A model generated the notes under the pieces. That model saw only the letters and a program-made list of their open reading frames with translations, was not told the origin of the DNA and ran no database searches. From Octopus sinensis (taxonomy: Eukaryota), in contig NC_043016.1 in assembly GCF_006345805.1 (NCBI RefSeq), positions 434,001 to 498,000 on the forward strand: a stretch of 64,000 bases of DNA, read 5' to 3'. This document shows positions 1 to 64,000 of the stretch, in pieces; the first letter of the stretch is position 1, and every line of letters begins with the position of its first letter. The translations under genes and the position numbers were made by a program.

Positions 1-541
1 AAAACAATTTCATGTGAAGGGTGTCAGTGTTGCATCTTCATTTAAACTATTTTTTCCTAAATTAAAGTTATTTTCTATCTATTTGGTGAAAAAACTTAAT
101 AATGTAAGCAACATTAATTTCTATAATTTAGTGGTGAATGTGGTAGTGGTGGTGATGGTGGTGGTGGTGGTATGTTCTCGTTAAACCATGTCAAGAACCT
201 GGTTTCAATTTACAGTCAAAAACACCAAATATTACGTTGCTAAATAATTCTTGGGAAATACTTGAACATCAAAAACTCTCCTCCCGCACACATACACATA
301 TTCTCTTTCCCTTTGTCTTTATCCCTCACACACACACACACACACAGACATTCTGTCTTTCTCTACCACGAACCCACAACTTCACATCTGGTTAAGTAAA
401 AGAAATCACCATCGTAACCATTACATCGTTGTTATGATTATTCTAACTAAAAATCACGCTATCGTCATCATCATCATCATTGCCATCATTATTATTATTA
501 TTGTCATCACCTCATCATTTTCATTAATTTATTTATTTATA

Positions 542-579
<38 letters not shown>

Positions 580-800
580 GAAAATTCCAAATCATTCATG
601 TGTGTGATAGCTTATTTTATATATTATTTTATAATATATTATTTATGTTATTCCTCAATGATATATGTAGTAGCAGGTAAACACACTTTTATATCTTGGA
701 ACCATCTGTTTTATTTATATGTGTATGTATATATATAATATATATATATCCACACATACATATATATATATACACACATATATATATGTATATATATATG

Positions 801-854
<54 letters not shown>

Positions 855-1488
855 TATACGTATGCATACATGCACATACACTCACAATATATTGAAGAGC
901 AAACATTTTCCCAAAATAAAACAAAAATGCAATCTTATACTGGGGTTTTCTATTGGTTTTAGTTTCTTAAACCAGGCTATCAGACACTATAATATATATA
1001 TGTGTATATAATATATATATATATATATATGTGTCCCCGCTACCGAAACGGTAATTATTTCTACGCCAGCTATGTTGTTGTTGTTGTTTTTGTCTCATTT
1101 GGTCTAAAGTCGTATGACAACCACCGTTATATATATTTTGTTTATTCATTACTGTTTTCAATTTCGTTTTCGTCTCTTGTATTCACATCCGTCTTGTGCG
1201 TTCACATTCCTGTCTTCTACCAAGAAATCTAATGCTTACAGCTTAGTTTTTTTTCTTGGGGCTGGCCGAGTTGGAGCAAATAATTTGTCTGTGTTCCGTG
1301 TTCGTCCCTTCCTGTATTTCACGTTCATTATATATAAAAACATTCATTCTTATATATATATATATGTATATCTTTTATATATATATAAAATCACCAGAAG
1401 TTACAAAGTGATGTCTGCTGATTAATTAAGAAGTACAAAAATATATATACACTCATGTTTTGAGTTCTATGTTTCTGTTTGCTTTACC

Positions 1489-1524
<36 letters not shown>

Positions 1525-2437
1525 ATATATATATATATACATGCATGTTTGTGTGTAGCTATATGCATGTATATTCCCCAGGTGATGTATTGCCATCATC
1601 TGTAGAGAATGTTTTGGTTCCGTTACCGTTTCTCCTCTTCCTCTTTCAACTTTTCCTCCTCACTCTAACTCTATACCTTTGCAGTTATCTTTTCTTGTGT
1701 ATGTGCATACATTCATATATATTAGTATATATATATATATATAAATGTGTGTGTGTGTGAAACCCAAAATAGGCAACAGGTTTTCTTTATAAATATAGAT
1801 ACATCTTATGTTCAAGTTTGAACCTTTCGTTTATAAGGATTTACCATATTCCCTCATTTACACCTTTTAGTTTGGAGCAATAACATTCCTAAATCCATTA
1901 ACATTTCAACTGGAATGTCTTTGACCAAAGGTCTGCAGAATCAAGCCTTGCTCTGAGTTAGGTAGGCTGTGTGCTTGTGTGGGCATACTAGATAACAGAT
2001 GATTCTGCCTATCTAACAAAACAGTTCCTAAACCTTCTGGAAATGTTACAGACTTTTCTTCCATAATTTGTTCTGTATTCATTTTGGTTTCTGTTATGCG
2101 AATTCAAAGAGACAAGCTTGTCTTTTTTTACTACCTCTGTTCCACTTCTAATATGCATTGATATTTATTATACTGTCTTAGAGATTCTTCTTAAGATATG
2201 TATCTCTAAAATATCACCTGCAGCAGAGGTTTGGTTAAGTCTGTTATGAATATTTTTAAAGGATTGTGAGGAAAGAATTCTGTTTTTTTTTTTAATATTT
2301 TTTTTTCTTTTTTTTCTTTTTTAGATTCTGCATCCAATCTGATATTTGCAGATATTGCATCCAATGCAACTTCATTTAGAATATGGTAATGATAGTAGAA
2401 TGTTAGGAATATATGCCTGCATGTTTGAGTACTGGTA

Positions 2438-2469
<32 letters not shown>

Positions 2470-2537
2470 CACACACACATGTAAATATGCATGAGTAAAT
2501 ATCATACACATACACACACAAAGGCAAAATCTTTCCT

Positions 2538-2574
<37 letters not shown>

Positions 2575-3777
2575 TAATCTCTGTTTTTCTCTGTTTTCCT
2601 CACTCTACTAACTTCCCTCTCTCTCTCTCTCTATTTCACTTTCTCACTCTTCCTGTCCTCAATGGCATTGAATAAGAAGAAAAGAAATTAATTAGAATTG
2701 CGAGAAAATACATGAATTTTTTTTTCAAACTATAAGTAATAAAATAGTAAAATTGAATGCAATTAATTTAATTTGATTGACAGGAGGTTTATTGTCCTAG
2801 AAATAATAACGAACACACTTGTTAAATGTTAAATGTTGTTTTACATTTTATAGATGCACACGCAAACACACACATGTATACATATATGTATATGAATGTG
2901 TGTGTGTATATATATATATAATATATATATATAGTATGCATGTGTGTAAATGAGTGCATAAAAGAATTATTATTATTGTTGTTATTGCTTGGCCAAATTT
3001 TTAGGAAAAATAAAAAATTAGACAATAAAAAAAAAGTGATGCTTTTCTTTGGAGAGAAAAAAAAAGTGAAATTTGTTATTTAGAACCCTGTAAAGGGTTG
3101 CTTAAACAAAGGATATTGAATTTTTTAACGCCACTATGCAAATTTACTCCCTTTAAATTTTTATTTTCTTTTAAATTTATTTACAATCTACAAAATTCTT
3201 AGACAGAAACTTCTGCTGGTGGAGACCATTGTTAGTTTCTTCTTAGAATTTGGATGTTTTTACTTCATTACTGATATTTTATTAAGTTTACCTTATTAAG
3301 TCTGTAATTATACAAAGACCAATCAATATTAATAAGTGCACCTGTGTGTTGTCTCTACACATATACATTATACATGCATACATCTACACACATGCATTTA
3401 TATGTATATATGTATATGTTAGCATGGGACACAGACATTAAATGATGATGAATATTATATTCTAAAGAGAATCACAGAAAGAAACAGAAATATAGATAGA
3501 ATGAGAGATAAACAATGGTGGTTGTTACCATATCAGACAATTCTTACAGCAGCCAAAAAAAAAAATGCCTTGTGGTATTTCTTCCAATTCTTTACATTCT
3601 CTATCCAAATTGTGCTGGGATTAATTTTGCGATTCATCCCTCTGGGGGTGAATAAAATAGTGTTTCAGTTAGTTTCTGAGGTTGATTATATATACTAATA
3701 TTCTTCTCCTAAAAATAGCTGACTTTGTAGACCATGAGAAACAATTTTTATTTCTTAATGTAGAACAAAATATTAAA

Positions 3778-3852
<75 letters not shown>

Positions 3853-4236
3853 GGGAGGAGGAGGAGGTAAAAAAGGAAAAGAAACATCACATTACAAAAA
3901 TATATTTATAAAGAGATGAAAAAAAATAATATGCAATCAAAAATAAAAAAAAACAAAAAGCAAAAGATTACTTTTAATTTGTTGCTCTTCATTGGCTTTA
4001 ACATAATTTTACATTTTAATAATTTATGCAAAAAAAAAAAAAAAGAAATAAAAATGATTATACAAAAGAAAAACAAACAAAATAAACAAAATCAGGTGTC
4101 CCAAAATGTTTTACCTGCTACTGCATGTTTTATATGAGTGTATATAGTATATATATATATATATATAGTATATATATATATTATATATATACATATATAC
4201 ACATACACACATATGTATATGTATGTATGAAGTATG

Positions 4237-4277
<41 letters not shown>

Positions 4278-4492
4278 CATACATATATATATACACATAT
4301 ACATATATATATACATGTATATATATATATATATATACATGTACATATATTATATATACACATACATATATGAATGATTGAAAGGAGGCTCAGTTCTAAA
4401 GTACCACTTATTTGATATTTGCATTTCAAGTTTTTTGTCTGAGTCATCTTGACCTTTCATCTTAAAAAGGGTTTGATAAAGTACCAGTTATA

Positions 4493-4534
<42 letters not shown>

Positions 4535-5268
4535 CATTAGGTTCAAGGGTCATGAATTGGTTGTTATTTAGTAGGTGACACTCACTCTTCGCTTCTTTTG
4601 AACAGAGGTTAACAAAAGAAAGGTTAACTCTAAGACTTCATCTTAGAGTTTGGTTTACTCCTGCATTTATGCGTACATACACATACATACATGCAGTGTT
4701 ATGTGTGTATGTGCATATACATACATGCATACGTACATACATGTATATGTATATGCATGTATGTATATGTATGTATCTCCGTAGTTGTGTATCAAATTTG
4801 TAAAAGATTTTTTTAAACCCATTCCAAGTATGTTTTTTTTTTCTTAAATGTTTTTTTTCTGTTATGTATGTTTGTTCATTTGTTTGTTTGTTTTTTAAAG
4901 CCTAAACAAAACAACAAAAAAAACCAAAACAAAAAGAGCAACTGTGTGAGTTAATCACCACCTGACATTTTTTTAACATTTTTTTTTAAAATCATATTCC
5001 AGAGTGGTTTATTGTAGAGGAAAAAAAATTGTTTTTTTTTCAGATAGTACGGAAAGATGTGTGATAATGTTTATTATAGATGGCAGATTGTATCATATAT
5101 TATAGTAAAAAATGTTGATTTAACACTATAATAATGCCTTCTTGTTTTAATTCATTTACGCATAATGCATTCTTGTTGTAATTTCTTTGTGCAACAACAT
5201 GTACACCTATAATAAGCAAAGCAATTTAATTCACTTGGTGCACATGTTGTTGCTGTTGTTATGTTTCT

Positions 5269-6274
5269 TTGCACATACCAGATGTACCAGACATATGTTG
5301 CACATACCAGATGTACCAGACATATGTTGCACATACCAGATGTACCAGACATATATGTTGCACATGCCAGATGTACCAAACATATGTTGCACATACCAGA
5401 TGTACCAGACATAGATGTTGCACATACCAGATGTACCAGACATATATGTTGAACATACCAGATGTACCAGACATATATGTTGCACATACCAGATATACCA
5501 GACATATATGTTGCACATACCAGATGTACCAAACATATGTTGCACATACCAGATGTACCAGACATAGATGTTGCACATACCAGATGTACCAGACATATAT
5601 GTTGCACATACCAGATGTACCAGACATATATGTTGCACATACCAGATATACCAGACATATATGTTGCACATACCAGATGTACCAGACATATATGTTGCAC
5701 ATACCAGATATACCAGACATATATGTTGCACATACCAGATGTACCAGACATATATGTTGCACATACCAGATATACCAGACATATATGTTGCACATACCAG
5801 ATGTACCAAACATATGTTGCACATACCAGATGTACCAGACATAATGTTGCACATACCAGATGTACCAGACATATATGTTGCACATACCAGATGTACCAGA
5901 CATATATGTTGCACATACCAGATTACCAGACATATATGTTGCACATACCAGATGTACCAGACATATATGTTGCACATACCAGATATACCAGACATATATG
6001 TTGCACATACAGATGTACCAGACATATATGTTGCACATACCAGATGTACCAGACATATATGTTGCACATACCAGATGTACCAAACATATGTTGCACATAC
6101 CAGATGTACCAGACATATATGTTGCACATACCAGATGTACCAAACATGTTGCACATACCAGATGTACCAGATATATATGTTGCACATACCAGATGTACCA
6201 GACATATATGTTGCACATACCAGATGTACCAAACATATGTTGCACATACCAGATGTACCAGACATAAATGTTGC
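5269..6274. repeat. Minisatellite with 29-31-bp units, consensus GTTGCACATACCAGATGTACCAGACATATAT, about 33 copies
   Basis: Direct inspection; variants include 2-bp deletions and gatgtacc/gatatacc and cagac/caaac changes. Confidence 0.97.
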
Positions 6275-6665
6275 CATTGTCATCAGTATCATCACCATCT
6301 TCGTCATCATAGACCATCATCATCATTGTCATTACCATCGTCGTTGACATTGTCTACGTTGTCATCATCATCATCATCATCATCATCAACATCAATAATT
6401 ATCATTGTCGTCATTGTCATCACAATAATCATCATCATCATTATCTTCACTACCACCACTGTCATCATCATCATCATCATTATCCTTACCATCACCATCA
6501 TCATCGTCGTTATTGTCGTCATCTTTGCAACCACCACTACCACCATCATCACCACCACCACCATCATCATCATCATCAGCACCATTGTTGACATCATCAT
6601 CATCCTTACCACCACCATCATCATCATCACCACCGTTGTTGACATCATCATCATCATCATCATTG
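6275..6665. repeat. Degenerate (CAT/CAC/CGT)n trinucleotide tract
   Basis: Direct inspection. Confidence 0.95.
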
Positions 6666-6977
6666 TCAGTGTCTTAACATCCACCTTTTCCCTTGCTTGC
6701 ATGGATCAGACGGAGGTCACTGAAGCAGATTTTATATGGCTGATTGACCCTTCCTCTTTTACTCTCCTTACTCGTTTCCAAATACGGGTAATATTTTCCC
6801 CATGACCGGCTGTATTCTCCATGGATGATTGGAAACGGAAACGAAACAAACTACTTCTATAATGGTGACACTTATTTACAATTATCCCATGATATTAAGA
6901 GCAGGAAGCTCAAACATGCATGCTTACATACATACATACACACAAACACATACATACATACAGAAATGCATACATAC

Positions 6978-7422
6978 ATTATTATGGCTTCCCCCTCGTT
7001 ATCGAGTATGGCCATTGCATGAAGCTTAACTGTTACTGGTGCAGTGATCGAATGTGACTTTTTAGACCAGCTAAAGATCTACAATGTCTTGTACAGAATT
7101 GGCAACTAAAACCTTTACCGTTAATAGCCAGCTGTAGTTGTAACTGGGCTTCATGTACCTTTGCATGTCGTTTAAGTCCTCCTGCCGAATTACACTCTCT
7201 TCCACATGCCCGACAGATATGATTAGTATGGTGTGTTACACCACCACCAGTGGCCAGGTTGTCACTCATCTGTCTCACTTTATGACTATGAAGATGGCTC
7301 TTGAGTCCAGCTTTACTGAGGCAGTGTTTGTGCAAGACACTGCATTTCAGCATCATAGGAAGACCCTTCCCATCTGGAAGTGCAACAGTGATACCCTTCC
7401 TGACATCCCTCCTTACTTCCTC
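6978..7422 (-). mobile_element. 5'-truncated RTE-like LINE 3' end encoding three C2H2-like zinc fingers, with (ATGT)n flanks
   Basis: Minus ORF ...HCLSKAGLKSHLHSH...CRACGRECNSAGGLKRHAKVH...CQFCTRHCRSLAGLKSHIRSLHQ*, a short 3' UTR, then (TATG)n. A near-identical copy is at 40156-40458. Confidence 0.7.
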
Positions 7423-7571
7423 ATACATACATACATACATACTACATATGCACATACACACATATATATGTACACACACATACAGACAGACAGACAGGCA
7501 AACATGCAAAAGTACCTTGTTGATGTCAAAATTCTGGTTCTTTCTCTATTGGCAAGAAGTCATGAAATAAT

Positions 7572-7960
7572 AGGCACAGGAGTGGCTGTGTGGTAAGTAG
7601 CTTGCTTACCAATCACATGGTTCTGGGTTCAGTCACACTGCGTGGCACCTTGGGCAAGTGTCTTCTACTATAGCCTCAGGCTGACCTAAGCCTTGTGAGT
7701 GGATTTGGTAGATGGAAACTGAAAGAAGCCCGTCGTATATATGTATATATGTGTGTGTGTGTTTGTGCCCCCAACATCACTTGATACCCGATGCTGGTGT
7801 GTTTACGTCACCGTAACTTAGCGGTTCGGCAAAAGTGACTGATAGAATAAATACCACGCTTACAAAGAATAAGTCCTAGGGTCGATTTGCTTGACTAAAG
7901 GCGGTGCTCCAGCATGGCTGCAGTTCAATGACTGAAACAAGTAAAAGACTAAAAGAGTAA
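7572..7960 (+). mobile_element. CORE-type tRNA SINE (Octopus OR-like family B), full-length representative
   Basis: Head aggagtggctgtgtggtaag...gggttcagtc, CORE-like ccttgggcaagtgtctt, (TA/TG)n linker, conserved 3' module ending gtaaaagagtaaaagag. Further copies at about 8040-8170(-), 10550-10770(-), 14050-14225(-), 24140-24298, 24745-24890, 39300-39465(-), 59560-59745. Confidence 0.9.
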
Positions 7961-7976
7961 ATAAAACTGAATAATG

Positions 7977-8024
<48 letters not shown>

Positions 8025-10854
8025 ACACACACATGGATTCTTACAGTTTCCCTCTGCCAAATCTGCTTACAGGGTTTTTGGTCAGCCTGGTCAGCAGAAG
8101 ACACTTGCATGAGCTGCCATGCATTGGGATTGAACCTGAAACCATGTAAGTTGGGAAGCAAGCTTCTTACCATACAGTGTTTGTGTTAGATTAATTTAGT
8201 GCTGCTGCTTCTCTTGGTAGCAACCAGGAGTTTTATATTTTTACTTTTGCTGGTTGTAGTAAAAAACAGAAACATGATCCCCTGAGTTTCCACAAAAGGA
8301 AGCCTCAACACAAACTGACTTACTTGCATCTTCGTTATTAACAGCAAAAAATACCAAAACTCTATAATATGTGTATACGAGCAAAATGCCCCCCCCCCCG
8401 TCCAATGGACGGTACTGAGTTGTCAAACATTTAAACCAAATTTTCTCAAAACAACTTGTCCAACCGTCCCATAGGCCTCCCCTTTCAGAAACACTGATTT
8501 AACCTAAATTTGAGACACCAAACAGGCCAGCTTTTTTTGCGCAAACTCCAAACAGTAATTGGAATCAGTCTCTTTGATCTTGGTGAGCCTAGAACGCTCT
8601 CTCTTTTTCCAGAACCAGTAAGTAAAAAGATACTGAACCCAGAACCATGTGGTTGGTAAGCAAGCTACTTACCACACAGTAACTCCTGCGCCTTGAAGAA
8701 AATCAAATTTTTAATTTAGTTCCCATCTCACTTTATTATGTTTTGTCAATTAGAAAATTGAAGACTTGAGTAAGACATCATTATTATTTTTTTTTTGAAA
8801 ATGGCACTGTGTTGGTTATGGCAATGAGGTTTCCAGTTAATCTGATCACAATGAAACAACCCACTTATGAAATTAATGGGCAGATGGCTGAGCACTCCAC
8901 ATATGTACCCTTAATAATGTAATCCACAGGGAGATTCAGCATGACACAGAATGTGACAAAGCTGGCCCTTTGAAATACAGGCGCTACTAATTATAATCCT
9001 ATAATGAGTTTGTTAATATTTTTATTATGTATTTGTAATATGGGACCCTACTCATTTTTGCCAGCTGAGTGGACTGGAGCAATGTGAAATAAAGTGTCTT
9101 GCTTAAGGTCACAATGTGCTGCTAAGAATCTATAACTGTGAACCAAATACCCTAACTACTAAGTCACATTCCTTCTCTTTGTTATTGATGTTGTGATTAA
9201 AGCATCATTTGGTTTTAATCCAGCTCCTATGACTTCTACTGCTGTTTAAATTTCATGTTGCATAAATTTCATGTTGCATAAATTTCATATTGCATAAAAT
9301 TTCATGTTGCATAAAAGTGTTGAAACTTTAGTATCAGTCACTTCCTAGATAATTCATAGGTAGTCTAATTGCAAGTGGCCTTCACCCATGACACAACTCT
9401 ACTTTCAATGCTGGCATATAGATTGGATAGTGCGATTAGATCTGACGAGCTGGAACTCTGTGTTGGGGATACAGTGTCTAATTTGGCATGGATTCTACTA
9501 CCGGATGCTCTGCATTTCATCATCATCATCATCACCATCACCATCATCATCATCACCACCACCACCATCATCATCATCATCGTCATTTAACGTCCACTTT
9601 CCATGCTAGCATGGGCTGGACTGGACGGTTTGACTGAGGGCTGGTGAACCAGATGGCTGCACCAGGCCCTAATCTTGATCTGGCAAAGTTTCTACAGCTG
9701 GATGCCCTTCCTAACGCCAACCACTCTGAGAGTGTAGTGGGTGCTTTTACGTGCCACGAGCATGGGGGCCAGTCAGGCGGTACTAGCAATGACCTTGCTT
9801 GAATCTTTTTACACATGCCAATGGCACAGGTGCCAGTAAGGCGATGCTGGTAACGATCCTGCTCAAATGGTGAAGGGAAGGAAAATATCCATGCTTATCA
9901 GAGGAGCATACATTCAAGATGCATGAAGGCGAGTGTAAGAGAAAACAGGAACTGAGGATCAGGAAGGGTCATTGGGTAGGTTCAGGGCTGGCCTTAGGGT
10001 TGCTGGCACCCTAGGCAAGCTAAACTTTGGCATGTACGGTCTTGGAAATTTCCATGTCTTTGTTACATCCTCCTTGGCATGCAAGGTGACTGCCTGAGTT
10101 ACCAGTTACCAGTACCTTGAGCCAGCCCTGGGTAGGTTTATAGAAGTGTGTAAGAGGAGAATAACATGCATACATAAATGCATACATGTATGTATGTAGG
10201 CAGAGAGAGTGGTCGGCAGAGAGACAGGTCAGTAGAGAGATATGTCGGCAGAGAGACAGGCTGGTAGACAGACATAGACAGGAAAATCTGATGGTACTGA
10301 TAATGAATATTAACAATGTACTTGAAGAAAAAATATCTGAAGTGATCTGTACAATGAAGTTCAAACATAATACAGTCTTATGTACACGTATCTTTTATCT
10401 TTTGTTTCTTGTATTCAGACATTAGATTGTGGCCATGATGAGGCACTGCCTTGAAGAATTTTTAATTGAGAGAATTAACCCTGGTGCTTTAGTTTTTTTT
10501 TTTTAATCTGGAACTTATTCTATCAATTTATCAATTACTTTTACCCAGCCACTAAATTATGGGGATATAATCTCATCAGTACTGGTTGTCAAGCGGTGGT
10601 GGTGGAGGTCAAACACACACACACACACATGTATATAGGACAGGTTTTGGTTGGCTTGAAGCTATAGTAGAAGGCACTTGCTCAAGGTGACATGCAATTG
10701 GACTGAACTCAGAACCATGTGGGTGGGAAGCAAACTTCTAACCACACAGTCACGTCTGCGTCTACACACACACACAACAGAGTTGAAAGACTTCGGTCAG
10801 TTGTTTGACCCTAGCACTCACCTTGGCTAAGCAAATTTAATGATCATAGATAAC

Positions 10855-11078
10855 TATTTCTTTACTACCCACAAAGGGCTAAACACAGAGGACAAACAAG
10901 GACAGACAAAGGGATTAAGTCGATTATATCGACCCCGGGGCGTAACTGGTACTTATTTAATCGACCCCGAAAGGATGAAAGGCAAAGTCGACCTCGGCGG
11001 AATTTGAACTCAGAACGTAACGGCAGACGAAATACGGCTACGCATTTCGCCCGGCATGCTAACGTTTCTGCCAGCTCC
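10855..11078 (-). mobile_element. tRNA SINE, Octopus OR-like family A, monomer
   Basis: Minus: gagctggcagaaacgttagc (A box), gagttcaaattcc (B box), gaggtcgactttgcctttcatcctttcggggtcg core, tail aaagaaata. Many other copies, including 16135-16290, 19664-19888, 26030-26165, 38885-39117, 44597-44815, 52395-52628, 53945-54150, 54407-54620, 56635-56864, 57725-57940, 60910-61090, 62030-62765, 63370-63990. Confidence 0.92.
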
Positions 11079-11237
11079 ACTCATATATATATATATATAT
11101 CATGGTTACAGAGTTATTTCCCTTGTAGACTGTATCAAGCTACTAACCTGGGGTCATTCGATTGCAAAACATAGAAACTAATTTCTCTTCGAATCATACG
11201 TTATCGCTTTAGAAGAGAGCAAACGTTTGTATGTATA

Positions 11238-11752
11238 ACTAGCAGTATCGCCCGGCGTTGCTCGGGTTTGTAGGGGAAATAACTATATAAGCATTTTTAG
11301 AGAGTTACTTCCCTTATAGATGCCAATTTGGGCTTTCTTAGCCATTTCTGTTTTGGTGTCTTCAAGCCATGAAGTCGTTGTTCTAAAAGAACGCTGGTCT
11401 CCTTGACAACGCTTTACGACGTTGATTTCCTTACACTCCCTTCCCCACAGCTTCACGAGGGAGGGAAGAAAGGGGAGAAGCAAACAGGTGCAGGTGTGAC
11501 CATGGACGCCAACTCCGCCGCCATCGGCACACGAAAAATTATGCATTAAAATGGAATAAAAAATGATGTTAAATTATTTTTTAAATCATAGACTCATCGT
11601 AGACGCGCGCTAATACTCAGACGGGCTCGATATGAATCACGACTATAAGATACCCGGTTTTGGTTAAACTGCACCGCAAAATGTGGGAGTAGTTAGGAAT
11701 CTAAATCGAAGGGGACAGACACTCACACAACTACAGTTTTATATATATAGAT
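11238..11752 (+). mobile_element. Helitron/Helentron-like non-autonomous element, family 2
   Basis: Termini actagcagtatcgcccggcgttgctcggg ... ttttatatatatagat resemble HINE/Lep1-type ends. Confidence 0.6.
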
Positions 11753-12450
11753 ATGACAGCGATTTTTATCACACAGGAAAAAAATGCCAGATGGTCACAG
11801 TTGGAATGCCTCTGATCAATATTTTACTCAATCACAATGGAACTGGGATTAAACAACAGCAATAATAATTGCAGCAAAACACTTTCGATTTCCAAGTTTC
11901 GCATTTATAGTTTCTTAGCCATTTTATATTCTTCTAATCATCATCATCACCATCACCACCATCACCATCATCATCACCACCACCATCATCATCATTGTTT
12001 AACGTCCGCTTTCCATGCTGGCATGGGTTGAACGATTTTGACTAAGGGCTGGCGAACCAGATGGCTGCACCAGACTCCAATCTTGATCTGGCAGAGTTTC
12101 TACAGCTGGATGCCCTTCCTAACGCCAGGATGCCCTTCCTAATGCCAGGATGTGAAAATATTTGTGAAAAATATTAAGCAACGAAATGGAAAAGACTAAA
12201 GACTATAACTGTGGATTGAAATTCTCATAGTAGCTTTGACAATATATTTACACAAACACTTGTGTGTACATGATCTGGGAGAAATAGCATCTAAGTCTCC
12301 TTGAAATTACTCATCTTGATTTGTAAAAGAATGTTTAAATTCGAAAATACATTGAGATTCACTGTCATCGTTTCTTGCCATCACTTCCTGCAGCAGACTG
12401 TGCACTTAACAAGAGATAGTTGTATAGTGACACTGTTTTAGAAGTTTTCA

Positions 12451-12514
12451 GCGCACATGCGCAGAGTTGGATTACTTCCGGTAGGCCGCCGGAAGTTCCC
12501 TCAAGCGCATGCAC
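12451..12514. promoter_or_regulatory. Symmetric NRF1-like/ETS/ETS/NRF1-like motif cluster, housekeeping-promoter-like
   Basis: gcgcacatgcgca (12451-12463), acttccgg (12474-12481), ccggaagt (12489-12496) and gcgcatgcac (12505-12514) in a CpG-containing patch. Confidence 0.45.
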
Positions 12515-13023
12515 AGAGAACTGCCAACAGAAAGTTTTCCCGCTAGATCGGTATTAAAAGAAAGAAAAAACAAGCAAAAAGCCCTATCGAGTGGACACGA
12601 CTTAACCTTCTCTCAAGGGAAACCCAACACGTAGAGAAGCCCCCTTCTACACGGGAACGGAGACAGCATTTTGGCTCACACAAGTTAGCTATTGTGAATA
12701 GTTTTATGGACTTGGCTACCGGTTCGCCCTGAAGAAGATATATGTGTATATATTTTATTTGCGAATCCGGACAAAATAAAGTATTATTTATTGCTGCTGA
12801 AGATAGTCGAAGTTTTAGTTTTCCTTTTGACAAAATTGAATGTAACAGGATAAGACCGACATCCCTCAAGTGTTCCTGAGACCTTCATCCTGTTACAGTT
12901 GCCTCCATGGTATGAATCTGTGTTATTGGACATGCCTGATGTTAGTTTCATCAGCCATATTCTTCTCTGCTGGCTTAGGGCATGCTTCAATATATCAATT
13001 TTGGAGTTTTCTTTCTCCTAGAT

Positions 13024-13373
13024 CAGTGGTTCCCAACCAGGATCTATATGGTCCTGAGGGTCTATATAAGATTTTGGTGGGGACTATGTAATAGAACAGT
13101 AAGTTGGGGGATCCACATTAGTATTTTAAGGGCCCCTGATAAAATTTTGTTTTAGATTTATGTATTGGTATGTATTGCAAGAAACAGCTGGGTATCTTTG
13201 TCTAACATTTTACATAATTCAATCTACACAAGTTAATGTGTGGAAAACAAAATAGGAATTTTGAAAGGAGTTTCAATGAAACTAGTTTTTAAACATCGAA
13301 TGGCTATGGGGTTCCACCAGAATAAAATAGTAATCAAAGGGGTCCATAGATAAGGAATCGTTGAGAACCCCTG
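13024..13373. mobile_element. hAT (Charlie-like) MITE
   Basis: TIRs cagtggttcccaac/gttgagaacccctg; TSD not conserved. Confidence 0.7.
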
Positions 13374-13679
13374 CTTTATTAATTTCATCAGAAAAAAAAA
13401 AGATGTACTTTGGGATGTTATATGTGGTCCTATCAATTCATTTCAGCAGGTCCACATATAACATCCCAAGGTATATCTTTTTTTTTTCTGATGAAATTAT
13501 GCTTATGTCACATAAATGCAAATTTAATGTACAAATTTGTAATTAGATTATTGAATATTAATTGAAATGGCTGTAAGAAGCAAACACGACCAATTTGTTA
13601 ATAACAAATAATTGTTAACTTCCTTATCTCCATTTTCTTTCCTACTTTTAACTTTATAATGTATATATCATGTGATCAC

Positions 13680-13985
13680 ATGAACGACCAGGCTATCAGA
13701 TGTTGCTACACATCGCTGGTCACAATGTGCTTCTCATTGTTTTAGCCTTCAAATGACGCCACCCCGCTGGCTAAGTGAGCAGACCAACAGAAGAAAGAGT
13801 GAGAGAAAGTTGTGGCGAAAGAGTACAGCAGGGATCGCCACCCCCCCCCCCCCCCTGCTGGAGCCTCGTGGAACTATAGGTGTTTTCGCTCAATAAACAC
13901 TCACAACGTCCGATCTGGGGATCGAAACCATGATCCTACGACCGCTAGTCTGCTGCCCTAACTACTGGGCCATTGCGCCTCCATA
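13680..13985 (-). mobile_element. tRNA-headed SINE family C
   Basis: Minus head ggaggcgcaatggcccagtagttaggg..gtttcgatccc; collinear copy at 50560-50836. Confidence 0.85.
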
Positions 13986-15661
13986 TATATATATAAGCCC
14001 ATTGTGAGTGTGCGTGTGTATGTATATATATATATATATATATACATACATACACACTCACAATGGGCTTCTTTCAATTTTTGTCTACCAAATCCACTCA
14101 CAAGGCTTTTGTTGGTCTGAGGCAATAGTAAAAGATACTTGCTCAAGATGCCATGCAGTGGGACTGAACCAGGAACCATATAGTTGGGTAGCAAGCATCT
14201 TACCGCACAGCCACACCTGCGCCTATACTCACATTTTCATATTGAAATAAAGAATTAAAGCAAAGGTTCTTTAACAGCTTAACCTTGGCCCAGAAGTATC
14301 CCAGAACAGGCATGTGAGTTGGAGGAATGAATTGCAAAATGTGTAGACATGGTAACCAGAATTTAAAAAAAAAAATGAAAAAAGTCGTGTGGTCATCACT
14401 GGTTTGATTTTCATAACTGTACCCAGATCTGAGCCAAGGCTAAATTTCGACATTTACATTGGAATACCACTATGCACTTGAAAAGTAAGCCATTGTGGTA
14501 TGAATACATACCTTCAAAGGTAGGTAAGTGACTGTAAGGGAGGCAACTGTAGACTTGTGCCGCTTAATTTGTGGATTTGAGTACTTGAGCGTTACCTGTA
14601 GTTTGAATAAGCGTAATTAAAAGACTTATACAATAATTTCAATAAATAATTTAATCTTTTAATCTCACTATAAAAGTAAAGTGTTATCATTCACAGTGAA
14701 TCCAAATTGACCGTTTATTGTTAAAAACAGTATACTTTACATTTCATTACGCGCATACACACCCACACACACGTGATTCAATCCATACATCCATATATAT
14801 ATATATATATTCCAAATATATACACGTTTTTATTATTATTTTGCAATTATTGTTATTTTATATTTAATATTTCTATTATATGTAATTTTCTAGATGTAAT
14901 TTAATTGTTCATTTTGAATTGATAAAAGGTACTTTTTTTCTAATTTTTACATATATATTATATTTTGTGAAATTTGATTTAGTATTTCTAAATTGAATTT
15001 TTCCCTGTAAGTGAGGAACTATATTCCCTCAAAAAATTATCATTATTACATATATATATATATACTGGCGTGTTTGGAAAATAAGTGTTTTTTTGCCACT
15101 ATGAAATATGACTCAACCAATCACTTCAGAACCAAGGTTGAATGGGCAACAACTGTCTAGAAATAGTATGGTCATCTCTTCTATGAGGGAGTGTGTCATT
15201 TAAAATTATTTGAGTAATTTACCTCATGGAGGATAAGGACTTTACGAACCAGTATACATATTCGTCATTGCTTACTGCAGGAGTTTAAAAAAAAAAAGAA
15301 CTGCCCCTACAGAAGCAATGAAAAGCATTTGGGAAATGTGTGTGCGTGTGTTTGCTTATGCTTAAAGATCTATAAAATAATTATCATTTTGAGACAGTTA
15401 CTGGCATGGATATGATTAGCTTAAACCTTTGAGAGTGGTTCCTCAGTATGGTTGAAGTCCAAAGAGAGTGGTTCCTCAGTATGGTTGAAACTATTAAAAG
15501 AAAGAAAAAACAAGCAAAAAAGAAGACAAAGGAGGAGGAGAAGGAAGAGGAGGAGGATGTGAAGATGGAGGAAGAAGAAAAGAAGGAAGAACGAAGAAGA
15601 GGAGGAAGGAGGAGAAGAAAAAGAAGAGAAAAAAAACAACAACTGTCAATTATGCAAAATC

Positions 15662-15667
15662 TTTATT
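15662..15667 (-). terminator. Candidate polyadenylation signal (AATAAA) for the VKOR gene
   Basis: Plus-strand tttatt reads AATAAA on minus, about 47 nt after the stop. The motif is common in AT-rich DNA, so use is unproven. Confidence 0.35.
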
Positions 15668-15713
15668 TCTTTCTTTGATTGTTTCGGGAGCCATGATTGT
15701 TTGTTAAACGGGA

Positions 15714-15907
15714 TTAAACAGTCATTTTGTTGTAGGCAGAATAGTTTAAAACCAGAATACATGCATTGATGACATAGGTTGCCATACACAAGATACAGAG
15801 GTCTTTGAGCACAAAGACAAGAATATATGCCAAATATACACAGCCAAGCACCGAGATCAAAGCAGACCAGTAAAGCATGTAAATTGGTATATAACCAGGA
15901 AAAAAAC
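15714..15907 (-). CDS. VKORC1: Vitamin K epoxide reductase, coding exon 3 with CXXC active site and stop
   Basis: ttttcag|GT TTT TTT CCT ... GTT TAA gives (S)FFPGYIPIYMLYWSALISVLGCVYLAYILVFVLKDLCILCMATYVINACILVLNYSAYNKMTV*. CILC followed by TY matches human CIVCITTYAIN. Phase fits exon 2; joined CDS is 492 nt. Confidence 0.97.
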
Positions 15908-17309
15908 CTGAAAATTTAAACAGAAATATAAATTAAAGAATCCTTTATCATTTAGATCAAGTGGGTGTTGCATTTTATCTTTTTTTTTTAAAGAAAAATT
16001 TAGTTTAGAAAATTATATAATAACTAAGCATAGAATATGAATCTTTTATTAGACTGCGGTCATGCTGGGGCACCACCTTGAATTTGTAGTCGAATCAACC
16101 CCAGTACTTCTTTTTTAAGCCTGGTATCTATTTTAGTTCAAATTCCGCCGAGGTCGACTTTGCCTTTCATCCTTCTAGGGTCGATTAAGTAAGTACCAGT
16201 ACGACTGGGGTCGATGTAATCGACTTTATCCGTTTGTCTCTCCTTGTTTGACCCCCTCAATGTTTAGCCCCTTGTGGGTAGTAAAGAAATAGGCATGTTA
16301 AAAGCATCAAGCACACATTGTAAAGTGAGTGATGTTAGGAAGCTGTAGAAACCCAAGCCAGATCAGACTGGAACCTGGTGTAGCTACCCAGCTTTCCGGT
16401 TCTGGTCAAACCATCCAACAACCCATGCCAGCATGGAAAAACGGACATTTGATGATGATGATGATGATGATAGTAGGAGCTCCATATATGTGAGTTATAC
16501 AACTTTAATTAGCTGAGATTTTATATGCAATTAATTAGGCAAAACTAACTCTGCTGAAGTTTTTTCACGTCTAAATGAGAACATGTAAGGGAGATAATTC
16601 ACATAAATCAACTAACTGACATTTTGGATTAAAAGACTCCACTGGTTGGTGCTTTTTACGTGCCACCGGCACGGAAGCCAGTCAAGGTGGGTGTGGCATC
16701 GGCCACATTCGGATGGTGCTTTTTACGTGCCTATATATATATATATATATATATAGTAATGATAATAATAATCCATGGATGCAATTTAAAAATATTTTAA
16801 TGCATTGCTACAGGCATAATGATGTATTGGGATATTTGTAAATTCCATCCAAGGATTATATTATTATTATTATTACTGTATTTATCCTACATTATATCGG
16901 CACAGCTCGGTGTGACCCCAAGAAACTGATATCACTAGTTGGCAGTATTAGGCAATAGCTGGCATAATGGAATAGGCGCTTTTATATGGATATTCAAAAT
17001 GTTCCCCGTAAACTAATATACCAAACAAGCATGGAATATGAATACACATACACACACATATATATGTATATATGTGTATGTGTATGTATTCATATTCCAT
17101 GCTTGCCTGATACATTAGTTATTATATAATATTCTAAACCAGGCCTGGCCAACTCAAATTACATAGCAGACCACTTTAATCACAGAAAGCTTTTTGAGGG
17201 CCGCTTGGAAACTGACAGAATTGAAAGCATTTTGCTTTTTCATCCTATTATTACAATAATGAATGAATGCTCGTTGACTTCACATGAAATATTATCGTTG
17301 CAAAAACAG

Positions 17310-17610
17310 TAGGCACATGGCCTAGTGGTTAGAGCAGTGGACTCGCGGTCGAGGGATCGCGGGTTCAAATCTCAGACTGGGTGATGTGTGTGTTTATGAG
17401 CAAAATACCTAAGCTCCATGCGGATCAGGCAGAAGGTAATGGCGAACTTCTGCTGACTCTTTCGCCACAACATTCTCTCACTCTTTCCTCCTGCATCTTG
17501 CAGCTCACTTGCAATGGACCGGCGTCCTGTCCAGATGGGGAACCTATACACCAAGGAAACCGGTCCTTATGAGCCAGGCATGGCTCGAGAAGGAACGAAC
17601 AAACAAAAAC
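17310..17610 (+). mobile_element. tRNA-headed SINE nested in the hAT element
   Basis: A box tggcctagtgg, B box gggttcaaatc, (AAAC) tail; head shared with the 13680 and 50560 copies. Confidence 0.8.
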
Positions 17611-17682
17611 AGCAGATTCTTTCTTTTTTACTTTACATTACAATCTTTAATTTTTGATAACATTTTAAAAATGCTTGTTTAA

Positions 17683-17888
17683 CCCTTTCGTTACCAACCT
17701 GGCTGAAACCGGCTCTGGCTCTGTAGTACAAATGTTTTGTTTTCATAAGTTTTGAATTAAAATCTTAGTCACAATTTATGTTTATAACACTAGTTGAATG
17801 TTAACTAGTTATTTTACTAAATTCTTTGTTATATTTAAAGTATTTGAAAGAAATACAGAGCATCTCAAAATAAATACAGTAACGAAAG
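17683..17888 (+). mobile_element. piggyBac-type MITE (3' end clipped)
   Basis: ttaa|ccctttcgttac...gtaacgaaag; collinear with 22085-22304. Confidence 0.8.
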
Positions 17889-18093
17889 TCTATGGGTCTC
17901 ATGTGTCCTGAGGACCTCAGGTTGGCCGGCTCTGTTCTAAACAAAAGAATAGATCAATATGAAAACACATGTCTGCAGAACAGATTGATGTGAAATGGTT
18001 TGGGTCTGATATTGTTTACATTCTGAGGTCACTAGTGTGGTTTGACAAGAGGACTAAAGGTGAGTTAAAAAAAATAAACGATGGTATGTTGGC

Positions 18094-18471
18094 ATCTCTA
18101 AATATATAAACGGCAAAATGTCTGTCTGTGTGTGTGTGTGTGTATCCTTTATACAAATCCACAATTTTTCAGTTAGAGGGCTTGCACTTTCAATGGTCAT
18201 TCAAAACCGTCCAAGGATGGTCGTGCACATCTTTACATTTCCCCAGTTACCCCGCAAAGCCATTAAAAAATCAATAGAAGTGACTTTTTTGTGAATTTTC
18301 TACCCAAAATCCAATCAAAATGCCCAAAACTTGATACGCCAATTGAATGCCAGCTAGCTGTATGTGATTGGTCAGAGATTTGGACAGTACTCACGTGTAT
18401 GTGCACATGCATGCAGCTGTATATGCATGCACTAGCACTATGACCTGGCAACGCCGGGTCATAGTGCTAGT
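18094..18471 (+). mobile_element. Helentron/DINE-1-like non-autonomous element (HINE), family 1
   Basis: Starts ctaaatatataaa, has a (gtct/gt)n microsatellite, ends gcaacgccgggtcatagtgctagt; reverse copies at about 34122-34392 and 41582-41895. Confidence 0.7.
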
Positions 18472-18500
18472 ATAAAAGAAGACAGTATGAAAGAACTTAC

Positions 18501-18610
18501 TCAAGATTATCTGTGCTGCATAGAAGAGGATTCCAAGATTACAGTTTCTCACATTCATGAAATTTTCTTTTCCAACCAATGCTTCAACAATCCCAAAACC
18601 TCGTCCATAT
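18501..18610 (-). CDS. VKORC1: Vitamin K epoxide reductase, coding exon 2 (110 nt)
   Basis: cccag|A TAT GGA CGA GGT ... ATC TTG A|gtaagt gives (K)YGRGFGIVEALVGKENFMNVRNCNLGILFYAAQIIL(S), matching human [37 protein letters not shown]. Phase 2 in, phase 1 out; 110 nt as in human exon 2. Confidence 0.97.
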
Positions 18611-20247
18611 CTGGGATATAATGAGGATAATGAGAATCGTCAGATTAGCGAACTAAGAATATAACAATAACAAAATTATAACTACAACAACAACAACATA
18701 TCTCACTGATTTCATTAACCATCATCACCATCAACATGAAGACCATCACCATCATCATCATCATGATCCTTATCACTGCTGCTGCTATCGCTGGTATTGT
18801 TTTCGGTCATGTTTGTTTGCTTGTCTATCCATGGATAAGATATCTCAAGAACTGCTGGATGGATTTAGATGAAACTTTCAGGAATGTTTGGCCTTATGAC
18901 TGGCACAAACTGATTAGATTATGGGATTGATCCAGTACTGGACAAGGATTCTGGATTCATCATCATCATCATCGTTTGCTAGCATGGTTGGACGATTTTG
19001 ACTGAGGGCTGGTGAACCAGATGGCTGCATCAGGCTCTAATCTTGATTTGGCAGAGTTTCTACAACTGGATGCCCTTCCTAATGCCAACCACTCCAAGAG
19101 TGTAGTGGGTGCTTTTTACGTGCCACCATGAAGTATTATGATCTTACAAACATGGCCCGCACACTCACCTTCACATTCCATGACTACCATTGGGATTGAT
19201 CAGGTACCGGACAAGGATTCTGGATTATTTTTCCAGTTTTTTTCACTTAATTTTTGAGAGTGGTCGGTCCTTTTTTAGTATTCTCGTTTGTGAGAACATT
19301 TGAATTTATTTCGGATATTGTATTTCTAGCAAAATGCAAGTTAAGGTATGACATAGTACCAGTTTCTGCTATCCATATCATGTAGACTTAATCTAGAATA
19401 TTGGTTCACTCTGTCTTACAAATTTGTCTTGTAATTATAAACTATTATTGACAACATAATCAATAATTTACATATAAAATATTGGTTTTAAATTTTGGAC
19501 CAAGGCCAGTAATTTCAAGGAATGAGGTGTCTTCTTTGCAACTAACTCGGAACAGCAGAGATCACATTTGTGCACTGACCGACCGGCCGGCACACGCACT
19601 CGTGCTCGATACCTAAGTCGATTATATTGGCCAATAGTGCTCAACTGGTACTGATTTTATTAAGGCGGCGAGCTGGCAGAAACGCTAGCATGCTGGGTGA
19701 AATACTTAGCGGTATTTTGTCTGCCGCTACGTTCTGAGTTCAAATTCTGCCGAGGTCGACTTTGCCTTTCATCCTTTCGGGGTCGATTAAATAAGTACCA
19801 GTTACACACTGGGATCGATATAATCGACTTAATCTGTTCTTGTTTGTCCTTTCTGTGTTTAGCCCCTTGTGGGTAGTAAAGAAATAGAAATAGGTACTGA
19901 TTTTATTGACCCCAAAACTGATGGAATTTGAACGCAGAAGATAAAGATGGACTAAATGAATGTTAAGCATTTTGTCCGGGTTGCTAACAATTCTGCCAGC
20001 TTTCTCCCTTGCATATAAAATACTGGTTTTAAATTCTGGCAAAAGGCCCACATATTCAGTAGAGGGCTGAGTTGATTATATCGAACCCCAGTGCTCAACT
20101 GGTACTTATTTTATCGACCCTGAAAAGATGAAAGGCAAAGTCAACCTTAGTGGGATTTGAACTCAGAATGGAAAAGATGGATGAAATGCTGCTAAGCATT
20201 TTGTTCTGGTGTGCTAAAGATTGCTGCCTTGCATATAAAATATTACA

Positions 20248-20411
20248 TAGGCGCAGGAGTGGCTGTGTGGTAGCAGTTTACTTACCAACCACATGGTTCT
20301 GGGTTCAGTCCCACTGCATAGCACCTTGGGCAAGTGTCTTCTACTATAGCCTCAGGCTGACCAAAGCCTTGTGAGTGGATTTGGTAGATGGAAACTGAAA
20401 GAAGCCTGTCG

Positions 20412-20444
<33 letters not shown>

Positions 20445-20950
20445 GTAGCCTCAGGCCGACCAAAGCCTTGTGAGTGGATTTTGTAGATGGAAACTGAAAG
20501 AAGCCTGTCGTATATATATATATATATATATATAGGTGCAGGAGTGACTGTGTGGTAAACAGCTTGCTTACCAACCACATAGTTCTTGGTTCAGTTCCAC
20601 TGCGTGGCACCTTGGGCAAGTGTCTTCTACTATAGCCTCGGGCTGACCAAGGCCTTGTGAGTGGATTTGGTAGATGGAAACTGAAAGAAGCCTGTCGTCT
20701 CTCTCTCTCTATATATATATATATATGTATGTGTGTGTATATTTTTGTGTGTCTGTGTTTGTCCCTCCAACATCGCTTGACAACCGATGGTGGTGTGTTT
20801 ACCACCCCCTAACTTGGCAGTTCGGCAAAATAGACCGATAGAATAAGTACAAAGCTTACAAAGAATAAGTCCTGGGGGTCGATTTGCTTGACTAAAGGCA
20901 GTGCTCCAGCATGGCAGCAGTCAAATGACTGAAACAAGTAAAAGAGTAAA
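20248..20950 (+). mobile_element. CORE-type SINE cluster with internal reiteration
   Basis: Block tagcctc.ggc.gaccaa.gccttgtgagtggattt.gtagatggaaactgaaagaagcctgtcgt occurs three times (near 20347, 20446, 20633), each followed by (CT)/(TA) repeats. Confidence 0.88.
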
Positions 20951-21361
20951 GAGAATATAATATACCTGTGACCATATAAACAAAGTGCTCACCAAAGATA
21001 TAAATTCTGTCTGCCATTTACGGAGTGCAGATTTATTTTGCTTGTCTGATTCAAGTAAATAGCATTTGCATATTTTTTTCATCAATGAGAAAGACAAGAT
21101 AAATTTTTGTATTCTATATCAGTTTGTTAATTTTTTTGTTGTTGTTGTATCTCAGGAGGGTTACTATGTCAATAATAAACACACACACACACACACACGC
21201 ACAAGGGTTCTTTTCCAATTCTTTTATTTTTATCAGTCAATTTGGTTAATCATGTAACTAATTAACTAATCGACTGTTTCGTTAATTGCTTAGTCAATCA
21301 ACCAATAAGATAGATTTGTCAGAGTTCTTTCATTGCTATTAGCTGTGTAACGTTACCACAC

Positions 21362-21700
21362 ATCATCATCATCATCGTTTAACGTCCGTTTTCCATGCTA
21401 GCATGGGTTGGACGGTTCGACTGGGGTCTGGGAAGCCAGGAGGCTGCACCAGGCTCCAGTCTGATCTGGCCGTGTTTCTACAGCTAACCACTCCGTGAGT
21501 GTAGTAGGTGCTTTTTATGTGCCAGGTGAGGCAGGCAACGGCCACGATCGGTTGGTGCTGTTTACATGCCACCGGCACAGAGGCCAGTCGGGGCGGCGCT
21601 GGCAATGGCTACGTTTGGATGGTTCTTTTACGTGCCACCGGCACTGGTATCACAACTACAATTTCCATTGATTTTTTATCAATTTCGATTTCATTTGCCT
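21362..21700 (-). mobile_element. V-domain-like SINE with a (GAT)n tail, representative
   Basis: Plus-strand catcatcatcgtttaacgtccgttttccatgctagcatggg...; family copies carry ggatgcccttcc (minus GGAAGGGCATCC). Others at about 9575-9870, 11985-12150, 16310-16470(+), 18960-19130, 22620-23245(+). Confidence 0.75.
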
Positions 21701-22084
21701 TAACAGGTCTTCACAAGCAGAGTTTTGTGTCCCAAGGAGGAAAGGTATGCATAAGTGGACTGGCTACATCCCAGGTAAAGGCCACGGGTTATGGTCTCAC
21801 TTGTCCTGTCGGGTCTTCTCACGCACAGCATATTTCCAAAGGTCTTGGTCGACAATATATAAACAAGGTGAGAAAAAAATTGGGAATAAGATGAATCAGG
21901 TGTAAGAGAGAAAACTGTGTCAGTGTGGACAAGCATGTAATACATATAACGGATGAAAACTGCATAAAGTGCTGAGCACTCGATGGTCATAGGCACTGTT
22001 CTACAAATACCCAAGATGTACATCAACCGCATCAAAATAATCTCACCATTCTTGGAGGCTCTGTATAAGTGACAACAGCATTAA

Positions 22085-22304
22085 CTCTTTCGTTACCAAC
22101 CCAGCTGAAACTGCCTCTAGCTCTGTAGTACAAATGTCTTGTTTTCATAAGTTTTGAATTAAAATCTTCCACCAAACCTTAATCACAATTTATGTTACTA
22201 ACACTAGCTTAATGATAACTAAGTTATTTTACTAAATTCTTTGTCATATTTAAGGTGATTGAAAAAACACAGGGCATCTCAAAATAAATACAGTAACAAA
22301 AGGG
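22085..22304 (+). mobile_element. piggyBac-type MITE with TTAA TSD
   Basis: ttaa|ctctttcgttac...gtaacaaaaggg|ttaa. Confidence 0.85.
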
Positions 22305-22737
22305 TTAAAAACAGAATTTCCATCCCTTCCTTTGACAATCTTCTAAAATATAATTTCAAAAATAGGACAGTTACAAATAGCAAGCTTACTTCCCAACCAG
22401 GTGGTTCTGGGTTCAGTTCCACGGTGTAACACCTTGTGCAAGTGTCTTCTGCTATAGCCTTAGGCAACCTTGTGGATTTGGTGGATGGAGACTGAAAGAA
22501 GTGAGTGACTGAGACCTTTCATGATATGCTGTGCTTCAGAAGATTCATCAAGCCAAGTGAAATCATAGTTAGGATAAGGGTTAGGGTTGCCAATGTCATA
22601 TGAATGACACCTGTAGTTGTGGCTGTTGCTGGTGTTATGTAGATGGCACCCATGCCGGTGGCTTGTAAAAAGCGCCCATTACACTCTTCGAGTGGTTGGC
22701 ATTAGGAAAGGTATCCAGCCATAGAAACTATGCCAAA

Positions 22738-23134
22738 AGTGGCGAGCTGGCAGAAACATTAGCACGCCGGGTGAAATGCTTAGTGGTATTTCGTCTGCGG
22801 TTACGTTCTGAGTTCAAATTCCGCCGAGGTCGACTTTGCCTTTCATCATTTTTGGGGTCATTAAATTAAGTACCAGTTACGCAGTTAATCCGTTTGTCTG
22901 TCCTTGCTTGTCCTCTACATGTTTAGCCCCTTGTGGGTAGTAAAGAAATAGGTATTTTGTCTGCTGTTACGTTCTGAGTTCAAATTCTGCCGAGGTTGAC
23001 TTTGCCTTTCATCCTTTCGGGGTCGATAAATTGAGTACCAGTTGAACACTAGGGTTAATGTAATCGACTTAATCCGTTTGTCTGTCCTTGTTTGTCCCCT
23101 CTATGTTTAGCCCCTTGTAAGCAATAAAGAAATA
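22738..23134 (+). mobile_element. Family A SINE dimer inserted in a V-type SINE with a 15-bp TSD
   Basis: TSD agaaactatgccaaa at 22723-22737 and 23135-23149; internal junction aaagaaata|ggtatt. Confidence 0.92.
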
Positions 23135-23405
23135 AGAAACTATGCCAAATCAGACTGGAACTTGGTGCAGTTCTTCAGCTTCCCAGTTCCAGTGAAACCA
23201 TAAACATCTAACACATGCCAGTATGGAAAGCGGACGTTAAAAGATGGTGATAAATATATATGTGTGTGTGTGTTTTGTCTTTGCATCTATATTTGTCAGT
23301 TAACACTGCTTGACAACCATGCTGGTGTGTTTATGTCTCTGTAACCTAGCAGTTCATCATCAGAGATCGATAGAATAAGTACCAAGCTTAAAGAAAATAA
23401 GTACT

Positions 23406-23693
23406 TGTACTTGTGGCGACATTCATGCTGGGCGGGTTGAGTCGGCTTCTTCTACCACCCTCGAGGCATCTCTAACCATGGCAGCCCACACACGATGGTC
23501 CTGCGCCTAGTTCACTGGAGATAGCGAGCCAGTTATGGTTCCATTGGCGCAGGCCCACCACCTGCGGACCCGTGAGCACGGAGAGGTCCTCCTTGACCAT
23601 TGTAACCCAGGTCTTCAGCTGCCTGCCAGCGCGTTTCCACCAGTTGGGAAGTGGAGTTGGGAGAAGGACATCACGGCTCAGTTCATCCAACTG
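23406..23693 (-). mobile_element. 5'-truncated RTE-clade LINE fragment with a 16-bp TSD, inside a CORE-type SINE in a VKOR intron
   Basis: Translates ELSRDVLLPTPLPNWWKRAGRQLKTWVTMVKEDL (RTE ORF C-terminus type); tail CAAGTACAAGTAC; TSD aaagaaaataagtact at 23390-23405 and 23694-23709. Confidence 0.8.
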
Positions 23694-23806
23694 AAAGAAA
23701 ATAAGTACTGAGGTTGATTCATTCCACTAAAAATCCTTTGTGGTGGTGCCCCAGTATGGCCGCAGTCTGCTGACTGAAATGTGTGAAAAGTAAATAAGTT
23801 ACTTAC

Positions 23807-23994
23807 TTTGATGTCAAAACTTTTGAACAGCTAACATTGTTACCCAAATCACAAACAGCTTTGAAAGTTGGATCTGCTTCTTTCCGGATTTCTACATAAA
23901 GCGCATAGATGCTGAGGAGAATGCCCACAAAACTGAATATGATTCTATCTGTTGAGTTGTCCATGAAAAAATAATAGATCTGGGCAGTTTCCAT
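23807..23994 (-). CDS. VKORC1: Vitamin K epoxide reductase (VKORC1/VKORC1L1 co-ortholog), coding exon 1
   Basis: Translates METAQIYYFFMDNSTDRIIFSFVGILLSIYALYVEIRKEADPTFKAVCDLGNNVSCSKVLTS(K): TM1 plus the loop C-x7-C motif (human ALCDVGTAISCSRVFSS). ATG context aaaccATGG; phase-2 donor AA|gtaagt at 23806. A polypyrimidine tract and AG acceptor at 24003-24047 indicate an upstream exon. Confidence 0.96.
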
Positions 23995-24304
23995 GGTTTG
24001 ACCTTAAAATGAAACGAAAAGGAGAAAAATAATTAAATAAAAAGTACCTGAAACTATAACAATAATAATAATGATAATGAAATTATTGTATACAGTGCTC
24101 AGGTGCACCACAACTTGTCAAAAAGTACATATAAAGCATATGCAGGAGTGGCTGTGTGGTAAGTAGCTTGTTTACCAACCACATGGTTCCGGGTTCAGTC
24201 CCACTGCGTGGCACCTTGGGCAAGTGTCTTCTACTATAGCGGTGCTCCAGCATGGCCGCAGTCAAATGACTGAAACAGGTAAAAGAGTAAAAGAGTAATG
24301 TACA

Positions 24305-24622
24305 AATGTCTGGTAAGCGAACAATGTATGAGTCAGATACATGCTTGCGTGTGAATGGAGGGGAGAAAATCAGGTGTAGTGTTGGCGAATCAAGCATGGA
24401 AGTTTTGAAGGATGCAGTGCTCCGACAACTAACAACTGATGCTGGCAGTTTGTTCCATGCTTCAGCAACTCTTAGCATGAAAAAATGTTTCCGAAAGTCA
24501 TGGGAGCTGTGCTGTTTTCTGACTTTGTAAACATGTCCCACGGGTGTTAGACAGGTGGAGTTTGAAAAGGTGCTCAGAGTTATTGTTTGTAAGATGGTTA
24601 ATAATTTTATGGGTGTCTGTCA
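24305..24622 (-). mobile_element. CR1-like LINE 3' fragment
   Basis: ...TRG/HVYKVRKQHSSHDFRKHFFMLRVAEAWNKLPASVVSCRSTASFK matches the CR1 ORF2 C-terminus pattern (RGH..K...RK.FF..RV...WN.LP); frameshifted. Confidence 0.85.
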
Positions 24623-24961
24623 AAGGAATTAAAAGATTAATAGATGAAAAATTAAAGGATTAAAAGATTAATGGGTGGTCACTCAGTTGACCCTCTTTGC
24701 CTCATACATTCTTTTCAATCACCTGTCTTTTGCAAGAGAGTATATTATGCAGTTAAGAAATTCATTTCCCAACCATGTGGTTTCAGGTTCAATCCCACTG
24801 CACAGCACCTTGGACAAATGTCTTCTGCTATAGCCTCAGGCTGACCAAAGCCTTGTGAGTGAATTTGGTGGATGGAAACTGAAGAAAGCCCATAGTATCT
24901 ATGTGTGTGCGTGATATGTACATGTGTATATATATATATATATGTTTGTTTACATTCATAG

Positions 24962-25365
24962 CCGTAGGAGTGGCTGTGTGGTAAGTAGCTTGCTTATGAA
25001 CCACATGGTTCCGGGTTCAGTCCCACTGCGTGGCACCTTGGACAAGTGTCTTCAACTATAGCCTCGGGCCGACCAAAGCCTTGTGAGTGGATTTGGTAGA
25101 CGGAAACTGAAAGAAGCCTGTCATATATATGTATTAATATATGTATGCGTGTGTATATGTTTGTGTGTCTGTGTTTGTCCCCCAGAATACTGCTTGACAA
25201 CCGATGCTGGTGTGCTTACGTCCCCCGTAACTTAGCGGTTCGGCAAAAGATACCGATAAAATAAGTACTAGGCTTACAAAGACTAAGTCCTGGGGTCAAT
25301 TTGCTCGACTAAAGGCAGTGCTCCAGCATGGCCACAGTCACATGACTGAAACAAGTAAAGGAGTA
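24962..25365 (+). mobile_element. CORE-type SINE, full-length
   Basis: Collinear with 7572-7960. Confidence 0.9.
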
Positions 25366-25647
25366 TTTGTACTTCATTGAAAATACTGAATTGCTGTAGT
25401 GACATTATTGTTATTTTCTCCGTTCTCAAATTACTTTTGGTGGAAACATGTCTTCTAAGACATGTGGAATAAAAGACACTTTACTTTAAAAACAAATAAG
25501 GTTTAAAGACAGGAAAGGCACCTGGACACAAAACAATCACTCAATAATGCATTCACCTAACTCACACCAGCATAGAAAAGAAATAGACTTAAAAAGGAAT
25601 GAGCAAATAACATCTGACAGGAAAAGAAAAAGAAAACTATATTTATA

Positions 25648-25846
25648 TTCTGTTGTGTCTGGGGAGAGTCATTTTATTTTTGTGCCTTATAATGTAACAC
25701 ACACACCGGTAAAATTTCCACTTTTTTCTTATTTTTATTCTCCTGAAATTTTCGTTGCGTCTTGCAACCTTTTCAATAGTTTTACCGGTGAGCGTGTTAT
25801 ATTATAAGGCACAAAAAGAAAATGGCTCTCCCCAGACACAACAGAA
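25648..25846. mobile_element. MITE with ~67-bp TIRs and a probable TA TSD
   Basis: ttctgttgtgtctggggagag...accggtaaaa is the reverse complement of ttttaccggt...ctctccccagacacaacagaa with few mismatches; TA on both flanks. Confidence 0.85.
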
Positions 25847-26578
25847 TATGCTTCAACACACGAACTCATATAAAGAATCTTGCAAACCAAATCCAAAAAC
25901 GAAATATATTTATAAAGATCTCAAAACAAATATTGCAGTAAGTTACCCATTAATACTGTGTATTAATTCAATAAATAAATTCACTAAAATATTTGGGTTT
26001 ATTTTTTTTTTATTATTTAATTCTTTTTAAGGGGCCAAAGAAGGACAGACAAATGGATTAAGTCGATTACATCGACCCCAGTACGTAACTGGTACTTATT
26101 TACTTGACCCCGAAAGGATGAAAGGCAAAGTCAACCCCGGCGGAATTTGAACTCAGAACGTAACTTAATGTTATATCATTTATCTTTTACTTGCTTCAGT
26201 CATCAGACTTGAGCCAACGAGACATTTTTTTAGCCTTAGACATGCTAAAGATAGCAGCCTGAACTCCTTCACATCACACCCACCATACAAAAACACGAAA
26301 AGAAATACAGTAGAATCTCTGTTTAAAATTTAATTCATTGCTGAAGGCTGTTTTGTCACATGAATTATTTATAAACGGAAACTATTTTTCCCATGAGAAA
26401 TTGAAGAAAAAGCTCAGTCAATTTAATCCTTTAGAATTTAAGCCAGCCACATCCGGCCAAAATAATCTACCTGTTTTATCTTCAAACTGACCAGATCCGG
26501 CTTCTAACACTTACAACTACAATATTATTCAGAAATTAAACAATTACATCATTGAAATCTCAAAACTGCAAGGTAATA

Positions 26579-26985
26579 CTCTTTTACTTGTTTCAGTCAT
26601 TTGACTGCGGCCATGCTGGAGCACCGCCTTTAGTCGAGCAAATCGACCCCGGGACTTATTCTTTGTAAGCCCAGTACTTATTCTATCGGTCTCTTTGCCG
26701 AACAGCTAAGTGACGGGGGCATAAACACACCAGCATCAGTTGTCAGGCAATGCTAGGGGGACAAACACACACACATACATATATATATTATATATATTAT
26801 ATATATATATATATATACATATATACGACAGGCTTCTTTCAGTTTCCGTCTACCAAATCCACTCACAAGGCATTGGTCGGCCCGGGCTATAGCAGAAGAC
26901 ACTTGCCCAAGGTGCCACGCAGTGGGACTGAACCCGGAACCATGTGGTTGGTTAGCAAGCTACTTACCACACAGCCACTCCTGCA
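26579..26985 (-). mobile_element. CORE-type SINE, full-length
   Basis: Reverse complement of 7572-7960. Confidence 0.9.
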
Positions 26986-27829
26986 TGACTAATTTTTACT
27001 TATGTGAATAAATAACTACTAAATTTGATCTTTTCAGGGTTGATTAAATAAGTACCAGTTACGCACTGGGGACGATGTAATCGACTTAATACCTATGTCT
27101 GTCCTTGTTTGTCCCCTCTATGTTTAGGCCCTTGTGGATAGTAAAGAAATAGGTATTTTGTCTGCTGCTATGTTCTGAGTTCAAATTCCTCCGAAGTCAA
27201 CATTGCGTTTCATCCTTTCGGGATCGATTAAATAAGTACCAGTTACGCACTGGGGTCGATGTAATCGACTTAATCCGTTTGTCTGTCCTTCTTTGTCCCC
27301 TCTATGTTTAGCCCCTTGTGGGCAATAAAGAATTAAATAATAAAAAAAATAAACCCAAATATTTTAGTGAATTTATTTATTGTCTTTGCAGTCTAGACAA
27401 TAAAGTGAGCGTAACCATTATACAGCTTCCAACTTTGAGTAGTTGGTCTCTATTAAAAAAATAAGCATTTGAAGCTCTTATTGAAGATGTCTGTTACATG
27501 TCATTGTAAGCTGTATTGATGATACCCAACTATTAATGATATTTCTGGGTATTTTTAGCTAACCACTTGAGGTTGTAACCAAGGATACTACATGGAAATA
27601 AAGACAGTGAACAAGTCAGACGAACTGACTCGAGCCTGGCTAGTCTCTCTCTCTCTCTCTCTCTTTACACAAAAGCAGTTGTTAGCCATGGAGAAATGCC
27701 AATATTTCATTCAACATACATACCTGCCTCTACACCAAAAGATGTGTGAGTAGAACAGGTGTGTTATTTAGTAGTTTGTGGTGCAGTACCATGTGGTTTA
27801 TTGTGGCATGGTGTAGTATAGTTCTATAT

Positions 27830-28110
27830 TTAAGAGATGAGGAATTATGTACATTATTTACATTCAACGGATATTTGTCCTCATCTTGTATGTTGTTAAC
27901 ACAACGTTTTGGCTGATTTACCCTCCAGCCTTCATCAGGTGTCTTGAGGAAATTTCAAACCTGGGTTCTCATTCATAAAGTATTTTTTCGATGTTGTTGT
28001 TGTTATTGTTGTTATTATTATTATTATGATTATTCAGGTCACTGCCTGGAATTGGACTTGGAATCTTGGGGTTAGCAGCCATTGCTTTTAACCACTATGC
28101 CATATGCCCA
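27830..28110 (-). mobile_element. tRNA-headed SINE-like element with an (AAT/AAC)n linker and a hammerhead-bearing tail
   Basis: Minus: tgggcataTGGCATAGTGGtt (A box) ... agtccaattcc (degenerate B box), then a microsatellite linker, then the HHR at 27898-27943. Confidence 0.6.
27898..27943 (-). ncRNA. Minimal Penelope-type hammerhead, G12 changed to A (probably inactive)
   Basis: Minus strand GACAC-CTGATGA-A-GGCTG-gagggtaaat-CAGCC-AAAAC-GTT-GTGTT: stem I GACAC/GTGTT, stem II GGCTG/CAGCC, loopless palindromic stem III (ACGT). Confidence 0.75.
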
Positions 28111-28469
28111 AGTCACAAAAACATCAATTTTTGTTGGAGGAAACCCAAACTTATTAAATAGGTACCAGTACATGAATGGTATTTTTTATCCTCTACCTGC
28201 CCCTGGTAAAAAAAAAAAAAAAAAGAAATAGGCCTCAGTAGGATTTGAACCTGGAATGAAAATTGACCTAACTTTTAAGTTAAATACAAAGCATTTTGTC
28301 CACTGCACTACATGTACAGAGATAGTATTTTTAACATAGAGCAAATGCTACATTTTAATGGAAAGGACACAGACAATAAAATAAACACCAGTAAATAACC
28401 GGTACATACTTGTGATCCTAGACAAATACAATATAAGGCAAATTTGGTAGGATTTAAAATCAGTATATA

Positions 28470-28828
28470 AATACCTATTTCTTTATGACCCACAAGGGGC
28501 TAAACACAGAGAGAACAAAAAAGGACAGACAAACGGATTAAGTCGATTATATCGACCCCAGTGTGTAACTGGTACATAGTTAATCGACCCCGAAAGGATG
28601 AAAGGCAAAGTCGGCCTCGGCGGAAATTGAACTCAGAACGTAACAGCAGACGAAATACCTATTTCTTTACTACCCACAACGGGCTAAACACAGAGAGGAC
28701 AAACAAGGACAGACAAACGGATTAAGTCAATTATATCGACCCCAGTGCGTAACTGGTACTTATTTAATCAACCCCGAAAGGATGAAAGGTAAAGTCAACC
28801 TCGGTGGAATTTGAACTCAGAACGTAAC
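28470..28828 (-). mobile_element. Family A SINE tandem dimer (period about 184 bp)
   Basis: atacctatttcttta at 28471 and 28655. Confidence 0.9.
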
Positions 28829-29145
28829 GGCAACAATTTTGGACACCTTTTTGAATTCCATATGTCTAACACTAATGGACATGCTTTTGAAAACATTCTT
28901 TCATGCTCAGAATTGCTGAAGTATGGAATAAACTACCTGCATCAGTTGTTAGCTGATAAGACAATACATCCTTCAAAACTTCCATTCTTCTTGAAATTCA
29001 TCAACACTACACCTGATGCCCCCACCCCTGCTACTTCTTCCTTTTTTTTTTTAGTGACTTATTCACAGTTCACTTCTTGTACATATTTTATGCAATGTTT
29101 GTGCAGTTTTGGTTACTTTTTCTGATGAGTTGTAGTGCACCTGAG

Positions 29146-29358
29146 GGCGGTGAGCTGGCAGAATCGTTAGCACACCAGGCGAAATGCTTAGCAGTATTTT
29201 GTCTGCTGCTACGTTCTGAGTTCAAATTCCGCCAAGGTCGACTTTGCTTTTCATCCTTTCGGGGTCAATTAAATAAGTACCAGTTACACACTGGCGTCAA
29301 TATAATCGACTTAATCTGTTTGTCCCCTCTGTGTTTAGCCCCTTGTAGTAAAGAAATA
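29146..29358 (+). mobile_element. Family A SINE monomer with a 15-bp TSD
   Basis: TSD tgtagtgcacctgag at 29131-29145 and 29359-29373. Confidence 0.93.
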
Positions 29359-29644
29359 TGTAGTGCACCTGAGTTCATTATTATCTTGCAGTTTTAATTC
29401 TCACAGTACCAACCCATCATAAAAAAATTTAAAAAATGGAAAATATTCTGCTACATCCTTTTCTAAAACTAAGCCAAAAATTGAGAACAGATGGATGACC
29501 GTGGCAAAAATGGTTAGAGTGGATGGTCCTACCCTAAGCAACCACCAGCAAATTGGAGAGCAACAGTTGAGCAAGGCCTTGTGCTTTGGTGATCAGGATA
29601 ATCCTAGATTTGCAGGGTTCCTTGATTGACCCCAGCTGTATATT

Positions 29645-29995
29645 TTACTCTTTTACTTGCTTCAGTCATTTGACTGTGGCCATGCTGGAGCACCACCTTT
29701 AGTTGAGCAAATCGACCCCAGGACTTATTCTTTGGAAGCCTAGTACTTATTCTCACGGTCTCTTTTGCCGAACCACTAAGTTACGGGGGACGTAAACACA
29801 CCAGCATCGGTTGTCAAGCAATGTTGGGGGGACAAACAAACATATACATACACATACATGTATACATATATACGACGAGGTTCTTTCAGTTTCCGTCTAC
29901 CAAATCCACTCACAAGGCTTTGGTCGGCCCGGGGCTATGGTAGAAGACACTTGCCCAAGGTCCCACGCAGTGGGACTGAACCCAAAACCATGTGA
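29645..29995 (-). mobile_element. CORE-type SINE, 5' truncated
   Basis: Reverse complement of the family B body and tail. Confidence 0.88.
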
Positions 29996-30001
29996 TCGAA
30001 A

Positions 30002-30445
30002 AATATTAGGATCTTTTCGGTTTGAACGGTAGTTTTTTCTAGCGGTGTCATATGAAATTGTCACCCATCTTATGACCCTAGTATCAATCTATTGCATTTC
30101 AATCTGTTTTAAGGGTTTAGAGGGTTGTTAGGGTTAGGGGTGGGGGGAAGAGTATCTTTTTTTCTTCTCAGAATGTAAATAAATCCAATCTGTTTCTTAA
30201 ACGGGACATATTCATACGGCACAGAATGTTTTTCACCTCATAGACATCATTGATTGGTTTGAAACTGCAGAATTGGAAGAAAAACAACAACAAATATCTT
30301 ACAACTAAGAAATTTTCTCAATAAAGCCAAGAGGAAAAGATGTTTTATAAACACATTCTCCCAGTATACGAAGTTTAAAAGTGTTTAGTTACGTGGAAAT
30401 TATTTAAAAAAAACCTGCCGGTCAAACCGAAAAGATCCAAATATT
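30002..30445. mobile_element. TIR element with internal telomere-like TTAGGG units
   Basis: TIRs ggatcttttcggtttga.cgg.ag/ctgccggtcaaaccgaaaagatcc; internal gggttagggttagggg. Opposite-orientation partial copy at 43975-44305. Confidence 0.75.
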
Positions 30446-31432
30446 TTAATATATGGTGAAATTATTTGTTAAGTAAGTTGTGAAGTCTTTCCAAGTTCAT
30501 TAACAAATACCCAGTTATCACTGTGTGGTAAGAAACTACCTTGGCGACAGAGAGAGAGAGGGGGAGAGAGAGAGACAGAGAGGGTGAGAAACACACGAGA
30601 GAGAGAGAGAGAGAGAGAGAGCAAAAACGTCCGAAGAGAATTATAGCATAAACAAAAAAAAATATACAACACGCATACATAAATTTATCTTTTACCTTAA
30701 ACCCTAACCCTAAACACCGGGTGTGCGCATTCTTTACCATTGCCCTGTATAACGTATATATAAACATATATATACGTTACGTATATGTTTATATGTAACG
30801 TATGCATGTATAATAATAATGCGCGTATATATTTCAAAATCAAAACAAAGAAACAGGTACATGTAATTTGTGGATTAAGATAAACGTTATTATATATATA
30901 TATTAGGCGACGACCAATGCTTTCCTTAACGAATACATCACTAAAAATATTTGTTAAATGATAACGGTAAAAAAGAAAAGAGGAAGAAAAGAAAGTTCGA
31001 CATAGTAACCTGACACAAAATAACTATATATTAATGGTATGTTGTAAGAATATAAGAGAGTTCTAGTAAAAACATAGCAAGCCGAATATGTGTCTGTGTG
31101 TGCATCAGGAAAGAGGTTATCATGACTTGTTGCTTAGTCTCATGTCAAAGTACACAGGATAAAAACTATGATTGAATACGCTCCAATCAGGACCAACACG
31201 TATTTCGCGTATATTCAACATCACGCACAGAATATATTATTACTAAAAAGAGTCTCCTATTTTTCAAGACGATATTTTTGCCGCTATTTCTAGCGAGTAG
31301 GAGGGGTGTATTGTGTGGCTTGCAGATCAAGCAATGGTGTTTTAATAAACAGGTGCGTCTAGAAAAAAATCAATTAATAAAATATAGCTGTTAGTGTGTG
31401 TTAAGAGAGAGATAGAAATATCAAGAAATTAC

Positions 31433-31520
31433 CTTGAGTGATTTGATGTTGGTGAATGGTGTTAAGGGAGACAACTGCACAACTCTTTCCAGCAAAGCTT
31501 TCAGTCGATTCAATGAGTTC
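31433..31520 (-). other. Candidate upstream (5' UTR/first) exon of the VKOR gene
   Basis: Unique, GC-richer stretch ending in a donor CTCAAG|gtaatt (31433/31432), next to a CpG-containing region at 31170-31330. Splicing to the acceptor at 24002 keeps one frame open into the ATG. Confidence 0.35.
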
Positions 31521-31632
31521 ACAATAACCGCAATATACTGTGTGTGTGTATGCGCGTGTGTTTGTGTGCGTGCGTGTGTTTGTGTGTACGTGCGTGTGTG
31601 TATTTGGTAGTGTAGATGTGTATACTTTTGAG

Positions 31633-31732
31633 NNNNNNNNNNNNNNNNNNNNNNNNNNNNNNNNNNNNNNNNNNNNNNNNNNNNNNNNNNNNNNNNNNNN
31701 NNNNNNNNNNNNNNNNNNNNNNNNNNNNNNNN
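31633..31732. other. Assembly gap (100 N)
   Basis: Run of exactly 100 n; true size unknown. Confidence 1.
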
Positions 31733-32375
31733 ATTTATAATGCCAAATATGCCGAAAAATTGGACATGTTGTCCATTACCATATATTCACAATACGCACG
31801 CTACTCGAAAAAAGGTCGACATAAATTTAACCGTTAAAGGTATTTTTTAATATGCTGGCCATTGATAAAGTTTTTTCGAAAAAAATTTATCCTACTTAGA
31901 TATAAATTTAAGCGTTCACTTCCAGACTATCTCAATCTGTGAGAGCCTCAGTTCAAATCGCACGTGTCTCGAATGGGCTAGAGTATTTCTATTTTGGATG
32001 TATTTGGGGTACTTGGCTGTGCTCATGACTTAGTGTTTGCTTCTTCCATGGGTATGAATAAGTATCTCATTTATTTCTTTTGCCACATGTATCACTGACG
32101 AAGAGAGGGCTCTTAGTAGCTAACTCTGAAATCGGTCCGATATGGTAATAATGGTATTTTAAAAAAATTTCTGTCGACCTTTTTTCGAGTAGCGTGCGTA
32201 TTGTGAAAAAATTATATGGTTAATGGACAATATGTCCAATTTTTCGGCATATTTGGCATTAGAAATGTTTTCCTTTGCCCTCATTTATGAATTGTTTATA
32301 AATTTAACCGTTCAAGGTATTTTTTAATATGCTGGCCATTGATACAGTTTTTTCGAAAAAAAATTTATCCTACAT
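31733..32375 (+). mobile_element. HHR-bearing ~477-bp direct-repeat element (retrozyme/Penelope pLTR-like), copy 1, with inverted 5' segment
   Basis: ataaatttaaccgtt recurs at 31821 and 32298 (period 477); 31733-31820 is the reverse complement of 32173-32266; one HHR per unit; no ORF. Confidence 0.75.
32081..32156 (+). ncRNA. Type I hammerhead ribozyme, catalytic core intact
   Basis: Stem I TATCA(32090-94)/TGGTA(32143-47), extended by TGCCA/TGGTA; core CTGACGA (32095-101); stem II AGAG/CTCT with inner GGCT/AGCT; GAAA (32128-31); stem III ATCG/CGAT; AUA cleavage triplet ending at 32142. Confidence 0.85.
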
Positions 32376-32382
32376 GATTATA

Positions 32383-32423
<41 letters not shown>

Positions 32424-32462
32424 TATATATATCTATATATATATATAATATATATATTATAT

Positions 32463-32502
<40 letters not shown>

Positions 32503-32507
<5 letters not shown>

Positions 32508-32843
32508 GAATGAAAGAATGGAGTCGAACGAAGATGTTAACAAAATTCCTTTACTCTGACATATGTTTCGAAGACGGCATGTTTTCATTCCAAAGGATAT
32601 AAAGTGCATTATGCAATCTTCTCATCAGAAGAGGGAGGCCCTCTCATGACAACAAGACAAACAAAAATTTCGATGATTGTTTGTCTTGTTGTCGAGAGAG
32701 GCTCCCTTTCTTTCCTGATGGGAAGATTGCATAATGCACCCTTTATTCCTTTGGAATGAAAACATGCTGTCTTCGAAACATATGTCGAGAGTAAAGGAAT
32801 TTTGTTAAAATCTTCGTTCGACTCCATTCTTTCATTTATTCAT
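32503..32843. mobile_element. Fold-back (fully palindromic) element of about 340 bp
   Basis: Left arm atgaatgaaagaatggagtcgaacgaag...gacaacaagacaaacaa pairs with right arm ttgtttgtcttgttgtc...cttcgttcgactccattctttcat; short spacer near 32666-32680. Confidence 0.9.
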
Positions 32844-33010
32844 ATACAACACACAAATTTCTGCACATGAACCCGGAGTTTCTACCCTGACAGGTCGCTT
32901 CAACCATGTTTCTGACGTGAATTTGCTACCCAGGTTTCGGTTAAACGAATTTTCCATGCTGGCGATAAACATAGGATAATTCATTCACCTACTTATATAT
33001 ATATATATAT

Positions 33011-33068
<58 letters not shown>

Positions 33069-33139
33069 TATATACACATATACACAGATAGATAGATAAA
33101 TAGGTAGATAGATATACATACATACACCACACACCACAC

Positions 33140-33171
<32 letters not shown>

Positions 33172-33317
33172 ACACACACACACACCACACACACACACAT
33201 GCACATGCATATTTGTAGAGGTTGGAAGAGATATTGTCATCGATAGTAATTTAATAAAACAGCTCTAATCTAGCAATTACCAAATGTATTTTTTTAATAA
33301 GGTTTCTTGTAAAGTTA

Positions 33318-33712
33318 TTCTAAGAATCTTCAGCTTCAACGACTGCTTCAATGCTGTACCGGAATTGTTAACATGTCTGTACCAAATGATCGTCTTTCAT
33401 TGAGAATATCACATGCACAATGGCTTCCTTCAGTGAAGATATGGTATTGTGAGGATGTGTGTTTAGTTTCCTCTTCAACAACGCTCCAAACGCATGGGAT
33501 TTAAATCAGGTGGTTTTGGAGGCTGCATGTTTGGTGGTCACATGATCGTAATGATTGTCTGATATCCGTTCTTGTGTCATGCGGGCGTTGTGAGAAAGTG
33601 TTCAGTCTTGTTGAAATATATATAATATTTCAATATGTATTTCCTCCATGCAGGGCTTAACAAATATCTCCAGCACCTCAACATATTCAGCAGCATAATT
33701 CTAACATACTAT
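33318..33712 (-). pseudogene. Tc1/mariner (maT-like) transposase C-terminal fragment
   Basis: YVEVLEIFVKP..YIFQQD*TLSH..PPKPPDLNP..WSVVE..SLKEAI..FRYSIEAVVEAE, with stops and frameshifts. Confidence 0.85.
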
Positions 33713-34121
33713 AGCAAGATGTGAGCTGGTATGACGTGAACTTCGATGTTCATCGCTCCTAAAACCGTCTCAGTTGCTGGAAACTTAGTATCCATCATTC
33801 TGGGAACATCCAAAAGACCTACCCTTAAAGATGCTGTTAGACTTTTTTATATTTTTATATATTTAAAAAAAAATTTTATGGGGGAGGGACGGGCGGAAAT
33901 CTTGCCAATTTAAGCGTGGGGGTGGGTTGGTAAAAAATTACCAAAGTGTCGGGAACATCCGAAAGACCTGCCCATAAAGTAGCTGTTAGACTTTTGGTCT
34001 TTATCATGTTTATGTTAACCTTATTAATTAACCGGTTGGCAAGGATCAAACATTTTCCCTTTATCTTTGCGGACATGAACTGGCTTCTCTTCAGTACGTA
34101 CGATTTATAACCAATTAGCAA

Positions 34122-34392
34122 TATGACCCGGCAACGCCGAGTTATAGTGCTAGTGCATGCATATACAGCTGTGTGCGTGCGCACATACACGCGAGTACTG
34201 TCCAAATCTTCGACCAATCACATATAGCTAGCAAGCTTTCAATTGGCGTATCAAGTTTCGGGCATTTTGATTGGGTTTTGGATAGAAAATTCACAAAATA
34301 GTCACTTCTATTGATTTTTTTTATGGCTTTGCGGGGTGACTGGGGAAATGTAAAGATGTGCACGACCACCCTTGGACGGTTTTGAATGACCA
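34122..34392 (-). mobile_element. HINE family 1 partial copy
   Basis: Collinear with 41582-41850; terminal hairpin degenerate. Confidence 0.7.
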
Positions 34393-35119
34393 TAGAAAGT
34401 GTGGTGCACCAGTTCTGATAGTCCACTTCAACACCCGACGTTTCTTAAAGATGGCTCTCAATGATTTTTCAGGATCATTATCGATGATCTATTGAATCCG
34501 TAAGTTGAATTGCAGTATCCTTATCGTGTCCAAACATTTAGAATCTGGCTTTTTTTCTTTTTGATGCAGCAAAATTAGACGCCATTGCCTTTCAATTAAG
34601 CTGTGTCAAAACTTTGTGCGCAAATGATTTTGTAACATTTAAAAAGCTGGTAATTTCTAAATCGCTGTGTTCCACACAAATGGCAAAAATGTTCAGCTTG
34701 TTTTTTTCATTTCTTGTGTTAGCAATGTGTCTGCTATGAAGGATCTGAGAGGAATAGAAAGCCATTTAATTGGTTTGTTGATTAAGAGTTCTCAGATATC
34801 GCTCGCACCCTGCGTGTGTGTGCCCACCCACCTACACACACACACATACATACATACATACATACATACATACATACATACATACAAACATACATACAAA
34901 CATACACATATACACACACAGACATACACACACGCATACACACACATACACACATACATACAGATTTGTGTGTGTGTGTATGTGTGTGTGTGCATGCATA
35001 CATGAGTGTATTACTTTGCTTATGTATGCACAAAAGATCACGCCCGTCTGTATGCATTTGAAACGTTTCGTTAACATAATTCTATTGTTTACATGGCTTC
35101 ATTCACGGGATATCCGTGT

Positions 35120-35856
35120 CAACAACAACAACAACAACAACCACAACAACAGCAGCAGCAACAACAACAACATAAACCAACAACAAGTTCAGACAACATT
35201 GAAAATGATAATTCTCACTGGAAATAAGTGTGGTGCGTTGAAGGTGGGTGGTGGTGGCTGTAGTGTCGTAGACTGTCTGAAATATCATCTGCGCATGATA
35301 GCAGACAAGTGCAGATGGCAGCGTGAATAAATGGTAAATAATACAGAAGCCAGAAGATAGAAGAACAAGGTGAAAATAGAAAGAGAAGAAGTAATAGGAA
35401 GAGGTGTAAGTGTAGAAGAATGAGGAGGAGTAAGAGGAGGTGGAAGAGGAAAAAGGAGAGCGAAGACGAGGACGAGAGCAGCATCGAAAAGCAATACAAC
35501 AACAACAACAACATCAACAACATCAACGAAGTAAGAATTAAGAGACAGAATTCAAAAGATGGCAGAGTAAAATAAAGAACGAAGAAGGATATATAGGTGT
35601 CGGTAGTAGTAGTAGCAGTGGTGGTGGTGGTTGTAATAATGGTTGTAGTGATGGTGGTGGTCATAGTAGTAGTGGGGGTAATGGTAATGGTGGTAGTCGT
35701 AATAGTAGTAGTAGTAGTGGTGATGGCGGTAGTAAAGGTGATGCTGGTGGTGGTGATAATGATAGTGGCTGTAGTAGCAGTAGTAATTATGATGGTAGTA
35801 GTAGTGGTAGTGGTAGTGGTGGTGTGGCCGTGGTATTAGTGGTGGCAGTATTTGTG

Positions 35857-35901
<45 letters not shown>

Positions 35902-35945
35902 ATAGTATTAGTCGTAGTATAGTAGTGGTAGTAGTAGTAGTAATA
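35120..35945. repeat. Compound trinucleotide and purine-rich tract (AAC, GAR, GTA/GTG)
   Basis: Direct inspection. Confidence 0.9.
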
Positions 35946-36621
35946 GTTGTTGCTTCACATTTTGACAAAAGGCCAGCTATATTTGAGAAGAAATTTAGTC
36001 AATTTCATTGTTCCCAGTACTCAAATGGTACTTTATTTTATTGCTTCTGTCCCAATTAAGGAAAGGTCAAACTTACCATCACGGGATTTGAACTCAGAAC
36101 GTAAAGAACCTTAAGAAATGTTTAATATTTTGTCCGACGCGCTAACGATACTGCCATATCGACATTAATGTTTTCAAATTTTGTCAAAGGGCCAGCGGTT
36201 TCTGAAAGGATAGAGGAGTCGATACTTCGATCCTAGTACTTGATTGGTGCTTGTTCCATCGTCCCAGAATGATTGAAAGGCATAATCGACCTTGGTGGTA
36301 TTTGAACTCGGAACATAAAGACGGTCAAAATGCTGCTAAACATCCCACCCTACTGCTAACGGTTCAGCCAGCTCGCCGCCTTCATCTCAATAATAATATT
36401 GATGGTTTCAAATTTTGTCACAAAGGCAGCCATTTTGGGGGAGAGGATGTGTCGATTACATCGATCCCAATGTTTCACTTGTACTTAATTTATCAACCCT
36501 GAAAGAATGAAAGACAAAGTAGAGCTGGGAGGAATTTGAACTCAGAACGTAGCGACGGGCGAAATACGCTAAGCATTTCATCCAGCGTGCTAACGATTCC
36601 GCCAGTTAGCTCTGCCTTATC

Positions 36622-36623
36622 AA

Positions 36624-36704
<81 letters not shown>

Positions 36705-36806
36705 TAATAATAATATAATAATAATAATATAATAATAATAACAATATAATAATACTAATAATAATAATAATAATACAATAATACTAATAATAATAATAAT
36801 AATAAC

Positions 36807-36847
<41 letters not shown>

Positions 36848-36864
36848 CAATAATAATAATAATA

Positions 36865-36916
<52 letters not shown>

Positions 36917-36930
36917 TAATAATAATACAA
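36622..36930. repeat. (AAT)n microsatellite; further long (AAT/ATT)n tracts at 3782-3853, 44815-44920 and 54340-54404
   Basis: Direct inspection. Confidence 0.97.
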
Positions 36931-37690
36931 TCTGTTCTACTATAAGCACAAGGCCCGAAATTTTGGGGGAAGGATAAGTCGATTAGATTGACCTCAGTAC
37001 TCAACTGGTACTTAATTTATTGATCCCTAAAGGATGAAATTCAAAGTCGACCTCGGCGGAATTTGAACTCAGAACACCCGGCGTATTAACGATTCTGTCA
37101 GTTCACCGCAACAACAACAACAACAACATTAATGGTTTCAAATTTTGGCACAAGGCCAGCAAATTCGGGGAGTATTAAATCGATAACATCAACTCCAGTG
37201 TTCAACTGCTACTTATTTCATCGACCCCGAAAGGATGAAAGGCAAAGTCGACCTCAGTGAATTTTAACAAGGAACGTAAAGACCGACGAAATACCTATTT
37301 CTATACTGCTCACAAGGGGCTAAACACAGAGAGGACAAACAAGGACAGACAAACGGATTAAGTCGGTTATATCGACCCCAGTGCGTAACTGGTACTTATT
37401 TAATCGACCCCGAAAGGATGAAAGGCAAAGTCGACCTTAGCGGAAATTGAACTCAGAACGTAATACAGACGAAATACCTATTTCTTTACTACCCAGAAGG
37501 GGCTAAACATAGAGGGGACAGACAAGGACAGACAAACGGATTAAGTCGATTATATCGACCCCAGTGCGTAACTGGTACTTATTTAATCGACCCCGAAAGG
37601 ATGAAAGTCAAAATCGACCTCAGCGGAAATTGAACTCAGAACGTAGCGACAGACGAAATTCCGCTAAGCATTTTGTCTGACGTACTAACA
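36920..37690 (-). mobile_element. Family A SINE cluster including a tandem multimer (period about 183 bp)
   Basis: gacgaaatacctatttct at 37285 and 37468, plus related copies at 36920-37270. Confidence 0.9.
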
Positions 37691-39241
37691 GAAGAAGCCA
37701 TATTAAAACCCAATAAATGAGTGTTTATAAAAAATACCAGTGGGGTGGGGAACTCTTATTTATTTATATTCTCACAGAAATAGGGTTCTTACTCAATCTT
37801 CCAATGTCTTCTATTGGCAAAATTGTCCTAAATCAACTTAATTTTTCATCAACCATATCGTTATAACGGTTCTACCAATTCGACGCCTTCAAAACACAAC
37901 AACAACAATAATAAAGAAGAAAAGAAAGAAAAGATGAAGGAAAAAAGTAGACAAGGTGGAAGAGGTTGGAAAGAAGAGAAGGAGAAAGTAGACAAACAAA
38001 CAAACAAAAAAGAAGGTTATTTATGCTTGTGGCTGGAACATAATTATGTGTCATTGGTGAGAGAAAAGAGAATGGCTACGGAAATTAAAACTTCTCGAAT
38101 GGCTTGATTTGTTTGCCTTTGGTTTATTTTCAGTAGCAACTTGTATAACTTACGAATCCCTAGTTTCATTCGCTACCATTTGTCTTCCGTGTGTCAATGT
38201 AATTCTAGTAATTGGTCAGTACTTATATTGTTGTCACTTTTCAGAAGGATAAAGTGCTAAGCTGATTTCGGCAGGATTTTCATCCAGAAAATAAAGGGCC
38301 GTGACTTAATTACGCAAATAATTTGACCGACGCTCTAGCATTCTTTCCGATCTAAAGGCTAGGTTTGGTGGTGTAGTTACACAGATTTAAGTGGCGCAAT
38401 CGTTCAGAGTTGACCATGCATTTGTACATGCGTATAGAAGTCTGTATAAGATTTTTTTGAGGAATGCTAGCATCGATTACAATCTAAGGAAATGGCTTCC
38501 ACCCTAGTACTAGTATCATCAACAACAATGCTGCCAAGACACAAAAAGTTGAGACAATACCTATTTCTTTATTACCCACAAGGGGCTAAACATAGAAGGG
38601 ACAAAAAAGTTTTTTATAACGCACTTTTGGGCAACCTTTCACATCCTGTCGACAAATGATATTTTGATTTGTATAAAAATGTCGGATATAAATGTTCTTA
38701 CTCAGCTTCTTTACTTTCTTCAAATATTGTTAATAATCACACACTTTTTTACCTATGGATTGGAGTCGTGAAACTGAGTTACGAAAATGAAGTGTCACAT
38801 GAATACCTACCTACCTACCTACCTACCTACCTACCTACCTACCTACATACATACATACCTACCTACCTACCTACATACCTACTTACCTATTTCTTTACTA
38901 CCCACAAGGGGCTAAACACAGAGAGGACAAACAAGGACAGACAAACGGATTAAGTCGATTATATCGACCCCAGTGCGTAACTGGTACTTAATTTATCGAC
39001 CCCGAAAGGATGACAGGCAAAGTCGATCTCGGCGGAATTTGAACTCAGAACGTAACGGCAGACGAAATACGGCTACGCATTTCGCCCGGCGTGCTAACGG
39101 TTCTGCCAGCTCGCTGCCTTTTACTTACCTACATACCTACCTACCTACCTACCAACCTACATACCTACCTACCTACCTACATACCTACCTGCCTGCCCGC
39201 CTACCTACCTCCATATATATATATATCCATACAAACATACA

Positions 39242-39285
<44 letters not shown>

Positions 39286-39476
39286 CATACATACATATAT
39301 ACGACGGGCTTCTTTCAGTTTCCTTCTACCAAATCCACTCACAAGGCTTTGGTCGGCCTGAGGCTATAGTAGAAGACACTTGCCCAAGGTTCCACACAGT
39401 TGGACTGAACCCACAACCATATGGTTGGTAAGTAAGCTACTTACCACACAGCCACTCCTACGCCTAATATACTTCT

Positions 39477-40080
39477 AATATAGGATAAAATTTATTTAAA
39501 AAATTTCATGAAGTGGCCAGCTTATTAAAATACGATTTAAAGTCTATTTCTCAGCATATTGGCATAGAAATTTTTTTTTTCTTTTGCCTTTATTTATAAT
39601 TGTTTATAGTTTTCACCTTTAAAGGTATTTTAATATACTGGCCACTTGATGAAATTTTTTGAAAAAAATTTTATCCTATATTAGAAGTAAATTCATTACC
39701 ATTTACTTCGGGACTGGTGACCAATCTAAGCTGTGGTTCCTGACCGATTACATGTGTGATAAGGCTCGCTACGGAATTTTTATATTTAGATATATTTGGG
39801 GTACTTCTGCTTTTTTTCCATGGGAGCCTGTAAGTACTTCATTTATTTCTTATCGTATTCTCTGCTGATGTGGGGAAAATCCGTTGGATTAATCCCGAAA
39901 TTGATTCAATATAGAGATAAAGTATTTAAAAAAATTCTGTTAGCTCGCTTTCCTCGATTTCAGCACGTCGTGTATTCATGGTTAATGTATAATGTATGTG
40001 GCGATTGACGATTTAAAGTCTATTTCTCAGCATATTGGCATAGAAATCTTTTTTCTTTTGCCCTTGTTTATAATTGTATA
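39477..40080 (+). mobile_element. HHR-bearing ~476-bp direct-repeat element, copy 2, with inverted 5' segment
   Basis: acgatttaaagtctatttctcagc recurs at 39532 and 40008 (period 476); 39477-39533 is the reverse complement of 39625-39682; collinear homology to copy 1 (atttggggtactt, ttccatggg, catttatttctt). Confidence 0.75.
39859..39917 (+). ncRNA. Type I hammerhead ribozyme, homolog of the 32081 motif, with core A9 changed to T
   Basis: Stem I TCTCTG/TAGAGA; core CTGATGT; stem II GGGG/TCCC plus AATCC/GGATT; GAAA (39897-900); stem III ATTG/CAAT; AUA triplet ending at 39911. Confidence 0.8.
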
Positions 40081-40120
40081 TACATACATACATACATACA
40101 TACATACATACATACATACA

Positions 40121-40155
<35 letters not shown>

Positions 40156-40156
<1 letters not shown>

Positions 40157-40458
40157 TTATGGCTTCCCCCTCGTTATCGCGTATGGCCATTGCACGAAGC
40201 TTAACCGTTACTGGTGCTGTGATCGAATGTGACTTTTTAGCCCAGCTAAAGATCTACAATGTCTTGTACAGAATTGGCAGCTAAAACCTTTACCGGTAAT
40301 AACCGTCTGTAGTTGTAACTGGGCTTCATGTACCTTTGCATGTCGTTTAAGTCCTCCTGCCGAATTACACTCTCTTCCAGATGCCCGACAGATATGATTA
40401 GTATGGTGTGTTACACTACCACCAGTGGCCAGGTTGTCACTCATCTGTCTCGCTTTAT
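40156..40458 (-). mobile_element. Second, more truncated copy of the zinc-finger RTE-like LINE 3' end
   Basis: Collinear with 6978-7277; translates MSDNLATGGSVTHHTNHICRASGRECNSAGGLKRHAKVH...CQFCTRHCRSLAGLKSHIRSQHQ*; tail runs into (TACA)n at 40080-40150. Confidence 0.75.
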
Positions 40459-40550
40459 GTATATTGTATATGTGTATGTGTGGATATATAGATATATGTA
40501 TATATGTATATATGTATGTTTTTGTCTGTGTGTGTATGTTTGTGTGTGTG

Positions 40551-40588
<38 letters not shown>

Positions 40589-40864
40589 TATACGTGAAGG
40601 CGCGTGGCTTAGTGGTTATGTTATTCGACTCACGATCGTAAGGTCGTGAATTTGTCTCCAGGGAAGCGCGTTTTGTGCTTGAGCAAGACACTTTATTTCA
40701 AGGAGTCAGCTTTGTCACATTCTGTGTCACGCTGAATCTCACTCAGATTTAGAGTACACATGTCTGTGGAGTTCTCAACCACATGCATGTTAATCTCTCG
40801 AGCAGGCTGTTCTGTTGGTCAACTGCAACCTTCGACGTCGTAACCGATAGAATGCCAGTTTTTC

Positions 40865-41255
40865 TCTTTCACTCTTTACTCTTTTACTTGTTTCAGTCAT
40901 TTGACTGTGGCCATGCTGGAGCATCGCCTTTAGTCGAGCAAATCGACCGCAGCACTTATTCTTTGTAAGCCTAGTACTTATTCTATTGGTCTCTTTTGCC
41001 GAACCGCTAAGTTACGGAGACGTAAATATACCAGCATCGGTTGTCAAGCGATATTGGGGGGACAAACACAGACACACAAACACACACACGCAATATATGG
41101 GGCATCTTTCAGTTTCCGTCTACCAAATCCACTCACAAGGCTTTGGTCGGTCCGAGGCTATAGTGGAAGACACTTGCTCAAGGTGACACACAGTGGGACT
41201 GAACCCGGAACCATGTGGTTGGTAAGCAAGCTACTTACCACACAGCCACTCCTGC
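40865..41255 (-). mobile_element. CORE-type SINE, full-length
   Basis: Reverse complement of the family B consensus. Confidence 0.9.
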
Positions 41256-41581
41256 ACCTATATATAAGTACATGCGTAGAAATGCAGAATTATCGAACAC
41301 CATACACTATAAATTGTTGATTTGTTAAAAGTTATTTATTGTCTTATTGTTTAATTACACAAATTTCTTATGGCATAAGCGTATTCTATTTTTTTTTTGT
41401 ATAAGTTTATGTCAGCTGTTGGTGTTAAGATAGAACAATTGTCATGCTGGTGACATCTATTGAGGTGGAAACATATCCAGAACTGTTCTTGGTTTATCAA
41501 CTTTGGAGGATCTTCGGCTCTTGAGATTATTTGCCCTTCTCAAAAGGAGCTGATCTTAATTTCCATTTGGCAATTATGGCA

Positions 41582-41895
41582 CACTAGCACTATGACCCGG
41601 CGTTGCCGGGTCATAGTGCTAGTGCATGCATATACAGCTGCGTGTGTGCGTGCGCACATACACGCGAATACTCTCCAAATCTCCGACCAATCACATACAG
41701 CTAGCTGAAATTCAATTGGCGTATCAAGTTTCGGGCATTTTGATTGGGTTTTGGATAGAAAATTCACAAAAAAGTCACTTCTATTGGTTTTTAATGGCTT
41801 TGCGGGGTGACTGGGGAAATGTAAAGATGTGCACGACCACCCTTGGACGGTTTTGAATGTGGATTTGTATAAAGGACACACACACACACACACAC
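41582..41895 (-). mobile_element. HINE family 1 copy with a perfect 20-bp terminal hairpin
   Basis: CACTAGCACTATGACCCGGC-GTT-GCCGGGTCATAGTGCTAGTG at 41582-41624; body collinear with the reverse complement of 18094-18471. Confidence 0.75.
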
Positions 41896-42246
41896 ATTTT
41901 ACCGTTTATATAGAGAGAAATTCTCTAGAGGTGGAGATAGTTAATATCTCAAGAATTTATATTGTATGGTATCTGATATATCTTTATTTATCTAGGTTGC
42001 TCAAATACACGCCAAAGGCCACCTTAAGCACATTTCTGTTCACCCACACATCTGTCTCGCTCAAAATTTTAAAAAAGTTTGTATGTATGCTCAATTGTAC
42101 TCCCATCCTCTCATTTATATATAACACGTTTGTTCATCCGTAGCTGCTTTCTTTCAGACTCTCCGTGTTTAGTTCTCCCACTCATCATTCTCTTTCCTTT
42201 ATCATCTCTTTTATTCTCCATCTGTATATATATATGCGTGTGTGTG

Positions 42247-42281
<35 letters not shown>

Positions 42282-42436
42282 ATATGTATATTAATATAAT
42301 ATATATGTATATAATATATATAATATTAAATATATATATATATATAAATATATATATATATAAATAAATAATAATATATATATATATATATATTATATAT
42401 ATAAATATAAATAAATATATATTTATAAAAATAAAA

Positions 42437-42514
<78 letters not shown>

Positions 42515-43889
42515 CATGCACACACACACACACATACACACACACTCACCCACACACACGTTTCTCTTTTTTACCTTCCCTCTTTCTCTCTTACGACTTC
42601 ATTTCGCTTTTTTTACTGACTGCTAATTGTCACGAACGATGTCATAGATGATATCACGATGTATTTTTCTCTGTCTGTCTGTCTGTCTGTCTCTGTCTCT
42701 GTCTGTCTCTCTCTTTTTCTCTTTCTCTTTCTCTTTCCCTTGTTCTTTTTTTTTTTTTATCTCACTTTCACTTTCTCTGAAAATTGACTTACCTCTCTGA
42801 GAGTTCTCTTTTTTTTATTTCCCGTTTCTTTTCTCCCTTTTACGATTTGACTTTGACAGTTTCAACCTCTCTCAGCACTTACAGCTCATAAAATCTCTTT
42901 TGAGGTTCGACATCAAATGCTATTTAATTAAAAATTATGTTACAAAAAACACTTCGTTGTTTACGTTTTCTACTTTCTGGCACTCGAATTGTTTACATTC
43001 TTACATTTCTCGAAGTCACATTTTTATAATTTCTCATTAATACTGTAAGACGAAGGTCAGTGATAATTTCGTTCCACAACATCAACGTTTGTGTAGCTTC
43101 TTGATTGTAATTTTTCTTATCATTCTAATCATAACAGATTTTTTCCCTCCCATTTGTAAAAGAAAAAAAAACACAAAAAACATCTGCTTATAATTATTTT
43201 TTGTTTTGATAATTTGTTTCCGTCAATTATGCCACAGGAAAGGATGTACTCAATCTATATCGTTTTCTGCTGGCAAATCCACGTGTGTTCTATTGGCAAC
43301 AGAAACAAAGAAACTGTGTCAACAAAGACTTCAAGTAAATGTTGCCAGGAATGCAGCTAACAGAAAACTTGAGAGATCGATGGTTATCTTGATATTTGTT
43401 GTAGAACAGTATGCAGTCAGACAACCTGATCATACAAACAATGAGATCCACAAATGTATACGACGTCAGGCAGAAAACTCAAAGAGCAAAATAAGCAGGA
43501 GTTAGATCTCAGCCATTTATTCACGAACTGAAGAGAAGACTTGCCTTCGACTATGATACAGGACATGACTATACTTCTGAAAAAAATAGTTTCAGTTGGT
43601 ACCATGTCCACCAAGCGCTTAGTCAATGAATGGAAACGAGGTTAATGCAATGAACTTTTCCAACGGAAACGTTAATCGACCCACCCTTGTTGGCTCACAG
43701 GAACACCTCTAACAGATTGTTGTTACTAAGAAATATTTTTAAGAATATCAAAATATATAAACCTGCAAACGACTTCTTATGGAAATAAAACTGTTTTCAT
43801 TTTCCCCTTAACCCTGATTTAAAAAAAAATTATTTCATACTCTTGAATTTAGTACATATCATTTTCACAATAAATTATCAAATATACTA

Positions 43890-44305
43890 CAGTAATCTCT
43901 CGACTATCGCGGGTGTTCCGTTCCAAAACTTCCCGCGATAGGTGAAAATTCGCGAAGTAGAAACAGTACTGTACTGGGATCTTTTCGGTTTGAACGGCAG
44001 TTTTTAAAAATAATTTCCACGTAACTAAACACTTTTAAACTTCGTATACTGGTAGAATGTGCTTATAAAACATCTTTTTCTCTTGGCTATATTGAGAAAA
44101 TTCTATAGTTTGTAAGGTATTTGTTGTTTCTTTTTTCTTCAATTTCTGCAATTTCAACCAATCAATGACGTCTAATTCAGGTGAAAACATTCTATGCCGT
44201 AAGAATATGTCCCTCGTTTAAGAAACAGATTGGGTTTATTTACATTTCTGAAGAAAAAAAAGATACCCTCCCCCCACCCCTAACCCTAACCAAACAGATT
44301 GAAGT
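43890..44305. mobile_element. Tigger/pogo-like terminus followed by a partial copy of the TTAGGG-containing TIR element
   Basis: ta|cagtaatctctcgactatcgcggg at 43890; ggatcttttcggtttgaacggcag from about 43976; cccctaaccctaacc at 44277-44291. Confidence 0.6.
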
Positions 44306-44818
44306 ATATATGGACTCTCCCGTCTAAGACCTGCCCAAATGATTTGTTGATAATGGTCAAATACATGTGCCGTACATTAGCTGACTCTCCCTCCATCAAA
44401 TCTACGTTGCCTGAACAGGTGCACAAGTGTACCACGCCTCAGGTGTCGAAGTGATCACAGAATAATGTGGGATGAGGTGTTTTGTTCAGGAACACAACGC
44501 AACACTCTGTCTAGGAATTGAAACCACGATGGAGCGATCATGAGGGCAAGACCCCAATCTTTAAGCCACGCACACTCACACAACAACAACAACATATTTC
44601 TTTATTACCCACAAGGGGTTAAATATAGAGGGGACAAACAAAGACAGAGAAAGGGATTAAATCGATTACATCGACCCCAGTGCGTAACTGGTACTTAATT
44701 TATCGACCCTGAAAGGATGAAAGGCAAAGTCGACCTCGGCGGAATTTGAACTCAGAACGTAACGGCAGACGAAATACCGCTAAGCTTTCGCCCAGCGTGC
44801 TAACGTTTCTGCCTAGTA

Positions 44819-44896
<78 letters not shown>

Positions 44897-45599
44897 TAAT
44901 AATAATAATAATAATAATACAAGGACCACACAATCATTTAATGATATGTTATACTAAACATAATTAATTAGGTACAGCTCGCATAATTATCAATAATTCT
45001 GCGCTGTCTAACATCTATCCATGCCGATCCTGTTACTATTAATTTATTTTCACCCTTAAACCCTTTCTCTCCTCCAAATCTAACATTGATCTAATAATTA
45101 CCTACCAGCAAAGTCAATTTGCGTTAAAGAGTTCATGTTGATAACCATATTAAATTCGCAATCCCTATAGATATACACAGTTCGCTTCAAACGCCATCCA
45201 TTACATCTAACTAATTGATACTTCTCAACATCTGCATCTGATATCTTCAGAGCACATTCTTATAATTAAGCTAAGTACAGCCAGCCCACACTCGCGAGCG
45301 ACCATGGTTTGGTAACATGTACCGTGTTTTGGTTAATTATTGTAGGTGCCTGTTTAGTCGCGAGCACATATAGACACATTTTTGTACTTTCACTTTTGAC
45401 TAACAGGTACATTTAAGCGAGTGACACCAGGTGAGAGAGAGAGGGAGGGGAGAGAAGACAGAGAGAAAGGGAGAGAGAAGAGGAGAGAGAAGAGGAGAGA
45501 CAAAGGAAGAAGGAGAGAGAGAGAAATATATATATAGGAAGCCATGATAGATCGTTAGTTCCTACACGCATTTTTTCTCTCCTTGTTTTTTTCTGTGTA

Positions 45600-45636
45600 T
45601 CTTTCTGTCGAGAGCGTAGGCTCGAAACGTAAAAGA
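45600..45636 (+). ncRNA. Minimal Penelope-type hammerhead-like motif with A6 changed to T
   Basis: TCTTT-CTGTCGA-GAGC-gtag-GCTC-GAAAC-GTA-AAAGA: 5-bp stem I, 4-bp stem II, GUA triplet. Confidence 0.7.
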
Positions 45637-45742
45637 CTTTTTCTATTTCTATTCCTGAGCGCTATACTATACATTTGTTTGTTTGTACTCCACTGCCTTC
45701 GTCTTTTGTATTTTCGTAAACTTTCCTGTTATATATTTATAT

Positions 45743-45777
<35 letters not shown>

Positions 45778-45811
45778 TATATAATAATATATATTATATA
45801 CGTATGTGTGT

Positions 45812-46130
45812 GTGAAGGCGACTGGCTAGGGTATTTGACTCATGTCGTAAGGTCGTCAGCTCAATTCCCGGCAACCTGTTGTATCCTTGAGCGAGACACT
45901 TAATTTCACGTTGCTCCAGTCCACTCGGCTGGCAAAAAATGAGTTGTACCTGTATTTCAAGGCGCCAGCCTTGTCACATCCTGTGTCATACTGATTATCC
46001 CTGAGAACTACGTTAAAAGTACGCATGTCTGTGGAGTGCTCAGCCACTTACACATTAATTTCACGAGAAGGCTGTTCCGTTGATCGGATCAACTGGAACC
46101 CTCGTCGTCGTAACCGACGGAGTGCCAGTT
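45812..46130 (+). mobile_element. tRNA-headed SINE family D whose tail runs into the (ATGT)n array
   Basis: gtgaaggcg..ggctagggt..., body ttgagc.agacact..atttcac, end gacggagtgccagtt. Relatives at 8850-9170(-), 40594-40860, 44400-44575(-), 49912-50110, 50140-50442(-). Confidence 0.8.
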
Positions 46131-46131
46131 G

Positions 46132-46163
<32 letters not shown>

Positions 46164-46315
46164 TGTATGTATGTATGTATGTATGTATGTATGTATGTAT
46201 GTATGTATATGTATGGTATGCATGTATGTAGGTAGGTGTGTGTGTATGTATGTATGTACGTATGTAGTATGTATGTATGTATGTATGTATGCATGCATGT
46301 ATGTACGTATGTATG

Positions 46316-46349
<34 letters not shown>

Positions 46350-47165
46350 TGTATGTATGTATGTATGTATGTATGTATGTATGTATGTATGTATGTATGT
46401 ATGTATGCATGCATGCATGCATGTATGTATGTATGTATGTATGTATGTATGTATGTATGTATGTATGTATGTATGTGTGTGTGTATGTATGTATGTATGT
46501 ATGTATGCATGCATGCATGCATGTATGTATGTATGTATGTATGTATGTATGTATGTATGTATGTATGTATGTATGGTGTGTGTTGTTGTATGTATGCATG
46601 CATGCATGCATGTATGTATGTATGTATGTATGTATGTATGTATGTATGTATGTATGTATGCATGCATGTATGTATGTATGTATGTATGTATGTATGTATG
46701 TATGTATGTATGTATGTATGTATGTATGTATGCATGCATGCATGTATGTATGTATGTATGTATGTATGTATTTGCATGCATGCATGCTGTATGTATGTAT
46801 GTATGTATGTATGTATGCATGCCATGCAGCATGCATTATGTATTATGTAGTATGTATGTAGTATGTGTGTGTATGTATGTATGTAATGTATGTATGTATG
46901 TATGTATGTATGTATGCATGCATGCATGCATGCATGCATTATGTATGTAATGTATGTATGTATGCATGTATTGCATGTATGTATGTATGTATGTATGCAT
47001 GCATGCATCATGTATGTATGTATGTATGTATGTATGTATGTATGTATGTATGTATGTATGCATGCATCCATGCATGCATGCATGTATGTATGTATGTATG
47101 TATGTATGTATGTATGTATGTATGTATGTATGTATGTATGCATGCATGTATGTATGTATGTATAT
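46131..47165. repeat. About 1-kb (ATGT)n/(ATGC)n microsatellite array
   Basis: Direct inspection. Confidence 0.98.
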
Positions 47166-47611
47166 ACGTTTGTATATATGTATATCTATAGATATAAATT
47201 TGACATGGGCGATTCTGTCTTGTCTTGGGATTCACGGTCAAATGGTTGGCTGGAACTGCGCGAAAAATTACACAGATGTGTAGAATGATCCGATGGTGTT
47301 GCTGGACTTTGTATTTTTTCATAGCTCCCATGGTTACCGAGATAATCTACTATAATAATACTCTTGTGTTTATGAATGAGGAGGGAAGGGGTGATGTCAT
47401 ACTTGGTAGCGGGATGATGAAAATAGTACGCTGAAAAAATAGTACGTTTCAACCCTATGTGAATATATGCGTGTGTATATAAAAGGGGGTATGTGAATGT
47501 GTGTGTGTGTTTGTGTGTGTATGTGTGTGTGCGTATGCGCGCGCAATGGAAGTGAGATTTTTTGTGAAGTTTTGTAGTGTTTCAGTTATTTGTTTTTTTT
47601 AGTTTCAGATA

Positions 47612-48068
47612 CTCTCTCTTTACTCTTTTACTTGTTTCAGTCTGTTGACTGCGGCCATGCTGGAGCACCGCCTTTAGTCGAGCAACTCGACCCCGGGACT
47701 TATTTTTTGTAAGCCCAGTACTTATTCTATCGGTCTCTTTTTGCCGAACCGCTAAGTGACGGGGACGTAAACACACCAGCATCAGTTGTCAAGCTAGGGG
47801 GACAAACACACACACACAAACACACACACACAAACACACACACATACACACACACATATATATATACATATATACGACAGGCTTCTTACAGTTTCCATCT
47901 ACCAAATCCACTCACAAGGCATTGGTCGGCCCGGGTCTATAGCAGAAGACACTCGCCCAAGGTGCCATACAGTGGGACTGAACCCGGAACCATGTGGTTG
48001 GTTAGCAAGCTACTTACCATACAGCCACTCCTCTGCCTATACTTACCACACAGCCACTCCTGCGCCTA
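47612..48068 (-). mobile_element. CORE-type SINE with a duplicated head fragment
   Basis: Reverse complement of family B; tacttacca.acagccactcct...gcctat occurs twice at 48010-48068. Confidence 0.88.
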
Positions 48069-51000
48069 TGTTTATTTTTCTTTTGGTTTTTTAAAAATTG
48101 TGTGTAATATTTCGATTTGAGGTTGAGGTATTTATATTTTTGTTGTTGTTTTTTGACCTTTGAAAATTTAAAAGATTTTTTTACCTATTTTTTAAATTTC
48201 TTTTGATTTTCGTTTTATTTTTTATGTTTGTTTCTCTTGTTTTGCATCTTAATGTTTTGCATCCATTGTTCGGGGTTTATTTTTTGATTTGATTGAATCC
48301 TGGTTGTTTTTTTTTTTCGTTGGTCAGTTATTTTTAGCATTTTGACAGGAAAAAGTCATTCTAAAACTGTTTTTTTTTAACGTAAGCGTGCCCAAACAAG
48401 TCGAATGCTTACACAGACCAGGTTTTACAGCCACATCATCAAAACCGACCGGGATGAAACCGGGATTAGCTGCTAGTATATATATATATATATAGAATAT
48501 GAGGGCTTTAGTTCATTTGTGATCCAAACTAATAGGTACTCTGAGTAAGTGCTGTAGTTGGTCGTCCGTTAGGCTCCAAGTTCACGGCTGAGGTTGGATC
48601 TTGGGATCCGTATTCGGGTTCCGTTATAGCAGGTATATATTATATTATATTAGAGGAAAAAGCAAAACCAAGACAGAACAAGTATCTCAAGTCATTTAGA
48701 ATAATTTAATTAGACTAAGGATAACCCAAGTCAGTTTGTCCGTGCACTGGGCATCCCGTCATCAGAGACAAGGTATGAATATTTTAGACAGAGAAAATTT
48801 ACAGTTTACAAGGAATAAAAATTCACAGTTTATACGGAATAAAAATTCACAGTTAATAAGGAATAACATTTAAGAATAAAGGAGTAAATAGAATAATGAA
48901 GAGTAAGGTAGAATACAGGCGGGAGAATAATATTCGCAGATCATCTTTTCCAGAGGATATGGATGTTGGTCGGTACTTCCATGAAGCTACAGGTCCTTAG
49001 TTAAAATTCCAGGTAAATCCAGGTGGTATTTTGGTAGTATTTTGATTGATGTCTTCATATTGGAGCGATAGATAAAATGTAAATGCGTATACAGAATGAG
49101 AAAGTAAGATAGACATAAATGGGTTTTGCGAGTGAGTGTATATGAGAGAGAGGAGAAAGAGAGAAAAAGAGAGAGAGGAGGAGAAGAGAGAGAGAGGGGG
49201 CGGAAGAGAGAAAGAGAGAGGAGAAATGAATAAAAAGAAGATAGAGTAAAGGGTAAAAATAAGAATAAAAATAAAATAAAAGTAAAGGTAATGATAGAGA
49301 TATGACAGAATTGCAACGGGGTGAGAGGTCAAACGTTAAAGTTTCAGTAAAGTGGGGGTGGGGGGTGGAGGGCCAATCTTGGTATGGTCACAAAGGACAA
49401 TAGTTTAGTGTAGATATTTAAAATTTATATTTCAAGCTTAATAGCCATTAAATGATGCGAGATGAAGGGTTAAGAATTAAAGTTAAATTAAAGATTAAAA
49501 CTTCAAATTACGAACTAAGAAAGATAAAACCTAAAAACTACAAAAACTAAAAATTATTTAATTGAAACTGGTTAGTTTCTATGATACTTATGTCGATAGA
49601 GAGGTAGAAGAAAAGAAAAAGCGAACACATACATACACACACACACATATATATACACATACACATTTTCAGCTGAATTCATTGGAGCAGGCAATTTTTC
49701 AAGAAACAGAAAATGCCGCCCAACATTGGAATTGAACTCGCGACATGATGATTCATGACATGTCCAGAACATCTGACAATTAAACCGCGCACTTTTATAT
49801 TACAAAGGTACCTTTATAATTATTACCAACCTCTATATTTCCTGTTGTTAAGCCCATATATACTGTATTGATACCAACTTATTAAAAACACCTTTTATAT
49901 ATTAGTAACAGGTGAAGACGCACGGCCTAGTGGTTGGGGTGCTGCAATCACGATCGCAAGATTGTGGTTTCAATTTCTACACCGTATGGTGTATCGTGGT
50001 CTTGAGCAAAACACTTCATCTCACATCGTGTGGAATACTGTGCACCTGTTCAGAGAGAGAGTCAGTTTGATAGAGAAAGTGAGCTAATGTACAATACATA
50101 CATTTAATCACTGAGACCCACTTCGGTCACGACACTGACCATGGGATTACACCGAGAAAGTTACCCTCCCAGGTACAAGTCCGGCAAGGTTGTTTTTATG
50201 GAAGACCAGCAGTCGCCCATGCATACCGGCCTCCCCTCTCCACGACACCAGTGTTATCCAAGGGGAAGGCAAGGTCCGATACAGCTTGGCACCTGTGACG
50301 TCGCAACTCATTTCTACAACTGAGTGAACTGGGAACAACGTGAAATAAAGTGTCTTGCTCAAGAACACAACATACAGCCCGGTACGGGATTCGAGCTCAC
50401 AACCTCACGATCGTAAGCTCGACGCTCTAACCACTGAGCCTTCACAATTAATCACTATAAACCAATCATTTGTGCAGCTTGATCAACAAAATCTGAACAC
50501 TTATACGTTGACTTCGACGGGAGAGTCCATTATATTATTAACATACCACCGTGAACACCGTGACCGACCAGGCTATCAGATGTTGCAACACATCGCTGGT
50601 CACAATGCGCTTCGCATTGTTTTTTAGCCTTCAGCGAGCAGGCCAACAGAAGAAAGAGTGAGAGAAAGTTGTGACGAAAGAGTACAGCAGGGATCACCAC
50701 CATCCCCTGCCGGAGCCTCGTGAAGCTTTAGGTGTTTTCGCTCAATAAACACTCACAACGCCCGGTCTGGGAATCGAAACCGCGATACTACGACCGCGAG
50801 TTCGCTGCTCTAACCACTGGGCCATTGCGCTTCCACATTATTAACATATACACACTTCTAATATTGAATCAGGTCCAGGCGGCGCACTGACAGAATCGTT
50901 AAAACGCCGGACAAAATGCTTAACAACACTTCGTCCATCTTCTCATTTTGAGTTCAAATTCCGCCGAGATCGACTCCACCTTTCGTCCTTTCGGAGTCAA

Positions 51001-53405
51001 TAGAATAAGTACCAGGTGAACATTGAGATCGATGTATTCTATTTACCTCTTCCCCGAAAATTGCTGGCCTTGTGCCAAAATTTGAAATCAATATCGAATC
51101 ATTGATAATTTTAATAATCTTTTGCCTTTAGAAATCAATTTTTGTTGCCTTTTTGGGAAAAAATCTTAACTACATATGTATTAAACAAGCTTCCTTAACA
51201 ATTCACAACTGATTATAACTTTGTAATCTTAATAGAATTCATATTATTATTGTATTATATTTTGAAAGTAATTCACTTCTAAACTATCACACAATTTCCA
51301 TTCAGTTTTTCCATTCAATCAATCAACCAATCAATCAATCCAGATCAAGGTAATCTAACAGTTTCCTGAAGAACACTCAATCAGCAACATAAACCCAGCT
51401 AATTTATAAATCACCACCACGATTGGCAAATTGACTTATTATTTTTAAGCAATAAGGCGGTGAACTGGCAGAATCGTTAGCACTCTGGGCGAAATGCTTG
51501 GCGGTATTTCGTCTGCCGTTACGTTCTGAGTTCAAATTCCGCGGAGGTCGACTTTGCCTTTCATCCTTTCGGGGTCGATTAAATAAGTACCAGTTACGCA
51601 CTGGAGTCGATATAATCGACTTAATCCGTTTGTTTGTCCTCTCTGTGTTTAGCCCTTGTGGGTAGTAAAGAAATATGTATTTCGTCTGTCTTTATGTTCT
51701 GAGTTCAAATTCCGCGGAGGTCGATTTTGCCTGTCATCTTTTCGGGGTTGATAAGTTAAGTACCAGTTGCGTACTTGGGTTGATCTAATCGACTGGCCCT
51801 CTCCCCAAAAATTTCGGGCCTTGTGCCTAGCCCTTCACATTTTCCCTTATTGCTTCATTAAGTTCCTTTCTTAGTATCTCAAATTAAATACTTTATACAA
51901 TATGGATTTTTCTTACCACTTTCTCTCTCTTATCATAATTTAAAATCTTTTCATATAAACTTAGTTGTTTGAAGAATTTAAACTTTATTCATTGAATATT
52001 ACACACATGAATGATAGCAGATAAGCAGAACTTTATTATAAAACTAATTTGATTATAGAATTTTACTTTTGCGCACTCAATGCCGTAGACACAAATAATA
52101 ATAATAACTGTTACATATAAAACCTTTTCCCGAAATTTAAATTAATTTACTTGGTTATTCATTATCTGTACTTAAAGACATTAATTCGTCTGTAGAAGTG
52201 ACTTTCGTATACATAACCCCCCCCCCCCACACGCACAGTCCTCCTCAAATTTAAATTAAAACGAATTATTTAAATGATTTTCTTTTTATGTATTGAGAAA
52301 TATATACAAATACGCTTTAATTCTCTTACTTTAGCCATCTTCACTTTAAAGATGGTAATATGTTGCACTAAGTTGCTTTTGGATAAAATGTAATCTATTT
52401 CTTTACTACCCACAAGGGGCTAAACACAGATAGAACAAACAAGGACAGACACACGGATTAAGTCGATTACATCGACTCCCAGTGTGTAACTGGTACTTAA
52501 TTTATCGACCCCGAAAGGATGAAAAGCAAAGTCGACCTCGGCGGAATTCGAACTCAGAACGTAACGGCAGACGAAATACCGCTAAGCATTTCGCCCGGCA
52601 TGCTAGCGTTTCTGCCAGCTCGCCACCCCTTTGGATAAAATGTAATCGTTTAGAGTCATGTTTAACATGTTCGATCGTATTCGAACGCGGTAAGACCTAA
52701 CACTTCAAGAATAGATCCGGTAGAAAAATTGTCCATTTAGACTTGTGTAATTATACATTTTGTTTTCAGCTGTGATAGACGTCGTTAGATTGTAGGACGG
52801 ATGCGTTTCAGCGTGTTTCTGCTTTGTCGTTTATGGAAAACTAGCTGTGTTGTTCTCAGCCCAGTAAGTATAAAGTTATACTAATGGCTGATAAATTAAG
52901 TACCAGTTACGCACTGGGGTCGATATAATCGACTTAATCCGTTTGTCCTCTCTGTGTTTGACCCCTTATGGATAGTAAAGAAATAGGTATTTCGTCTGTC
53001 GTTACGTTCTGAGTTCAAATTCCGCCGAGGTCGACTTTGCCTTTCATCCTTTCGGGGTCGATAAATAAAGTACCAGTCTCGCACTGGGGTCGATGTAATC
53101 GACTTAATCCGTTTGTCTGTCCTTCTTTGTCCCCTCTATGTTTACCCCCTTGTGGGTAATAAAGAAATATATATTGTGGCTTGTTATGGTAGATTGTGCC
53201 TATAAAATAGGATTATAGAATGAAAACATACTATTCCATTCTATTAATGTTTTCTTTTCTTTTCTGCGGAACGGCATCAAGCTTCGTCAAGACCCAAAAT
53301 CTGTCATCATCCAAACACCGTTTACACATTTACTAAACACAGCATGAAAAACGCCATCGCAAGTAATATTCAGAAAATACTTTTTTTTCCCTACTCTCTC
53401 TAGAC

Positions 53406-53594
53406 CAGTGGTTTTTAGCCAGGGTTCCGCCAGTTACAGTCCAGGGGTTCCGCAAGAAGTTGCAAAACTGCTAAAATCAGCAGTAATTTTTAATTCTCCT
53501 GTGCAGATATGTGTGCATAAGACTATTAAATTATTGCACAGGGGTTCCTCGAGCCAGTGGGGTTCCGCTCCAGCAAAAAGTTTGAAAAGCACTG
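53406..53594. mobile_element. hAT (Charlie-like) MITE with 8-bp TSD
   Basis: TIRs cagtggttttta/tgaaaagcactg; TSD ctctagac/ccctagac (7/8 match). Confidence 0.85.
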
Positions 53595-53647
53595 CCCTAG
53601 ACAAACATAAATATACCTACATACAAAAAACAGCCTTTGTTAGAGCC

Positions 53648-53700
<53 letters not shown>

Positions 53701-53772
53701 GCTGCTACCACTGCTGTTGTTGCTGCTGCTGCTACTACTACTACTACTACTACTACTACTGCTGCTGCTGCA

Positions 53773-53823
<51 letters not shown>

Positions 53824-53895
53824 GCAACTACTACTACTACTACCACTACTACTGCTACTACTGCTAGTTTCACCACCACCACCACCACCACCACC

Positions 53896-53940
<45 letters not shown>
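53648..53940. repeat. (CTA/CTG/CCA)n compound microsatellite
   Basis: Direct inspection. Confidence 0.96.
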
Positions 53941-53941
<1 letters not shown>

Positions 53942-54336
53942 AACCTTTCTACTACAGACACAAGGCCTTAAAGTTTGGAGGAGCAGGCTAGTCGATTACA
54001 TCGACCTCAGTACTGAACTGCTACTTAATTTATCAACGCCGAATGGATGAAAAGCAAAGTGGACCTCGGCGGAATTTGAACTCAGATCGAAGCGATGAGC
54101 AAAATACCTCTAAGCATTTCGTCCAGCATGCTAACGATTCTGCCAGCTCACCGTCTTCTTATTCATGATGATGATGATGATGATGATAAAGATGAAGAAG
54201 ATGATGATGATGATAATAAAGATGAAGAAGATGATGATGATGATGATAAAGATGAAGAAGATGATGAAGATGATAATAATAATAATCGTCGTCATCATCG
54301 TCGTCGTCGTCATCGTCATCATCATCATCATCATCA

Positions 54337-54405
<69 letters not shown>

Positions 54406-54649
54406 TGAGGCGGTGAGCTGGCAAAATCGCTTGCTCGCTGGATAAAATGCTAAGCGGCATTTCATCCGTCTTTACGTTTTGAATTCAAATTCCGCCGAGG
54501 TCGACTTTTCTCTTCGTCCTTCATCCTTTCGGGGCCAATCAAATAAATATCAGTTGAGTGCAGGGGACAATATAATCGACTTATCCACTCCCCCTAAATT
54601 GCTGGCCTTGTGCCGCATCTATAATAGAGTTGACAAAGCCATTAGCCAT

Positions 54650-55275
54650 GACGTGAAGGAGTGCCTTACATTTGCCCAAAACTACAATAAGTTGTGACCA
54701 TATGATGAGAAAGTGAAAGTAGAACATTAGAAACTACGTGAAAAGTGGGGTCTAGAGAGAGGCAAGACGTGGTATGAGGCCAAACCGAAGAGAGTGGCGA
54801 AGTTGGAGACCTGCAAAATTCTGTGAGATTTCTCAATTCAAAGAAATCAGGTGCTAGAGTATACCAAACCGGATCTAATGAAGGTGGACGCATATGCTAT
54901 ATAGTTGATGTTGCGTGTCTGTTTGACCCATGAATAGCCAAGAAGGGAGGAGAAAAAATATATATGTATAGAATCCCTTTAAGTACAAAATAGCCCGACT
55001 ATGGAAAAATGAAGACGTTGCAAATTATTGTTAGGGTCTTGGAGACAATACCAGAAAGCACCAAGAGGGACATGAAGGAAACCGGATCAGGGTATCCAGT
55101 AGAACTGTTACAATTGGTTTACCTCCTTGGAATCCAGAATAATCAGGAAAGTATTAGATAGCTAAAACAACGGATAGCATGGTACTGTAGGCTGCAGGTG
55201 GCAAATCCATTATGCAAAACCCCAGGAGTTCCAACAAAATCAGAGTTAACAGCATGAACAAGAACAACAACAGTG
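54650..55275 (+). mobile_element. Decayed RLE-type (R4/Dong/NeSL-like) LINE 3' end
   Basis: Interrupted frame KWGLERGKTWYEAKPKRV..CKIL*DFSIQRNQVLEYTKPDLMKVD..IVDVACLFD..LKYKIARLW..IIRKVL, including the PD..D restriction-like endonuclease motif; (AAC)-rich tail. Confidence 0.75.
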
Positions 55276-55277
55276 TA

Positions 55278-55556
55278 ATGTATGTATGTATGTATGTATG
55301 TATGTATGTATGTATGTATGTATGTATGTATGTATGTGTGTGTATGTGTGTATGTGTGTATGTATGTATGTATTTATGTACGTATTTATGTATGTATGCA
55401 TGTATGTATGTATGTATGTATGTATGTATGTATGTATGAACGTATGTATGTATGTATGTATGTATGTATGTATGTATGTATGTGTGTGTGTATGTATGTA
55501 TATATGTATGTATGCAAGCATGTATGTGTGTATATATGTATGTATGTATGTATGTA

Positions 55557-55587
<31 letters not shown>

Positions 55588-55868
55588 ATGTATGTATGTG
55601 TGTGTGTGTATGTATGTATGTATGTATGTATGTATGTATGTGTGTGTATGTGTGTATGTGTGTATGTATGTATGTATTTATGTACGTATTTATGTATGTA
55701 TGCATGTATGTATGTATGTATGTATGTATGTATGTATGTATGAACGTATGTATGTATGTATGTATGTATGTATGTATGTATGTATGTATGTATGTGTGTG
55801 TGTATGTATGTATATATGTATGTATGCAAGCATGTATGTGTGTATATATGTATGTATGTATGTATGTA

Positions 55869-55903
<35 letters not shown>

Positions 55904-55992
55904 ATGTATGTATGTATGTATGTATGTATGTATGTATGCATGTATGCATGTATGTATGTATGTATGTATGTATGTATGTATGTATGTATGTA

Positions 55993-56023
<31 letters not shown>

Positions 56024-56134
56024 ATGTATGTATGTGTGTGTGTATGTTTGTATGCATGCATGCTTGTATGTATGTATGCATGTATGTATGTATACATGTA
56101 TGTATGCACGTGCGTACGTATGTACATATGTTTA

Positions 56135-56167
<33 letters not shown>

Positions 56168-56197
56168 ATGTATGTATGTATGTATGTATGTATGTAT
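55278..56197. repeat. About 0.9-kb (ATGT)n array with an internal ~304-bp duplication
   Basis: Marker variants tacgtattt (c at 55381 and 55685) and gaacg (c at 55441 and 55745). Confidence 0.97.
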
Positions 56198-58184
56198 AAG
56201 TATTCAGTAGAGAAAGGAAATTGAAATGAAATCTACATAAGAGTGTAACAATTAATGTTAAAATACAAGGGAAATAATTCTGAATAAAAAAGATTTTTTT
56301 TATATCCCTTCAATATTCTACATATTTTGAAAAAGTACTTTATTAGCATACGTTAAGGATTTCTATAATAGTTCTGAGACTTTTGAATCACCAGGGAAAA
56401 CATTCCTACAGTATCTGTTTACCATTTTACGAACCAACATTGAAAATCACATTCTATAAAATGCTATATAAAATATTGCTTGAAAATTCATAGATTGAAA
56501 CAAGTTATGTCCCTTCGTTTTGTGATTTCAGATTATTAAAATCTACACTTTTCCTCGTCCGAACTTAAATCTTATATTTGTACTAAATCATGTAGTCATA
56601 AACTGCTCTAGGGATATTGATTGAATTCATTTCTTATTTCTTTACTGCCCACAAGGGGCTACACACAGAGGGACAAACAAGGACAGACAAAGAATTAAGT
56701 CGATTACATCGACTCCTGTGCGTAACTGGTGCTTAATTTATCGACCTCGAAAGGATGAAAGGCAAAGTCGACCTCGGCGGAATTTGAACTCAGAACGTAG
56801 CGGCAGACGAAATACTGCTAAGCATTTCGCCCGGCGTGCTAACGTTTCTGCCAGCTCGCCGCCTTTCATTTCTATCAAACGAATATTAATATGGATGAGA
56901 CATGCTTCTTAGAATTTGTTTCGAAGATTAAGACCGGATTAAGACCCATAACACTTCCAAGATTTTAGTGCCCTAATATTTATATAAACAAAAATAAATC
57001 ATAAAATAATAATTTTGTTTTCAAAACGAAACAAACTAACAATAAAATAGAAAATGATATTGTTTATTTTTGTATACTTCCACTTTATATTTGAAAACTT
57101 TTCTCCTACTTTTTTTTTTTAATTATAAAGTCATTTATTAGATCCTCACTATGACATCATGGACACTTCAAAATTATAATTCCAATTATAAAACTACTTC
57201 GAATATTATTTTTAGCAAGCTTAAAGTGATTTCTTTCGTGCCGTAAACCATCTATCATTTCTGTGGTGCTCCCCATCTTCACTTGATGCCATAAGCATGT
57301 GCTTATTTTGCTCAATGATTAATCAATCCACTGCTGTTCTACGCTTGTTCTATTTCTGTCAAAGAAATTATTTTATTGCTCAGCCAGACGAGAAAGAAGG
57401 CCGATTCACTTCCAAGGTCAGTGTAGACCGTAAAAGTCTCTGAATATCGTTCAGCAGAATCAAATCCAGAACTAGGTAATCCCCAGTCAAAAATTTCAAA
57501 TACAGACCTTGTAGGGGATTCACTGTTTTGTCGTGACTTCCCTCGCACTGGAACTCCATGTAAAATATAATTATTAATTATTTAAACATTGTTGGTTTTT
57601 CTGAAAGCAGATGTCTAATACAAGTTCCATTTTAAAATTTGAGACCCTCGCTATTGAAACCCTATCTATCTTATCCATTTAATCTCATTTGTATCCAAAA
57701 GTCCTTTAATATGGCCACAAGCAAAATTCGAGCTAGCAGAATCGTCACTGCGCAAGGCGAAATGCTTAGCGATATTTCATTCATCTTTTAAGTTCTGAGT
57801 TCAAATTTCGCCGAGGTCGACTTTGGCTTTTATCGTTTCGGACTCGATAAAATAAGTGCCAGTTGAACACTGGGGTCGAAGTAATCGACTGAAACCCTTC
57901 CCCGAGCTTATTGGCCTTGTGCAAAAATTTGATACCAATATTTTATCAATATCAATTACGATATATTTAATTAGTTATCAACTTTGAAGTGTCTTTTAAA
58001 TGAATATTGGCAACACTGGTGTCTCAGTTTTCAGTTTACTGAGAGAATCTTGAGAGGGAGCAAAAAAGAGAAGAAGAAAAAAAGGGTCTTAGCGAATGAG
58101 TTAATCACTAAGTTATATGCTCCTGTCAGTTGCCATGATAGCAGTAAAATACATTTAAAGATGTACCAATATATAGGACTGTGG

Positions 58185-58284
<100 letters not shown>

Positions 58285-58294
58285 CCTTATCCCA

Positions 58295-58348
<54 letters not shown>

Positions 58349-58581
58349 CATATACATATGAGTCTAGGACATTTACCCCCATGGACAATAACCACCTCCC
58401 GAAGGACAATTACGCCTGAGGACAATAGATGATTATTTAAAACTTCTTAATATACTGGAGAGCGAGTAATTAACAAAGTGGTCTAATTGCCCTAGGGTGT
58501 AGTTATCATCGGGGAAATTGTAGTATGGGGGGGGGGCAATTGTCCTAATACGATACATATACATATGCACATACATACATG

Positions 58582-58662
<81 letters not shown>

Positions 58663-58895
58663 TATATATATAAAAGAAAAAAGAATTAAAAATCTAGGCG
58701 AATACTTTTTAAATCCTCTGTAGGAATTAAGCCTGACCAATCAAATTGACCAGTGAAGGTCATTCCAATCTATGTAGCCTGTAAAATTTCGCTTCCTGTC
58801 TAACTGCAAATCTTAAGTTCATGCAGTCAAAAAAAATCAGCGTAATGTCACAGAGTATAGTAGAAAACACACACACACACAGACGCACGCACACA

Positions 58896-58952
<57 letters not shown>

Positions 58953-59199
58953 ACCACACACACACAGACGCACACACACACACATACACACACACACGAC
59001 ACTGGAAACTCATACATTTTTTATCAGCTTACGCGCGTTTCGGGTACATCTGTATTACATAATTCCGCTATCTATGAATCATGCATATTAATCGATCCAT
59101 TTCTGCTCAAATACATTACTACTACAAAGATTTGGAAAAATAACACCAACATATCCTCTATATATTTGTTGAGATCAATAACAGTTTAACAATTTAACA

Positions 59200-59400
59200 G
59201 TTTCACCATCAATATGACAAAGGTCGAATTCCTGGACGTAACCCTAAGCCTGAAGACGGACAAGCCTTACAAGAAAGTCAAATGAGAAAACTGTGTCCGC
59301 AGAAACTTCAATCAACCCAGCTACAGTCTGTTAGCCGGTAGAGAAATCTTCAACAGGGCCGCGCCCCCACTATAGCGAAGCATTAATGAGGAGTGGATCT
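59200..59400 (+). pseudogene. Penelope-like element reverse transcriptase/thumb fragment (decayed)
   Basis: FTINMTKVEFLDVTLSLKTDKPYKK and, after frameshifts, EIFNRAAP/HYSEALMRSG, resembling PLE RT motif 7 (FLDV.L) and the downstream thumb. Confidence 0.7.
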
Positions 59401-59782
59401 ACTCAACTCCCACTGCTATATATATATAATTGTATATATATATAATTGTGTGTCTATATATATATATATATATAATTGTGTATGAGTGTGTGTGTGTATG
59501 TGTGTGTGCGCGCGCGCTTTGTGTGTGTGTGTGAGCATGTGAGCATAATATGTGTCTTTGTGTTGTTTCTTGTCTCCCCGCACCGTTTGAAAATAGTAAA
59601 CTTGCGCTTCGGTAAATGCAGCCGATAGAATAAGTATTAGATTTAAAAGAAAAAGAAGTGTGATTGGTTCATAGGGTTCAAACCTGAAGCCTTGAAGGCG
59701 ATGCTCCTGCATAGCCGCAATCCAACGATTGAAACAAGTAAAAGATAAAAATGTACGCTCTGTGGGATCTCTTTTGCTCATC

Positions 59783-59819
<37 letters not shown>

Positions 59820-59963
59820 ATGTATGTATGTATGTATGTATGTATGTATGCGTGTGTGTAATCAAAAAAAAAAATTCAAATAAACGAATAAAATTAACGG
59901 ACAACGTTAATGAGAACGTGCACAGCAAGGAATGTATTAGCTTGACACTCGGTGAAAGAGAGG

Positions 59964-59999
59964 CTTTGACGTTTCGAGCATAGATCTTCGTCGAAAAGA
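59964..59999 (-). ncRNA. Degenerate minimal hammerhead-like motif related to the 45600 family
   Basis: Minus strand CTTT-TCGACGA-AGATC-tat-GCTC-GAAAC-GTC-AAAG: stem I and GAAACGTC retained, core and stem II mutated. Confidence 0.5.
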
Positions 60000-60449
60000 A
60001 GAAAGGAGGAAGTCCACAAAGAAGGAAAAGAAATCGCCAACAGCACGTGTAGTTACATTACTGTATATACACAAACTTTAAGGCGGCGAGCTGGCAGAAT
60101 CGCCCCTGCGTTCTGAGTTCAAATATCGCCGAGGTCGACTATGCCTTTCATCCTGGGGTCGATGTAATCGACTTAATCCGTTTGTCTGTCCTTGTTTGCC
60201 CTCTCTGTGTTTAGCCCCTTGTGGGTAGGAAAGAAATAGGTATTTCGTCTGTCGCTACGTTGTGAGTTCAAATTCCGCCGAGGTCGACTTTGCCTTTCAT
60301 CCTTTCGGGGTCGATAAATTAAGTACCAGTTATGCACTGGGTCGATGTAATCGACTTAATCCGTTTGTCTGTCCTTGATTGTCCCCTCTGTGGGTAGTAA
60401 AGAAATACATATATATACACACACTCACATACATACATACATACATACA

Positions 60450-60482
<33 letters not shown>

Positions 60483-60661
60483 GCACGCACAAAGGTGCAC
60501 ACAGACGTACACACACACACACGCAGACACACACACATACACGCAGGCACACTTACACACGCAGTGACACACACACACACCCACACGCAGGCACTCACAC
60601 ATACACACACACACACACACGCACATGCAGGCTCTCACACACAGAGGCACACACACACGCA

Positions 60662-60700
<39 letters not shown>

Positions 60701-61107
60701 GAAAAAATAGCCTATATGCAGTTACTCAGCATGTTCAAAATGTAGCAATCACGTCCCTCTAATATGTCGCAGCCAACCGTCCTAAAAAACCCCAGAAAAA
60801 TGGACAGGATGGTCTTAACTGGCCATAGGGAAAACATAACGACATCGGTGACAACAACAACTCAGCAGTAACAACAATATAAATAATATTTCTATATGAA
60901 GACAGCGAGCGAGCAGAATCGTTTACTGAGCCAGGCGAAATTCATGGCGGAATTTCACGAGTCTTTACTTTTCTGAATTCAGATTCCGCTGAGGTCGACT
61001 TTGCCGTTTATCCTTTCGCGCTCGATAAAACAAGTATCAGGTGAACCCTGGGATTATTGCAATCCATTTACCCGACACCGTCAAAATTTGAGACTATTAT
61101 ACATATC

Positions 61108-61163
<56 letters not shown>

Positions 61164-62789
61164 ACTATCTGTCTGTCTGTCTGTCTGGCTATCAATGTGT
61201 GTGTATATATTTGTGTATCTACACACAAGCACACACAGACACAGACACAAACACACACACACGCACGCACGCGCACACTCATAGTACATATAAGTGTATA
61301 AAGGAGATGAACGAAATATTAACAAGACTGGAGGCTGTAATAGATTTAACAAACTAATTTTGACGATAGTAACAGTTATGGACATTCCCTTTAAGAGAGT
61401 CCTTTCCTAACCAAAACTTAATAAGATCTAAGGGAAATAACTGGTATGTGCCTGAATTTGGATAGTAAAAGTTGAAGGTTGATCTGCTAAAAGCCGAACT
61501 TGTTCCTAATTAATCGAAATGAAAATCTAGCGGTAAAAGTTAAAAGCTCTGAAAGAAAAGGAGAGATAATTTTAAAAATTACAGAAATATTTTTTCAAGT
61601 CGATTTACATGTTTAGGGGAAGGACAATTTTATTCATACTTAACAGATCAACAATTATTATAATTATTTTTACACTATAATAATTATTTTTACACTATAT
61701 TTGGAACAAGTTTCATCTTCGATCCTTATCGTATGTTAGTGATCGATTCGATAAAAAACAAAAAAAAACAAAAAAAAAAAAAAAAAATTGTAGACGTCAT
61801 CATCGCCGCCCTCGTGGTTAGCGCGTCGTGGTCGTAGTAATGGCGGTCTTGATGTTCAGCGTTGTGGTAGTCGTCGTAGAAGTGGTGTTTCGTGGTGACG
61901 GTCCTCCGTCATCGCTGTTACTACTTACTGCTTACGCCATCATGCTTGCTTGTCGTGGTGGTGGTCATCGACCGACCTCATTATTATTGAATACTGGGGG
62001 GGGGGGGGTCGATATAGTAGAGTTACCACCCCCCCCCCCCACTTCTCCTCTGAACTTGGCCTTGTGCCAAAATCTGGAGCTGGCAGAATCGTTTAACAAG
62101 TCGGGTGAAATGCTTAGCGGCATCCGTTCTTCATCCGTTCTTCACATTCTGAGTTCAAATTCCACCGCGGTCAACTTTGGCTTTCATTCTTTCAGCGTCG
62201 ATAAATTAAGTACCCATGAAACATTGAGGTTGATGTAATCAACAAGTCGCACACTCCAAATTTCAGGCCTTGTGCCTATAGTAGAAAAGATTATTATAAT
62301 TATTATTATTATGATTATTATTGTTATTATTATTATTATTATTATCATCGTCATCGCCACCATCATCATCATCGTCGTCGTCGTCGTCCTCCTCCTCCTC
62401 CTCCCCCGCATCATCATCATCATCATCATCATTCTTCTCCTTCTTCTTCTTCTTCTTCTCCTTCTTCCCCCTCCTCCTCCTCCTCCTCCTCCTCCCCTTC
62501 TTCTTCTTCTTCTTCTTCTTGTTATCATTACTACTATTATTATTGTTGCTATAAGGCGTCGAGCTGGCAGAATCGTTAGCGCACCGGACGAAGTACTTAT
62601 CGGTATTTCGCCAGTCGCTACGTTCTGAGTTCAAATTCCGCTGTAGCTGACTTTGCCTTTCACCCTTTCGGGGTCGATAAAACAAGTACCAGTTGCACAC
62701 TGGGGTCGATGTTATCCACTATCCCTCTCCCCCAAATTTCAGGCCTTGTGCAAATACCTGAAAGGATTATTATTATTATTATTATTATT

Positions 62790-63352
62790 GAGTGAGAGAG
62801 CAGTTCATGCCATCAAAGTGACACTGGGGTAAAATATACAAAGCCCAGTATACCCATCATGACTACCCGTCTGATAAGGGTACACTAGGCACATGCATCA
62901 CAACCATATGTGCGCGACATGGTAATCTCATATCAAGATAAACAATACATGACCTTGCAGGTGGGGGCCCAGTTAGAATTGTCTTCTGGTCGAGTAACCC
63001 ATCCTGCTCAAAAGGTCCCTGAATAAGGATTGTTTAAGGATGTTGAACTAAACACCCATGTTTCCAGAGGTGAACTATTCAAACCCCAAAGAATCCCTCT
63101 CAACACATGACTATGATGCTCCCCCCATCGATGCTCCACCACTTCTTCTGCTCGTGATCAGAGATGCACATATCGTCAGCCACTAAGGGACATGCTCAAC
63201 TGGTTAAGGGTCAAACAACTGACAAGCAAATCTGTGGTATTGAGCAGAATATTTGCTGTAGCCCATCTTTTATACCAAGACAAAACAATGTACATGATAA
63301 CACTTCCAATCAGTTAAGATCAAAAGCTACGAGAGCCACTGCCTGGTACTGT
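62790..63352 (-). mobile_element. Non-coding LINE-like 3' fragment flanked by (ATT)n on both sides
   Basis: GC-richer 560-bp block; the minus-strand end ctgctctctcactc runs into (AAT)n and the other end abuts gtattattattat. No ORF; clade is inferred only. Confidence 0.45.
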
Positions 63353-64000
63353 ATTATTATTATAAGGTAAGGCGGACAAAATGTTTGGCGATACTTCGTC
63401 CATCTTTACGTTTTGAGTTCAAATGCCACCGTGGTCGACTTTACCTTTCATCCTTTCGGGGTCGATAAATTAAGCACCAGTTGTATACTGGTGTCAATGT
63501 TATTGACTTACATTTCCCTCGAAATGGTTGAGCTTGTACCAAAATTTGAAACCATTATTGTTATCATCAAGGCGGCGAGCTGGCAGAATCGTTAGCGCGC
63601 CGGGAAAAAATGTTTAGCAGTATTTCCTCTGTGTGTACGTTCTGAGTTCAAATTCTGCCGTGGTCGACTTTGCCTTTCATCCTTTGTGGTCAATAAAATA
63701 AAAACCAGTCGAGCAATTGTAAGTCGATGTAATTGACTTACCATGTCCTCTGAAATTGCTGGCCTTGTGGCAAACTGGCAGAATCGTTAGCACTCCAAGA
63801 AAAATGCTTAACAGTATTTCGTTCGTCTTTGCCTTCTTAGTCCAAATTCCGCTGAAGTCGACTTTGCCTTTCATCCCTTCGTGATCAATAAAATAAGTAC
63901 CAGTTGAGCACCGGGGTCGATGCAATCGATTTAGTCCCTTTCCCAAATCTGGTAGCCTTGTGCCAAAATTTGAAATTATTATAAGTAATATTATCATTGT

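What the first reader, a model, noticed from the sequence alone, without database searches (positions are those of the whole stretch)
31821..32375. Retrozyme-like ~476-nt non-coding repeat carrying an intact type I hammerhead ribozyme
Seen: a 477-bp head-to-tail partial tandem (about 1.15 units) with no ORF, containing a complete HHR: TATCA-CTGACGA-AGAG..CTCT-GAAA-TCG.gtc.CGAT-A-TGGTA, with a bulged stem I extension and predicted cleavage after 32142 (AUA). The diverged copy at 39477-40080 has period 476 and all three stems changed in sequence but still paired (I TATCA/TGGTA vs TCTCTG/TAGAGA; II AGAG/CTCT vs GGGG/TCCC; III ATCG/CGAT vs ATTG/CAAT). Known: metazoan non-LTR retrozymes are tandem repeats of a few hundred nt with one type I HHR per unit that yield circular RNAs, and Penelope pLTRs also carry HHRs. 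Inference: a cephalopod retrozyme family, not known to me as described, predicting ~476-nt linear and circular RNAs from multimeric loci. This locus has one HHR, so it is probably an inserted copy rather than a source.
Basis: partly seen in the sequence, partly recalled or inferred. Interest (0 to 1): 0.92.

Follow-up and report, generated by a model that had tools for sequence, protein, structure and literature searches.

The report
Octopus retrozyme with hammerhead ribozyme
Two diverged copies of a ~476-base non-coding mobile element in an octopus genome carry a self-cleaving hammerhead RNA motif whose base pairs are kept by compensating mutations. It is a real new member of the known "retrozyme"/Penelope-derived retroelement class, not a new kind of system.

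Summary
There is a 477-bp partial tandem at 31821-32375 and a homologous locus at 39461-40084 with period 476. Each has no credible ORF and one type I hammerhead (HHR) motif.

The two units are only 66% identical. Even so, all 17 HHR base pairs pair in both, and 9 are changed on both sides. A strict HHR descriptor hits 0 of 200 shuffles.

- Copy 2 has a core mutation (A9 to U).
- Copy 1 has A-U instead of the usual G10.1-C11.1.
- No Rfam hammerhead model matches either copy.
- Each locus also carries an inverted partial copy placed head-to-head, and each ends in a microsatellite.

That layout (partial tandem, inverted 5'-truncated copy, (TA)n-type target) is the insertion signature of Penelope-like elements. 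No RT or GIY-YIG ORF lies within about 4 kb (copy 1, left) to 8 kb on either side. The best reading is single-HHR ("monomer") insertions of a non-autonomous, PLE-mobilised retrozyme family.

The host is Octopus (92% protein match to O. vulgaris). Unrelated HHR elements with matching layouts lie next door (32499-32846) and in an O. vulgaris locus.

Not shown: self-cleavage, circular RNA, and loci with two or more HHRs. This is a new member of a known kind, of moderate interest.

The parts
31733..31828 (-). Locus 1: inverted, 5'-truncated partial copy (reverse complement of unit segment 32165-32266). It sits head-to-head with the full unit. Its far end is cut by the assembly gap 31633-31732. An 8-nt overlap A(T/G)AAATTT lies at the junction with the unit.
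   Evidence: I5, I6: 94-96% complementary; 102 nt, 91%
31821..32297 (+). Locus 1: one full 477-nt unit, non-coding, GC 0.34
   Evidence: folds below shuffles (z -2.6 linear, -2.8 circular)
32082..32155 (+). Type I hammerhead motif of copy 1. Minimal motif 32090-32147. Core C3-A9 = 32095-32101. G12-A14 = 32128-32130. Predicted cleavage between A32142 and T32143. A possible helix I extension pairs GCCA 32082-32085 with TGGT 32152-32155 across a 4x4 internal loop.
   Evidence: 81 bits with own model R1. No Rfam hit.
32298..32375 (+). Locus 1: partial second unit (first ~78 nt of the unit), running into (TA)n at 32376-32498
39461..39533 (-). Locus 2: inverted partial copy (reverse complement of unit segment 39620-39693, ~88%). 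A SINE-like repeat abuts it on the left.
39532..39608 (+). Locus 2: upstream partial unit (last ~77 nt of the unit), 92% identical to 40008-40082
39609..40084 (+). Locus 2: one full 476-nt unit, GC 0.33, 66% identical to the locus 1 unit, ending at (CATA)n 40085-40150
   Evidence: fold z -3.8
39859..39917 (+). Hammerhead motif of copy 2: TCTCTG / CTGATGT (position 9 = T39871, core mutation) / GGGG..TCCC / GAAA / TTG-att-CAA / TA / TAGAGA. The cleavage-site equivalent is after A39911.
   Evidence: 79 bits with R1. No Rfam hit.

Best explanation
These are two old, independently inserted, single-ribozyme copies of one family of ~476-nt non-autonomous retroelements in an Octopus genome. The family belongs to the metazoan non-LTR retrozymes, that is, non-coding derivatives of Penelope-like elements (PLEs).

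**Shown.**
- The unit is non-coding, AT-rich and predicted to be strongly self-paired.
- It contains a type I hammerhead whose three helices were kept by compensatory substitutions while the rest of the unit drifted to 66% identity.
- Each locus is 1.16 units in tandem plus an inverted truncated copy placed head-to-head, and each ends in a microsatellite.

**Inferred mechanism.**
1. At source loci with two or more units, read-through transcripts self-cleave at the hammerhead (in copy 1 coordinates, after A32142). [quoted passage not shown]
2. A host tRNA-ligase-type enzyme can circularise the monomers.
3. A PLE reverse transcriptase/GIY-YIG endonuclease supplied in trans nicks a (TA)n-like microsatellite.
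4. It primes cDNA synthesis on UA-rich tracts of the multimeric or circular RNA and copies slightly more than one unit.
5. By template switching it adds the inverted truncated copy.

With one ribozyme each, the two loci here can be cut at most once if transcribed, and they cannot yield circles. Copy 2's ribozyme is probably dead (A9 to U). Copy 1's has a complete core but an unusual A10.1-U11.1 pair, so its activity is uncertain.
For: **The motif is real.**
- Strict descriptor: 1 hit in the window, 0 in 200 shuffles.
- 17/17 pairs form in both copies. Nine pairs are changed on both sides, against 0-2 in slid controls. Only 1 of 500 shuffles equals the observed values.
- The HHR region is no more conserved in sequence (42-55%) than the rest of the unit.

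**It is a family with a fixed unit.**
- The periods are 477 and 476 in two loci that are 66% identical and collinear across the unit-to-unit junction.

**It is non-coding and non-autonomous.**
- ORFs are 41 aa or shorter (locus 1) and 70 aa or shorter (locus 2), with no Pfam match or homologue.
- No RT or GIY-YIG domain lies in 27.5-44.5 kb.
- There is no tRNA-like part.

**It fits retrozyme traits.**
- GC is 0.33-0.34.
- Units fold better than shuffles, z -2.6 to -3.8, with 62-70% of bases paired as circles.
- These match the traits in PMC7229834. Unit length lies within the 51-972 bp range, and monomer copies are common, in 10.64898/2026.07.22.740005.

**The insertion signature is PLE-type.**
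- The signature is a partial tandem, an inverted 5'-truncated copy and a microsatellite target, as in PMC8557442 Fig. 2 and text.
- It is seen at locus 1 and locus 2.
- An unrelated 430-nt HHR element in O. vulgaris has the same layout, flanked on both sides by (TA)n.

**Context.**
- HHR-like motifs are strongly enriched in this DNA: 4 in the window against 0.03 expected, and 1 in L001 against 0.05.
- AUA is a natural cleavage triplet (PMC1636495 abstract).
Against: - No Rfam hammerhead family matches either copy, at gathering score or at E<=10 on 81-nt slices.
- The 'highly conserved G10.1-C11.1' pair (PMC4209133) is A-U in copy 1. A9 is U in copy 2.
- The hammerhead fold is not the nearest-neighbour minimum-energy fold (-8.1 vs -14.6 and -7.7 vs -15.7 kcal/mol).
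- Only two copies could be studied. No locus with two or more HHRs was seen, there are no RNA data, and no autonomous PLE from this genome was available for comparison.
- No further copies could be fetched.
- The covariation rests on two sequences, so it shows maintenance of the pairs, not activity.
Confidence: 0.75

Rival explanations
1. The unit is the terminal repeat (pLTR / 3' end) of an autonomous Penelope-like element. The two loci would then be heavily 5'-truncated PLE insertions rather than copies of a dedicated short non-autonomous element.
For: The insertion layout is exactly that of PLEs (PMC8557442). PLE pLTRs carry type I HHRs, and most genomic PLE-HHRs are solitary remnants of truncated PLEs (PMC4209133). 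In Xenopus, retrozymes are sister to PLE pLTRs.
Against: Independent 5' truncations would give different tandem periods. Here two loci at 66% identity share a 476/477-nt period and are collinear across the unit junction. No RT/GIY-YIG domain is present near either copy. The HHR has a stable 4-bp helix III, unlike the minimal dimer-type PLE HHRs.
Confidence: 0.15
2. It is a relic family. The hammerhead fold was once selected, but the family is extinct, neither copy cleaves, and no RNA product exists today.
For: Intra-locus repeats have diverged 4-12%. Copy 2 has U9, copy 1 has A10.1-U11.1, there is no Rfam match, and the HHR fold is not the MFE.
Against: Copy 1 keeps every invariant core base and all 17 pairs. 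A10.1-U11.1 recurs in the unrelated O. vulgaris element, whose 48-nt inverted arms are 100% identical, which suggests a recent insertion. This rival concerns present activity only. It does not change what the element is.
Confidence: 0.3
3. It is a local DNA-level duplication or an interspersed satellite fragment, and the hammerhead-like motif is a coincidence.
For: The window is extremely rich in microsatellites and tandem repeats. Both loci lie next to microsatellites. Rfam is silent.
Against: There are 0/200 shuffles with such a motif. Nine double compensatory changes occur with no broken pair. The same motif sits at the homologous place in both copies. The recurring inverted-copy layout is also seen in an unrelated element on another chromosome.
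Confidence: 0.03
4. It is a DNA transposon of the MITE type, with the ~95-nt inverted repeats as its terminal inverted repeats.
For: Arms 31733-31828 and 32165-32266 are 91-96% complementary.
Against: The right arm is internal to the unit, not terminal. A different part of the unit is inverted in locus 2 and in L001. The direct partial tandem extends beyond the arms. No target-site duplication is evident.
Confidence: 0.02

Closest known systems
Metazoan non-LTR retrozymes (Cervera & de la Pena 2020, PMC7229834), e.g. the ~350-390-bp Mytilus galloprovincialis family
   Same: A short, non-coding, low-GC unit with one type I HHR per unit. It has a head-to-tail arrangement, strongly self-paired RNA and a mollusc host. 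The mussel HHRs also lack the canonical loop 1-loop 2 signature.
   Different: The unit is longer (476-477 nt against the 150-450 quoted there, but within the 51-972 bp of the 2026 preprint). Only 1.16 units and one HHR were seen per locus. Helix III is a stable 4-bp stem with a triloop. Helix II is extended by an internal loop and a second stem. The 10.1-11.1 pair is A-U in copy 1. RNA circles were not tested.
Penelope-like elements and their pLTR hammerheads (PMC4209133; PMC8557442)
   Same: The same features are the partial tandem, the inverted 5'-truncated copy adjacent to it, the microsatellite ((TA)n) target, and a type I HHR near the 3' part of the unit.
   Different: There is no RT/GIY-YIG ORF. 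The repeat period is 476-477 nt. The HHR is not of the minimal dimer type (no palindromic 15.2-16.2/loop 3). There is no extra nucleotide between 9 and 10.1.
Vertebrate retrozyme 'monomer derivatives' (10.64898/2026.07.22.740005)
   Same: Dispersed single-unit copies are interpreted as non-transposing offspring of multimeric sources. The family is viewed as a non-autonomous derivative of PLEs.
   Different: That study covers vertebrates plus a few insects and a coral. It has no cephalopod data, and the insertion-site layout is not described there.
HHR-bearing satellite and SINE-like repeats (newt satellite 2, Schistosoma Sm-alpha, Dolichopoda pDo500; PMC2837043)
   Same: These are repeats of a few hundred bp (pDo500 ~500 bp) with one type I HHR per unit. 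Compensatory changes occur in the stems, including at 10.1-11.1.
   Different: Those occur as long arrays or very high-copy SINE-like elements with demonstrated cleavage. Here only two dispersed copies of just over one unit each are known, and no activity data exist.

Membership tests
Hammerhead ribozyme, type I | Invariant core C3 U4 G5 A6 N7 G8 A9 ... G12 A13 A14 | tested here: met
   Copy 1: CTGACGA 32095-32101 and GAA 32128-32130. Copy 2 fails at one position (U9, T39871).
Hammerhead ribozyme, type I | A15.1-U16.1 pair and a non-G residue at the cleavage site (N-U-H) | tested here: met
   A32131-T32141 and A32142 (AUA). Copy 2: A39900-T39910 and A39911. AUA occurs in natural HHRs (PMC1636495).
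Hammerhead ribozyme, type I | Three helices around the core, with helices II and III closed by loops and helix I open, supported by covariation | tested here: met
   17 pairs, 100% paired in both copies, 9 changed on both sides. Slid controls give 30-42% paired. Only two sequences are available.
Hammerhead ribozyme, type I | G10.1-C11.1 closing pair of helix II (highly conserved, not absolute) | tested here: not met
   Copy 1 has A32102-T32127. Copy 2 has G-C. The unrelated O. vulgaris motif also has A-U.
Hammerhead ribozyme, type I | Match to a curated Rfam hammerhead covariance model | tested here: not met
   There is no hammerhead hit at gathering score over the window. There is none at E<=10 on 701-nt or 81-nt slices.
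Hammerhead ribozyme, type I | Loop 1-loop 2 tertiary contact | tested here: inconclusive
   The geometry is plausible: an internal loop follows 5 bp of helix I (copy 1) and 4 bp of helix II (both copies). The helix I extension is not evident in copy 2.
Hammerhead ribozyme, type I | Site-specific self-cleavage | not testable with these tools
   Needs in vitro transcription or RNA end mapping.
Metazoan non-LTR retrozyme | Short non-coding unit (about 150-450 bp; 51-972 bp in the 2026 survey) without LTR/PBS/PPT or ORF | tested here: met
   Units are 477 and 476 nt. ORFs are 41 aa or shorter and 70 aa or shorter, with no Pfam or homologue. PBS/PPT were not searched specifically.
Metazoan non-LTR retrozyme | Head-to-tail tandem copies with two or more HHRs (dimers to multimers) | tested here: not met
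   Both loci hold 1.16 units and one HHR. The family's other loci could not be reached.
Metazoan non-LTR retrozyme | Low GC content (<45-50%) | tested here: met
   GC is 0.344 and 0.330.
Metazoan non-LTR retrozyme | Highly self-paired monomer RNA | tested here: met
   z is -2.6/-3.8 (linear) and -2.8/-3.75 (circular). 62-70% of bases are paired. This is prediction only.
Metazoan non-LTR retrozyme | Expression as linear and circular RNAs of unit length | not testable with these tools
   No RNA data are available here.
Metazoan non-LTR retrozyme | Co-occurrence with autonomous PLEs in the same genome | not tested
   Literature only. PLEs are reported in cephalopods (PMC8557442, PMC6962438). PLE-type HHR relics are seen in the window, but no PLE ORF was found in it.
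Penelope-like element (autonomous) | ORF with RT and GIY-YIG endonuclease between the repeats | tested here: not met
   There is no RT or GIY-YIG domain in ORF segments >=50 aa of 27.5-44.5 kb. None is evident among ORFs >=110 aa window-wide.
Penelope-like element (insertion mode) | Partial tandem, an inverted 5'-truncated copy next to it, and a microsatellite target | tested here: met
   Locus 1 and locus 2. Flanks are (TG)n/(TA)n and (CATA)n. Compare PMC8557442.

The most novel reading that the evidence does not exclude
Octopus genomes may hold many distinct families of hammerhead-bearing, PLE-mobilised non-coding elements at high density. About five motifs were seen in 98 kb here. They use a hammerhead variant that current Rfam models miss: an extended helix II with a purine internal loop, often A10.1-U11.1, and a stable helix III. 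If multimeric source loci are transcribed, these elements would be a large, so far unannotated source of ribozyme-made circular RNAs in cephalopod tissues. Their insertion sites would give direct structural proof that retrozymes are integrated by the Penelope machinery at (TA)n microsatellites.
Probability: 0.3. Interest if true: 0.55.

Novelty: new member of a known kind. Interest (0 to 1): 0.36.

Why it matters
- It adds cephalopods to the animals that carry retrozyme-type elements.
- It gives a clean two-copy case of compensatory evolution in all helices of a natural hammerhead.
- It shows that curated covariance models miss this variant, so genome annotations of cephalopods probably undercount hammerheads.
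- The insertion anatomy is a partial tandem, a head-to-head inverted copy and a (TA)n-like target. It recurs in an unrelated family on an O. vulgaris chromosome. This is independent, site-level support for the recent proposal that animal retrozymes are non-autonomous Penelope-like elements.
- It is not a new kind of system.

Tried and rejected
1. **Rfam.** There was no hammerhead hit at any threshold. I therefore used my own descriptor and a covariance model, R1.
2. **Fetching more family members.** All attempts failed:
   - Two conserved-block patterns against viral and metagenome contigs found 0 hits.
   - A 70-aa pseudo-ORF of copy 2 had no candidates in the protein collection.
   - A repeat-derived ORF, meant to sample more Octopus DNA, had no candidates.
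   - An exact look-up of a window ORF was not on record.
   - Only one extra Octopus locus (L001, 34 kb) was obtained, via P0001. It holds no copy of this family.
3. **R1 over the whole window with filters off.** Only the two known copies score. The next hit is 13 bits.
4. **tRNA-derived SINE idea.** No tRNA-like sequence was found.
5. **MITE/TIR idea.** Rejected because the inverted segment is internal and differs between loci.
6. **A second ribozyme of opposite polarity in the unit.** None was found on either strand.
7. **Thermodynamic support for the HHR fold.** The fold is not the MFE. That is common for hammerheads and was not taken as decisive.
8. **Pfam coverage.** I did not scan the remaining ~47 kb of the window. 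By eye, only LINE-type C-terminal remnants were seen.

Full report
**1. The observation**

A direct repeat, 31821-31888 / 32298-32365, is 96% identical at a spacing of 477 bp. BLAST extends it to 76 nt. The plus-strand block 31821-32375 is therefore 1.16 units.

Inside the unit, the sequence from 32090 to 32147 spells a complete type I hammerhead:
- Helix I: TATCA pairs with TGGTA.
- Core: CTGACGA.
- Helix II: AGAG...CTCT.
- GAAA follows helix II.
- Helix III: ATCG-gtc-CGAT.
- A17 is A32142.

The second locus has a period of 476 (39532-39608 = 40008-40082, 92%). It is homologous to the first over the whole unit, at 66% identity over ungapped columns. BLAST and my covariance model find no further copy in the window.

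**2. Is the hammerhead more than chance?**

A strict descriptor requires an exact core, helix I of at least 5 bp, and helices II and III of at least 4 bp. It hits once in the window on both strands and never in 200 dinucleotide-preserving shuffles. A loose descriptor is expected 0.025 times per window.

The stronger argument is comparative. I aligned the two motifs (A3). All 17 pairs of the shared fold form in both copies. Nine pairs differ on both sides, four differ on one side, and none is broken. With the 3' partners slid by 1-3 columns, only 30-42% of cells pair and 0-2 pairs change on both sides. One of 500 column shuffles reaches the observed values.

Sequence identity in the motif (42-55%) is no higher than in the rest of the unit. 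The pairs have been kept, not the letters. With two sequences this shows that the fold was maintained during the family's diversification. It does not show present activity.

**3.

1. Copy 2's core is CTGATGT. Position 9 is U (T39871), and A9 is an invariant core residue.
2. Copy 1's helix II closes with A10.1-U11.1, not G-C. Cervera and de la Pena call G-C 'highly conserved' (PMC4209133). Compensatory variants at that pair do occur in natural families (PMC2837043).
3. Helix II is longer than stated. After 4 bp comes an AG/AA (AA/AA in copy 2) internal loop and a second 4-bp stem, three of whose pairs are changed on both sides.
4. No Rfam hammerhead model matches either copy. This holds at gathering score and at E<=10 on a 701-nt slice and on 81-nt slices.
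5. In nearest-neighbour terms the hammerhead fold is not the minimum-energy fold (-8.1 vs -14.6 and -7.7 vs -15.7 kcal/mol). The alternative folds differ between the copies, so the hammerhead is the only shared structure.
6. The helix I extension (GCCA 32082-32085 with TGGT 32152-32155 across a 4x4 loop) is plausible in copy 1 but not evident in copy 2.

**4. Anatomy of the loci**

Locus 1:
- Segment 31733-31828 is the reverse complement of 32165-32266 (91-96%).
- It sits head-to-head against the start of the unit, with an overlap A(T/G)AAATTT.
- Its far end is cut by a 100-N assembly gap (31633-31732), beyond which lies (TG)n.
- On the right the partial second unit runs into (TA)n.

Locus 2:
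- Segment 39461-39533 is an inverted copy of the unit's first part (39620-39693, about 88%).
- It is followed by the last 77 nt of a unit, then a full unit, then (CATA)n.

In both loci the 3' end of the plus-strand block falls where the unit itself is UA-rich, next to the microsatellite.

This combination is a partial tandem, an inverted 5'-truncated copy adjacent to it, and a microsatellite target. It is the arrangement described for Penelope-like elements. Those authors also note that such insertions break short-read assemblies (PMC8557442).

**5. Coding capacity and neighbours**

- Real ORFs in locus 1 are 41 aa or shorter. The longer ones listed run through the N gap.
- Locus 2 has 69- and 70-aa ORFs. 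They have no homologue and no Pfam match.
- ORF segments of at least 50 aa from 27.5-44.5 kb contain no reverse transcriptase or GIY-YIG domain, only a zinc-finger fragment.
- There is no tRNA-like sequence in the window.
- The units have GC 0.34 and 0.33.
- They fold more stably than shuffles, both as linear molecules (z -2.6, -3.8) and as circles opened at the cleavage site (z -2.8, -3.75; 62-70% paired).

**6. Host and context**

A zinc-finger ORF in the window is 92% identical to an Octopus vulgaris protein, so the window is from Octopus or a close relative. Through that protein I fetched 34 kb of O. vulgaris chromosome OX597815.1 (L001).

L001 contains no copy of this family. It does contain an unrelated element with the same architecture (L001 5398-5995, sense on the minus strand):
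- (TA)n on both sides;
- a 48-nt inverted piece, 100% complementary to an internal segment;
- a 430-nt unit and a 121-nt partial second unit (93%);
- a hammerhead-like motif with CUGAUGA, again A10.1-U11.1, a long helix II and a palindromic CCGG in place of helix III. Its first helix I pair (G-G) is mismatched.
- As a circle its unit folds at z -5.3.

In the window itself there are two more cases. A 348-bp palindrome (32499-32846) carries PLE-type hammerheads on opposite strands. A minimal hammerhead with one core change lies at 45598-45638 near (TA)n.

A relaxed descriptor finds 4 motifs in the window against 0.03 expected, and 1 in L001 against 0.05.

**7. Most likely mechanism**

The shown parts are the fold, the fixed unit length in two diverged loci, the non-coding nature and the insertion layout.

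The inferred parts follow the published retrozyme/PLE model (PMC7229834; PMC4209133):
1. Transcripts of multimeric source loci are cut by the hammerhead into unit-length RNAs.
2. These RNAs are circularised by a host ligase.
3. They are copied by a PLE reverse transcriptase after the GIY-YIG nuclease nicks a microsatellite.
4. Synthesis runs for slightly more than a unit, and template switching gives the inverted copy.

The stable 4-bp helix III suggests a ribozyme that works as a monomer. The dimer-dependent minimal PLE and amphibian motifs do not.

The two loci studied have one ribozyme each. They are dead-end 'monomer' insertions of the type that the 2026 survey finds dispersed along chromosomes.

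**8. Rivals**

- **A pLTR or 3' fragment of an autonomous PLE.** This is the main rival. Against it, random 5' truncations would not give the same 476/477-nt period in two loci, and no ORF is attached. Without a genome-wide census I cannot exclude that the unit derives from, or is still shared with, an autonomous element's terminus.
- **An extinct family.** That the family is extinct and both ribozymes are inactive is quite possible. It does not change the classification.
- **Chance, local duplication or a MITE.** These are disfavoured by the shuffles, by the covariation, and by the fact that different internal segments are inverted in different loci.

**9. Comparison with what is known, and novelty**

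The element meets the sequence-level criteria of metazoan non-LTR retrozymes, with two exceptions. The multimeric arrangement was not seen at these loci, and RNA circles could not be tested. It does not meet the curated Rfam hammerhead models or the G10.1-C11.1 rule in copy 1.

In the searchable literature I found no description of a cephalopod retrozyme. Several related facts are already on record:
- Molluscan retrozymes are known (mussel, PMC7229834).
- PLEs are reported in cephalopods (PMC8557442, PMC6962438).
- A squid genome paper lists 235 Rfam hammerhead_1 hits.

I therefore class it as a new member of a known kind, with some value for ribozyme annotation and for the retrozyme-PLE link.

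**10. Limits**

- The analysis rests on two copies plus one extra 34-kb locus.
- There are no RNA data, no biochemical test and no access to the rest of the genome.
- All attempts to retrieve more copies failed.

Noticed in passing
window 32499-32846: A 348-bp near-perfect palindrome (arms ~88% identical) lies directly after the (TA)n that ends locus 1. Each arm carries, pointing outward, a PLE-type hammerhead: CUGAUGA / GAAGAU...GUCUUC (long helix II) / GAAA / CAUAUG (palindromic) / UC. The left arm (minus strand, C3 = 32628) has an intact core but a 1-nt deletion in helix I. The right arm (C3 = 32715) has a perfect 5-bp helix I but A9 changed to G. It looks like a head-to-head pair of 5'-truncated PLE-type copies. 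Rfam gives only sub-threshold hairpin (miRNA-like) hits.
   Followed up: partly
L001 5398-5995 (Octopus vulgaris OX597815.1, about 81.025 Mb), sense on the minus strand: An unrelated 430-nt unit has the same layout as locus 1: (TA)n, a 48-nt inverted piece, a full unit, a 121-nt partial unit, (TA)n. Its hammerhead-like motif again has A10.1-U11.1, with CCGG instead of helix III. The inverted arms are 100% identical, whereas the direct repeats are only 93% identical, which is odd if both arose in one insertion event.
   Followed up: partly
window 45598-45638: A minimal hammerhead-like motif, UCUUU / CUGUCGA (A6 changed to U) / GAGC-GUAG-GCUC / GAAA-CG-UA / AAAGA, sits in a ~200-bp piece between (GA)n-like sequence and (TA)n. 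It is probably the 3' stub of a truncated PLE-type element.
   Followed up: partly
window 31633-31732: A 100-N assembly gap directly abuts the inverted arm of locus 1. The true extent of the inverted copy, and the left target site, are unknown. Inverted/tandem PLE-type insertions are known to break assemblies (PMC8557442).
   Followed up: no
window 31821-31916 and 39609-39700: The first ~95 nt of the unit is its best conserved part (75-80% identity against 35-60% elsewhere). It contains a T6-CG-A7 palindrome (31870-31886). It may be a promoter or a recognition site for the reverse transcriptase.
   Followed up: no
window 6925-7508 and 40091-40459: Two copies of a C2H2 zinc-finger-coding fragment are present (89.8% and 94.3% identical at DNA level to L001 9759-10352; the 7033-7509 copy's ORF is 92% identical to an O. 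vulgaris protein). The more distant protein hits look like C-terminal parts of LINE ORFs. One copy lies just right of locus 2.
   Followed up: partly
window 5269-6274: A long tandem array has a 31-bp unit (33 copies, 93% matches; higher-order period 153), followed by a (TCA)n tract at 6362-6663.
   Followed up: no
window, many sites (e.g. 28469-28832, 37130-37675, 38884-39114, 39300-39455, 20347-20534): At least two very abundant SINE-like repeats occur, with more than 15 copies in 64 kb, and they are shared with L001 at 85-96% identity. ARAGORN finds no tRNA-like head in the window.
   Followed up: no
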